This document shows positions 1 to 64,000 of a DNA stretch of 64,000 nucleotides, piece by piece. This stretch comes from a virus, in the IMG/VR virus record IMGVR_UViG_3300032116_000064, positions 37,538-101,537 of that record, one strand, 5' to 3'. The translations under genes were made by a program, and so were the position numbers. The number at the start of each line of letters is the position of its first letter. Within the stretch, counting starts at the first letter, position 1. The notes under the pieces were generated by a model. That model saw only the letters and a program-made list of their open reading frames with translations. It was not told the origin of the DNA and ran no database searches.

Positions 1-243
1 CTTTCCGATATGTCAATTTGCATACAAGGAACATGTTTTAACTGTGGTGCTTGCCAATGGATGGCAGTTGATGGAAACTGGGTCAAAGTTCATCCAGTAT
101 ATTTTACACCAATACAAAATGGATGCTTTACAAGCACTTTGGAAAATTCATATATTAATATGCCCAATTGTAACTGTCTTCCACCAGCATTTCCAACAAA
201 TCAATCACAAGGATTTGAAATAACCCCCTGTTTTAGACTGTAA
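1..243 (+). CDS. Cys-rich hypothetical protein, probably the C-terminal end of a gene starting before the window
   Basis: Frame is open from base 1 to TAA at 241-243; 8 Cys in 77 aa. Confidence 0.5.
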   Translation, partial: LSDMSICIQGTCFNCGACQWMAVDGNWVKVHPVYFTPIQNGCFTSTLENSYINMPNCNCLPPAFPTNQSQGFEITPCFRL

Positions 244-294
244 AAATACCTATAATATAAGTAAAAGGATAAGTTATATCTGAAAGGAATAAAT

Positions 295-894
295 ATGAAA
301 CTTAAAAATCAAGTAACAATTCAGCCACCACCATATTCTGATAACAGCGGAAGGATAATCAATCCTAATGCTATTACTACTGATAGTATAGATCTAATAT
401 TTATAGATAACCCTAAAACCAAGACGTTAAACGTACAAATATTACCATTATCTGTTACTGCCAATTTATGGAGTGGAGACAATTATACATTAATTGGTGA
501 TTGGACTAAATCTCAAGCGGAAAAAAAATTAGAGGAATTAATGAGTAATAATCCTGCTGTATATTTGCGATCACTTTATCCAAAGACTCTAGAAGAAAAC
601 CCCAATCATCCCGGCACTGTTCTGTCTAAGATGATTAAAAGTGTTGGTATTCAAATGACAGACAGTTGCTCTTGTAAGCGTCATGCTCTAGAAATGAATG
701 AAAAGGGCAACGATTGGTGTGAGCAAAATATAGATACTATTGTTGGGTGGCTAAGAGATGAAGCCAAGCGTAGAAACTTACCATTTATGGACGCTCTTGG
801 TAAATTACTAGTAGGCAGGGCTATTAAAAAGTCCCGTAAATTGCTAGCAAATGAACCAGTTCCAGAAAATGACGAAGAATTAGATAGTATTTAG
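295..894 (+). CDS. Hypothetical two-domain protein with a C-terminal Cys motif (CSC...WC)
   Basis: 199-aa ORF with AAGGA RBS; motif CSCKRHALEMNEKGNDWCEQNIDTIVGWLRDEA. Confidence 0.7.
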   Translation: MKLKNQVTIQPPPYSDNSGRIINPNAITTDSIDLIFIDNPKTKTLNVQILPLSVTANLWSGDNYTLIGDWTKSQAEKKLEELMSNNPAVYLRSLYPKTLEENPNHPGTVLSKMIKSVGIQMTDSCSCKRHALEMNEKGNDWCEQNIDTIVGWLRDEAKRRNLPFMDALGKLLVGRAIKKSRKLLANEPVPENDEELDSI

Positions 895-899
895 TTTTG

Positions 900-915
900 G
901 TGTATACTATACTAG
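900..915 (+). promoter_or_regulatory. Putative late promoter GTGTATA-N6-TAG
   Basis: GTGTATA ctatac TAG in an intergenic gap, 45 nt upstream of the ATG at 945; the motif recurs at 7156, 10360, 28764 and 39317. Confidence 0.65.
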
Positions 916-944
916 ATAAACTAACCTAATAACAGGGACACATT

Positions 945-1463
945 ATGTCTTGGCGTAGTCAAATACCATTAATTGTTAGGCATCTAATAAATGACCTTGA
1001 CCAAGAAAAATACAAGTATTCTGACGAAAGAATAGAAACATCTATTCTAGTTAGCGCACAATTGCTGTCAATTGAAACAGATTTTACTAATTCATACATT
1101 ATAGATATTGCTAACGGTGGGTTATCTCCAGATCCAACTGAAGGTATGATAGATAACGCCTTCATAAATCTTACTGCTCTTAAATCAGCATGTATTATAA
1201 TTGGAAGTGAGTTAAAAACAGAAGCTTCAAATGCTATATCTATAAAAGATGGTCCTTCAGCAATAGATCTACGTGGAGTAGCATCTACGTTATCTATTCT
1301 ATATAAAGATCTATCTGATAAATATTCTAAACTGTTATTAGATTATCGCGCTGGCAATAGTATTGCTGGACATGCAATTCTTGGCCCATATAGTCCCGCT
1401 AGTGATTATGTCGTAAGAACGCATGGCGATTACGATTCTCGGGGTGGTTATTTTAGATATTAA
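945..1463 (+). CDS. Putative head-tail adaptor (neck) protein
   Basis: N-terminal VRHLINDLD...YSDERI pattern typical of head-completion adaptors; size and position at the start of the neck/tail module. Confidence 0.55.
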   Translation: MSWRSQIPLIVRHLINDLDQEKYKYSDERIETSILVSAQLLSIETDFTNSYIIDIANGGLSPDPTEGMIDNAFINLTALKSACIIIGSELKTEASNAISIKDGPSAIDLRGVASTLSILYKDLSDKYSKLLLDYRAGNSIAGHAILGPYSPASDYVVRTHGDYDSRGGYFRY

Positions 1464-1475
1464 TGGAGGCTCGAA

Positions 1476-2441
1476 ATGACGGCTAAAAATAAGGATGCTT
1501 TGATAGCATATGTAACTGGAGTTTTAGCAGATAATAATGCTGGACAAATATCAGCCGCTGATGTTCGTATCAGTATAATTGATACAATTGATTCTATAGT
1601 TCCTATTGTTAGCAGTGGGGACTTTTATAGTTATCCATTTATCAAAAATGTTAGAATTAAAAGAACTGACGGCGATGGAGATACTGGACATTTAATTGTG
1701 GATTCTGGTATAAAATTCTCAGATGATTCTATACAATATGTAGCTTACCCCGGAGCTATGGCAATTTCTCATACAGGATTAGCTCAACTAAATATTGGCG
1801 ATCCTCACCCACAATATGTTCCAGCCGATGGTGGCAGAGCATTTACACAGAATGTTGCTCTAGGAAATAAATGGGTCAACGCTAGTGGTAGTTCCATAGT
1901 ACAATCTACAACCGGCAAAGGATTACAATTTATATACTCAACAGACCCACTTAGAGAAACTATTAATGTTGGTAGCGGAACACAATTTACATTCTTAAAA
2001 GATAGATCTGTTCTAAATTCATCTAGAGGAGTTGCTAAAGCTTGGATCAGATTCCAAGGTAGTGGCATCGGTGGAGATGGAAGTCCAGCTGTTCTAGATG
2101 CCTATAATGTATCTGGTATTAAAAAAGAAGATAGGGGCAAATTTACTATTATATTTGCATCTGGTATTTTAAAAGATAACAACTATGTTGCTATTGGTCA
2201 TAGTAATGGTAGAAGTACATCTGCTAGTAGAGAAGACTTTAGTGAAAACACTGTTGCTATGGTATCTAGAGTTGGCGATGATGCTCAAAAGTTACGATCT
2301 GTGAGCTTTGTTGTTATGGGTGAAGACACTGGCACGTATTTAGATGGTATAGTTAATGATTTAGTTGTATTTGGTACAGAACCCGGAGGTAGTGGTAATC
2401 CACCTACCGTAGTTATAAATCCAAACTACACAGCTTACTAA
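1476..2441 (+). CDS. Fibre-like virion protein
   Basis: DPHPQY fibre motif and C-terminal AKAWIRFQG...YNVSGI...GKFTIIF domain common in phage fibres; GGAGG RBS. Confidence 0.6.
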   Translation: MTAKNKDALIAYVTGVLADNNAGQISAADVRISIIDTIDSIVPIVSSGDFYSYPFIKNVRIKRTDGDGDTGHLIVDSGIKFSDDSIQYVAYPGAMAISHTGLAQLNIGDPHPQYVPADGGRAFTQNVALGNKWVNASGSSIVQSTTGKGLQFIYSTDPLRETINVGSGTQFTFLKDRSVLNSSRGVAKAWIRFQGSGIGGDGSPAVLDAYNVSGIKKEDRGKFTIIFASGILKDNNYVAIGHSNGRSTSASREDFSENTVAMVSRVGDDAQKLRSVSFVVMGEDTGTYLDGIVNDLVVFGTEPGGSGNPPTVVINPNYTAY

Positions 2442-2448
2442 ATAAAAT

Positions 2449-4548
2449 ATGATTAAGTTATATGATCGTATAAAAGAATTAAGTTATGTGATTGGCACCG
2501 GTAACATTACGTTATCTGGTGCCACTCGCGGATTTTCTACATTCTCATCTTGTTATTCCAATGGTGATGCTTTATTTTATGGGATCACTGACGGCACTGT
2601 GTATGAACTTGGTTCTGGATTATACGTATCTTCATCTAATCAGATACAACGCTTTCCCGTAAAATCTACTAATAACAATTCTCTTGTAAATTTTACAGAA
2701 GGAACCAAAGAGGTATATGTAAACTATCCAGCTACCAACTCTGTTTTTAATACTTCTGGTATAAATCCAGTTCCTCAAAGTAGTGGCTTGGCTTTTTGGA
2801 CTTCTTCCAACTCATTATCATACAATGACAATCTTATTTTTAATTCTGGAAATAGTAGATTAGGACTTAATAAGTCTTCTCCATCTGTTGCTTTAGATAT
2901 TGGTGGAAGTTTAGCTTATTCACAATTAAGAGTTTCTGGTATAAGCGTTAGTGAGTCTGGCATATATTTTCCTTCTGGTAATAATGGATTATCATCTTAT
3001 TCCGGTGGAAGACAACTAGTACACTTTCAGCCAAATCAATTAAGTTCACAGTTGTCTCAAGTGTTGCAACTCAGTGGAATTGTAAATCAAAATATTGTAC
3101 TCAAAAAACAAAATTCAAACATGGTCTTTGCTGGACCTTCCGGTTATTGTAATCCTCCATGCGGCCCAGACTATCCATCTTTTAGACTATTAAATAAGTA
3201 TGATATACCACAAGAAATTCCAAATCTTGATGTTGGCAACGATGATAGCTCTGTTACATTTTTAAGGATCTTCTTACCAAATGGTTTACCAGATAATGTC
3301 TATAGAGATATAAATGCTATTGAAGTTAATAGTAATAGCAATGTTTTTGCAGTAAATGGGTTGGGTCATATTGAAATTGGCACAATAGGTTATTCGCAAG
3401 TTCTTGATTTAGACGATACTATGAATTCTGTTTCTGGTGTATCTGGAATCATATATTCTGTATCGGGAGCGTTAAATTCTAGAATTACAGCAGTGTCTGG
3501 AGTAATAAACTCAGCATCTGGAGCATTAAATTCTAGGATTACATCAGTGTCTGGTTATTTAGACAACAGAATATCAAATATTAATAACTTTATATCAAAT
3601 CCAAATAATAATTTATGGAATGCTCGACTTTCTTTGAGTTCGACTGATTCTACATATAGTGGCAGTGGAACATCATTATACTTAACCCAACACCTTGGTA
3701 ATGCTATTTCATTGTATAATGGCTCTTCTTGGCAGACCATGCAATTTAATTCTAAGTTAGTTTCTAATTTTTCTTCTTTAAGTCCAAACACTATCTATGA
3801 TGTTTTTGGATATTTAAATAACAATGATATTAGTTTTGAATTGACTCCTTGGTCAATGTACACACCTTATGATCCAGAGACTCCAGAAATAGAACCGGTA
3901 AACTCATCAAGAACTATTAATTTATCAACAGTTGATGGAGTATATTGTAAATCTGGGAATAATACCAGAAGATATATTGGCACTATAAGAACATCTAGTT
4001 CTGGTTTTCTTGACAATGAATCTGATAGATTAATATGCAATTTTTACAATAAAATCAAAAAAATAATTCGATCAGATGTAAATTCAATCAATAATGATCC
4101 ATATTTTACCTTTTCGTGGATTTATCCAACCAACGTTATAAGGCAAATTCCATACATATCAGAAGTTTCTGTAGTTAATGGCTTAAATTCTAATATAGAC
4201 TTAAAAGTAATACTAGAAATATTGATACCATATGTTAGATCAGAATACACTCTTGGTATTATAAGAAAGCCAGAAATAAATAATATCTTAGAAAGTATAG
4301 ATAACGATGCAACTTTTGATTACTATGCTGCCATTGTGCTATCTGGAACCAATGGCTTAGTAACCACAGAAAATATTGGTGGAGACTATCAAGATGGATT
4401 ACAAAAAACTATTTCCGCCTCTATATACTGTCAGCCGGTTGGATATGAAAAGTATCATGCTATAGAAAAATCTAGACTTGGTTCGCCCGTAGTATATGGT
4501 AACAGGGTAGTAGGCAGCTATGGAATTATGGGAACATACGAATGTTAA
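2449..4548 (+). CDS. Fibre-like virion protein with a short coiled-coil repeat
   Basis: N-terminal DRIKE...GTGNITLSGA..GF.TF domain seen in phage fibres; SGALNSRIT repeats; followed by a fibre chaperone-like gene. Confidence 0.6.
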   Translation: MIKLYDRIKELSYVIGTGNITLSGATRGFSTFSSCYSNGDALFYGITDGTVYELGSGLYVSSSNQIQRFPVKSTNNNSLVNFTEGTKEVYVNYPATNSVFNTSGINPVPQSSGLAFWTSSNSLSYNDNLIFNSGNSRLGLNKSSPSVALDIGGSLAYSQLRVSGISVSESGIYFPSGNNGLSSYSGGRQLVHFQPNQLSSQLSQVLQLSGIVNQNIVLKKQNSNMVFAGPSGYCNPPCGPDYPSFRLLNKYDIPQEIPNLDVGNDDSSVTFLRIFLPNGLPDNVYRDINAIEVNSNSNVFAVNGLGHIEIGTIGYSQVLDLDDTMNSVSGVSGIIYSVSGALNSRITAVSGVINSASGALNSRITSVSGYLDNRISNINNFISNPNNNLWNARLSLSSTDSTYSGSGTSLYLTQHLGNAISLYNGSSWQTMQFNSKLVSNFSSLSPNTIYDVFGYLNNNDISFELTPWSMYTPYDPETPEIEPVNSSRTINLSTVDGVYCKSGNNTRRYIGTIRTSSSGFLDNESDRLICNFYNKIKKIIRSDVNSINNDPYFTFSWIYPTNVIRQIPYISEVSVVNGLNSNIDLKVILEILIPYVRSEYTLGIIRKPEINNILESIDNDATFDYYAAIVLSGTNGLVTTENIGGDYQDGLQKTISASIYCQPVGYEKYHAIEKSRLGSPVVYGNRVVGSYGIMGTYEC
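3427..3573 (+). repeat. In-frame tandem repeat with a 54-nt (18-aa) period, SGALNSRITxVSG
   Basis: tcgggagcgttaaattctagaattac at 3463 and tctggagcattaaattctaggattac at 3517; Ser-Gly spaced alternately 11 and 7 residues apart. Confidence 0.85.
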
Positions 4549-5054
4549 ACATTTTATTATCTAAATTACAAAATATTATACCTATTAAAGCTATAGTGGA
4601 AAGAAATTCTACTATTGATATAGAATATTTTATAGACAATATGCCATCTGAGTCTCAATTATTACAAATTAGTAATATTATAGATCAGTGGCCTCTTGAA
4701 AAAATAAAATTAGAAAAAATTAAGTTATTAGATGAATCTTGGAAAGTAAGACTTAGAACTGGATGGGAAACTCCAGATGGATATAATCTCGGTATAGATA
4801 TATCTGACGTTACTCTTTTGAATGGAGCTTTCACATTGGCTAAGGAAGCGTCTTTAATGGGTATGAATAATCCCACATCTATTGTAGATTTAGATGGGGC
4901 TTCACATTCACTATCTTTACAAGATCTAACTACGTTAATGTTGCAATACGGACAAGCAAGAGCATCTTTAAGTAATTCATATGCATCCATAAAACAATCA
5001 ATAAATATGGCAACTACAACAGAAGAATTAGAAGCTATAAACACTAATATATAG
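4542..5054 (+). CDS. Fibre assembly chaperone-like protein (DUF4376-like)
   Basis: C-terminal helical pattern ending IKQSINMATTTEELEAI, directly after a fibre gene. Confidence 0.55.
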   Translation: MLNILLSKLQNIIPIKAIVERNSTIDIEYFIDNMPSESQLLQISNIIDQWPLEKIKLEKIKLLDESWKVRLRTGWETPDGYNLGIDISDVTLLNGAFTLAKEASLMGMNNPTSIVDLDGASHSLSLQDLTTLMLQYGQARASLSNSYASIKQSINMATTTEELEAINTNI

Positions 5055-5062
5055 GTATTAAT

Positions 5063-5545
5063 ATGCCAGTAAACGTACCAGAAAGTGTATTCGACAAGTA
5101 CTATGATGTTATAGATTCTACTTTTGACATATTTGGAGTAGTTTGTAAACTTGTTACTACCAATAAAATAGAAGAAGTAATATATAATCCTAGCAATAAT
5201 ATACCAGAAAGAAATTCTATTAATGCTCATCGTATAAACAATCCAGATTATGAGCGATCCAATAAAATCATAAGGGAAGTAGAAGTATATAATGAGATAA
5301 AATTAAAAGTATACTGGAATCCAAGAGATTGGATCAACGTTGCTGGAGATATACAAGTTCCCAATAATGTGATACAAACAATCGGCTTTATGAAAGATTT
5401 GCCACTAATATTGAAATCTAAAGCTTTAATAGTCCATAAAGGAATAGAAGACTACAAAGAAATGAGATTTGAAAGAATGGGTGAGCATATACCAGTTGGA
5501 TTAAGACAAGATAGATATTTTTCTTGTTTATGGAGTAGAGCATGA
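5063..5545 (+). CDS. Putative head-closure (stopper) protein
   Basis: 160-aa, beta-rich-looking ORF in the canonical neck position; positional inference. Confidence 0.4.
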   Translation: MPVNVPESVFDKYYDVIDSTFDIFGVVCKLVTTNKIEEVIYNPSNNIPERNSINAHRINNPDYERSNKIIREVEVYNEIKLKVYWNPRDWINVAGDIQVPNNVIQTIGFMKDLPLILKSKALIVHKGIEDYKEMRFERMGEHIPVGLRQDRYFSCLWSRA

Positions 5546-6177
5546 GTATCTCTCTAAAATTATTAGATTCAGTAGATGAAGTAGAGAGCAAAATATTATC
5601 TGCTATTTCTTCGAATTTTAATTCCTTAATGAAATCAAACAAGACTAAAATATTTAATGAAATCAAACTCTTAATTCCTTCATGGATATCTAATCAACCA
5701 GAAATTAGTTCTTTATCTTCTAGTGACCCCCAATCATTAGTTGGACAATTCGGTATAACTATTGACCCATCTTCGATTATAAATAGTATAATATCCGCTG
5801 TTGTTAACTCATGTTCCGTATCTATAGTTCCATATGACAGTAAACTAAAAAATGGCGGAATTGAGATCAATATACAACCAGATAATTTTGCTAATCTCAT
5901 TGGACTTCCACAAGGGCATTCAACTTATTTAGGTGGCGACCTACATTGGTTAGATTGGTTATTAAATAGGGGTGATGAAATAATAGTAGTTGGTTATCAA
6001 TACAACCCACAAACTGGTTTAGGCAGATCTAAACTAGGAAATATGAAATCTGGCGGATCTTTTAGAGTGCCTCCACAATTTTCTGGTACTCAAGACAATA
6101 ACTTTATAACTCGCTCATTAGTAGGGGCCGAACAAGAAAAACAAATAGCCAAGATCTTTGAAAAAATACTAAACTAA
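5542..6177 (+). CDS. Putative neck/tail-completion protein
   Basis: 211 aa, ATGA overlap with the previous gene, ends in a DNNFITRSL motif; positional inference. Confidence 0.4.
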   Translation: MSISLKLLDSVDEVESKILSAISSNFNSLMKSNKTKIFNEIKLLIPSWISNQPEISSLSSSDPQSLVGQFGITIDPSSIINSIISAVVNSCSVSIVPYDSKLKNGGIEINIQPDNFANLIGLPQGHSTYLGGDLHWLDWLLNRGDEIIVVGYQYNPQTGLGRSKLGNMKSGGSFRVPPQFSGTQDNNFITRSLVGAEQEKQIAKIFEKILN

Positions 6178-6178
6178 A

Positions 6179-7150
6179 ATGAATTATTTAAACTTAAAGG
6201 GTTTTGATAGCGTATTCGACACAACTCTTAACAATGAGTTGCAAGATAATATTGTTGAATTTTTAGAGTGGTCCCTTTTAGAAAAGGGTAACTATATGAA
6301 TGTTTCACTTGGGGAATTATCTCCAGAAGGAATAGATTATAGTAAACTAAGAATATCTTCTAATTCATCTTTTCCAAGCGGTAAGGCTTGGGAGGGATTT
6401 AGACAAAACTGGATTTGGCAAAGTGGCGTTTCTTACAATCCTCCTCCCATAGTAGGGAATAATCATGCTATACCCGGTATTTCTGGAATATATGTAAATA
6501 ATGTATTTTATCCATCAAATACTAGTGGAACATATGCTCACAAAGTAGATTATTTCAATGGTCGCGTTGTATTTAATAACATAATCCCAACAAATAGTGT
6601 AGTAAAAGCTGAATATAGTTATAGATATATAAATGTAGTATATGCTAATAGTTTACCTTGGTTAACAGAAGTTCAGTATTCATCCCTAAACTTAGGGGAA
6701 GACTTTGATGATCTTAATAAAGGTAAATATGATATTCCCGCAGAAGCTAGAATTCAATTGCCTGCTATAGCCATTGAGATTGTTCCAAGAAGAACATTGA
6801 AAGGTTATCAACTCGGCGGTGGTCAGTGGGTAGATACCGACATTTTGTTCCACTGTTTAGCTGAAGATGAATATACTCGTAATAAATTAGTAGATATTAT
6901 ATCCTTACAAAATGATAAAACTATATATATGTTTAATAGTAATGCTATAGCAAGGAGTGGGTCTTTTCCGTTGGATTATCATGGTTTTCCTGTTTCTGGA
7001 GCTTTAAGATACCCAGACTTGGTAGAAAATTACTATCGCGGAAATTTACGCCTTAAAAACTCTAGTGTTCAAAATATGAAAGTAGTAAATAGTAATTTTT
7101 ACGCTGGTATTGTGAGAATGACATTAGAAACAATCGAAACATCAATATAA
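6179..7150 (+). CDS. Putative tail terminator with an inserted beta domain
   Basis: Directly precedes the major tail gene; QLPAIAIE...DILFHCLAE pattern resembles tail terminators; VDYFNGRVVF insert. Confidence 0.45.
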   Translation: MNYLNLKGFDSVFDTTLNNELQDNIVEFLEWSLLEKGNYMNVSLGELSPEGIDYSKLRISSNSSFPSGKAWEGFRQNWIWQSGVSYNPPPIVGNNHAIPGISGIYVNNVFYPSNTSGTYAHKVDYFNGRVVFNNIIPTNSVVKAEYSYRYINVVYANSLPWLTEVQYSSLNLGEDFDDLNKGKYDIPAEARIQLPAIAIEIVPRRTLKGYQLGGGQWVDTDILFHCLAEDEYTRNKLVDIISLQNDKTIYMFNSNAIARSGSFPLDYHGFPVSGALRYPDLVENYYRGNLRLKNSSVQNMKVVNSNFYAGIVRMTLETIETSI

Positions 7151-7155
7151 TTTTA

Positions 7156-7171
7156 GTGTATAACTAACTAG
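7156..7171 (+). promoter_or_regulatory. Putative late promoter GTGTATA-N6-TAG
   Basis: GTGTATA actaac TAG, intergenic, 45 nt upstream of the ATG at 7201. Confidence 0.65.
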
Positions 7172-7200
7172 AGCTTACCATCTTAAAATAGGAGAGAATT

Positions 7201-8427
7201 ATGCCCGCTTCAAACAATAATAGAATTTTTTATGCTTGCCAAGCAGTGGCCCTTCACCCACAGCAAACTAATGCACAAACCGGTGCTTTATCAAATTACG
7301 GTGCTGCAACAGTTTTACACGGCGTACAAAGCGTAGGTATCAATACAACATTTAATTTAGAGCAAGTATTTGAACTAGGTCAAATTCATATTTATGAAAA
7401 TATTGAAGGTGTGCCAGACGTTGAAGTAACTCTTGAAAAGGTACTTGATGGTTATCCATTAATGTATCACGTTGCAACAGCCGCCGTGGCAACTGATAAT
7501 TCTACAACCGGTGCCGCTAAAGCTTCTCTAGTCGCTAGAACAAAATACAGATGCAATGTTGGTCTAGGCATTTTCTCGGATACTGTTTCTCACGTTGGCG
7601 ATGATTCAGCTACACCAATAGAAGTTTTAATGAGCGGAATGTATGTTAGTAGTATTGGTTATACTATTCCTGTAGATGGCAATGCTACTGAGTCACTTAC
7701 ATTGGTTGGCAACCACAAGCAATGGAATACTAGTCCATCAGTAGCAACCAATGCTGTTGTTAGAACTCTTACATCTGGAACAAATTACTATGACGGTCCC
7801 GGCAATTTTAGCGGTGGTGCTGGAGGTCCAGCATTCAGAGGTGGAGTACAAAGAAGAGAAAATGTTGCTTTAAATGGTTCTGTGCTTCCCGTATCAATCA
7901 AGGGAGTTGTAGGAACTACTACTGGCAATGCTTGGACGGGCGGAACAGCCGCTACTGGAGTACCTAGAGTACACTTACAGAATATTAGCATAAGTTGTGA
8001 CTTAAATCGTGAAAGTGTACAGGAACTTGGAAGAAAAGCTCCATATACAAGATATGCAAATTTCCCTGTAGAAGTTACATGTGAAATTGAAGCTCTTTGT
8101 GCTTCTGGGGACTTTGTACAGGCATTAGAAGAAGGCATTAAGGGCGGTACTGTGAATGGGGTAAGTTATGCTCTCGGTACAGAAAATTATGGAAATAATA
8201 CTCCAAATGAAACCATCTTAATCAGATTACATGATGGTACATGTTTTGACCTTGGTAATAAAAACAGATTATCATCTATTAACTATACGGGCGGTGACGC
8301 TGGTGGTGGTAATGTAACAACTACATATAGTTATAGCACCTTTAATGCTCTAAGCGTTTTCCACCCCTTGGATCCAGCCGGAAGCACTGTTGCTCCAGTT
8401 GGTGGATTTAAGTTTAATGGTCAGTAA
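7201..8427 (+). CDS. Major tail (tube) protein
   Basis: Strong AGGAGA RBS, own promoter motif, duplicated tube-like motifs (LEQVFELG / RESVQELG), located upstream of the chaperones and tape measure. Confidence 0.7.
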   Translation: MPASNNNRIFYACQAVALHPQQTNAQTGALSNYGAATVLHGVQSVGINTTFNLEQVFELGQIHIYENIEGVPDVEVTLEKVLDGYPLMYHVATAAVATDNSTTGAAKASLVARTKYRCNVGLGIFSDTVSHVGDDSATPIEVLMSGMYVSSIGYTIPVDGNATESLTLVGNHKQWNTSPSVATNAVVRTLTSGTNYYDGPGNFSGGAGGPAFRGGVQRRENVALNGSVLPVSIKGVVGTTTGNAWTGGTAATGVPRVHLQNISISCDLNRESVQELGRKAPYTRYANFPVEVTCEIEALCASGDFVQALEEGIKGGTVNGVSYALGTENYGNNTPNETILIRLHDGTCFDLGNKNRLSSINYTGGDAGGGNVTTTYSYSTFNALSVFHPLDPAGSTVAPVGGFKFNGQ

Positions 8428-8471
8428 TATATCGTTTAGCTAAAACTTAATAGGATTTTTAAGGAAACAAA

Positions 8472-8513
8472 ATGAGACTCCCGCTTGTGAGAAAGCTGTA
8501 TGAAGCATCATGA
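8472..8513 (+). CDS. Putative 13-aa uORF (MRLPLVRKLYEAS) overlapping the start of the 8500 gene
   Basis: AAGGA at 8461-8465, ATG at 8472, TGA at 8511-8513; out of frame with the ATG at 8500. Confidence 0.35.
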   Translation: MRLPLVRKLYEAS

Positions 8514-8525
8514 GCGGGAGTTTTT
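8477..8525 (+). terminator. Long RNA hairpin with U-tract (attenuator/terminator) enclosing the 8500 start codon
   Basis: ACTCCCGCTTGTGA (8477-8490) pairs with TCATGAGCGGGAGT (8508-8521): 14 bp including 2 G-U pairs, running into TTTTT. Confidence 0.6.
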
Positions 8526-9528
8526 CGTTTCTATGATACGATCTGGAAAAGTATTTATTAACCATAATAATATAGAATTGGAAATACACCCTATCACAGT
8601 TGAGCAAAACTTCAAATCTTGCCAAATCTATAAATCTGCTTATGACAAAGCTTATTCAGAAGAAATAATGACAGAAGAGGATATGGATCAGTGGATGTTA
8701 GAAAATGAACTGTGGACTATTCATGATAATAAAAAGGAAGAATCACTGAAAAATGATCTTGAACGTCTTAAAGTTGAAATCTATAATAATAGAGATAATA
8801 CGATGATGGTTAATAGTATAAGAAAATACTTACGTGCTGGTGAGCTTCAGTTGTCTAGCCATCTCAATAAAAAATACATGTATCATCAAAATACATGCGA
8901 AGGAGTAGCCTCAACAGAAAGACTAGCTTGGATAATAAAAAACACTACATATTGTGATAATCAACCATATGATTTTGATGAGATATCTTTACAATATGTT
9001 ATAGATGAGTGGCAGTCTCATTTTTTGAGCGATACTAAATGTAGAGATTTAGCACGAAATGATCCATGGAAATCGCTATGGATAGTTCGTGAGAAAAGTA
9101 ACATTTCACTTTTTGCTAATCCACCAAATACAGAATTAACACATAATCAAAAAAGTTTATTAATTTGGTCACAAATGTATGATAATATACAAGAATCAAT
9201 GGACTGTCCCAATAAAGAAGTTATAGAAGATGATGATATGCTAGATGGATGGTTCATAGTTCAGCATAAGAAACGAGAAAAAGAACGCTATGAACGTGAA
9301 TTTGAAAACCAAACAAACAATGAAAAAATAAAAAATGCTGGTGAAGTGTATGTAATGTCTAGCAATAAGCAAACTACAGATAAAATTAATAGTTTAAATA
9401 ATACTCAAGCTAATATTATTAAAGCTCAAAGATTTGCTGCTCTTAGACAACTTGACAGCATTCAAGAACAACACTTGCCCGATCAGCGACAAAATATTCA
9501 AATGCAGGCTACTCGACAAGGAATATAG
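8500..9528 (+). CDS. Putative tail assembly chaperone, long paralog
   Basis: Lies between the major tail and tape measure genes; N-terminal half is similar to the 9883 protein. Confidence 0.55.
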   Translation: MKHHEREFFVSMIRSGKVFINHNNIELEIHPITVEQNFKSCQIYKSAYDKAYSEEIMTEEDMDQWMLENELWTIHDNKKEESLKNDLERLKVEIYNNRDNTMMVNSIRKYLRAGELQLSSHLNKKYMYHQNTCEGVASTERLAWIIKNTTYCDNQPYDFDEISLQYVIDEWQSHFLSDTKCRDLARNDPWKSLWIVREKSNISLFANPPNTELTHNQKSLLIWSQMYDNIQESMDCPNKEVIEDDDMLDGWFIVQHKKREKERYEREFENQTNNEKIKNAGEVYVMSSNKQTTDKINSLNNTQANIIKAQRFAALRQLDSIQEQHLPDQRQNIQMQATRQGI

Positions 9529-9537
9529 AAGGAGGAT

Positions 9538-9870
9538 ATGATGGACGATTATAAAAAGATTAGAGACTCAAAATACAAATCTGACTCAAGAGATAGATTG
9601 TCTAAAATTCTAAAAAAGAAAATACAGACGACTATGATTGGTGCTTTAAGCACTATAGAAGAGAATTTTGGATTCTTGTGGAATAGTGAATCCAAAGAGC
9701 CACTTACTAAAGATCAAGAGATGATGAAGAATCTTTATAATAAGGTTAGATCAGAAATCTTAGATCGTGGTAATAATCAAGCTAGAAATATTGATGCTGA
9801 GTTAGCTCAATATGAAGTAGAGTGGACAAGATATCAACTTAAAATTCCAGTAATAAATCCTAACAAATAA
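9538..9870 (+). CDS. Hypothetical protein in the tail-chaperone region
   Basis: 110-aa ORF with AGGAGG RBS. Confidence 0.75.
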   Translation: MMDDYKKIRDSKYKSDSRDRLSKILKKKIQTTMIGALSTIEENFGFLWNSESKEPLTKDQEMMKNLYNKVRSEILDRGNNQARNIDAELAQYEVEWTRYQLKIPVINPNK

Positions 9871-9882
9871 TTGGAGGAACCC

Positions 9883-10773
9883 ATGTCACAGGATAAGGAA
9901 AAGATAGTAGATGTAGTTTTAAATAAGAATGGCAAAGATGAAAACGTCAAGTTAGTAGTTAAACGCCCCAGTAGCGCATTAATTTCTCAAGCTCAACGAG
10001 TCGGAGCAAAAGCTTGGACAGATTGTGTTCGTGAAGGAATTATGACCAAGAAGGAACTTGAAAAATTTATGAAAGAGCAGGGGATTTGGGACGAAGGTAA
10101 AGACGAAGAGCAAAGAAAGGTTGTTCAAGAAATCTCTGATTTAGAAAAAAGATTGTATGTTAGCGGGAATGGTGGTAAAAAGCTAAAAGCATCAGAAGGC
10201 AAGGATATTGCTATTCAGATGAGAATTAAGCGAAATGAGCTTAGAGACTTAATTGCAGAGAAAATGAGCCTTGAGCAAAACACCGCAGAATCCATCTCAG
10301 ATAATGTCAGATTTGACTATCTAGTAGCACATTCTGCCTTTTATGAAAATGGTCAGAAAGTGTATAACAGTTTAGATGATTATAAAGAAAGGTCTGACGA
10401 TCAGATAGCTTTTAGTGCTGCATCAGCACTTGCGGGTATGATGTACGCTGTAGATAAGGACTTTGAGGCAAAGCTGCCGGAAAATAAATTCCTTAAAATG
10501 TTCCACTTTGTCAACGAGGATTTAAGTCTAGTTAATGACAAGGGCGAAACTGTAGATACTCAAGGTCGCAGAATAGACAAGAACGGATACTGGCTCAACG
10601 AAGATGGTAAGCGAGTAGATAAAGATGGTAATGTTCTTGACGAAAATGGTAATTATATTCCGAGCGTTGTTTATGTAGATGACCAAGATAAGGAAATTAA
10701 GCCAGAAGAAACAGAAGAAGCCGAAAAACCAACATCCAAGAAAAAGAAGTCAACAGCAACGGATAGTGAATGA
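9883..10773 (+). CDS. Putative tail assembly chaperone, second paralog, with (D/N)xxG 7-aa repeats
   Basis: GGAGGA at 9873-9878 favours the ATG at 9883; directly upstream of the tape measure gene; DKGETVDTQGRRIDKNGYWLNEDGKRVDKDGNVLDENG repeats. Confidence 0.6.
   Translation: MSQDKEKIVDVVLNKNGKDENVKLVVKRPSSALISQAQRVGAKAWTDCVREGIMTKKELEKFMKEQGIWDEGKDEEQRKVVQEISDLEKRLYVSGNGGKKLKASEGKDIAIQMRIKRNELRDLIAEKMSLEQNTAESISDNVRFDYLVAHSAFYENGQKVYNSLDDYKERSDDQIAFSAASALAGMMYAVDKDFEAKLPENKFLKMFHFVNEDLSLVNDKGETVDTQGRRIDKNGYWLNEDGKRVDKDGNVLDENGNYIPSVVYVDDQDKEIKPEETEEAEKPTSKKKKSTATDSE
10360..10375 (+). promoter_or_regulatory. Putative internal late promoter upstream of the tape measure gene
   Basis: GTGTATA acagtt TAG inside the 9883 CDS, about 450 nt before the ATG at 10807. 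Confidence 0.4.
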
Positions 10774-10806
10774 GATAGAGTTGTGTGGCATCAGTAAAGG
10801 AGAATT

Positions 10807-13800
10807 ATGTCAAGATTCGTACTGACCGCACAATTACAGTTACAAGCTCCAAATAACGTTAGGCAAGTTGTACAACAAATTCAGAGCCAGTTACAGGGTG
10901 TAAATGTTAATGTACAAATTCAGAATAGCCCACAAGCACAGCGTCAATTACAGCAAGTAACTCAACAGGTTAATCAAGCAACAACGGCAGCAGAACGCAT
11001 GGGCAAGGCATTTGCTTTGTCCATTAGGCGTTTTGCTGCTTTTTCTGTAGCCACAAGAGCAGTTGGTTTATTTACTAGTACTCTCAATAGTGCTGTTAAT
11101 AGTGCTATTGATTTTGAAAGACAGTTAATTAAAGTCTCTCAAGTTACTGGTAAAAGTGTTGGTCAGCTTCGCGGATTAACAAAGCAAATTACTAGTCTGT
11201 CTACTGGTTTTGGTGTAGCATCTTCTGATTTGTTAGAAGTTTCTACAGTCTTAGCACAGGCTGGTTTGACCGCTGAAGATACATCTATTGCACTAAAGAC
11301 ACTAGCAAAAGCGGCACTTGCCCCTAACTTTGATAGTATCACAGAAACTGCCGAAGGTGCCATTGCTATCTTAGCACAATTCCAGCAGGGAGTTGGAGCT
11401 TTAGAACAGCAGCTTGGTTCTATTAATGCTGTTGCTGGTGCATTCGCTGTAGAAGCTAGTGACTTAATTGACGTTGTTCGTAGAACTGGTGGTGTGTTTA
11501 AAGCTTCTGGTGGTAATCTAAATGAACTATTAGCATTATTTACAAGCGTAAGAGCCACAACGCGAGAAAGTGCCGAAAGTATTGGTACAGGTTTGCGTAC
11601 TATCTTTACACGTATTCAACGACCCAAGACTATTGAGTTCTTAAAACAATTTGGTGTTGAACTTACTGACTTAGACGGTAAATTTGTTGGTCCATATGAG
11701 GCTATTAAACGACTAAGTGAAGCCCTAAGTGGACTTGGAGAAGGTGATCTTACTTTTATTAGTATAGCTGAAGAGCTTGGTGGATTCAGACAAATTGGTA
11801 AAGTTCTTCCACTTTTACAGCAATTTTCTACCGCTCAGTCCGCGTTAAATGTTGCTATGAAAGCCGGTGATTCTTTGACTAATGATGCTGCATCAGCACA
11901 AGCGGCATTAGCTATTAGAATTATGAAAGTCAAAGAAGAGTTTTTGGCACTTATTCGTAGTGTTACTGAAACATCTACTTTTCAAGTAATGGCTAATACT
12001 GCTCTTAGTTTAGCATCTGCCCTCATAAAGATTGGTGACTCTATTAAGCCATTGCTTCCAATGTTAGCAGCTTTGGCGGCTTTTAAATTAGTGAAGGGTA
12101 TGGGAGGTTTCTTGGGCGGAATGATGAGCGGTGCCACTTCTGGTAGAGCTTATAATAAAGGTGGTAAAGTTCTTGGTTTTGCTAGGGGTGGTCTAGTTCC
12201 CGGTTCTGGTAATGGAGATACTGTTCCAGCGATGCTAGCTCCGGGTGAATTTGTTATACGCAAGAGTAGCGTTAATAAGATGGGTGCTGGTACTCTTGCT
12301 GCGATGAATGAAAATCGTTATGAAAATGGTGGACCTATGACCACGGCTCAGAAGCTGGCTATGGCTAGAGGTCCACAAAAAACACAATCTCTTGGAAAAA
12401 AAGATAAAAAAGCAAAATATACATCTGGTCGAGATAAAGATGAATTAAGATTTTCTGTAGCTGATGGAAGTATTGGCGCATTCTTTATGAATAAAGAAGG
12501 CACTCCAGATGGTTTAAAACCATTTAAAAGTAAAAGTTTTAATATAACAAATTCTGAATTGTTATCATTAGCTGGAGTTAAGCCGTATAAAAACAAAGGC
12601 GACAAAATGGCTGGTAAATCAGATACATTTTTTGCCAAAGGAATTTTAGAAGCTGGAAACATACAAACATTTTATCCATCTATTGGAGATATAAAGTCTG
12701 GCTCTTTAAGTCAAATTATTCAGAACAATGTAAAAACTAAACTATCTGAAGCGGTTGCATCCGTAGCTAATGAAGTTTCGTCTAAAAAGTTATTAGACAT
12801 TCCACCAGTTGATAGTAATGATGCACTGTTATCGGCAGCAGCAAAAAGAATTCAATCTGATGCAGGTGCCATAAGAACTACTTCCGGGTATTTATATGAA
12901 GGTGTAATCGATGCTTTAACTGGTGCTAGACCAGCTTCTGGTAATGCTGTATTCGATTTTCCTGCGTCTTCTTTACAAGGAAATAGACAGAGATTGGCGG
13001 CATTATTTGGTAATGCTGGAGCTATAGGTAAATTAAGACAAGCTGATGCTAAAGCCTCATACTCCAGTAAGATTATCGATGGAGATATGGGAAGCGGTAG
13101 TATATCTAGTAAGATTGTAAACTCAATCAATAACGGTGTTTTAGCTGGTATCAATGTAAAGAAAAAGTTTTTTGGTGGTCCTATCTCTAAGTTTGCTGCT
13201 GGTGGTGGAGTTGGTACTGATACCGTTCCGGCCCTATTAACTCCCGGTGAATTTGTTGTTAACAGATCATCTGCACAAAATATAGGATACGGTAATTTAA
13301 ATCGTATGAATAAAGTTGGTAAATACGCCAAGGGTGGAGTTGTTCAGCGTTTTGCCGCTGGAACTTCTGGAACTGGGGCAAAATCAATTGTTAGCGACTC
13401 AAATATTCCCGGCTTTGATATAAAAGCTCCTACAGTATTGAATAAAATAATCAGTAAATTAACTGGTACTTTTTCCGTTATGGATGTTAGTGTTGAAGAG
13501 GGCCGTAAACAATTCCAAGTATTAAAAGCCGTTACTCCAGATTTAAGTAAATCATTAGTAGATTATGCAAATGCTAATAATTTATCTTTTAAGCAAGCCG
13601 CTCAATTATCTTCGGCATATTCACAACTTGTAACACAAATGTTGAAGCAGGGAGCATCAAGTGCTGTAATTCAAATACGTATGCAAGATTATGTTGATGC
13701 TTTGACTTCGGGCGCAAAAGCAATTGGTACTACAGCAAGTGAAACAGCTTCATCTTCAGCAACTTCTCCAGCATCTTCTGCGGCAGCAACTGCTGCAACA

Positions 13801-16800
13801 GCAACTACGACTAATAAAGCTGGTGGCGCAGTAACATCAAGTAATGTTAAATCTAAAATTTCTGGATTAGCTGATAATGGGGAAATTCAACGTGAAATTG
13901 CTGCTACAGCACAAGAAATCAAGAAAACTGGTAGTTATTCTAAAGTATTGTCTACTTCGCTAGAAAAACAAAAGCAAGTAACGGATGGTTTATATCAAGA
14001 ATCTGCCGCTTTGGATGCAAGAATAAGTGCTTATGATCAAGCTCTGGCAAAATTAGCAACACAACAAGGAAAAGCTGCTGCAACTGGAACAGCTGCCAAT
14101 AGAATTGTTCAGATGAAAATGGATGCTGAGTCCAAGCGAATTGAAGTAGATCAAAGGGCTTTGGCTGAAGAACAAAAATTTGAGGGTATACAGAAAAAAC
14201 ATCAAGCAACTATAGAAAAACAAACTCAGTTGATGGATAAACAAAATGCCTTGATACAACAAGCTAAATCCAACAAACAAGCTGCTAGTCAACTCACAAA
14301 AGATACTTTACAAGGTGGAACACAATCCAATTTTAAAGATAGTGACACTCGCGCTAATAGTCGCGCTGATAGCTGGAATCAACTACAAAAACAAAAAGCA
14401 GATGCAATATCAGCTAGAGAAAATGAATTTGCTAGAGCAAGAACTGCAAATAAGGAAAGACAATCTCAGAGATCTGGCGGATTAGGTAGCATGATGCCAT
14501 CAGACGTTGGCGGTGCAGCTATAGCTATATCAATGGTTACTGCATCATTACAAGCTATGCTTCCGCCACTTGATGAAAACTCATCCGCTTTGACTACAAT
14601 GTCTCATTCTTTATTGGGATTGGTTACTACAGTGGCTGGAGTAGCTTTTGCTTTACAAGCATTTGGCGTAGAGCTAAAAGCTCAGAGCGTAATGAAATTT
14701 TTAGGTGGTGGTGGCCTTGGTACTGGCGGCAAAAAAGCTGTCATCAGTGCTGCTCAAGGCTTAGGATTTGGTAGGGACGCAACTGTTGGCATTATGAAAA
14801 CTGTTAATGCAATATCTAAAATAGCTGGACCATTATTAGCTGTTGCTGGAGGGGCATATCTTGCTCAACAAGCCTTTAATGTCATTGCAGAAAGTATTTA
14901 TAATTTTGACGGAAGATTAAAACAATCTATAGAGTCGGGAGATGTAGAGGGGGCTAAAACAGCTGCCCGCGAAAAGGCAGATTTTCAACAAGGCTCTGGA
15001 GCGATTGGTGGAGTATTAGCAGCAACAGCAGCTGGTGCCGCTATTGGTAGTTTTATTCCAGTAATAGGTACAGTGATTGGTGGACTTGTTGGTTTAGGAG
15101 TTGGAATTTTAGGAGTATCATCGTCATTTTTAACAACAACTGATAGTGCCGTGGCTTTAGCTGCGGCTCAAGCCGGTGCGGTTAAAACTCAAAAAGCTTT
15201 AGATGAAGCTCAAAAAGTTGCAGCTACCGCTATGGATGATTTTAAAAATGGCACCATTTCTGCTTCTGAAGCTCTTGCGAAAATTAGAGCTAAAACAGGA
15301 GAAGCAAATGCTCAAATGGGACGAGCAAATACTTTCGCTACTGAAAATTTAAAAAATAGATCCAATGCTTATAGTGACAGTGGTTTCCTAAGAAATGTTG
15401 GAGCTTTAGGTGGTTTAAATCCATTTATGGAGACTACTGGAGCGCGTAATGCGCGACTAGGAAAAGAAAGTGCAGATCAAATAAATAATGCCGCAAAACA
15501 ACAACAAGAAGCATTCAATATTGAAAGTCCAGCCCGACAAGCTGCTATTAGATCTGGCGTAGCTAGAGGAAAAAATATAAATGCTGTTAGAGCAGAGGCA
15601 ACTAATGGGTTACAGAAACAAATTAGTGAACAAAGATTATTAGGTAATCAACTACAGTCTTCTGGCGATGAGGCTGGAGCAAAAGCCGCATTTGCAGCAG
15701 CATCACAGATGGAAGCACAACTTAAACAAGTTAACAAAGAAATAGAAAATATTGAAAAGGAAGTCAAGCGTCAGAAAGAATTGTATGATGCTATGAATTT
15801 AGGATTACGTTCAGCAACGGCAACATCATCCGCACTATCAGCTACGATGGATAGATTTTCTGCTGGATTTGAGGTAGGCGGATCTACACTTGGCAGTGAT
15901 ATTGAATTTTTACAGCAGTCAATGAGTAGTGCCGCACAAGCTATGGATCCAAATGAAATTAAAGATGCAGTTAGTAATGTATCTTCTAACTTACGCGAAT
16001 TTGGTGTTGGTGAAGAATATATTAAGAAATTTGAAGGTAATGTGGCAGCATTTACATCTGCTCAACAAAATTACAACAAAGCCTTTGATAATATTAAAAA
16101 TTCAATGGCCGAAGCAGATTTCAAGGGTCTAAGTTCTGATGAAATAAAGAAAAAGTTTGCTGATGAACTTACAAAAGGGATGGATGAAGAAGGCGCAAAG
16201 AGTCTTAAAGCGGCAATCGGAGGAATGGATTTAAGCGATACTGATGTTGACCAAATTATTGCTGGAGATTTAAGCGTTTTTGGCAATAAATTAACTGAAG
16301 TACAGAAAAAAATGTTTGAAGATCTTCAGAAAATTGAGCAAGATAGAGCTAGAGCCGAACAGGTACTTATAGATTTTACAAAAAAGAGAATTGATGCTGA
16401 ACGTAATTTAGTTGCTGCTCAACAAGAAGCACTAGATTTAACTTTAGAAGGAAGAGAAGTACAAGCCAAGTATGGCGGTAAAGCTGTAAGTGCTGAAGAA
16501 AGACGGGCTAATATTCTTGGTAAGTCTAACGTAGAGGGCAATCGTCTTGGTTTGACGGCTATGAGAACTGGTAGTATTCAAGAATTAAGAGCTAGAAATG
16601 CAGAAATTAGAGGCGGATTTGCTAACGTCGAAGCCCGTAGGACTGAACGTGGTGGTATGGATAGAACTGCCGGTGTAGTCGCTGATGAGTCACAAAAAGA
16701 CTTAGAGAAAGCATACAAGACACAAATAGAAACAATTAGAGGATTGATTAAATTAGAAGAAGAACAATTAAAGATTACCCAAGAAAAGAATAAACTTGAG

Positions 16801-17844
16801 AAAGAATCTATGGAATCTTTAATTAAGGGAGATGTAGAAGAATTTTTCAAGAAGCAATCAGCTGTTGGTGCTACAGCCGCAATTGCTAGTGGAGATACTC
16901 GTCTACAAAATTATTATGGTGCTGACGCTTTAGGCATGGCATATCAAGATATTCAACGTCAGCAAGAAGCCGGTGTTCAAGAATTATATGGTCAACAACT
17001 TGGTGGTGCCGGTGGATTAGTAGAAAGTGCTGCCGGTGCTGCACTATCAGCCAGAGGTGTAACTGATATGAGAGCAGCACAAGTTATGGCCGGTACTACA
17101 GCAGAAGAAGAAGCAAGTAAATCTAGATTAAGAGAACTTGGCGGTATGCTAGGAGAAACTGGGCAACTTGGAACAGAAATGGCAGAAATGCAAGTCACAA
17201 CTGCTACAATGAATGTAACAGCAGCGCAAGTTAAGTTTGATGAAACTATGGCAAGAGGAAGAGCAAAAGCAGAAGAAGGGTTGGCTTCTGAAAATAAGAG
17301 TGCTGCCGAATTCAAGTCTCGCGGCGGATTAATTTATGCAAGTCGTGGTATCTTCGTTCCTCGCGGAACGGACACTGTGCCAGCAATGTTAACTCCGGGT
17401 GAATTTGTGGTTAATCGCGCCGCTGTTCAACGTGATAATAACTTGCAAATTTTACAAGCAATGAATGGTAACTCTTCTCCTCCACCAGCCGCTGGGCAAG
17501 CAGTTGGAATGGCAAAGGGCGGAATGGTTCAATACTTCAGAGATGGAGGTCAACCTCAAGGTGGTGGTTCTTTTGCTGGAATGTTTGCGGGTATAACTGA
17601 TGGATTATCTAAATTTGCTACTTCTTTTGGATCACAAATATCTGAAGCCGTCGATAAACTTAAAGGTATTAATATCACATTAAGTTCTAATTCAAATGTC
17701 AATGTAAATATTAATGATAGTTCTGGATTGTTAAAAATGCTCAAAGAAGATACTAGAAAAGACATATTAGCAGCAATAGAAAGAGAGTTCAAGGATTCTC
17801 AAGGTGGATCACTTAAAAGAAATAGTTCAGTATTAGGATCATAA
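10807..17844 (+). CDS. Tape measure protein
   Basis: 2345 aa; TP901-type tape-measure core (RESAESIGTGLRTIFTRI), Ala/Gly-rich helical body, hydrophobic glycine-zipper segments, three DTVPAxLxPGEFV motifs. Confidence 0.9.
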   Translation: MSRFVLTAQLQLQAPNNVRQVVQQIQSQLQGVNVNVQIQNSPQAQRQLQQVTQQVNQATTAAERMGKAFALSIRRFAAFSVATRAVGLFTSTLNSAVNSAIDFERQLIKVSQVTGKSVGQLRGLTKQITSLSTGFGVASSDLLEVSTVLAQAGLTAEDTSIALKTLAKAALAPNFDSITETAEGAIAILAQFQQGVGALEQQLGSINAVAGAFAVEASDLIDVVRRTGGVFKASGGNLNELLALFTSVRATTRESAESIGTGLRTIFTRIQRPKTIEFLKQFGVELTDLDGKFVGPYEAIKRLSEALSGLGEGDLTFISIAEELGGFRQIGKVLPLLQQFSTAQSALNVAMKAGDSLTNDAASAQAALAIRIMKVKEEFLALIRSVTETSTFQVMANTALSLASALIKIGDSIKPLLPMLAALAAFKLVKGMGGFLGGMMSGATSGRAYNKGGKVLGFARGGLVPGSGNGDTVPAMLAPGEFVIRKSSVNKMGAGTLAAMNENRYENGGPMTTAQKLAMARGPQKTQSLGKKDKKAKYTSGRDKDELRFSVADGSIGAFFMNKEGTPDGLKPFKSKSFNITNSELLSLAGVKPYKNKGDKMAGKSDTFFAKGILEAGNIQTFYPSIGDIKSGSLSQIIQNNVKTKLSEAVASVANEVSSKKLLDIPPVDSNDALLSAAAKRIQSDAGAIRTTSGYLYEGVIDALTGARPASGNAVFDFPASSLQGNRQRLAALFGNAGAIGKLRQADAKASYSSKIIDGDMGSGSISSKIVNSINNGVLAGINVKKKFFGGPISKFAAGGGVGTDTVPALLTPGEFVVNRSSAQNIGYGNLNRMNKVGKYAKGGVVQRFAAGTSGTGAKSIVSDSNIPGFDIKAPTVLNKIISKLTGTFSVMDVSVEEGRKQFQVLKAVTPDLSKSLVDYANANNLSFKQAAQLSSAYSQLVTQMLKQGASSAVIQIRMQDYVDALTSGAKAIGTTASETASSSATSPASSAAATAATATTTNKAGGAVTSSNVKSKISGLADNGEIQREIAATAQEIKKTGSYSKVLSTSLEKQKQVTDGLYQESAALDARISAYDQALAKLATQQGKAAATGTAANRIVQMKMDAESKRIEVDQRALAEEQKFEGIQKKHQATIEKQTQLMDKQNALIQQAKSNKQAASQLTKDTLQGGTQSNFKDSDTRANSRADSWNQLQKQKADAISARENEFARARTANKERQSQRSGGLGSMMPSDVGGAAIAISMVTASLQAMLPPLDENSSALTTMSHSLLGLVTTVAGVAFALQAFGVELKAQSVMKFLGGGGLGTGGKKAVISAAQGLGFGRDATVGIMKTVNAISKIAGPLLAVAGGAYLAQQAFNVIAESIYNFDGRLKQSIESGDVEGAKTAAREKADFQQGSGAIGGVLAATAAGAAIGSFIPVIGTVIGGLVGLGVGILGVSSSFLTTTDSAVALAAAQAGAVKTQKALDEAQKVAATAMDDFKNGTISASEALAKIRAKTGEANAQMGRANTFATENLKNRSNAYSDSGFLRNVGALGGLNPFMETTGARNARLGKESADQINNAAKQQQEAFNIESPARQAAIRSGVARGKNINAVRAEATNGLQKQISEQRLLGNQLQSSGDEAGAKAAFAAASQMEAQLKQVNKEIENIEKEVKRQKELYDAMNLGLRSATATSSALSATMDRFSAGFEVGGSTLGSDIEFLQQSMSSAAQAMDPNEIKDAVSNVSSNLREFGVGEEYIKKFEGNVAAFTSAQQNYNKAFDNIKNSMAEADFKGLSSDEIKKKFADELTKGMDEEGAKSLKAAIGGMDLSDTDVDQIIAGDLSVFGNKLTEVQKKMFEDLQKIEQDRARAEQVLIDFTKKRIDAERNLVAAQQEALDLTLEGREVQAKYGGKAVSAEERRANILGKSNVEGNRLGLTAMRTGSIQELRARNAEIRGGFANVEARRTERGGMDRTAGVVADESQKDLEKAYKTQIETIRGLIKLEEEQLKITQEKNKLEKESMESLIKGDVEEFFKKQSAVGATAAIASGDTRLQNYYGADALGMAYQDIQRQQEAGVQELYGQQLGGAGGLVESAAGAALSARGVTDMRAAQVMAGTTAEEEASKSRLRELGGMLGETGQLGTEMAEMQVTTATMNVTAAQVKFDETMARGRAKAEEGLASENKSAAEFKSRGGLIYASRGIFVPRGTDTVPAMLTPGEFVVNRAAVQRDNNLQILQAMNGNSSPPPAAGQAVGMAKGGMVQYFRDGGQPQGGGSFAGMFAGITDGLSKFATSFGSQISEAVDKLKGINITLSSNSNVNVNINDSSGLLKMLKEDTRKDILAAIEREFKDSQGGSLKRNSSVLGS

Positions 17845-20800
17845 ATGAGTTGCTCAGTTTGTAATATAAATACTAATATTATCTTACAATCAGATAGTAA
17901 AATATCTGCTAATATATCTCCATTCAATCATGGCTTTTCTTGCCGTATATCTTCATCTGCTAAAGTTTCTTCTTCTGCTTCAATATTTAGAAATCTTACT
18001 CAAGCATTAACTAGTGTTGGAAAAGTAGTGGCTCATGAGAATGTTAATTTCTCTCCAAAGGAAGACTTATATGAATCCGCTGTTGGTAAAATTCTCGGGT
18101 CAACATCTGCCACACTTGGCGTAAATAATAGATTTTTGTCCTCTAGTAATTTTCAAACTACAAAAACTGATAAATTTAGTGGAAGTAAATTATCTTTTCA
18201 AGCATCATCTAAGCTATATCCTATTGGTGACATATCATTTAAAAATAAGTTTACTGATACCAACGTCAATATAAGCAATTCACAAGCTCAATCTACCAAT
18301 ATATATACAAGTATTGATGAAGGAATTTTTGCGGGTAATTACACTGATAATAATTCCAATGGATTTTTAACATCTGATGATGCTAGAAGTTTTGTATTTC
18401 TTAATCAAGCTCTTGCGTCTGGAGATTTAGAATACAAATTTAGAGTAACATATCCACTTGCTAATCCCAAGTTTAGCTATTTCGCTTTAAGGGCATATGC
18501 ACCATTTGACAATTATTTATTGAGAAGACCTCAGAGATACAAAATATATGATATTACTCTTAATGATCCAAGCGGCAATTTGATCATTAAGTATGATGAT
18601 ATATTTGTAGAAGGTGATAATAACTTTACTACATATATATCACAAGCTAATATAAATAAAGTGAATCAAACGACATGGAGTTCTGGTTATCCATACATGG
18701 ATTCTGGCAGTCCACTATTTTTAGAAAATAAACCATATACATGCAACTTTAGTGTATCTGTAGATTGTCCACAGCGTCCATTTGATGATCGATTTAATTT
18801 GGGTTACGAGCAACTATGTATCAAAGATGCCCCTAGTCCAAATCCATACAATGCATTGCTTATTTCTGCTATTGAGATTGGAAATAGTGGAGGTGTTGGA
18901 GTTCGAAAAGACAATGCATTGAACTGCTTTGTAAAAGTTCGGGACAAGTCTGAAAGAATTAAAAAAATAATATTACCAAATACATTGTTTACGAATGAGT
19001 TTAACAATGGTATATATCCAGAGGCTAGTAGCGTATGGAGAACGCCAGATTATGAACACAGTAATCAAGATGTATTGTCATCTAATACGCTGTTGCAAAA
19101 AATTAGACATGTAAATACGGATTATGGAGATTATATCAGTCTCAGCGGGTCATTACCAAATGTTGACAGCGGTAGATTAATTCTTAAATTTGATACGGAT
19201 CGCGATGAATTAAACGTATATGCTGGCGGTGCATTTAATTTTGGTGGAAATAAAGTCTTTGACGATGCTACAAAACAACAGTATCAATATCAAGACTACT
19301 TTGAAGTAGACTATGCTGAGTTAAAAGTTATAGCCCGCAAGCACCCTAGTAATTCTGATTATCCAATCGACATAGTTGGATATAGTGACGATAAGTTATT
19401 ATATGTCACTCCAGCCATTGGTGGATTCTTACAAAATAGTGGATCTTTACCCACAATCTCAAGTAGTATTCCAGATGTATCTGGTTTTAAAAAACCTAAC
19501 TTGAGTATTTCTAGCAGTAGTATATCTGATGGCAGTGAGTTTTTCTTGAATGATATATCTTCGCTGGGTGATCACTACGTACTAAATACTTCAATCTTAG
19601 TAGACAGTACATCATTTAAAGAATATATAATACCATTAGATATATATTCTGACCCAAATAAATTAGGATACAATAAATATTCTTTAAGTCCGTATTTTGA
19701 AAATCTATATATAGATATATGTCCGATACCTAGCGGGGCTTCTATAGCTCATGTTAGTTTGATCTTATATTACAAACCAGCCAATGCTCTACATCTTCAT
19801 ACTTTAGGTAGTCCATCTAACCGAAATGCTGTACAAAAAATAATAACACTACTACCAGATGGAAGCGGCACAATATCAAGCAACGAACAGCCTAGCGGAT
19901 TAGTAGTTGGATTCTCATCTCCTAGTTACTTATCTACCAATTTTGCCAGAAGGTGGAGAGGTCATACTGGAGATATATTTGTTGGAGGAGATTTTGACCG
20001 TGAAAGATTTGATTTCTCTTTTAATCATCAGCAGTCTGACGCTTTATTTTTAAATTCTTACATAGATTTTACAAACTGCGATGGTCAAAATATATATGAT
20101 CATAATAAAGTAGCGGTAGGGGCATCTATAAACGATGATTTAGATATATTAAGTAATTTTGGATGGAGATATTCTTCTCAGCAGCTAATTGATGGTATTA
20201 CAACAGATTATTCATCATTATCTTGGAACAACAGTGTATATGATAATTTTGATAGAGCTTTGCGTATTGGAAACGATTATGTAAATACCAATTTTTTGAC
20301 TAGCTCAAATAATGATTTTGTATTATTCTTTCGATATACTCCCGACAAAGTATCGAGCGGTGAGCTAAACAATCATTTAATAATGTGCTGCGAAGATGGA
20401 GATTGGTCTATTGCAATAGTTGTAGAGAATGAAAACTTAACACTAAAAGTAAAAAATACCAACTCCACAATATCTACAATAGTTGATACAATCAAAATTT
20501 CACAATATTCTTTCCCGCTCCCAATATTGATAACTTATAACAGTGCCACTAAAAAATTCAAATTATACACCGACAATCAATTGATAAAACCATTTGATCG
20601 ATTTAGAGGTGAAGTAACTATTAATTCATATAGTAGCAGTACAAACAATTTCTTTGGATATTCTAATTATTTTACATCACTTGGATCTATACCAATGTTT
20701 TTGCATGAAATTGGTTATTCAAGTGGTTGTCATATAGTAGATTCTAATCCTAATAGATTTTTAAATCAAATTACTGCAAATGATTTCTTTGATTCTTATA

Positions 20801-22350
20801 GTGTATTAGCATCTAATATAGATGATGATATATCTAGATGGAAGCTTGGTGCGTTTAAGATATGTAGTTTTTCATCAGATTTTGATTCCTACACAAAGCG
20901 AGAAGGAAAAGATTATATTACGTTTAGTCTAGACCATCCGGGTTCTGGATATTCTCAGTTAACAAATAAAACCTTACCATCCAACATACATTTATCTGGT
21001 GTATCTTATCATACTCAGATAGAAAATGATTTTTTGAGATTCGACATATCTGATATTCCATCTGAAGATCAATCAAGATTTTACGGGTTAGCTCCGCGTA
21101 TATCTAAAAATTTACCAAAGGGTTATGACTTTAGAGAAGACTCTCTTTGTGTTGATACTGTATTAGAGCATCATACTAATAATGATATTATTTGGCCAAA
21201 TGGAAAAGTTGGTCCTAAATTTATTGTAAGTATTTATGCGCCAACTCAAGAATCACAAGAACGTCCAAGTAAATCTCTTGGATTGGTAAACAGATCTATT
21301 CATTATCTTGAACCATCTGGGTGTATAAGAAAAATTACTAGTAAATTAACATTCAATGATATTTTAGATAAATCTGAACCTTGGGCTACATTTGATAGTG
21401 AATCATATTTTAATGAATTCAGAGATAAGTATCTCTTAAATGATGTCAATCAGATGTTCTTACAATATGATCTTGTTTACCCATCTGGTTCGCCTTATAA
21501 ATCTAAAGTCAAAATTCATAATACTAATATTAGAGCAAACAATGCAATTTATCTTGATGGCCACACTAGTGGAACTTTGTTCTTATATACAAGTGGATAT
21601 TATTATCAATTTAATACTTTAAATCTATTCACACCAGAAAATGGCCCACCTGTTAGTGGGTTTCCGCCACTCAATTTATTTGTTACTGGCCATGGACCAA
21701 CCGGCATACATAATAGTGGTTTGAACTTATTCGTTGACAATAGTAGCAGTGGATATTTTACGCCGCCAGAGATATTGAGTCTATATACTATTGGCAATGG
21801 TTCTATTGACAGTAGTGAACAAGTTTTTACTGGCATGTTTGGATCTCTACCATTTAGGGGTCTAGGTCTTAATGTCAGTGGGCAACTTATGAATGAAACT
21901 GTTATGCCACTCTATGTGTCTGGCATGGCATTTAATTCAAATGACTATTTAAATCTTTGTAATTTAGGACCGGAAGGTTATCAACCAGCTGATAATATAC
22001 TAAATTTACGTGTACGCGGAATAAATAGATCAATTAATGCATACCCATCTTCGGTTATGTCATTGCATATTTATAATGATCAACAATTTATTGGGAATAC
22101 ATCTAACTCATTTAATTTATTCTTATCTAGTTTCGATCCGGTTAAAACTAACATTTCTGGAAATTTGCCGCTGGTGACATTAAATTATCCTATCTCCGAC
22201 AATTTAGCCTCTAAAAGTGCTACAATAAAATGGGATAGTGATAACATTGGTCAGGGTATAACATCTGTAGATAATGTCTATGCATATGTCGATGCTGATG
22301 ATAATATAAGAGGAGTTAATTTAGCATGTTACGGAGACTGTAAAAAATGA
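17845..22350 (+). CDS. Large virion (tail tip) protein with a possible LamG-like domain and C-terminal LxL(F/Y)xxG repeats
   Basis: 1501 aa, S/N/Y-rich, directly after the tape measure gene. Confidence 0.6.
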   Translation: MSCSVCNINTNIILQSDSKISANISPFNHGFSCRISSSAKVSSSASIFRNLTQALTSVGKVVAHENVNFSPKEDLYESAVGKILGSTSATLGVNNRFLSSSNFQTTKTDKFSGSKLSFQASSKLYPIGDISFKNKFTDTNVNISNSQAQSTNIYTSIDEGIFAGNYTDNNSNGFLTSDDARSFVFLNQALASGDLEYKFRVTYPLANPKFSYFALRAYAPFDNYLLRRPQRYKIYDITLNDPSGNLIIKYDDIFVEGDNNFTTYISQANINKVNQTTWSSGYPYMDSGSPLFLENKPYTCNFSVSVDCPQRPFDDRFNLGYEQLCIKDAPSPNPYNALLISAIEIGNSGGVGVRKDNALNCFVKVRDKSERIKKIILPNTLFTNEFNNGIYPEASSVWRTPDYEHSNQDVLSSNTLLQKIRHVNTDYGDYISLSGSLPNVDSGRLILKFDTDRDELNVYAGGAFNFGGNKVFDDATKQQYQYQDYFEVDYAELKVIARKHPSNSDYPIDIVGYSDDKLLYVTPAIGGFLQNSGSLPTISSSIPDVSGFKKPNLSISSSSISDGSEFFLNDISSLGDHYVLNTSILVDSTSFKEYIIPLDIYSDPNKLGYNKYSLSPYFENLYIDICPIPSGASIAHVSLILYYKPANALHLHTLGSPSNRNAVQKIITLLPDGSGTISSNEQPSGLVVGFSSPSYLSTNFARRWRGHTGDIFVGGDFDRERFDFSFNHQQSDALFLNSYIDFTNCDGQNIYDHNKVAVGASINDDLDILSNFGWRYSSQQLIDGITTDYSSLSWNNSVYDNFDRALRIGNDYVNTNFLTSSNNDFVLFFRYTPDKVSSGELNNHLIMCCEDGDWSIAIVVENENLTLKVKNTNSTISTIVDTIKISQYSFPLPILITYNSATKKFKLYTDNQLIKPFDRFRGEVTINSYSSSTNNFFGYSNYFTSLGSIPMFLHEIGYSSGCHIVDSNPNRFLNQITANDFFDSYSVLASNIDDDISRWKLGAFKICSFSSDFDSYTKREGKDYITFSLDHPGSGYSQLTNKTLPSNIHLSGVSYHTQIENDFLRFDISDIPSEDQSRFYGLAPRISKNLPKGYDFREDSLCVDTVLEHHTNNDIIWPNGKVGPKFIVSIYAPTQESQERPSKSLGLVNRSIHYLEPSGCIRKITSKLTFNDILDKSEPWATFDSESYFNEFRDKYLLNDVNQMFLQYDLVYPSGSPYKSKVKIHNTNIRANNAIYLDGHTSGTLFLYTSGYYYQFNTLNLFTPENGPPVSGFPPLNLFVTGHGPTGIHNSGLNLFVDNSSSGYFTPPEILSLYTIGNGSIDSSEQVFTGMFGSLPFRGLGLNVSGQLMNETVMPLYVSGMAFNSNDYLNLCNLGPEGYQPADNILNLRVRGINRSINAYPSSVMSLHIYNDQQFIGNTSNSFNLFLSSFDPVKTNISGNLPLVTLNYPISDNLASKSATIKWDSDNIGQGITSVDNVYAYVDADDNIRGVNLACYGDCKK

Positions 22351-25300
22351 GTTATTGCACAGAAGCCATAGTAGATATTCATGGAATTAAGTGGTATTAT
22401 CCAGAGATATGTGTAGACGGTGGCGTATTTAGAGCTAAAAATACTTATACCAATCTTACATTTCCTAGTGGATCATTTAAGCATACTATAGATAGTAACT
22501 CATTGCAGTACATAGCGGCGGAAAATCAAAATATAATTACTACGGAAAATAATATTTCTTTTGTAACTGAAAGCACATATGACTCAGTTGTTTTTGATCC
22601 TATGCCATATAGTGGTCATTTTTACGGTATAAGAAAATATACTGGCTTGGCTCCCAACTTGCCCTACGTCGTTAATATAACAGGTAAATCTGGATCTTCA
22701 AACGCTATAAAGATTCCAACAGAAATTCTAGAAGTAGAGTACAATAAAAACGAAACTGACGAAATCAGCAATGATTATAGTGGATTTAGATTAGTTGATA
22801 ACGTTTTTGCCGGTGGAGAATATGGTAAATCTGTCGCGTCTAAAAATGATTTGTTAGCTATTGGATGTCCAAAGATGCCAGTTACATCTGGATCTACCAC
22901 ATATGAAGAAGCTGGCAAAGTATTCTTGTATAGAAGAGATGCCAGACCATCTACTGTTGATTGGCCGCTTGATAATTATAAGTCAGAATGGAGTCTTGAG
23001 ACAGAATTAACTTTACCATCTGGATTGCTAGGTGATTATGCGATAGAGTCAAATATTTTTATCAATGGGTTGCCGTCTGATTTCACTGGTGTACAAACAT
23101 CATGGTTTGTGGGTCAGGACGGAAGACAGTTTGGACATTCTGTAGATCTCTCTGTAAATGAAAATATAAAATCTTTAGGAGAAGATAAACAAGAAATATT
23201 GGTAGTTGGTGGAGTTGGTGCAAGATGGACAAGAACTTTTGAAGATGATCCACCATCTAAAGTATCTATTGGTTTGATGATTTTTACTGACGAGTTTAGT
23301 TATATTTTACCGGACCCATCACCCGGTGCGCCTTGGAAAGTAAAAACATATGAAAATATTTTGTCTAGCATAGCTAATAAAGATTTGGTATTCAACTATT
23401 TTTCTGATCCTAGAGTAGAGTTTGATGTCAAAATTATTGTTTGCGTACCAACCGCTAACTCTGACGAATCTGATCCCGTCTTTCCAGAAAAACCGGATTT
23501 TATTACATTAAAACGTATAAGTAAAAACTTTGGATACCCATTATCAGAGTCCTCTATTAATGGAACATTGAGTGGAATTACTTCTTCATTTTTGGAAGCT
23601 TTTCCTTACAACAATAGTATAAATAGTGGGATTCCACCGATGCTAGGTATTTGTATCGATGGAAGTTTTTCAATGGGTGGTAGAGAAGCCTTAGAGCCAG
23701 CATTAGATAGATTCATTGACTTTTATCAGAAATATAGTTTTGCTAGTGGGTTAAAAGACTTTTATGGCGTTCAATCATCTGGAATAGTATATGAATATTT
23801 GACAGAAGGCGATACTGATTGGATAGACATGTCCAAATTGATTTTAGGTGAAGTTCTAGATACTGGACGATTAGTTGAAAGTAATCAAGTAAGATTTTTC
23901 TCTAATAATGTCGGAACATTTAACAAGTATGACAAAAATTTTAACATCCCACCAGACAGTGGTGGAAAAGTATATATTTTTGAAAAAGAAAGTGGATCAT
24001 GGAATTTAATTCAAGCAATTTCTTCTCCCAATGTAACAAGAGATTACAATGATAGATTTGGACACGCAGTTAGTATAAGTGATGACGGCGAACTTGTAGT
24101 AATTGGTTCTCCATATATCAATCAAGCAGTCATGATGTATGAAAGGAATTACGAAGCGCGTAATTACTTTTACAACTATCAAATTGCTGATTGGGTTGCA
24201 TCTAAAAGGTCAGACAAGTATTCTAAACAGCTTGCGGCATATTACAGTAAGCCTCAATTATTAGAAGACAAAAAAGCTCTATATCTATCATTAGATCCAG
24301 AAGACAAATTTCAAGCTAGATTAGATAATAATGTAGAAGAATATCAAAATATATATACATTTGATTATAGCAATATGCAACCGGCTGGTGGCTGGTCATT
24401 TGTCGCACAAGAACACGCACCAACTTCTAGACTAGGTTATAGTGTAGACACCAATGAAAATGGCACAGTAGTAGTAGCTGGCGCACCAACGGATAGTCTT
24501 AATTTTCATAACAATGCAGATGTTTATTATAATACAGATGGACATGCACCAAATGGAAAGACTTTACAAGCTAGATATCTAGGATCCGAAGGAATTCCCG
24601 CTGGTAGAATTCATCCATCTTGGTCAGCAAGTTTGTATACAGGGTCAGTACACGTATTTGAATCTAGAAAATATTATCCTCATAACAAAGCTATTGAGTA
24701 TGGTAAGTTTGGAAATTTACATGAGAATATTAGTTCAAACACGGCAGATTCTGGACACTTTAATTATTTAGCTCAAATTTTTTCTGACAAAAATTATGTA
24801 AAAACTCAATTCGATGATTCTGAAATTCCGCAGGATGCTGGATTGATCTTTATAATAACGCCAGCGGTTTCCGCTCTTAGTGAAGAAATCTTGGATAAGA
24901 TTAAAAATTGGTTAGCACTTGGAGACAGAAATTTAGTATTGGTTGGAAATGATCCAAGGTGGGAAGCCAATGGAATATATTCTCAATCAAACAACATCTT
25001 AAATGATTTGTTATCTAAATTACAATCTAGAATGAGAATTGTTCCAGCTAGAAATGAATATGAATCACTTCCAAGTGGATACTCTTCATTTAACAATATT
25101 GTTCCATCTTTTACTCCACAAGGATTAACAAGTACTTATGTAACAAGATCTCCAGTTAGAGGTAGTGGTGTTGCTGACATCAAAATATATTATCCATACT
25201 TTGAAGAAATGCCCTGCAAAGAAGTTGATGATTGTTCAATTGATCAAACAAAAATACAAATACAAACCAAATGTCAGATGCCATTAAAAAATTACGGAGA

Positions 25301-28300
25301 CTTAAGGGCAGAATGGAATGCTTCTTGTTGTACAAATGGTGGATTATTAATATATGGTTATAATTGGCCTTTAATATTTGGATCATATACTCCAGCCTGT
25401 GGGGATGTAGCCTTTGAACCAAAACCAACTAAAAATTTTGAACCGATACCAATACTAGTAGCAGCTGAAAAAGTAAAACAAGAAATTATATATCCAGCCA
25501 TACCTGCGGTTTCTGGAACACGTATTGTCTACGATACAATTACAGCAGGTTCTAATAACTATTATGAATTTGGTTCTCCTATGAGTGAAGAGCTTAACTT
25601 CGCTTTTAGTTCTGGCAGCAGGGTTGGTCATGACTATAACAGCATTTTATACAATATTAATAACAGAACCAATACTCCTTTATTTTATATTCCAACAGAC
25701 GAACTTGGCGGTGTTTTACAAGCTAAAGGTTCTCCGAAAATTGATATTACACCATATTTGTCTAGAGAAGAAATTTCAGATAAATCATATTTTGCTTTAG
25801 AATACTCTTACAAAAATCAACCAACTTCTAAAATTGATATCATACCTAGTCTTGTTATAGAGTCTCAATTAAAACAGGGATCAAATGATGAAAACATCTT
25901 ATTCTATCAAAATTTAATTTCTTTTTCTAAAACTGTATTTGGACGATCATATATAGCGCAGTTGAATTGGAATGGATGGGAGTCTTTTTATGATGCATAT
26001 AGCAATTCTTTGTTAAAAGATGCTTTAGGTGCAGATAATAATATTACATATAATGTTAATGTTTTAGATAGCACTTATAACGTCGCATGGTTACCAAACT
26101 TAATTTCTCAACCTTCTAACTCGCAAATTGATAATCTATCTCTTTGGTTATTATTGGGAAATAGAAGATTGATAATTACTTGCGATAATACAATATCTAG
26201 TATTATTCAAACAAAGACATTCCTAGAGAAGTTAGGTATAAATTTGGAATTATTGCAAAAGTATAATGGAGAATATCCACTATCTGGCTTTGGTTCTTTT
26301 TCAATAAATCAAAATCATCAAATAGGTGGTCAATACTTTAGTAATGTTAAAAACAAGAAAATAAATTATTTTTCTGGTAATGGATCATTTTATCCATTCA
26401 AATTAAATGATGGTGCTGTTCCGCTAGCATATATAGATTATCCTGTTTATGATGAAATTCCAAAAGAATACAACAATGATAACTGGGATATTAATGCCGG
26501 TATTGTAAAAATAAATGTACCAGTACTGCCGGGATCTGGATATAGATTATTTGTTACTACAGACTCTCAAGATCCCGCCGAATCACATGCCCTAACTGTT
26601 AATGTCGATAAATCATCAGTAACTCCAACCGGAACATATCCAGATTTAGGTACAATTGGAATATATGAGCTGGATGAAAATAGAAGTTTATTTGAATCTC
26701 AAACTATTAATACATCATTCAATACAATAAATTGTGGCGGCGGAACATGCTTTCAAGATTTTCAAGTCTCTAATACTGATAATGTAAACATTTATGTTTC
26801 ATGTGTCATGCCTAGATTAAAAAATGATAAATCTCCAAAAAGTGTAAGATTAATCGGCATTTCGGGAGTATTAATACCTATTTATGAAAAAGCAGTTGTA
26901 TCTACCATTGATGTGCCTGTAGGAATTTCATTTTATAGAATTTCTGATCCAGTAGAAGAAAGTCGTGAAATTGTTGAAGTTGTTAGAACAATTAGTACAG
27001 ATAATACAAAATATTGTAAATCTGGATGTGAGTTTTTGGGAAATCAATTAATAGAAGATGGTCCAGTTGTAGTAGCACAAGAATTAGAAATTTTTTCTGA
27101 TTTTGATGCTGGATTTGCTAGATCTAGAATAACAGTCATAACTGACTCTAGTATTTTACAAGGCAGATATGTTACTGAAAATAATGTTATTCCACAAGAC
27201 ACATATTCATTTATTAGAAGCTTGTATCCAGAAACAGAATTCTTTTCAGAAAATGCTGGTAGACAATTTAATGTATATACCAAGTTAACTTCATCAGAAC
27301 GTGGAAGTCCAAATAAATATCATTCTAAAGCACCTTATCTTGGCATTAATAAAAATTTTGGTAACTATCCAAATCTGCCATCAGCACCAATAAATTCTTA
27401 TGAATCTCAATACATTCCTAAGTATATTGTTGGGGCAGCATTACCATGGGATGGAGAAACTGATCCAAAAAAGATAGAAGAGATAAAATTATATGCAATA
27501 AGTGGATTTTTACCTAAACAAATTAATCATTCTACTACTTCACGAATTAGTGGAGTTATTGATGGCGTTTCTTACGCTGATGCAACTATTGGCGGTGGAG
27601 TTCCCGCTATAGTAAAAGACAAAGGTTATGATTATCTAGATTTTGATAAGTTCCCATCTGGTTATGTTGGAGATTTATTTGGATATTCTGTTTCTGCCCG
27701 TGGCAATAAAATACTAATTGGATCTCCATTTTCTGCCTTTGATTCAGAATCATTAAATGCTTGGGGAGATAATACCCCTCTGCGTTTGGGTCAAGATGGT
27801 GGTGCCGGTGCAGTATACATGTTTGAAAAATCTTCAGAAAACAAATGGGAAAATACTAAAAAGATTAGACCTAATTCATTGATGGGACAACTTAGTGGAG
27901 TGGGAATTTATTCAGACCATTTCGGTCATTCAGTTGATATGCAGAATGACGTTATTATAATAGGATCGCCAAATCATAGTTATGGTAATTACTACGATTT
28001 TTATTATGACGATGGAGCTTTTGCTAGGAAAAATTTTAACCCTCAGTTTGATATACCACAATTATCTATTTATGATCTAGGAGATTCTGGAATAAGAGAT
28101 CAGCTTAACATAGATAATGCATACATCAATAACATTGGTGCTATATATGTATATGAAAATAAAATTACAGATTGGGAAAACAAAACTCAATCTTGGAAGT
28201 TAGTAGAAAAATTGGTTTCATATCCATATAATCCAGATGGAGACAATTACGCAAAGGGAAGCGGAGAAAGGTTTGGAAGAGACATATACTTGTCTCGTCC

Positions 28301-28943
28301 ATATAGAAGCGATGCCGACTATTGCATAATAGCTGGATGCAATTTTGCATCTGGATCTATGCTAAATGTTGGTGCTACTTATGCTAAGGACATTATGCTT
28401 AAATCTCAAAGACCTTCTATACCAAATAGTGGGGCTTGGATATCTGCAAAAGTCTTTGGTGACAGAGATCAGTATGGTAATCCATTCGCATCATTATACT
28501 TTACTAATATTGGTGACAATACACGATATCATGCTAGTGGTAGTGTAATCACAAATAGCAAAGGTGAAATATTCCTAGAGGTATCTGGGCAAGACCCGTC
28601 CACAAAAGGCTTTATTTCTCATAGACCATATATTGAATCAATTTATGGATATTATCAATATGGTAAGCTAATAAATGATACATTAAACTTACATATTAGC
28701 GGCGGTCACATACCGCCAAGCTCTCAATTACCCCTTCTTATAAGTGTCGAAAATTCAGCATATGTGTATAATACATTAGGATTGTATAGCGATGTAAAAA
28801 CCGGGGATGCTGATTCTAGCCTATCCGGTATGCCATTATTTGCACAGGTTTCTTCTGGAACCGCACTTGAATCTTTAGGCTTATATACTAGCGGGATAGG
28901 AAGTCCAAGCGACAATCTTAACTTAAGTGTAAGAGGTAAATAA
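22347..28943 (+). CDS. FG-GAP seven-bladed beta-propeller adhesin-like virion protein with inserted domains
   Basis: Seven (F/Y/L)GxxV-type blade starts at 22821, 23130, 24057, 24432, 27678, 27921 and 28272, with matching GxVY(I/L/M)(F/Y)-type strands; DGSFS motif at 23658. Confidence 0.75.
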   Translation: MSYCTEAIVDIHGIKWYYPEICVDGGVFRAKNTYTNLTFPSGSFKHTIDSNSLQYIAAENQNIITTENNISFVTESTYDSVVFDPMPYSGHFYGIRKYTGLAPNLPYVVNITGKSGSSNAIKIPTEILEVEYNKNETDEISNDYSGFRLVDNVFAGGEYGKSVASKNDLLAIGCPKMPVTSGSTTYEEAGKVFLYRRDARPSTVDWPLDNYKSEWSLETELTLPSGLLGDYAIESNIFINGLPSDFTGVQTSWFVGQDGRQFGHSVDLSVNENIKSLGEDKQEILVVGGVGARWTRTFEDDPPSKVSIGLMIFTDEFSYILPDPSPGAPWKVKTYENILSSIANKDLVFNYFSDPRVEFDVKIIVCVPTANSDESDPVFPEKPDFITLKRISKNFGYPLSESSINGTLSGITSSFLEAFPYNNSINSGIPPMLGICIDGSFSMGGREALEPALDRFIDFYQKYSFASGLKDFYGVQSSGIVYEYLTEGDTDWIDMSKLILGEVLDTGRLVESNQVRFFSNNVGTFNKYDKNFNIPPDSGGKVYIFEKESGSWNLIQAISSPNVTRDYNDRFGHAVSISDDGELVVIGSPYINQAVMMYERNYEARNYFYNYQIADWVASKRSDKYSKQLAAYYSKPQLLEDKKALYLSLDPEDKFQARLDNNVEEYQNIYTFDYSNMQPAGGWSFVAQEHAPTSRLGYSVDTNENGTVVVAGAPTDSLNFHNNADVYYNTDGHAPNGKTLQARYLGSEGIPAGRIHPSWSASLYTGSVHVFESRKYYPHNKAIEYGKFGNLHENISSNTADSGHFNYLAQIFSDKNYVKTQFDDSEIPQDAGLIFIITPAVSALSEEILDKIKNWLALGDRNLVLVGNDPRWEANGIYSQSNNILNDLLSKLQSRMRIVPARNEYESLPSGYSSFNNIVPSFTPQGLTSTYVTRSPVRGSGVADIKIYYPYFEEMPCKEVDDCSIDQTKIQIQTKCQMPLKNYGDLRAEWNASCCTNGGLLIYGYNWPLIFGSYTPACGDVAFEPKPTKNFEPIPILVAAEKVKQEIIYPAIPAVSGTRIVYDTITAGSNNYYEFGSPMSEELNFAFSSGSRVGHDYNSILYNINNRTNTPLFYIPTDELGGVLQAKGSPKIDITPYLSREEISDKSYFALEYSYKNQPTSKIDIIPSLVIESQLKQGSNDENILFYQNLISFSKTVFGRSYIAQLNWNGWESFYDAYSNSLLKDALGADNNITYNVNVLDSTYNVAWLPNLISQPSNSQIDNLSLWLLLGNRRLIITCDNTISSIIQTKTFLEKLGINLELLQKYNGEYPLSGFGSFSINQNHQIGGQYFSNVKNKKINYFSGNGSFYPFKLNDGAVPLAYIDYPVYDEIPKEYNNDNWDINAGIVKINVPVLPGSGYRLFVTTDSQDPAESHALTVNVDKSSVTPTGTYPDLGTIGIYELDENRSLFESQTINTSFNTINCGGGTCFQDFQVSNTDNVNIYVSCVMPRLKNDKSPKSVRLIGISGVLIPIYEKAVVSTIDVPVGISFYRISDPVEESREIVEVVRTISTDNTKYCKSGCEFLGNQLIEDGPVVVAQELEIFSDFDAGFARSRITVITDSSILQGRYVTENNVIPQDTYSFIRSLYPETEFFSENAGRQFNVYTKLTSSERGSPNKYHSKAPYLGINKNFGNYPNLPSAPINSYESQYIPKYIVGAALPWDGETDPKKIEEIKLYAISGFLPKQINHSTTSRISGVIDGVSYADATIGGGVPAIVKDKGYDYLDFDKFPSGYVGDLFGYSVSARGNKILIGSPFSAFDSESLNAWGDNTPLRLGQDGGAGAVYMFEKSSENKWENTKKIRPNSLMGQLSGVGIYSDHFGHSVDMQNDVIIIGSPNHSYGNYYDFYYDDGAFARKNFNPQFDIPQLSIYDLGDSGIRDQLNIDNAYINNIGAIYVYENKITDWENKTQSWKLVEKLVSYPYNPDGDNYAKGSGERFGRDIYLSRPYRSDADYCIIAGCNFASGSMLNVGATYAKDIMLKSQRPSIPNSGAWISAKVFGDRDQYGNPFASLYFTNIGDNTRYHASGSVITNSKGEIFLEVSGQDPSTKGFISHRPYIESIYGYYQYGKLINDTLNLHISGGHIPPSSQLPLLISVENSAYVYNTLGLYSDVKTGDADSSLSGMPLFAQVSSGTALESLGLYTSGIGSPSDNLNLSVRGK
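28764..28779 (+). promoter_or_regulatory. Putative internal late promoter
   Basis: GTGTATA atacat TAG, about 180 nt upstream of the 28943 gene. Confidence 0.4.
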
Positions 28944-30793
28944 TGCTAGCTGTTTATTATGATGAATCTACCCCCTGTCTCATTAGACCCACTCCACTTA
29001 TTTCTATAACTCAAAATGTTATTAGAAATAAAGCCGGTATGCTTGGTAGTTATTATGATATAACTCTTAATGGTACTATTCTACCAGATGAAGGTAGCCC
29101 ATTTTATATAATTGGCGGTGGATCAACTTCTCACAATTCACCAGCGACGGTACAGTCTGCATTCCAACAAACTTATGCTAGACCGGCAACTGAAGCAGTT
29201 CATTTTGATAATGCTATGAGTTCTATAATTCATAAGCAAAATATGCTTAGAGAATTATTTAAAAGAGATGGACAACTTTGCGAATTATTACCTGTTAGTA
29301 ATAGGCCGGAATCAGATAGCGCAATGACAGATACCCCAATTTTGAAATTTCACCCAACAGTTCAGTCTATATCTTTTGAAGAGGGTGCTTATATCACAAA
29401 TTGCAAATATACTATTAATTTACGCGCAGAGGTTTTGTTAGATAATAGCAATAAAATTATATCAGATGGTATTACTAATTCTACTATAAGTCCAACTGGT
29501 TCAAGTAGAATACCAATAAGATCAAATGACAGAAATTTGACATTACTAAATGCTTTAGATGCTAGCGGGTTTATTGAAGATTATAGTGAAAGCTGGTCTT
29601 TGGAAGTAGAAGAGGGAAATGGAACTACTAATACTAACGTTGCTAATCCAACAATTTTGCCACCTAATCATATAGGATCTCTTAGAACTTATCGTGTTAC
29701 AAGAAATATTACGGCCACTGGTCGTACTATGTATTACACTGAAAACGGTACAGGTCCAATCAAACGGCGAGAAGCTTGGGAGCAAGCCAAACAGTACATT
29801 TATAATACTGTACTTAAAGATAATGATAATGTTTCAACAAATAATTCAACTGGTTATGAGCAATTTCCAGAATATAATTTAGGTCCATATTTTGGTAGCG
29901 GATTTTTAAATATTGCTAAAACTATATGGGGAGGTTATAATCATTTACGAACAGAATCAATAGATACCACTGCCGGAACCATTACTGTCAATGATACTTG
30001 GTTAATGTCTAGTGGAAATGCTTATGAAAATTTTAATATGGGAGTATCTAAAAGTTATGATAGTGCTTTACATAAAGTTACTGTCAATGGAAGCATCAAA
30101 GGATTATCTAGCGTACATGCTGGATCAACTCAATATGGCGGATCCAATGCTAGCACACAGACGCAATTTGGAGTTGCCCCTCTAAACACTGCCCATGAAA
30201 ATGCTCGTTATAAATGGAATCAAATAAGTAACAGTGGTACTTATGGCCCCAATTGTTATTTGTACCGTCGCGCACAGTCCGTCTTACATTTACCTCTTAA
30301 CTTTATACCATTATCCGTATCACTATCTAGTAATCAATTTACTGGAGAGATCACTTACGATATTGAATATGATACTAGATTACAAAATATTGTTAGCGGG
30401 GCTTTGTCGGAAAATATCACTTGCAACGATACTTACCCCGGCGATGTATTTGCAGTTATACCGGTCATTGGCAGACAGCACGGTCCAGTTTTACAATATA
30501 TAGGCGGAAGAACAGAATATCAACGAAACTTAAGTATTGAATTAGTTATGGATAAATATTATACATCTGGTGCTGGAACTCTTGTTAATAGAATTAGACA
30601 ACAATCAGTTTTATCAAAACCAAGTTTAAATGAACCATTTAAAACTCAAATTAATTCTATTATACATGCTTATAGTCCTATACAAGAAGCAGGAATAAGA
30701 AAATATTTTGTTAGCCCGCCATCAGAAAGTTGGGATCCAAGTACTGGAAGATATTCATTACAAATCAACTGGACATACGAGGTAGGAAGATAA
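28943..30793 (+). CDS. Putative distal tail/baseplate-hub-like protein
   Basis: 616 aa; beta-strand pattern ending ESWDPSTGRYSLQINWTY; TAATG coupling on both sides; positional inference. Confidence 0.45.
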   Translation: MLAVYYDESTPCLIRPTPLISITQNVIRNKAGMLGSYYDITLNGTILPDEGSPFYIIGGGSTSHNSPATVQSAFQQTYARPATEAVHFDNAMSSIIHKQNMLRELFKRDGQLCELLPVSNRPESDSAMTDTPILKFHPTVQSISFEEGAYITNCKYTINLRAEVLLDNSNKIISDGITNSTISPTGSSRIPIRSNDRNLTLLNALDASGFIEDYSESWSLEVEEGNGTTNTNVANPTILPPNHIGSLRTYRVTRNITATGRTMYYTENGTGPIKRREAWEQAKQYIYNTVLKDNDNVSTNNSTGYEQFPEYNLGPYFGSGFLNIAKTIWGGYNHLRTESIDTTAGTITVNDTWLMSSGNAYENFNMGVSKSYDSALHKVTVNGSIKGLSSVHAGSTQYGGSNASTQTQFGVAPLNTAHENARYKWNQISNSGTYGPNCYLYRRAQSVLHLPLNFIPLSVSLSSNQFTGEITYDIEYDTRLQNIVSGALSENITCNDTYPGDVFAVIPVIGRQHGPVLQYIGGRTEYQRNLSIELVMDKYYTSGAGTLVNRIRQQSVLSKPSLNEPFKTQINSIIHAYSPIQEAGIRKYFVSPPSESWDPSTGRYSLQINWTYEVGR

Positions 30794-31209
30794 TGCCAAC
30801 AGATTCAGAAAATATTAATAATAATCCATCAGAAGGATTAGATGCTAACGATAGTCGTATATCTCCTCAATTAACAAATGATATGCGAGGAGTAACCTAT
30901 GGACTTACTTATGATGCGGTGTCTGTTGCGCGACCTCCTAGCCCAATAGCACCTAATGGCTTGACATTTGAGACTGTTGGAATTTCTAATGGGTATGCAT
31001 CTAGAGTAAATGGGATTACTGATTTTAAAGAGTATAATGACTATATACATTACGCACCGATTGGAAGTGCTGGTGCTGTTGGTTCAGCATTAGGAGGTGC
31101 TGGTATAACTAATGTTTCTATGGGCAGTAGCCCAAGATTTAATGTATATAATTCTTTGATAACAGCCTCTTTTAGATTTGAAATGTATAGTAGACAGTAT
31201 AGGGTTTAA
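30793..31209 (+). CDS. Hypothetical virion protein
   Basis: Start reassigned to the ATG at 30793 (TAATG overlap with the upstream stop); 138 aa. Confidence 0.6.
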   Translation: MPTDSENINNNPSEGLDANDSRISPQLTNDMRGVTYGLTYDAVSVARPPSPIAPNGLTFETVGISNGYASRVNGITDFKEYNDYIHYAPIGSAGAVGSALGGAGITNVSMGSSPRFNVYNSLITASFRFEMYSRQYRV

Positions 31210-31210
31210 C

Positions 31211-34200
31211 ATGACTAGAACAGAACTAACATCTGGTATTTATGGTAATCCTAACCCAGTTCCTATACCATACGCTGGTATTGTAAATAATGGTCAAATT
31301 TCTTCTATAATACCAGCTAGTGGATTTTATGGCACATCTTGGCCTAGTAAAAGTGGTAGTGTCATACCGCAAGGTTTAGGTGGTGGAGGTTGGACGTTAG
31401 ATGCAACTACACCAAAGACTTATGATAGAGGCTATCCGCAGCAAACATTCTTAGGAGCTTCCATAAGAAATTTCAGCATGAATGGTGGATTTGGAGACAG
31501 TAGCTCATCTCTTTCTGTTGACCTAGTAGTTGATGAATATAACAAGTCTGACAACACCGCTCAAGGACAAGGAGATGATGTTTATCATAGTGGAAATGGT
31601 GATGGGTTTGTTCCTCCAATGGCTGGAAGCCCCGTATTTTTTAAATTTGGATCTAACTTTGCAACTGTAGAAGAAGCTTACGTGTACACTTTTGATACTA
31701 TATATAATACTAATACATTAGAGGCAGTTACTATTACTGCAAATGGATCATTTAACAAAGATAGTTTTAGATCTTTGGCTGCAAATCAATATGTTAATTT
31801 AGAAAATAATACAATATATGATTTTAATAATGCAGTAACTAGTCCCGGCAGAGGTTCTGGTCATATAGTCTTTGGTGGTATATTACAATCTTATGTTCAA
31901 AACCGTGGTCCCGGTGGAAATCCATTGTATTCTGTACAAGTTACTGACCCCAGAGAAATTTTATCTAATGTCGTGGTAGTCTTGAATAATTATGCTGGAA
32001 GTACATTCAATACTAAAAACATATTTAATGTTTATGGATTTTTAGAGCATAATTTTTCTACAGAACTTTCTGGACAATTAAACTCAGCTTTTGGTGGGTT
32101 TAATTTGTTAAAAAAATATGTAAATCCAACTAATGGTTATGTCACATATAGCGGATCGATTAGCGCAAGTGATCCAATGGATTCTTGGATTGGTCAAAGC
32201 GAAGGATTATTTCCGGCGTTTGGATCTTCTAAGCCGTCCTTTCCATATACTGGAACTGGTATGTCCAGAAGAGGACCGCAAGGTATGCCCTTCTACAGAT
32301 TAGTACAGGGAATGAATGCTTTAATGTCATTAGAATATACTTTGCCTCAAGAATATATCAATAAGGGATATGGCGGTCTTATCAATTTTAGAGGATATAA
32401 CTATGTTGTTGATTTCAGCGGACTTCCCACATTGCCTACAATGTACTATTTAGATTTTGATCAAATCAATTTATTAGATTTAGCCTTAGAAGTATGCGAT
32501 GTAGCTAGTAGAGATTTATTTGTTTCTTTGCTTCCGGTTATAAATCATCCAGCTTGTCAATATATATATAACAATCAAAGTTCGGATCCAAACAAATTAA
32601 TTGCTGGTATCATCAGATTGTCTAGCATAGACCGATCATCTCCTCCTGTATATGGTGCTATTAAAAATTATATAGATAGTCTGTCTGGTGTTGGTATTTT
32701 AGTTGAAAATCAAGATGTTGGATATGAATTGTCCAATGTAACAACTGACAAATTTGTAGTTGGTGCGCAAGAAGTTGATATGTATTGTTTTTCTACCAAT
32801 ACAGATAGAGGTATGGCAAATGCAAGAAGCAAACGTAGCGGCGGTGAGGGCGACGATGCCGATTGGAAACAATGGACACTTGAAAAACAGGTCGAACAAC
32901 AAGTTTTGCCGTATTATGGTATGCTTGGACAAAATGCAATTAGTATACCAAAGGGCTGGGGATCATACCAACAAATACTATTAGATACTACTGGATTAAA
33001 TGTAAAAGGGGTTGGTGCATATTATGTTGCTACAGAGATGGAATTACGATGCGCGTCAGTATCTTATGAGTGTTGGAAAAATTTTCTACAACAATATAAT
33101 GATACGTATTTAGAATCTATAGAAGATGGTGATACATTTGAGGGTGCTGCCCTTAGTCAAACTCCAAATTTTGGAGGTGTTCCCGCTCGACCAATAGCCA
33201 GTAACTATGCAGTTACTGTTCCTCGTTCTGTTTTTGATACATATGCTCCAAGTGGATTGCGATTTGGATCTGATGGTTTACCATCTAGCTCCTGCAATCC
33301 GCCATATGGATATCCATTATATTATAAACGAATGACAAAACTTGGAATACCAGAGGGTGGGTTAACCAAGCTACAATCTAGAATAACAGGCATGATAACA
33401 GGTGCCGCTTCTATTAGAGGTGCGGATGCTGATACTTGGGATGATGTTAGAAATACACAATTAGCAGAACTAGAACAAATAAATTACGGCGAACTATCTC
33501 AACAAGAAAAAACATATTATGATGCTATTAAAAATGCATTAAATCAAACTCCTCCCAACTTAGATTTACTCAATAATGTGGAAGATGGACTACATAGGAT
33601 CGGAGCGGTTTTGCCACGTTTAGCTAAAAAGGGTACAGAAAATGCTTTAAAAGTTTATGAATTTATTAAAAAAGTAGCGGATGATAACTTAGGTAAAAAA
33701 TTCTTAGTGAAAATTCCTAGCAAAGTCAATTTACATTATGAAGACTCTATAGCATGGAATGGTAACGCAGCCGGTGGAGAATATGCAACTGGACCATTTG
33801 GATTCAAACCTAGACCAGTAACTTCTGGTATTAATGAAGAATTTTCTGAAGCATTTAAAGAAATTGTCAGAGGAGATAGACGAGGATCCATGAATTCTTT
33901 TCTGACCAGTGGAATTGATGACAATCAAAACAAATACGTTGGAGCATTAAGAGTAAATTTTAATCCCGTTGCTGATAAATATGAATTTAATTATACTCCA
34001 ACCAATTTAGGCGGTTACTTTCCATTTGATCTTTATACAAATACTTTGAGTGTTGCTCAATTACAATCCTTACCAGACTCTGTTGTACCAAAAGCTGTAT
34101 ATCAATTGTTAATTCCACAAGATGCTACTAATTTTTTGGATGAAAATGGTAGATTATCGGCATATGTTAGATTTGATCATAGTCAACACTTAGCAGTAAA

Positions 34201-35929
34201 TTCTATGAATGCTGAAGATTTTACTCAGCAACTTATTACACCAAGAGGTATGGTTCCAGATCTTTGTGAATTTTTAGAAAATACAGGTGAAGATCGATGG
34301 GAGTCATTCGCTACTGCCGATGCAGACCGAAGAGATAACGATCCTTCAGCAAGCAAACAATGTTTATTTGTAAAATGTACTGTTGAAGAAAAATTATACA
34401 TGGCACCAAAATTAATAAATAGGGACATAGCAGTTTTTGGTAATGCTCCTACATCAAGAAGTAAGGTTTCTAGACCGCGAAAAATTTTCATTCCATGTTC
34501 TGGATGGAAGGCTGGATCTTCTAGAACTAGTGTATCTGATTTAATTCCCGGTACTGGATGTTATGTAGATAGTTTTAGATTTATTGAATATAATTATTCT
34601 CCCACAACAAGTCAAGATGGTACTGCAAATAGGCTAGATTATGATAGACCTTTTTCTCAAGAATTAGAAAGTCATATAGTAAACACTAGATTACAAGATT
34701 TAGATACTAGATTTGTATATGCATTGATTACTTTACCAAGTAAAGTATCTGCTACCAAAGATGCAAGGTTCAGGGATGCTATTAATCAAGAGGGAGATAC
34801 TAAGAGTATCAAGCATTATCTTACTATCGACGTTGTAAAGGGATTACCAGAGTTTTCTAGTCTTGCATATGCAAGTGAGGCTGGTCAAAGTAACGCATTA
34901 AATTTACCAGTTTTTTCATCAGAGGTTAGTAGTCGGGCATGGTTAGCAGCAAAAAAAGCAAAATATGCTATGCAATTTGGTTTTCCTTATCAAATACAAA
35001 TGGCATCACCATCTCCTGTATATCCAGACTTAGTAGTACTACCATTAATGTCTAACGAAAGATGTTATGGCCCATGGATATCTTCTCAAGTAGACCCTCA
35101 AGGAAATGCATACGTAAATGTTGGAGGTAGAGTAGAATTTATTAAAGATGAAAATCTAGCTCCTTGGAATTATGCTGGATATGAATTGATGAATAGTGCT
35201 GGTGTGCTGCAAGCTCAATTTTCAAATAGTTTATTGTTGTTCTCTGAGCGAGGTGGTTTTACTTTCCCAGGAATTCCAGATAGGTCACTTTGTCAGGCAT
35301 TAGAAGATGGTGGCCCACTTGTTACAAATATATCTGTAGATGTATCTGAGGCTGGACTAAGAACAACTTATAAGTTGGATCTATATACTGCAAGTTTTGG
35401 AAAATTACAAAAACAAAAACAAGATATGATTTCTAAAATTAGTAGAGAGCGTCAAAGATTAAGAGATGAAAGAAACTCACTGATTAGAAAAGGTCTTGGT
35501 AAATCTCAGTCTAGCGTTAATACTATTGGAGCAATTAACCTATTTGGTAATAATGGAACACCGGTAAGAATGCCAGAAATGAATAATTACATAGTGGCTT
35601 CTGTTAATGAATATGAAAGTCAGTCATATTCTTCTGTGCTTGGCGGTGGAAATTTTGGAAGTAATTTTGGTGATAGTCCAAATAGTCAATCAGTTAATGT
35701 TGTTGATCACTCACTAGCTGTTGGACCTACGTCTGAATCTGCTTTGTTAGACTCCATTAATCATTTTGCTGGCGAGAAGGGAAATCTTCTTTATAATAAC
35801 AGATCATACAAAACTGGCGGGGCATCATTCTCTGAAGTATTTAGTCCATATTCACAAGAATTCAATCCTAATATGCCAAATACTTTAAACATCAATCAAG
35901 AAGCAAGAAAAGAATTCTACAATACTTGA
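31211..35929 (+). CDS. Large tail-tip/hub protein
   Basis: Start reassigned to the ATG at 31211, just after the upstream stop; hub-like motifs (FGGILQSY..YSVQVTDPREIL; VTNISVDVSEAGLRTTY) followed by a short coiled coil. Confidence 0.55.
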   Translation: MTRTELTSGIYGNPNPVPIPYAGIVNNGQISSIIPASGFYGTSWPSKSGSVIPQGLGGGGWTLDATTPKTYDRGYPQQTFLGASIRNFSMNGGFGDSSSSLSVDLVVDEYNKSDNTAQGQGDDVYHSGNGDGFVPPMAGSPVFFKFGSNFATVEEAYVYTFDTIYNTNTLEAVTITANGSFNKDSFRSLAANQYVNLENNTIYDFNNAVTSPGRGSGHIVFGGILQSYVQNRGPGGNPLYSVQVTDPREILSNVVVVLNNYAGSTFNTKNIFNVYGFLEHNFSTELSGQLNSAFGGFNLLKKYVNPTNGYVTYSGSISASDPMDSWIGQSEGLFPAFGSSKPSFPYTGTGMSRRGPQGMPFYRLVQGMNALMSLEYTLPQEYINKGYGGLINFRGYNYVVDFSGLPTLPTMYYLDFDQINLLDLALEVCDVASRDLFVSLLPVINHPACQYIYNNQSSDPNKLIAGIIRLSSIDRSSPPVYGAIKNYIDSLSGVGILVENQDVGYELSNVTTDKFVVGAQEVDMYCFSTNTDRGMANARSKRSGGEGDDADWKQWTLEKQVEQQVLPYYGMLGQNAISIPKGWGSYQQILLDTTGLNVKGVGAYYVATEMELRCASVSYECWKNFLQQYNDTYLESIEDGDTFEGAALSQTPNFGGVPARPIASNYAVTVPRSVFDTYAPSGLRFGSDGLPSSSCNPPYGYPLYYKRMTKLGIPEGGLTKLQSRITGMITGAASIRGADADTWDDVRNTQLAELEQINYGELSQQEKTYYDAIKNALNQTPPNLDLLNNVEDGLHRIGAVLPRLAKKGTENALKVYEFIKKVADDNLGKKFLVKIPSKVNLHYEDSIAWNGNAAGGEYATGPFGFKPRPVTSGINEEFSEAFKEIVRGDRRGSMNSFLTSGIDDNQNKYVGALRVNFNPVADKYEFNYTPTNLGGYFPFDLYTNTLSVAQLQSLPDSVVPKAVYQLLIPQDATNFLDENGRLSAYVRFDHSQHLAVNSMNAEDFTQQLITPRGMVPDLCEFLENTGEDRWESFATADADRRDNDPSASKQCLFVKCTVEEKLYMAPKLINRDIAVFGNAPTSRSKVSRPRKIFIPCSGWKAGSSRTSVSDLIPGTGCYVDSFRFIEYNYSPTTSQDGTANRLDYDRPFSQELESHIVNTRLQDLDTRFVYALITLPSKVSATKDARFRDAINQEGDTKSIKHYLTIDVVKGLPEFSSLAYASEAGQSNALNLPVFSSEVSSRAWLAAKKAKYAMQFGFPYQIQMASPSPVYPDLVVLPLMSNERCYGPWISSQVDPQGNAYVNVGGRVEFIKDENLAPWNYAGYELMNSAGVLQAQFSNSLLLFSERGGFTFPGIPDRSLCQALEDGGPLVTNISVDVSEAGLRTTYKLDLYTASFGKLQKQKQDMISKISRERQRLRDERNSLIRKGLGKSQSSVNTIGAINLFGNNGTPVRMPEMNNYIVASVNEYESQSYSSVLGGGNFGSNFGDSPNSQSVNVVDHSLAVGPTSESALLDSINHFAGEKGNLLYNNRSYKTGGASFSEVFSPYSQEFNPNMPNTLNINQEARKEFYNT

Positions 35930-35942
35930 TAAGGAAAAACAA

Positions 35943-38900
35943 ATGACAGAATTTTTTAACTCACGTTCTGGATCTAGCGTAAGAAATTATCATTACTATG
36001 TTACATCTGATAAAAAATTGCATGACATAGGATTAGCTTCATACACTAGAAATAGTATAGAAAAATTTGGGAAAAGACGCAAGAACGGGAGAGAAGAAAA
36101 TGATCCAGATATTAGTGAGTATTTGAGCGGCGGGTTGGATAGCATCAAGCCAAAGCTCATTGGGGATAGTGCCACATTAATAATATATAGATTTGAAAAA
36201 GATACCAAGCGATATTTATATACTACTAATTCTGGTTCAGATGAAGACAATATTTTTTGGACTCCTAGCGGATCAAACGGAACGGGTGGAGGAACAGTAT
36301 ACAATACTTTACAATTATTTCAAGAAAAATTTGATTTATTTCAAAAGGGCTGGATAAAAGATGATGGCAGTTTAGAAGCATACAATATAAAATACATATG
36401 GTCTAAAATTAATAACAGTTTATCTGGATGTATAAATTTTGATGTTAATGGGTATTCTATTTTAACGACAGCTTCAAGTGGTGTAGTAAGTTTATTTTTA
36501 CAGTCTAAGGGTGATGGCAATAACAGGAGTTTAGCGTTTCAGCCGCCAGTTGTTGCTGGTGTAGGGATGACAGCAACTGGAAGACAACACGCTTTTAATT
36601 TAAGTGAAAATCTTGGACCGGGAGCTTTTTCTGCCCCAGATGTTGGTGGAATAAAAAATCCTAATAATACTGTTGCTGGTCCATTAAGGATGCATTTTAA
36701 CAGAGGCACTGGAGAGTGGGAGTCAGGAACTACTCAAACATATTGTAAACTTTTAGATGACCTTCCCGGTGTATCGTTAGCCGATTTACCTTTGAATGTT
36801 GACAATGTTGACAACGAATCATTAAAAACTCCATTTAATAGCGGCATTGCTATGGTTATGAGTACAGAAAAAGGAAATCCACACTTATGTGTTCCGTGTT
36901 CAATGGGGTGCAATACATCTGAAAAAGAAAAAATTATTCTTGTTAATAGAAGTCCACGATCTTATGTTAAAGGTGAAATTTGCTTGGCCAGCCAGATAAA
37001 CGGAGATTGGGTGCCAGTTCCACTTACAAATGGATCATCTGTTGCTAAAAAGTTAACTATAGAATGGTCACAAATACAAAAATATATAGTAAATGCAAAG
37101 GGATTTTTTAGAAACTACAATGATACTAGATTTCTTGAGCCATCTAACTATCAAGACCATGTTCGTAGTCGATTTTACGATAGTCTACCGAGTACATCTT
37201 TTACTGATAATGTAGCTAATAATGATTTAGGTAGATTGAGACTATTGAATTTATATTACACTGGCGATTCAGATAAAATTGAATACAGTCTGAATAGCAA
37301 TGGATCAATAAATATGGGTGGAATAAATGACTCAGCAATTAATAATTTCACTTCCTACTCTTTAAATAATTTTCCTAGTTTAAATTATATGCAATTTTAT
37401 GATGCTGATATAATTACTAAAGACTTAGGAGGCAATAATGCTGGTCCAAATAGATTATTAAATACTGTTATCAAAAGAACTGAAATATATGATGCAGATA
37501 CTGGAGTAGCAGCAAATAGTGTTCCTGTAAGCTGGGGTATGTATTTTCCTAACGGATATGCATCTGCCGGTGTTACAAGAACCAGAGATATCAAATCAGC
37601 AACATCAGCTAATCCTAGTATGAAGATATATGATCCCGGCAGTCTCAATTTTAATCAATATACAAATACAGTTCAAGTAGGAAAGTTTAATTTAAAAGAT
37701 GTATATTTTTATCATATGCCAGCACAAATCGCACTAAATTCTTCTCGTAATCAAACATTACAAATGTCAAAGTTAGTATTGGCTATGATTCCCAAATCTA
37801 CTTATTGTGACAGTTTAATTAAATACATGATGGATCCAATAAAGGGAGATTGGATCAAAGCATCTGGAGGGAAAGATGTATACGCTTTATCTCCAACTGA
37901 TTCTACTAATCTACAGTTTACTCCACTCTCAGTAGAATTAGCTTTGTCTGATACCTACATAAAGAATGAAGGTCTTGGATCACAAAGAGCCATAAACGGT
38001 GGATATTCCAACTTAGCAGCAAACTTGACTGTTATAGGTGCTAACAAAGCTGGATTTAGTGCAGATGCTGGTTTTTTTGGTAAAGCATGGACTAGAATGG
38101 AATTAACATCAAGGCCACAGCTTGAGGCTGATGGATCAGTAGAAGGTAGAATATCTTTTTGTAATAGGTTGTCAAATGGGGTTGATTTTTCTACTATTGG
38201 TCCACCAGTTAGAGCCGACACTCCAGACGGTGGTCCAGAGTTACTACCAAATGCTAGTACTAATGAAAGCTCTAATGTAATGGGAATAATTGGTACTAAA
38301 GGTACATTCTCATTGCCAAATGGAGGAGCGATAGAGCTAAAAACTTCTAATATGCTCGGCATGTTAGCATATAGTAAAACTAATATAGCTGGTGGAGGAT
38401 TTTCTAGCTTTTTTACTGGATTGTCATTATTTATTCAAGATTTAGGTGGTCAAAATCGAACTTTTGATATTGTTCAGTGGGGTGGTAGTTTAGGAACAGA
38501 CCAAATTAAAGAGTTAGGGTCTACTGCTCTATGGTGCGCTGTATATGATCATTGTCCTGACACTATATATGATAGTAGATATTTTACGCCCATGCAGTTT
38601 AATGCTTCTGGTACATCTGTAGATTTTGAAGAGGTTACTTTGTCACCCGGAACGCCGGTTCAAACTCAAAAAACTATACCAACACGTAAGAACAAAATTC
38701 GTAGAAATATGTTACTTACTAATGGCGGTTTTACATATATTAAGAAAGTTATTGGAGCTAGTCCAACTTCTATTGTAATTGAAAGTGGTGGTACTGGTTA
38801 TAAAGAAAATGATCCAGTCACTTTTTCAATAGGTACAAAACCAGCAAAATTTATTATTTCTGAAATAAGTGGCAATGGAGGAATAACAGGGTTGACTCTT

Positions 38901-39311
38901 GACGAGGAGAATGAGGGGATTGAGGCTTACGGAGAAACCTCAAATAATGGAACTAGTAATCCATTTTTTAGTGGACCAATTCCAGCTACATTACCATCTA
39001 CTGGTGGTATTCCTGCTATTATCAAATTAAACAGCGGAAAAGTAATAGAAAAATTGGTTACAGATAAAATAGGATTTTATGGTGCCAAAAAAATTACTCC
39101 AGAAGATAATAATGGAGAAGGAAATAATCGTGGTTTCGTTACTGGCACTAAAACAACAACTTTTTCATTAAGCAAAAATGATACTGGAAAATATGATATT
39201 TTTCTATTTTTTGCCAATGATATATTGAATTATCCAGAGGCTGGAGTTACATGGGAAGGGTACTCTGTGCCACCAGCAAGATATGTTAACTTAGAAATAA
39301 CGTCAATCTAA
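35943..39311 (+). CDS. Putative tail spike/fibre protein
   Basis: 1122 aa, G/N/S-rich, IESGGTGY motif near the C-terminus, follows the hub gene; AAGGA RBS. Confidence 0.5.
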   Translation: MTEFFNSRSGSSVRNYHYYVTSDKKLHDIGLASYTRNSIEKFGKRRKNGREENDPDISEYLSGGLDSIKPKLIGDSATLIIYRFEKDTKRYLYTTNSGSDEDNIFWTPSGSNGTGGGTVYNTLQLFQEKFDLFQKGWIKDDGSLEAYNIKYIWSKINNSLSGCINFDVNGYSILTTASSGVVSLFLQSKGDGNNRSLAFQPPVVAGVGMTATGRQHAFNLSENLGPGAFSAPDVGGIKNPNNTVAGPLRMHFNRGTGEWESGTTQTYCKLLDDLPGVSLADLPLNVDNVDNESLKTPFNSGIAMVMSTEKGNPHLCVPCSMGCNTSEKEKIILVNRSPRSYVKGEICLASQINGDWVPVPLTNGSSVAKKLTIEWSQIQKYIVNAKGFFRNYNDTRFLEPSNYQDHVRSRFYDSLPSTSFTDNVANNDLGRLRLLNLYYTGDSDKIEYSLNSNGSINMGGINDSAINNFTSYSLNNFPSLNYMQFYDADIITKDLGGNNAGPNRLLNTVIKRTEIYDADTGVAANSVPVSWGMYFPNGYASAGVTRTRDIKSATSANPSMKIYDPGSLNFNQYTNTVQVGKFNLKDVYFYHMPAQIALNSSRNQTLQMSKLVLAMIPKSTYCDSLIKYMMDPIKGDWIKASGGKDVYALSPTDSTNLQFTPLSVELALSDTYIKNEGLGSQRAINGGYSNLAANLTVIGANKAGFSADAGFFGKAWTRMELTSRPQLEADGSVEGRISFCNRLSNGVDFSTIGPPVRADTPDGGPELLPNASTNESSNVMGIIGTKGTFSLPNGGAIELKTSNMLGMLAYSKTNIAGGGFSSFFTGLSLFIQDLGGQNRTFDIVQWGGSLGTDQIKELGSTALWCAVYDHCPDTIYDSRYFTPMQFNASGTSVDFEEVTLSPGTPVQTQKTIPTRKNKIRRNMLLTNGGFTYIKKVIGASPTSIVIESGGTGYKENDPVTFSIGTKPAKFIISEISGNGGITGLTLDEENEGIEAYGETSNNGTSNPFFSGPIPATLPSTGGIPAIIKLNSGKVIEKLVTDKIGFYGAKKITPEDNNGEGNNRGFVTGTKTTTFSLSKNDTGKYDIFLFFANDILNYPEAGVTWEGYSVPPARYVNLEITSI

Positions 39312-39316
39312 TAAAA

Positions 39317-39332
39317 GTGTATATTACAATAT
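39317..39332 (+). promoter_or_regulatory. Putative late promoter (GTGTATA-N6-TAT variant)
   Basis: Intergenic, 41 nt upstream of the ATG at 39358. Confidence 0.55.
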
Positions 39333-39357
39333 AACCCACAAATATAGGGAGAATTCT

Positions 39358-40089
39358 ATGGCTGAAATCAAATTTTATGGTAATTTCTTGTCTGCCGGTG
39401 GAGATAATTTAATTAGGCACGATTTAGGATCCGGTATAGGATTCTACGGGTTGGATTTTGGTGTTTCAGTTCCAGTAGGTTCCCAGCAGAGTACCACATG
39501 GATTACTAATGCTGATGGTACAAATTCGGGGCCAAGATTAAATAATACCGCTAAAGTCGCCAGTGGAGTCAATAATTCCAGCAAAGGTACAGTCAGCGTA
39601 AATAGTGCCACCCCTATAGATCTAGATAAATTATCTAATTACCTTTGCCCACTCAATGTAAGATTTACTCATAGCACACCTGTTCGTGTTCAAAATGGTA
39701 AATTAAGAATCTTTGCAAGGGATCATGGTATTGATAAGCCAGCAAGCGGAGTTACAACTTGGGTATACGAAGCCCGTAAGCCTTCTTCTGATCCTTCTAA
39801 GGCTAGCTTGGCTTTAAGGGGTGTTTCTGATTTTGTATGGAAAGAATTTTCTCCGGGTCCAGCTGGCAGTCCAGCTGCTCAGACTGATTTGGCACTTACA
39901 CCTTCTCCCGGCATGAGCGGATTAAATACTAGCACTACTGATAGCGATTCAGCCCTTGGGTATACTTCTCAAAGTGGTATTGCTCATCAATCTATGCAAC
40001 ACGATTGGTATATTGCTCTTAGTTCGGAACCAGAAGCAATTGGAAGCAAAACTAATTATGGACTATACTACACCGTAGAATACCTATGA
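39358..40089 (+). CDS. Putative abundant virion protein
   Basis: 243 aa, GGGGAGA RBS, own promoter motif, S/G/T-rich. Confidence 0.55.
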   Translation: MAEIKFYGNFLSAGGDNLIRHDLGSGIGFYGLDFGVSVPVGSQQSTTWITNADGTNSGPRLNNTAKVASGVNNSSKGTVSVNSATPIDLDKLSNYLCPLNVRFTHSTPVRVQNGKLRIFARDHGIDKPASGVTTWVYEARKPSSDPSKASLALRGVSDFVWKEFSPGPAGSPAAQTDLALTPSPGMSGLNTSTTDSDSALGYTSQSGIAHQSMQHDWYIALSSEPEAIGSKTNYGLYYTVEYL

Positions 40090-40181
40090 AAGATCCAATA
40101 AATAAATTCCTGTTTTTTATAAGCTCATTAGGAATGCTATTGGGATCTTTTATAACTTGGTTTTTCTTATATATGAAATAA
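40086..40181 (+). CDS. 31-aa single-pass membrane peptide (not in the ORF track)
   Basis: ATGA overlap with the 39358 gene; MKDPINKFLFFISSLGMLLGSFITWFFLYMK; its stop abuts the terminator. Confidence 0.55.
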   Translation: MKDPINKFLFFISSLGMLLGSFITWFFLYMK

Positions 40182-40203
40182 AGGGGCGGTTTCCCGCCCC
40201 CTT
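40176..40203. terminator. Intrinsic terminator at the convergence of the two transcription blocks
   Basis: Stem GGGGCGG (40183-40189), loop TTTC, stem CCGCCCC (40194-40200); TTTATTT follows on the minus strand, weaker tail on the plus strand. Confidence 0.8.
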
Positions 40204-40209
40204 AAATTC

Positions 40210-40494
40210 TTAGTAATTCCAGCACCTATGTCGATGTTGTATGACCGGCATAGGTGTTGTTGTATAGTAAGGATAGCCCCAATAAATTCTTTGATCAATA
40301 ATTGGTTGAGGATAAACTACCACTGGCACAGGAACAGTTACAAATACTTGTGGTGCTTGATATACCATAGTTTGTGTAATTATTACTGGCTGTTGAACAA
40401 TAATCTGTTGAGGTTGAGGAACTAAATAAATCTGATTAGCATATCCATCCTTGGATAATGCTATCAGCATAAATAGTACTGCTAAATATTTCAT
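40210..40494 (-). CDS. Small secreted Pro/Val/Gln/Tyr-rich protein
   Basis: Start reassigned to the ATG at 40494 (ATGA overlap); signal-peptide-like MKYLAVLFMLIALSKDGYA followed by low-complexity sequence. Confidence 0.6.
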   Translation of the reverse strand: MKYLAVLFMLIALSKDGYANQIYLVPQPQQIIVQQPVIITQTMVYQAPQVFVTVPVPVVVYPQPIIDQRIYWGYPYYTTTPMPVIQHRHRCWNY

Positions 40495-40826
40495 TCGGGC
40501 TTCTCCGTCTTTGGATTCCATTTGACCCAACCGTTATCGGGTAGCCAGTTACCTTCGTTATCCTTACGCTTTGGGAATAACCCGCCACCCTTCTTGTGGA
40601 CACCAAATGATAGTCTAGCACCGCACTTCATACAACGAAGTTCGTAATACTGGTTATCATCAACGGTACGCACCACAAATCGAATATCATCAGATCCACA
40701 CTTACTGCATGTGGTTTCTTCAAATACTTCTTGAAATCTACTTAGTTCATTAAATAGATCCTTCTGTGATTCGCCCTCTATTTCTGCTTGTAGTCTGCCA
40801 TTCTTTGTTGTATATAGAATCTTCAT
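40491..40826 (-). CDS. Zinc-ribbon protein
   Basis: CSKC...CMKC; ATGA-coupled to both neighbours. Confidence 0.7.
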   Translation of the reverse strand: MKILYTTKNGRLQAEIEGESQKDLFNELSRFQEVFEETTCSKCGSDDIRFVVRTVDDNQYYELRCMKCGARLSFGVHKKGGGLFPKRKDNEGNWLPDNGWVKWNPKTEKPE

Positions 40827-41578
40827 TTACGCCACTCCTGTTTATAGCCTATAATATCTTGTGGAATTGAACTCTTATCACGCTGATAATCGTTTAGTGA
40901 ATCAATGATCTCACTAGCGATCTTTTTAGAAACCTTTTTTCCGCTATCCACATTAAAACGTGCGAATAGCTTCTCTCCATCGATATTGAGTTGCTTACAC
41001 TTTACATCAATAAAGTTGTATTGTGCATCACTCATTCTACTCTGATCGTCATACTCTCCTTCGCTTGCTGCTTTATTGTTAGATATTTCTCTAACAATCT
41101 TGGCAGTATCCTTCTTGGTTAATTCTTCTGCGGCAACACCCTTGATTTTAAGAGCCTTACGCAATGCTCTGGCTTCTGCTCTTGTGCTAGCAATAGCAAC
41201 GGCATAAGCACAAAAGTTATCGTCTGTATTACCTTCCCATGAATCTGCAACTTCTGCATATCTAACACCATTAGCAAACTCTACGCTAAATATAACCGTA
41301 GCTCTGCCGTGATGATCATCACGCTGTACTGGAAAGACCTGCGTTGGTCCGCTATAAACAATCTGCCCCAGTATAAGCTCTGCTACACGCCTAAGACCAG
41401 CTACTAGAGGGTGGCCGTCTACAAGTTCCGATGGATGAAACAGTGTCATCGCATAATCGTGCCATTCTGGTGAAAGCATCGATGGTGCATCTGTCACAAC
41501 AATGTCCTTTACTGAGGTATTTGTATTACTAGGTGTAGCGAGTTCTACTTCTTCAAAAATTGCTGCTATATCACTCAT
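40823..41578 (-). CDS. Putative Rad52-superfamily ssDNA annealing protein
   Basis: AIASTRAEARALRKAL helix after beta strands, plus a C-terminal MSDAQ...ASEIIDSL module. Confidence 0.5.
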   Translation of the reverse strand: MSDIAAIFEEVELATPSNTNTSVKDIVVTDAPSMLSPEWHDYAMTLFHPSELVDGHPLVAGLRRVAELILGQIVYSGPTQVFPVQRDDHHGRATVIFSVEFANGVRYAEVADSWEGNTDDNFCAYAVAIASTRAEARALRKALKIKGVAAEELTKKDTAKIVREISNNKAASEGEYDDQSRMSDAQYNFIDVKCKQLNIDGEKLFARFNVDSGKKVSKKIASEIIDSLNDYQRDKSSIPQDIIGYKQEWRK

Positions 41579-51693: not shown

Positions 51694-53262
51694 TCATACT
51701 TCATGAATTTTTTCAACAATAAAAGATGTATCATTGACGCCGACTGACCCACAAAATATTAAATTATTACCTTCATACAGAATATACTTATATTTTTCTC
51801 TCACTTTTGGAAATGCTATTACGCTATCTAATATACATGTGTCATCTTCTATTGTTAGGAATGACATAACTTGCCCTTTTGATTCTCCCTTAGTTATTGT
51901 ATAGTCTGACAGTCTGTGTATATTTGCTACTATGCACATATCTTTGCCCTTTTTACCATTCACAATCTCTTTGCAAGTTGTATTGGCGGCAGAAGTGTCA
52001 GAAGTCTCAACCTTGGTCATAGTAACTGGACAACCTAAGAATTTAATTTCTTGATCTATTATCCAACTTGGATCATCTTCTAAGTCATACGGTGGATTAG
52101 CTAATAATTGTATTTCATTTTCTATAGCTTGTTTTCTATCGGCTTTGCTAGTTCCTCCACCCTCCTTTTTGGTAGGTGCTAAGTCCTTTAAGCAATCCAT
52201 AAATGTATTCCATTTTTTAGTGGTATAGTTGTTTAATATCCAAGTTTGTTCTGATTTGGTAAGAGTCCTATATATCTCGTAGTCATACAAAGCTTTGTTT
52301 CGGCTTACACTGCCTTTGATGGTTCTAAAGAATCCTATAGAAGCTAGAGCCTTAAAAGATGTAGAGCTAATATTTGCCCCGATAAATAATAGAATTTCTA
52401 GCCAAGTAAACTTATCGACGCTTTTTCCTAAATCTTGTTCTGCGACTATAATAGTCTCAATTAACTTATCGCCAGTAGCACCAGTTAATGACTTTATATC
52501 TTTAATACCAAAGTATATCTTTCCATCCTTGATATTGAACTTACGATCAAAATTGGTCAAACTTGGTGTTCTAGTCTCAATATCGAACAGTTTTGCTTCT
52601 GATATTAATTCGTAGACTTCTTGATGAGGGTCTTGTTTTTCGTTAGCATAGTATAGATATGATAAGAAGAACTCTTTGGTATTGTGGGCCTTAAAATACG
52701 CACTCCAATAGGAGCATACTGCATATGAAACGCTGTGCGACTTATTGAAAGCATATCGTGCAGACTTTTCAATCCATCCGAAGATTTGTTCAGCGTCTTC
52801 CTTAGAAACGGTTCCTACTCGCTCTGCTCCTGCTATAAATGATTTTTTGACTTCATTCATAAGATCGGCTTTCTTCTTTCCGATAGCCTTACGAAGAACA
52901 TCAGCTTCTTGTAGATTAAATCCAGCAATTTTTTCAGCTATACGCATGGATTGTTCTTGATATACAAGAACTCCATATGTTGGCTTTAATATGTCTTCTA
53001 GTGCCGGATGTAAATAGGTTACTTCTTCCCTTCCATGCTTTCTGTCTACATATCGCTGGGTCATGCTTTTGCCATCAACGAAAGCTTTCAAAGTTCCCGG
53101 TCTAATAATAGCAATTAATGCAGAAAGTTCTTCTAGATTGGTTGGTGCTAATTTTTTAGACCAAGACTTTCCAAGGTTACTTTCTAATTGAAAGATACCC
53201 TTAGTTTTACCTTCTGCGAATAACTGCCAAGTTGCTTTATCATTATAATCAATATCGATCAT
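51694..53262 (-). CDS. dnaE: DNA polymerase III alpha, C-terminal part (fingers, HhH, OB fold)
   Basis: GIFQLES, AIIRPG, TYGVLVYQEQ, LRKAIGKK, YAFNKSHS, LTIEDDT. Confidence 0.95.
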   Translation of the reverse strand: MIDIDYNDKATWQLFAEGKTKGIFQLESNLGKSWSKKLAPTNLEELSALIAIIRPGTLKAFVDGKSMTQRYVDRKHGREEVTYLHPALEDILKPTYGVLVYQEQSMRIAEKIAGFNLQEADVLRKAIGKKKADLMNEVKKSFIAGAERVGTVSKEDAEQIFGWIEKSARYAFNKSHSVSYAVCSYWSAYFKAHNTKEFFLSYLYYANEKQDPHQEVYELISEAKLFDIETRTPSLTNFDRKFNIKDGKIYFGIKDIKSLTGATGDKLIETIIVAEQDLGKSVDKFTWLEILLFIGANISSTSFKALASIGFFRTIKGSVSRNKALYDYEIYRTLTKSEQTWILNNYTTKKWNTFMDCLKDLAPTKKEGGGTSKADRKQAIENEIQLLANPPYDLEDDPSWIIDQEIKFLGCPVTMTKVETSDTSAANTTCKEIVNGKKGKDMCIVANIHRLSDYTITKGESKGQVMSFLTIEDDTCILDSVIAFPKVREKYKYILYEGNNLIFCGSVGVNDTSFIVEKIHEV

Positions 53263-53609
53263 TTATTCCTCGACAATAAGTAATTCAATGCTTGAATTAA
53301 GCCCTCTATGTTATCTCCTAATCTACTCATCCCTACATTGCAATTATTGCATAGCCATCCGCGAAATAAATCTGTTTTATGGCAATGATCTAAGTGTAAT
53401 TTTCCACTTTTTCCACAACATTCGCATTTGATCGGTTTAGTATGATTGTTTTCCTTTTTAAGTTTGATTAGTAATGTATTTATTTTATGCTCACAAGATT
53501 TACAATTTGTATATGTTCTTAATAAGGAATTATCTTCTGATCTTTGTCTATATCGAAATTCAGATTCATCCTTAAATTGTCCACATTTTGGGCAAATCTT
53601 ATTTGACAT
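53259..53609 (-). CDS. Endonuclease VII-family HNH nuclease (probable free-standing homing endonuclease)
   Basis: Start reassigned to 53609; CECCG...LHLDHCHKT..FRGWLCNNCN...LGDN. Confidence 0.85.
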   Translation of the reverse strand: MSNKICPKCGQFKDESEFRYRQRSEDNSLLRTYTNCKSCEHKINTLLIKLKKENNHTKPIKCECCGKSGKLHLDHCHKTDLFRGWLCNNCNVGMSRLGDNIEGLIQALNYLLSRNK

Positions 53610-54279
53610 ATAAATTTCCGTCAGCAAATGCCTTATCAAAATTCATATTCTGATACACCGCACGATGAGTCTTCATGAGCTTTATGAATATATTAGCTTC
53701 ATCCTTAACGTCCTGTAATGCGTCGTGTGCATTGTCAAATGATAGCCCCATTCTTTCTCGTAGTGAGTCCATGCTAATAGATCTAACACTTGGATCGCTT
53801 TCTGTCCACGCGAATATATTATCCATTATATCTATCTTATAGACTCTACTAAATAGTTTCTGTTGTTCTCTTTCTTTATCCCAAGGTCCGAAGTCTCTGC
53901 ATAAACGGTTAATTATATGCATATCGAAGCCAATGATATTGAACCCAACTGGGATAGGATTAAAAAATGCATCACCTTTCCAATTATACTGATCAACAAA
54001 CTTAGTAAATTTAGTCCATACCGCTTTTAGAGAGGGTGCTAGTTCTAGTTGCTCTCTAGTCTTTTTAGTGATCTTTAATGCTTCATCTTCTACTGGATCG
54101 AATCCCGCTGCCCGTGCCTTATCCTCGTCAAAAATAGGCTTGATTTCACTATTAAATTGCCCCTTTACTGTTAAGCTTCTGCCGTCTAAAGCAATAGCAG
54201 CTATTTGTGTTGGTTGGGTTCTGTGAGGATTTCTACTTCCAGTTTCAAAATCAAATATAATATAGTCTCTATTAGCCAT
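53599..54279 (-). CDS. DEDDh 3'-5' exonuclease (DnaQ/epsilon-like)
   Basis: ExoI FDFETG, ExoII GFNIIGFD, ExoIII HDALQD. Confidence 0.9.
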   Translation of the reverse strand: MANRDYIIFDFETGSRNPHRTQPTQIAAIALDGRSLTVKGQFNSEIKPIFDEDKARAAGFDPVEDEALKITKKTREQLELAPSLKAVWTKFTKFVDQYNWKGDAFFNPIPVGFNIIGFDMHIINRLCRDFGPWDKEREQQKLFSRVYKIDIMDNIFAWTESDPSVRSISMDSLRERMGLSFDNAHDALQDVKDEANIFIKLMKTHRAVYQNMNFDKAFADGNLYVK

Positions 54280-54799
54280 GATAATGTAATACTCCTAGCC
54301 CCTTTTCTATCTTGTGAATTTTAAATGGATATATGGAAAGATCTATTGTTGTTCCTTTAATGGAAAAATCATCAACACATATATAGATATCTTTTAGGTT
54401 AAAAGATAATATTTTATCAAACTGATTTTTGGTTTCGGCTGGATCTATACTTCCATCTAGATAATAAATATTGTATTCTGGAGTAATATGATCTAATCCG
54501 TTGCCATAACAAAGATTGACATTATAACCTAACTGGCTGGCAATTAAATTTGAGTGTGCTAAGTGGTCTAAAGATATATCTGCTATAGTAAATGTTCCAC
54601 CATTTTTCTTTATATAGTTACCAAATACTATATCTGACCAACCAGAACCTATCCTAAATAAATAATTATCTAGTGTTTCTATGGCACCAATTTGAAAAAT
54701 ATTAACCGACTTATTAGAAAAAGTATTCAAAATACTTAAGAACACTTCGTCCCTAGAACTAGATATGTTTATCAATTCATTTATTTTGTCTATCATCAA
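54272..54799 (-). CDS. Class I SAM-dependent methyltransferase-like protein
   Basis: IFQIGA, TIADIS, IYYLDG, ICVDD pattern of small-molecule/sugar methyltransferases. Confidence 0.55.
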   Translation of the reverse strand: MMIDKINELINISSSRDEVFLSILNTFSNKSVNIFQIGAIETLDNYLFRIGSGWSDIVFGNYIKKNGGTFTIADISLDHLAHSNLIASQLGYNVNLCYGNGLDHITPEYNIYYLDGSIDPAETKNQFDKILSFNLKDIYICVDDFSIKGTTIDLSIYPFKIHKIEKGLGVLHYHG

Positions 54800-56399
54800 C
54801 GATCTCCTCTATTTTCATAATTTTATCAAGAAGATTAATACCTAAAACGTCAAACTTTACATGGCCTAACGCTTCTAAATCTGACATTTCTAATCCGGCA
54901 ATCTTTTCAGATGATCCCTTTTGCTTTACCATTGGACATACTTGCTGTAAAGGTTCAGCAGATATAACCACTCCAGCGGCATGTTTACCTTGAGTTTTAA
55001 ATGTACCCTCTATTTGAATAGCTTGCTCAAAATATTCAGCATACTCTCCTTCTAACTTACCGTCTTCTGATAATCTACAAAAGTCCCGTAGTGCATCGGC
55101 ATTATTTATCAATGCCCACTTTATGATAGATCTATCTTCATCGTCCATTTCTGCTAATTGATCTGAAATCTTAGCCTCGTCTGGAATGCAATTGCTGATA
55201 GCATTCATCTCCGCAAAAGAGCAGGCTTCATTAACACGCAATATTTCTTTTATTGCACTCTTTCCCTGTAATCTACCAAACGTTAACATTTGGCTTACTC
55301 TTTCATGACCATACTTGTCTTTTATATATGATATAATTTCATCACGTTTAGTGCCGGGAACGTCCATATCAATATCTGGTAAAGATATGTGATCAGCCGT
55401 ATTTCGTCCAGCGTTATAAAATCGTGCAAATAGAAGGTCAAACTCTATTGGGTCAATCTTTGTGATACCAATTAAGTATGAAATCAAACATCCGGCGGCA
55501 GACCCTCTACCGGGACCAGAAAGCCACCCCATATCATTAACGTGCTGTATAATATCATGCACAATTAAGAAATATCCGAATAGATTAGCATCCTTAATAA
55601 CGTCAAACTCTTCTTTAAATCTACTAAGATACTTCTGCTTATCTTCTTCTTTTGATACCTTGTTTTGATCTATTAATATTTTCTTCCAGCCAACACGGCA
55701 TAATTCTTTGAGATAATCTTCTTCTGATGCACCCTTTGGACATTCAAATTTTGGAAGCATTGGCTTACTAAGAATATCATAGTCTTCGCATTGATCGTAA
55801 ATCGTTTTTAGCTTAGATGTATCTAGACCTTCAGATTCACTCTTATTTTTTACATAGAATGAGTCTTGCATAAAATATACTAGTTTATCCATATGTTCTT
55901 GTGGATACTTCGAATCTACACTACCGTCTGGTTTAATACTCTTTTTTATTTTAGGTAGAGTAGTCTTCATGTCTGAACATAATAATATTCTATGAAGCTT
56001 GGCATCTTCACGATTAGTATAATAACTAATAGGCATAGAGTCGCTTTGGCTATTAAAAGCACTAATACTAATAAGATTTTTACTGACCTCTAGACTATCA
56101 AAATCTCTTGGGAGTTTACCGTTTTCGTCCAACGCCGAAACCATTTCAATCAATTCATACCAACCCTCTTTGTTCTTAGCAAAGAGTGTAGCAAAATCAA
56201 AGGAGCATCCAATAATGGGCTTTATCCCCTGCTTTTTGCAAGCCTTATAAAAGGCTACTGCGCCGGATAGTGTTTTATAATCACAGATACCACATGCTGT
56301 ATATCCATTATTTTTACACTTTTGGGCCAATTCTTCTGGCTTAGAAAAACCACGCAATAGACTATAATGGGTATAATTTTTAAGTGGAAACCATTTCAT
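54777..56399 (-). CDS. dnaE: DNA polymerase III alpha, N-terminal part (reduced PHP domain, palm, thumb)
   Basis: THYSLL, GPGRGSAAG, PDIDMD, KHAAGVVI, VKFDVLG; AGGAGAG RBS. Confidence 0.95.
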   Translation of the reverse strand: MKWFPLKNYTHYSLLRGFSKPEELAQKCKNNGYTACGICDYKTLSGAVAFYKACKKQGIKPIIGCSFDFATLFAKNKEGWYELIEMVSALDENGKLPRDFDSLEVSKNLISISAFNSQSDSMPISYYTNREDAKLHRILLCSDMKTTLPKIKKSIKPDGSVDSKYPQEHMDKLVYFMQDSFYVKNKSESEGLDTSKLKTIYDQCEDYDILSKPMLPKFECPKGASEEDYLKELCRVGWKKILIDQNKVSKEEDKQKYLSRFKEEFDVIKDANLFGYFLIVHDIIQHVNDMGWLSGPGRGSAAGCLISYLIGITKIDPIEFDLLFARFYNAGRNTADHISLPDIDMDVPGTKRDEIISYIKDKYGHERVSQMLTFGRLQGKSAIKEILRVNEACSFAEMNAISNCIPDEAKISDQLAEMDDEDRSIIKWALINNADALRDFCRLSEDGKLEGEYAEYFEQAIQIEGTFKTQGKHAAGVVISAEPLQQVCPMVKQKGSSEKIAGLEMSDLEALGHVKFDVLGINLLDKIMKIEEIVDDRQNK

Positions 56400-56442
56400 G
56401 CAACTCTCCTGTTCAAATTAACGTGGTTCAGCTTATTGTAGC

Positions 56443-57090
56443 TTACGCAAGTTCTTTTTGCAACTGACTAATTATCGACTCTGTAAAAAGTACAGACGCT
56501 TTGTTGTCTGATGGGTAATGTACTCCTTGCATTTCTCTGCAAAAAGCTGTAATTTTTACGCATTCTCTAAATTCTGATATCAAACTGGGATATAATTCTG
56601 AACATAATATGCAAGCTAGCATGGCATAACAAGTATGACCAGAAGGATACGATGGAGTTTTTGTTGTATCTGATTCTATAACATAGATTTTTTTACTTAA
56701 TAAATCTCCCAAATACTCTGGTCTTACTCTATTAAAATGATATTTGACATTAAGAATGCAATTTTTTAAAATACTGTAATATCTGTCAAACATTTCATCT
56801 GGAAAGTCAAGTTCTTTTTTCAACAAAACATCATTGAATAAATATTTTGGATCTTTATCAACTGATTTTATTAATTTTTTTTGATTATCTGAAATCTTAG
56901 ATGTAAGTCTAGATAAGTAATTTAATTCATTTGCTACTATTATACTATCATTGGCCGGTGGGGGATCTAGTATATTTTTCCAATCTAAGTTGTACTTAAC
57001 TTCAAGAAATTTTGGATTATCTGTGTATGTGAGAGTATTTATCTTCTTCTGCTGAATTAACACATCTATATCTTGTATTCTTTTAGACAC
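56443..57090 (-). CDS. PAP2-superfamily phosphatase (soluble type)
   Basis: KYHFNRVRP, PSYPSGH, REMQGVHYPSD: all three PAP2 motifs. Confidence 0.85.
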   Translation of the reverse strand: MSKRIQDIDVLIQQKKINTLTYTDNPKFLEVKYNLDWKNILDPPPANDSIIVANELNYLSRLTSKISDNQKKLIKSVDKDPKYLFNDVLLKKELDFPDEMFDRYYSILKNCILNVKYHFNRVRPEYLGDLLSKKIYVIESDTTKTPSYPSGHTCYAMLACILCSELYPSLISEFRECVKITAFCREMQGVHYPSDNKASVLFTESIISQLQKELA

Positions 57091-57112
57091 TAGAATCCCA
57101 CCGTTATGAAGC

Positions 57113-58156
57113 TCACCAACTCTTACAAGCCCAATATCTGGCTTTCCATTTTGGACCCGGATTGTCGCAGTTATGTCTAGCTCTAAAGCTTTTTCGTCTT
57201 TCTGGAATGTTCTTTTTGATGGTCATGTTTGGATCACCAAACCTTACAATAACAACATTGCCACTTTCATTTTTGACATAAACCGCAAATTTCTTGGGGC
57301 CACTAGGAGTTCTAAATGGTTTGTTGAGCGTTACCTTTCTTCCTTGGTATTCGCTTGCTTCACCCATATACATTAAAGTTCTTCCATCTCTTTCATAATA
57401 ACCTTTTCGCCTATAAGTATAGATTTCTCCGGTCTTTGGATCTTGATATTCATAGGCACCTTCTTCCATTTCCATTTCTGGTTCTTCTGTCTCAACTTCT
57501 GAAGGCTCTTCTACTTCTTCTTCATCGTCTTTTTCTTTGTCGGTGTATTCATCTTCATACTTACCGGGTTCATAATACTTAACAAAGTCATATACGTTTT
57601 GTACATAAATCTCAGCCTTAGAAATCATATCCTTGGTCCAATCTTGGAATTCTACGTCTAAAGACATAGTTTTTAATTTCATAACGATTTCCATAAGTTG
57701 ATCATGCATCTTTTGTATTTGTTCAATAGCCATTTCACTGCCATCTTCAGACTGTGCCTTTTTCCAAGATTTTGGATCTGGACGGTCTGGATCTCCCGGT
57801 TTTGCTGGTTTATACTTCTTACCTTCTCGCTCTTTCTTCTTACGAATGTTTTCCCATAATCCGGGTCTTTCTGCCGCTATATCGTATTCTTCTGTTATCT
57901 CTCCAAAGTCTTCATATTCTGCTGCTAATGGTATATGAAGATTATTTTCGTTAATTTCTTCTTCATAACCAAATGCTTCAACCTGTAGTTTGAAATCTGC
58001 CGCTTCTATACAGCCGCAATCGGCTGTTGCTTGATCTATGCAAATTGCTACTCTCTGTTGTGAATTTGGATATTCACTTTTCATAGTTTCATTACTCATG
58101 CATCTTGAAACAAATTTATCTTTATTTTCATCTTTATTTCTCTTTGGAAGTGGCAT
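57113..58156 (-). CDS. Modular basic/acidic protein, possibly an internal head protein
   Basis: String of short phage modules (KFVSRCM; GLWENIRKK; EYQGRKVTLNKP...RRKSFRARHNC) separated by acidic linkers. Confidence 0.55.
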   Translation of the reverse strand: MPLPKRNKDENKDKFVSRCMSNETMKSEYPNSQQRVAICIDQATADCGCIEAADFKLQVEAFGYEEEINENNLHIPLAAEYEDFGEITEEYDIAAERPGLWENIRKKKEREGKKYKPAKPGDPDRPDPKSWKKAQSEDGSEMAIEQIQKMHDQLMEIVMKLKTMSLDVEFQDWTKDMISKAEIYVQNVYDFVKYYEPGKYEDEYTDKEKDDEEEVEEPSEVETEEPEMEMEEGAYEYQDPKTGEIYTYRRKGYYERDGRTLMYMGEASEYQGRKVTLNKPFRTPSGPKKFAVYVKNESGNVVIVRFGDPNMTIKKNIPERRKSFRARHNCDNPGPKWKARYWACKSW

Positions 58157-59009
58157 TTTTGTCTCCTAATGTTGATATAGCTTCTTGAAGCATATTATCT
58201 AGTTTGTCTTTTGGTATTCTATTTCTAAAATAGTTGTATATACTTGATATCATTATGTCATTTGGATTTTGTGTTATCTCTAGCCATCCTATAAAATAAT
58301 TCCAAATTCTATCTTCTAGAATTAGTGGATATTTTACACCGTTAGGTCTACCAAATCTATGGTTCCACTTTAAGTATGGAAGGCATATGTTTTTGCCTCC
58401 TCTTCTTTTGAACTTTTCTGCTATATATCCTTCTTCTGCACCAAAACCTTTAAAGTGTTGATTGATACCAACCCAGTTTGATCTTTCGAACGCAAGCATA
58501 CCCATACCCTGCATTGGTATTTCAAACGGGAGGCCAGTGTCATATTTTTCCTTGTTTGTAGCCCATATCCCAAACATATCGCCACGCCATGTGGGATCAA
58601 AGTGTGTTGATATATTTTTTAAATCATCGTACCATAGCGGTCCTTGTATTAAGTCTTTACAGTTTGGATTGTCTTGGAAGTATTTTAATAAATTATCTAT
58701 TCCATTTTTTTCTATTAACACATGGCAATCTATAATTAATACATATTTCCCAGTGGCGTGGTCTACTATCTTGTATTTGTTGAAAGAACTATTTTGATCA
58801 GTATTAATGATGTACTTTCCGTGTACTTGATTTTCAATAAATGATTTGCAAGCTTTTCCATGTTCACTAGCAGAGTTATTGTCTAAAACAATAAATTCTA
58901 CATTGTTTGTATTACATATATCATGATACATGCGTAATGACTGTATGGAGAAAAATACTCCATCATAGTCATCGTGTGTTGCCATTCCTATTGTTAGTAA
59001 TTTATCCAT
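58134..59009 (-). CDS. GT2-family glycosyltransferase
   Basis: LTIGMAT, FIVLDN, VLIIDCH, FKGFGAEEG. Confidence 0.8.
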   Translation of the reverse strand: MDKLLTIGMATHDDYDGVFFSIQSLRMYHDICNTNNVEFIVLDNNSASEHGKACKSFIENQVHGKYIINTDQNSSFNKYKIVDHATGKYVLIIDCHVLIEKNGIDNLLKYFQDNPNCKDLIQGPLWYDDLKNISTHFDPTWRGDMFGIWATNKEKYDTGLPFEIPMQGMGMLAFERSNWVGINQHFKGFGAEEGYIAEKFKRRGGKNICLPYLKWNHRFGRPNGVKYPLILEDRIWNYFIGWLEITQNPNDIMISSIYNYFRNRIPKDKLDNMLQEAISTLGDKNATSKEK

Positions 59010-59010
59010 A

Positions 59011-60030
59011 TTAACCCGGAGCGGAGTAAAATCCTATGTTAAAGCCTTCCCTTGTGCATTCCTTAATAGTGTGATCCATACCATTAGTTTTTAAGTTATT
59101 CTCTATGTATATACACATATTCTGATCTGTCCCCGGCCAGTTATGCTTGCAATAATGGCATAATTTAGTGCATTTCCAATTATCTCTGTTCTGTGATATT
59201 GGCTGCGGTGTATTGTTTTGTTTTATATCTAAAAATCTGTTTTTTAGCATCTTTTTGAACTTATTCTGATCACTTTCATCAAAACACATTGAAAAAGGAC
59301 CGCCATCTTTTATGAAAAAGATACTCATTATAGACTGTTTATAGTCTGGAAACAGCTTAGAAATTGCATAATTATATAGTAATAATTGTGGATCTGCACA
59401 TAGCTTTTCGTATGTTTTTTCTTCGCCAGTAGCCCAATCTAACCTTTTGCCGGTTTTCCAATCTATTACCTCTATTATTCCATCATCAGTTTCAGTGACT
59501 AAATCAATAGTTCCCTTTATGGCTAACTGTCCCTTTACTTTCTCACCATTTATTTCGTATTCATAAAATGCCCAATCTTCATCGATTGGGATATCAAAAT
59601 GTGGTTCTGCTGCCACTATCTTCCTATGTCTTGGATCAAATTGTCCATCATTATATTTTAATGTGTTCCAGACTAATTCAGCACATTGCTTTTTATCCGA
59701 GTTTGTAAAAGAGTTTTTGGAGCTAGATGTATAAAACTCAAAACTTTTAGATATTAATTGCTCCACTAGACTGCTTTGAAGAAACTCATTCTTTTTGATA
59801 GATATGTCTCCAAGTGCATCATCTGTGATTGATAACTTTAGTTTTTTCTCATTGGTTTGCTGATATAACTTTAATTTGGCTAATACCTCTAAAACTTTAT
59901 GCACTATTGTTCCAAGTTCTGCTTTCTTGCCACTGTCAGGTTGATGACCCAGAACATAGGTTATAAAGTATTGCATTTGGCAATAGGCGTAATTGTTATA
60001 ACTAGATGACCTTATGTATGTTACTAGCAT
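59011..60030 (-). CDS. PD-(D/E)XK exonuclease (AddB/Cas4-like, probable Fe-S cluster)
   Basis: GTIVHKVLE, GTIDL, IDWKTG, QLLLY; one N-terminal Cys plus C-terminal CTKLCHYC. Confidence 0.85.
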   Translation of the reverse strand: MLVTYIRSSSYNNYAYCQMQYFITYVLGHQPDSGKKAELGTIVHKVLEVLAKLKLYQQTNEKKLKLSITDDALGDISIKKNEFLQSSLVEQLISKSFEFYTSSSKNSFTNSDKKQCAELVWNTLKYNDGQFDPRHRKIVAAEPHFDIPIDEDWAFYEYEINGEKVKGQLAIKGTIDLVTETDDGIIEVIDWKTGKRLDWATGEEKTYEKLCADPQLLLYNYAISKLFPDYKQSIMSIFFIKDGGPFSMCFDESDQNKFKKMLKNRFLDIKQNNTPQPISQNRDNWKCTKLCHYCKHNWPGTDQNMCIYIENNLKTNGMDHTIKECTREGFNIGFYSAPG

Positions 60031-60774
60031 TCAAATTCTCCAAAAAGTATTATTTTTAAGTTCACAACATAAAGTTTCTAGTGTCATATTATGATTATCA
60101 ATGACCATATCAAAATTATGCCAATCAAATTTATCACTATCTAGTGATGATTCGGACTCAGAATCACTGTTGAATATATTCCTTGTAAGACGTATGACAA
60201 TACCTCCATTGTCTTTTATAGATTTTACCTCATTAGGAAATCGTACATCTGGTATAATTGCTAACCGAGATTTTTCACTCAATACCTTATTTATTGTAGC
60301 ATCTACCCAAGCGGTTGACTTTATTTTTCGTATAATCTTTGTTCCAAAATGCTCCAAAAATTCTCTATGTGTCATATATCCCGATTTATTATCATTATTA
60401 TTTGGTATATCTTCCCATTTGATACTTGTTAATTCATTTTTTTGATCATCTGTGCCATATACATTATCTGGCTTGAATCCAAACAAGTTTACGCACATGT
60501 CTTTCAAGTAATCTGCGAAATGGTATACCTTTACATAAGGCCACAATTCTCTTTGTGCATATTCAACAAATGTATTGTCTTTTCTAGTAACATCGAATAT
60601 TCCATAGCCACTGGTCCCTGTAGAGTCTTTAGTCTGTATTGCTAGATTACCGTCATCCTCAATAAAAAATTGTTCAATCATTGACTTACCCTGTAAAATA
60701 TCACCATTGATATAATTAGCAATGGTATTTTTCCCAGACTGTTTTCTACCAGATATACCTATTATTTTAACCAT
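60031..60774 (-). CDS. Deoxynucleoside monophosphate kinase
   Basis: GISGRKQSGKNT P-loop, FADYLK, REFLEHFGT, IPDVRFPNE. Confidence 0.85.
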   Translation of the reverse strand: MVKIIGISGRKQSGKNTIANYINGDILQGKSMIEQFFIEDDGNLAIQTKDSTGTSGYGIFDVTRKDNTFVEYAQRELWPYVKVYHFADYLKDMCVNLFGFKPDNVYGTDDQKNELTSIKWEDIPNNNDNKSGYMTHREFLEHFGTKIIRKIKSTAWVDATINKVLSEKSRLAIIPDVRFPNEVKSIKDNGGIVIRLTRNIFNSDSESESSLDSDKFDWHNFDMVIDNHNMTLETLCCELKNNTFWRI

Positions 60775-61801
60775 TAACTATTCCCCGAATTTGTGGTATT
60801 ACTATTTTATTGATTTGTTCTACGCTCATTTCACCAACGTCTTTAGTTGGTATTCTTGGAAAAGATAGCTTATACATTCTGCCTAGCTGTCTTTGTAACT
60901 GTACCTTCGCTTCTCTTCCAGCTTGGTCGTTATCCATTAGAACTACTATATGCGTAAGTGGCATTTTGTACAGTTTTGTTTCTTGTTCTTTGCTAAGAGT
61001 TCTTCCAAAAATACTCATAGATTGTGTGATGCCAGCCTCATGAAGTCTCCATACATCGCCCTGACCCTCTACCAAAACTAGTGAAGAAGTTTTGCGTACA
61101 TTGATTATAGCTCTGTGATAATTATAAAAAAAATATCTTTTGTCAAAACCTTTGGGGTCTAGCAAAAATTTAGGGTGCTTATATTCTTTAATCGATCTAG
61201 CTATACATGCTATGACCTTTTCCCCAGTGTCATTATGGATAGGTATAATAGATCTATCATATAACTTGGATGATTTATCAGTACAGTCTCCAACACCAAA
61301 ATGTATTAATGTTTCTGGTTTAAAACCTCTAGAAAGAAAATATTTCGATGGTAATTCTGAACAAATGTCTTCTTTAATTGCTGGATAATCTTGATCTAGA
61401 GCAATACTAGAGTTTATGGTATTTACGAGCTTAGAGAAATCATCTTCTTCAAGCTTGGGCTTAGAAACTACTTTAGATTTGCCTTGTTTATTTATACCTA
61501 GAAAACTACAAGACCACTTTAGGGCTTCTGAAAAACCAGCATCAATTCCAGTTTCTTTTGATAGTGATCCTCTAATGACTCCAAAGATATCGTTCCTATA
61601 TTGCTCTTGACAATCTCTAGTCCAACACTTCCATATGCCTTTATCTTTTGAAAAAGAAAAAGCTCTTGGATTATCACTGCCATCATGTACAGGACAATTA
61701 CAATATATATTATCTCCTAAAACCTCGTACTTCATACCAAGGCTTGAAAATACTTCTTCCGCACGATTATTTAGTTCACTCTTGATCTTCTGCAAGTCCA
61801 T
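60767..61801 (-). CDS. dnaG: DNA primase (CHC2 zinc finger plus TOPRIM)
   Basis: CPVH...CWTRDC, LVEGQGD, MDNDQAG. Confidence 0.9.
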   Translation of the reverse strand: MDLQKIKSELNNRAEEVFSSLGMKYEVLGDNIYCNCPVHDGSDNPRAFSFSKDKGIWKCWTRDCQEQYRNDIFGVIRGSLSKETGIDAGFSEALKWSCSFLGINKQGKSKVVSKPKLEEDDFSKLVNTINSSIALDQDYPAIKEDICSELPSKYFLSRGFKPETLIHFGVGDCTDKSSKLYDRSIIPIHNDTGEKVIACIARSIKEYKHPKFLLDPKGFDKRYFFYNYHRAIINVRKTSSLVLVEGQGDVWRLHEAGITQSMSIFGRTLSKEQETKLYKMPLTHIVVLMDNDQAGREAKVQLQRQLGRMYKLSFPRIPTKDVGEMSVEQINKIVIPQIRGIVNG

Positions 61802-63242
61802 TTATTTTTAGTTTATCTAGTGTATCTTGATCTACCATACCAGTATCTCCTACTGGTTGATTCTTAAATTCATTTCTGGTCTTTAGTTCTCTTAGCTTGG
61901 CATGTGATCCTTGCATAACCATATTTATGTAATCCCCATCGTCTAATCCGCCGCCGTGTCTTGATACAATAGGAACTAATTTTCTATTGCCAGCATTTGG
62001 ACCATCTTCCGCCAACTCTTCTGGCGACTTAGCTTTGAAGATACTAAACGAAGTACATAGCCAAATTAGTCTATCTGAGCCGCTAACAGCATCTGTACTT
62101 TCTTTAGTTATACCATCGCGGTTCAGCTGAACGAATGAAAGGCATGGTATATCAAGCTTTACGCAAAGATTATGAAGAGAAGTAATTTGAAAGCCCAGTG
62201 CTTGGTATTCTTGTATGTTATTAGTTATTGAGCTAGAAGACATCAATTTAAGATAATCGTATATGATTAGACAGTTATTTGTTTTACCATTGTCATCCAT
62301 TCTAACGTCTTGCATTACCCATCGTCTAATCAAGTTGAGTATTTGTTCAAATGGTTTTCCTGCAACGCTAACGTAACTATACGGTATGGATTCAATCTTT
62401 TCAATAGCGTCTAATACTTTTTGTCGTTTTTCATCATCCTCTGTGAATCTACCGGTAGCAATTTCATTGATTGGAACTCCGCTTATGTTTGCTAATAATC
62501 TATTCAAATGATCTTCCTTACTCATTTCAGTATCTAACATCAGTACCGGTGTTCCTTTAGAAGATACATTTAAAGCTACATTATCAGCAAATACGCTTTT
62601 ACCAACCTTTGGTCGTGCTGATATTAAGTCAACGCATTTCCTTCTTAATCCTCCACCGATTGCTTCATCGTACTTGTTGAAGCCCGTTGGTATTCCTATG
62701 ATATCACATTTGTTCTCTTCTAGAAATTCTAAATATTGTTTGGCATCCTTGCCAATTTTCTCTGGAAGATCACCACTATCGTCTTCTCGTAAAAAATCTG
62801 TAACTGGGTTTTCTAGTATTTGTATAATTTCATTTATAGATTCTGATCCCGTAACGTCATCTATATCCTTATGGATTTTTGCTGTAAGACCTTTTATCTT
62901 ACGTGCAAATTCAAACTTCTTCATCTGTATTGCAAAGCTAAACACATTATCTTTATTGATCGGGAAGTCCATTAAAGACTTTATGTACTTCAACTCTTGA
63001 TCTGTGTTTATACTTTCAGAAAGACTAAGCTGTTCTGATGCAGATAAAATAGATGGTATATCTACCTTTTGATCATTCAATATAACTTTTTCAATACATT
63101 TGAATAATACTTGATTATTAAAATGACCAAAGCTATCTTGGCTTATCACATCTGATACAGATACATATGCATCTATACCATGCTGCAACAGTCCAGCTAA
63201 AACCGCTCTTTCTGAACCAATATCAGTTAACTTAGTTTCCAT
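61776..63242 (-). CDS. dnaB: Replicative DNA helicase
   Basis: Start reassigned to the ATG at 63242; SERAVLAG, ARPKVGKS Walker A, IIYDYL, QLNR. Confidence 0.92.
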   Translation of the reverse strand: METKLTDIGSERAVLAGLLQHGIDAYVSVSDVISQDSFGHFNNQVLFKCIEKVILNDQKVDIPSILSASEQLSLSESINTDQELKYIKSLMDFPINKDNVFSFAIQMKKFEFARKIKGLTAKIHKDIDDVTGSESINEIIQILENPVTDFLREDDSGDLPEKIGKDAKQYLEFLEENKCDIIGIPTGFNKYDEAIGGGLRRKCVDLISARPKVGKSVFADNVALNVSSKGTPVLMLDTEMSKEDHLNRLLANISGVPINEIATGRFTEDDEKRQKVLDAIEKIESIPYSYVSVAGKPFEQILNLIRRWVMQDVRMDDNGKTNNCLIIYDYLKLMSSSSITNNIQEYQALGFQITSLHNLCVKLDIPCLSFVQLNRDGITKESTDAVSGSDRLIWLCTSFSIFKAKSPEELAEDGPNAGNRKLVPIVSRHGGGLDDGDYINMVMQGSHAKLRELKTRNEFKNQPVGDTGMVDQDTLDKLKINGLAEDQE

Positions 63243-63243
63243 A

Positions 63244-63663
63244 TCACTTTCCAGTGCATCGGTTACAGCGATAATAGTCGCCGTGAACGAATCGTGCGTC
63301 TTCTTTAAATGTTTTACCACAAACGTGGCATTCTACCTCAACCTTTTTATGTGGCTGGCGACGGCGAGGGGTTTTTTCAAACTGGGGAGTTTCTACATCC
63401 CTAAATTCACCGGTATCTTGCCACTCATTCTTTCTGGCTCTCACTTGTTCTTTTCTCCTAGTATTAGAAGTACTTTCCTGCTTAAACATTGTAAAATCTT
63501 CATTCACACTTGCAGGGGGCGTGGAAGATTGTATTTGTTTTATGCTTTCCTTTTTTACTTCCTGTGGAATGCTAGACAATGTTTGACTATCGCCAACCAG
63601 TGCCTTTAACAAAGCTTGTTTTTGCTCATCGTTAAGCATGTTTATAAAATCGTTCATACTCAT
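63244..63663 (-). CDS. Hypothetical protein with a C-terminal zinc ribbon
   Basis: CHVCG...CNRC. Confidence 0.7.
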   Translation of the reverse strand: MSMNDFINMLNDEQKQALLKALVGDSQTLSSIPQEVKKESIKQIQSSTPPASVNEDFTMFKQESTSNTRRKEQVRARKNEWQDTGEFRDVETPQFEKTPRRRQPHKKVEVECHVCGKTFKEDARFVHGDYYRCNRCTGK

Positions 63664-63998
63664 GATCGTTTACCTTTCTCAAGTAATATGTCGGCTTTTC
63701 TCTTTAGTTCAAATACTTTGCCGTCTAATGATTGCAGCCTAGCCTCTGCTATTTCACGCATATTTTCTAAAGAAGCTGCATAAGAATTCATATTTGCTAA
63801 TATATGTTTCTTAGATTCGTGTTTTGTGTACTGACCAAACTCGTTACTATTTTTTACAATGAGTTTTTCCATTTGATCGTTGCACCAATTTAATGCCACT
63901 TTGTTCTTATTTATTTCATCTTGAATATATGTAGCATAACCGTATAAGAGATATGCGGCATCAAAAAGCTCAACTTGTGTTAGTTTTACTAGTTGCTC
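63660..63998 (-). CDS. Helical/coiled-coil hypothetical protein, 5' end outside the window
   Basis: Frame stays open from 63899 to the window edge (EQLVKLTQVELFDAAY...). Confidence 0.65.
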   Translation of the reverse strand, partial: EQLVKLTQVELFDAAYLLYGYATYIQDEINKNKVALNWCNDQMEKLIVKNSNEFGQYTKHESKKHILANMNSYAASLENMREIAEARLQSLDGKVFELKRKADILLEKGKRS

Positions 63999-64000
63999 AG

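Follow-up and report, generated by a model that had tools for sequence, protein, structure and literature searches.

Phage host range is decided by tail adhesins, and the locus described here raises the question of whether such an adhesin can be built like an integrin. Integrin alpha subunits carry a vWA I-domain with a DxSxS MIDAS between blades 2 and 3, and an earlier note on this DNA had read a giant phage tail protein as a metal-dependent adhesin of parallel organization, with seven FG-GAP blades and an inserted vWA-like domain. The window analyzed comprises 64,000 nucleotides of a 101.5-kb IMG/VR virus record (IMGVR_UViG_3300032116_000064), in which a 2198-aa ORF is located soon after a tape-measure gene. 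The virus is siphovirus-like, is known only from uncultivated material, and has a genome of ~160 kb.

Genomic Context and Gene Splitting

The genes that define the context, and the two terminal regions of the protein, are the following:

10807..17844, plus strand: tape-measure protein, 2345 aa (Pfam PhageMin_Tail, E 1.9e-24, and PHROG tape-measure families)
17845..22350, plus strand: upstream partner gene, 1501 aa, with an ATGA overlap with the 2198-aa gene
22347..28943, plus strand: whole tail gene (P0001), 2198 aa, no internal stops
22347..22763, plus strand: N-terminal region, aa 1-139, in which C4, H12, W16 and C22 are invariant
28407..28943, plus strand: C-terminal region, aa 2021-2198, with LxLY..G repeats and LNLSVRGK at the end

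The tail context follows from the tape-measure gene, since the 2198-aa gene is the second one past its end (17844), on the same strand. Gene order and viral origin both agreed with a phage tail protein encoded distal to the tape measure; like the genome itself, the related loci come from IMG/VR virus records. Downstream, three further large proteins (616, 1583, and 1122 aa) are encoded, with no family assigned. No PHROGs family was found for the 2198-aa protein or its four large neighbors, and tblastn with the 2198-aa protein matched none of 50,697 INPHARED phage records; we therefore infer its position in the virion from gene order alone. The family, which has no match to any characterized phage protein, forms 99 or more clusters when grouped at 50% identity. 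The viral contigs carrying it reach ~175 kb, and the architecture of the protein is retained while identity drops to ~30%.

In most relatives the 1501-aa and 2198-aa parts form a single gene with a product of ~3700 aa, and in these fused relatives the upstream C-terminus (...IRGVNLACYGDCKK) runs on into the N-terminus of the 2198-aa part. The 2198-aa protein is the C-terminal, larger part of a ~3700-aa tail protein. The two genes resemble each other marginally in their C-terminal motif regions (BLASTP E 0.088). A -1 frameshift at an A6 run before the ATGA junction was considered as a general mechanism and dropped, because the other split relatives lack the A6 run and all of them keep the stop/start overlap.

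A Seven-Bladed FG-GAP Propeller

The propeller is encoded in three segments:

22764..23231, plus strand: blade 1 plus strands one to three of blade 2, aa 140-295, FG at aa 159 and 262
23961..24686, plus strand: last strand of blade 2 and blades 3 and 4, aa 539-780, FG at aa 571 and 696
27594..28406, plus strand: blades 5-7, aa 1750-2020, FG at aa 1778, 1859, and 1976

Exactly seven FG...GAP motifs were found in the 2198 aa, the number of blade starts that had been proposed. They begin at nt 22821, 23130, 24057, 24432, 27678, 27921, and 28272, and the motif scan matched the starts previously given for blades 2 (23130) and 3 (24057). The combined FG...GAP pattern gave these seven matches against a mean of 0.0125 and a maximum of 1 in 2000 shuffles, and all seven motifs are kept in 57 aligned relatives. 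Pfam FG-GAP_2 (PF14312) was matched with an E of 1.3e-14 and 54.6 bits (cut-off 23), and this domain is on record for all of the listed homologues. The FG motifs of blades 4 and 5 lie furthest apart, at ~1080 aa, the spacing from blade 2 to blade 3 being ~300 aa; the earlier note had understated the blade 4-5 gap.

The closure of the repeats was analyzed by a two-chain complex prediction of the propeller halves, which scored 0.80, the best of three controls scoring 0.00. Of 80 solved complexes, 58 attain the mark used for such predictions, as do 2 of 110 mismatched pairs. The runs shared at least 85% of their contacts, with a partner pLDDT of at least 67. A single closed ring is supported by this two-chain model because contacts are predicted between blades 4 and 5 and between blades 7 and 1. 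The score may partly mirror likeness to integrins, since the model is a two-chain one and the fold family has many solved structures.

Profile searches of PDB sequences with both propeller halves gave nothing significant, only marginal single-motif matches to integrins. In sequence, only individual FG-GAP motifs are related to integrin alpha subunits, the best E being 0.015 (integrin alpha-6). Unlike those subunits, which carry the Ca2+ loop Dx[DN]x[DN]GxxD in their later blades, the phage propeller has no full match to it; one partial loop, DTNENG, was found in blade 4.

Insert 1 and Its Conserved DxSxS Loop

The first interruption of the propeller and the motif within it are the following:

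23244..23951, plus strand: insert 1, aa 300-535, alpha/beta domain of order b-a-b-b-a-b-a-b-a-a
23658..23672, plus strand: DxSxS loop, D438/S440/S442, family pattern [DE]x[ST]xS

Insert 1 (~235 aa) was modeled by AF2 as a confident alpha/beta fold (pLDDT 87.5), and the domain is confined to the family of the 2198-aa protein. From the sequence pattern, it sits within repeat 2, ahead of its last strand. The stretch LGICIDGSFSMGG (nt 23643-23681) spans the DxSxS, which in the model lies in a loop connecting the strand at aa 432-437 to the helix at aa 452-466. Sequence and model thus agree with the insert of beta strand, DxSxS, and helix described previously between blades 2 and 3. Among 57 relatives, the first loop position is D or E in all 57, the second is S or T in all 57, and the third is S in 56. 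According to the model, insert 1 is a family-specific Rossmann-like alpha/beta domain with the [DE]x[ST]xS loop at the C-terminal end of a central strand. In Rossmann-like folds, the ligand or metal site is usually found at the C-terminal edge of the parallel sheet.

This location is one reason to consider that insert 1, without being a vWA domain, may be a convergent analogue, in which the [DE]x[ST]xS loop and other conserved acidic or hydroxyl residues would form a divalent-cation site completed by a host ligand, as in a MIDAS. The retention of the loop in relatives down to 31% identity and the conservation of D315, D471, and D505/T506 at strand or helix ends also speak for such a site. By contrast, 15 of the 57 relatives carry Glu in place of the Asp, and a conserved Lys/Arg at position 393, after the neighboring strand in sequence, is more in keeping with an anionic ligand than with a cation. 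The cation site is a possible but rather unlikely reading of the loop.

Insert 2 Contains Two GIFT-Like Domains and CBM-Like Sandwiches

The second insert holds several domains, whose inner limits are approximate (AF2 pTM 0.48):

24687..27593, plus strand: insert 2, separating blade 4 from blade 5, aa 781-1749, AF2 pLDDT 83.1
24699..25226, plus strand: GIFT-like domain A, aa ~785-960, including a weak DUF4350 match
25311..25844, plus strand: beta-rich region 1, aa ~989-1166, part of a CBM/jelly-roll-like match
25854..26246, plus strand: GIFT-like domain B, aa ~1170-1300, paralogue of domain A
26415..27002, plus strand: beta-rich region 2, aa ~1357-1552, CBM/jelly-roll-like
27048..27242, plus strand: putative GIFT-completing strands, aa ~1568-1632 (GPVVVAQE...RITVITDSS), IFT52 alignment and invariant residues

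A GIFT / class-I-amidotransferase-like fold was found in this insert, and the two copies were aligned by hhalign with a probability of 96% and an E of 3.8e-9. The alignment with IFT52 extends to model residue 898 of the insert, and in the model aa ~1568-1632 appear to complete the fold of domain A. The DUF4350 match of the 2198-aa protein (E 0.0045, 17.7 bits) lies under the cut-off of 30.4, and 10 or more homologues have PF14258 in their records. Nothing significant was found among PDB sequences with the insert 2 profile. A third GIFT copy in insert 1 is not supported, because its hhalign comparison with both copies was not significant (E 0.15-0.45). GIFT domains were reportedly described in IFT52, GldG, and OST48/Wbp1 by Beatson and Ponting in 2004; the phage protein differs from these in having two copies, nested in a propeller loop and split by beta-sandwiches. 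No description of an FG-GAP or GIFT domain in phage tails was found in the literature searched.

The CBM-like sandwiches resemble tail-fiber and host-specificity modules in the structure matches, including those from BFVD, and insert 2 probably contributes sugar-binding modules. The GIFT fold is not in itself proof of sugar binding, because the GIFT domain of IFT52 serves protein-protein contacts; to our knowledge, the sugar-binding role of the GIFT domains of IFT52, GldG, and OST48 has long been proposed and is still unproven. Phage receptor-binding proteins (RBPs), for instance the phi11 RBP and the lactococcal and streptococcal host-specificity proteins, reportedly bind cell-wall glycans through tail-tip propeller or beta-sandwich modules (PMC4901313, PMC6115969), and proteins of this kind were also among the BFVD matches. 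Their propellers are not of the FG-GAP type with nested inserts, and the protein described here is far larger.

Taken together, the 2198-aa protein is probably best explained as the larger part of a giant tail-tip/adsorption protein in which a propeller scaffold and its two inserts serve the binding of host glycans. One seven-bladed FG-GAP beta-propeller, assembled from two distant stretches (aa 140-780 and 1750-2020), would form the core and act as a rigid scaffold displaying inserts 1 and 2, the latter with its two paralogous GIFT domains of the IFT52/GldG/OST48 type and its CBM-like beta-sandwiches. Adsorption would then occur by multivalent binding of host surface polysaccharide, and the protein would most likely serve at the tail tip as an adhesin with several binding sites for host glycans.

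The same parts could instead only build or brace the tail tip by contacts between proteins, like the GIFT domain of IFT52, with receptors bound by the downstream 616-, 1583-, and 1122-aa proteins, themselves large and family-less. The fusion to, or coupling with, the 1501-aa protein would suit this bracing role, as would the location of the GIFT domains of IFT52 and OST48 within large protein assemblies (PMC7226087). However, CBM-like sandwiches are typical of host-binding parts, and a drop to ~30% identity with the architecture kept would be expected of recognition proteins exposed at the surface, so that a pure scaffold is unlikely.

Comparison With Integrins

No vWA domain could be detected in insert 1. 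The Pfam search of the whole protein gave no VWA match up to E 0.1, one of 47 insert sequences matched VWA (E 0.14), and PF00092 was not found in the whole virus record up to E 10, whereas all 14 genomes gave matches to the controls. Run against the PDB and against 1.84 billion representatives, the insert HMM did not detect any vWA protein. The profile-profile comparison by hhalign, made with a VWA profile of 26 sequences from a single subfamily (YfbK/YegL-type), was limited to a motif match of 22 columns (probability 0.85%, E 0.065). Foldseek of the modeled alpha/beta fold against the PDB gave no match at E < 1e-3, only weak flavodoxin-like and esterase rows, and the VIA wide search had no vWA chain among its 50 best rows. 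No significant match to the insert 1 profile was obtained among PDB sequences. In vWA domains the DxSxS ends the first strand (betaA), with five more strands behind, whereas in the AF2 model it comes after strand four (model residues 145-150), with a single strand (193-198) beyond it; the vWA strand order was not found in this unpermuted comparison. In an ESM Atlas feature search, all of the ten best named matches were VWA clusters (score 0.91), this language-model look-up being the sole pointer to vWA.

A true vWA/I domain with a MIDAS, working in a metal-dependent adhesin as in integrin alpha, is therefore very unlikely in view of these searches and of the strand order, even though the strand-DxSxS-helix motif truly exists and is kept in the relatives, has the integrin-like position between FG motifs 2 and 3, is paired by hhalign with the betaA-DxSxS segment of VWA, and is favored by the ESM Atlas matches. 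A reading of insert 1 as an SGNH-esterase was dropped because it has no conserved His. That the protein is an enzyme, a surface-polysaccharide depolymerase or deacetylase with a propeller, class-I-amidotransferase-like, or esterase-like active site, is highly improbable.

The parallel proposed in the earlier note holds for the seven blades, the predicted ring, and the position of the insert with its DxSxS, but not for the vWA domain. As in the I-domain integrins (alphaL, alphaM, alphaX, alpha1, and alpha2), seven FG-GAP repeats form one closed propeller, here a predicted one, with an alpha/beta insert of strand-DxSxS-helix type between FG motifs 2 and 3, and an adhesive role would be common to both, being presumed for the phage protein. 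The phage insert differs in lying within repeat 2, before its last strand, and integrin alpha has no equivalent of the ~1000-aa second insert. The parallel is architectural and is not evidence of a common ancestry of the inserted domain. Additionally, PDB 3RAG (uncharacterized protein Aaci_0196 of Alicyclobacillus acidocaldarius) was compared, with 12% identity and no detectable sequence relation; a literature search on 3RAG found nothing.

Implications for Phage Adhesins

A broader reading, possible but doubtful, is that a widespread family of large uncultivated phages converged on an integrin-like design, with a closed propeller, a non-vWA DxSxS loop that would bind a host ligand via a metal ion, and GIFT domains that would read glycans and be the first known from viruses. 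If it were true, the protein would offer an experimentally tractable system for sugar binding by GIFT domains. The repeated splitting or fusion of the gene at one fixed site illustrates the partitioning of giant virion proteins. Moreover, the protein represents an unusual adhesin build, in which a propeller made from two stretches ~1000 residues apart would act as a hub for nested domains, and, if its GIFT and CBM-like modules bind host glycans, it would be a natural test bed for the function of the GIFT domain.

Seven FG-GAP Motifs Predicted to Close Into One Propeller

The seven FG-GAP motifs that the earlier note had read in a giant tail protein gene were recovered by pattern search, with the starts of blades 2 and 3 and the intervening DxSxS motif falling at the same coordinates:

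22347-28943, + strand, giant tail protein ORF, 2198 aa, without internal stop
22821, 23130, 24057, 24432, 27678, 27921 and 28272, FG-type motif starts of blades 1-7 (aa 159, 262, 571, 696, 1778, 1859 and 1976)
23643-23681, peptide LGICIDGSFSMGG, containing DxSxS at 23658-23672

A stricter FG...GAP pattern gave seven matches, where 2000 shuffles averaged 0.0125 (maximum 1), and the protein matched Pfam FG-GAP_2 (E 1.3e-14). All seven motifs were kept in 57 aligned relatives. Blades 4 and 5 are separated by the widest gap between motifs, about 1080 aa, which had been understated.

A two-chain complex prediction was carried out with aa 130-780 (blades 1-4 and the first insert) and aa 1745-2079 (blades 5-7), using a 47-row alignment for each. 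The score was 0.80, a mark attained by 58/80 solved complexes and 2/110 mismatched pairs, whereas the best of three controls scored 0.00; run-to-run contact agreement was at least 85% and partner pLDDT at least 67. Confident contacts lay at two interfaces, one between blade 4 (aa 687-718 and 763-770) and blade 5 (aa 1774-1793), the other between blade 1 (aa 130-172) and blade 7 (aa 1979-2018), precisely both junctions required for a single seven-bladed ring. The model therefore favors the proposed closure into one propeller, and since closed FG-GAP propellers are common among solved structures, the prediction may partly echo likeness to them.

The First Insert and the vWA Question

The model of aa 288-548, obtained from a 47-sequence alignment, reached a pLDDT of 87.5 and a pTM of 0.83. 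Within it, insert 1 (aa 300-535, inside propeller repeat 2) opens with a strand and a helix, continues with two strands, a helix and a further strand (aa 432-437) that leads into the DxSxS loop, and closes with a helix (aa 452-466), a strand and two helices. The loop pattern [DE]x[ST]xS was present in 57/57 relatives, and further polar residues are conserved where strands or helices end (D315, K/R393, D471, D505/T506).

The insert had been described as a MIDAS/vWA-like domain. The strand-DxSxS-helix motif is indeed conserved; membership of the vWA family was not detected. No Pfam VWA match was detected in the whole 2198-aa protein, one of the 47 insert 1 sequences matched VWA at E 0.14, and PF00092 found nothing across the entire virus record while matching 14/14 control genomes. 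An insert 1 profile retrieved no vWA protein from the PDB sequences, and from 1.84 billion representative proteins it found 99, whose lengths and match positions are consistent with full-length or fragmentary members of this giant family. When this profile was compared by hhalign with a VWA profile (E. coli YfbK, YegL and 24 relatives), just 22 columns around the motif aligned (probability 0.85%, E 0.065). The structural check proposed earlier gave nothing in Foldseek at E <1e-3, and the modeled motif follows strand 4 of five, whereas in vWA domains DxSxS follows strand 1 of six. Only the ESM Atlas feature search points toward vWA: the ten best named clusters were all VWA (score 0.91), and they shared only 104/256 features, the tool's stated range for chance hits or distant relatives. 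We conclude that the DxSxS resemblance is real yet local, insert 1 being a predicted family-specific alpha/beta fold. A convergent metal site within such a non-vWA fold is conceivable, if rather doubtful, and would be compatible with a role in adsorption; a true vWA/MIDAS domain is very improbable, and a circularly permuted vWA domain is conceivable.

The Second Insert Contains Predicted GIFT Domains

Insert 2 (aa 781-1749, between blades 4 and 5) was overlooked in the earlier note. The model of aa 735-1775 had a pLDDT of 83.1 and a pTM of 0.48, as expected for a multi-domain region, and Foldseek matched it to the N-terminal (GIFT) domain of IFT52 with probability 1.00. Since this alignment spans model residues 45-898, one GIFT fold seems to be assembled from aa ~785-960 and ~1568-1632, with other domains nested between. 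This GIFT copy has a paralogue at aa ~1170-1300 (hhalign probability 96%, E 3.8e-9); by hhalign, neither copy showed a detectable relation to insert 1. A weak DUF4350 match in the 2198-aa protein and PF14258 on record for at least ten homologues are consistent with the GIFT result. Sugar binding has been proposed for GIFT domains, according to PMC7226087 (citing Beatson and Ponting, 2004).

The parallel to integrin organization was found to be partial. Repeat number, modeled ring closure and the insert-bearing interval are shared with I-domain integrins. By contrast, the inserted domain differs in identity, full-form Ca2+ loops were not found in the phage protein, the best match to the integrin alpha-6 sequence covers a single motif (E 0.015), and integrins have no counterpart of the ~1000-aa second insert.

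Genome Context and Relatives

The gene is the second after the tape-measure gene in an IMG/VR virus record of 101.5 kb (completeness estimate 64%):

10807-17844, tape-measure gene, 2345 aa, Pfam PhageMin_Tail (E 1.9e-24) and PHROG tape-measure families
17845-22350, gene directly upstream of the giant tail protein ORF, 1501 aa
28943-30793, downstream tail-region ORF, 616 aa
31178-35929, downstream tail-region ORF, 1583 aa
35943-39311, downstream tail-region ORF, 1122 aa

The very long tape-measure protein implies a tail of unusual length. The three downstream ORFs matched no Pfam or PHROG family, and no Dit- or Tal-like gene was recognized downstream of the tape measure. The giant protein had 138 relatives in a 90%-cluster collection and 62 related loci (identity 27-67%), the IMG/VR contigs reaching ~175 kb, with no match among INPHARED phages or PHROGs.

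A Split Form of a ~3700-aa Protein

Most relatives are ~3700 aa long, equal to the 1501-aa upstream protein plus the 2198-aa one, and their reading frame continues upstream over >1000 codons without a stop. The upstream protein's C-terminal end (...IRGVNLACYGDCKK) aligns unbroken to the fused relatives, directly preceding CTEA...H...W...CVDGG of the 2198-aa protein, and every split relative has the same cut site and retains an ATGA or TAATG stop/start overlap. Therefore, the functional unit is a ~3700-aa protein, present here as two translationally coupled chains.

Among the loci considered here (the window and L001, L005, L014, L017, L021, L024, L057 and L061), several lineages, 31-68% identical to the window, are split at the identical residue boundary, invariably with the ATGA/TAATG overlap. 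Repeated splitting or fusion of a translationally coupled gene at the edge of a domain is thereby suggested. Across the split site (22300-22420), a Cys/His-rich pattern consists of CYGDC at the upstream protein's end and C4, H12 and C22 at the beginning of the 2198-aa protein, all kept in close relatives; both chains may contribute to a Zn or disulfide cluster that joins them. An A6 run (22342-22350, TGT AAA AAA TGA) immediately precedes the ATGA junction, where a -1 slip would fuse both proteins; it is not conserved in other split relatives. LxLYTSG-type repeats that finish in LNL(R/S)VRG also occur in both genes, and these regions are marginally similar (BLASTP E 0.088):

21577-22005, repeats at aa 1245-1392 of the 1501-aa protein
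28683-28940, repeats at aa 2113-2197 of the 2198-aa protein

A Putative Adsorption Protein

The tools used here establish the architecture, its conservation and the fold assignments. Phage receptor-binding proteins with beta-propellers and CBMs are already known; no report of GIFT domains nested within an FG-GAP propeller of a phage tail emerged from literature searches. A purely structural function for the giant protein appears unlikely, and an enzyme is less likely still. Best supported is a role as a tail-tip adsorption protein, for which we infer glycan binding, any metal at the DxSxS loop and the position in the virion. The closed FG-GAP propeller would serve as a hub displaying the inserted domains. 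To the host surface polysaccharide it may present both a small alpha/beta domain, whose acidic/hydroxyl loop is conserved, and an extensive set of GIFT and CBM-like modules.
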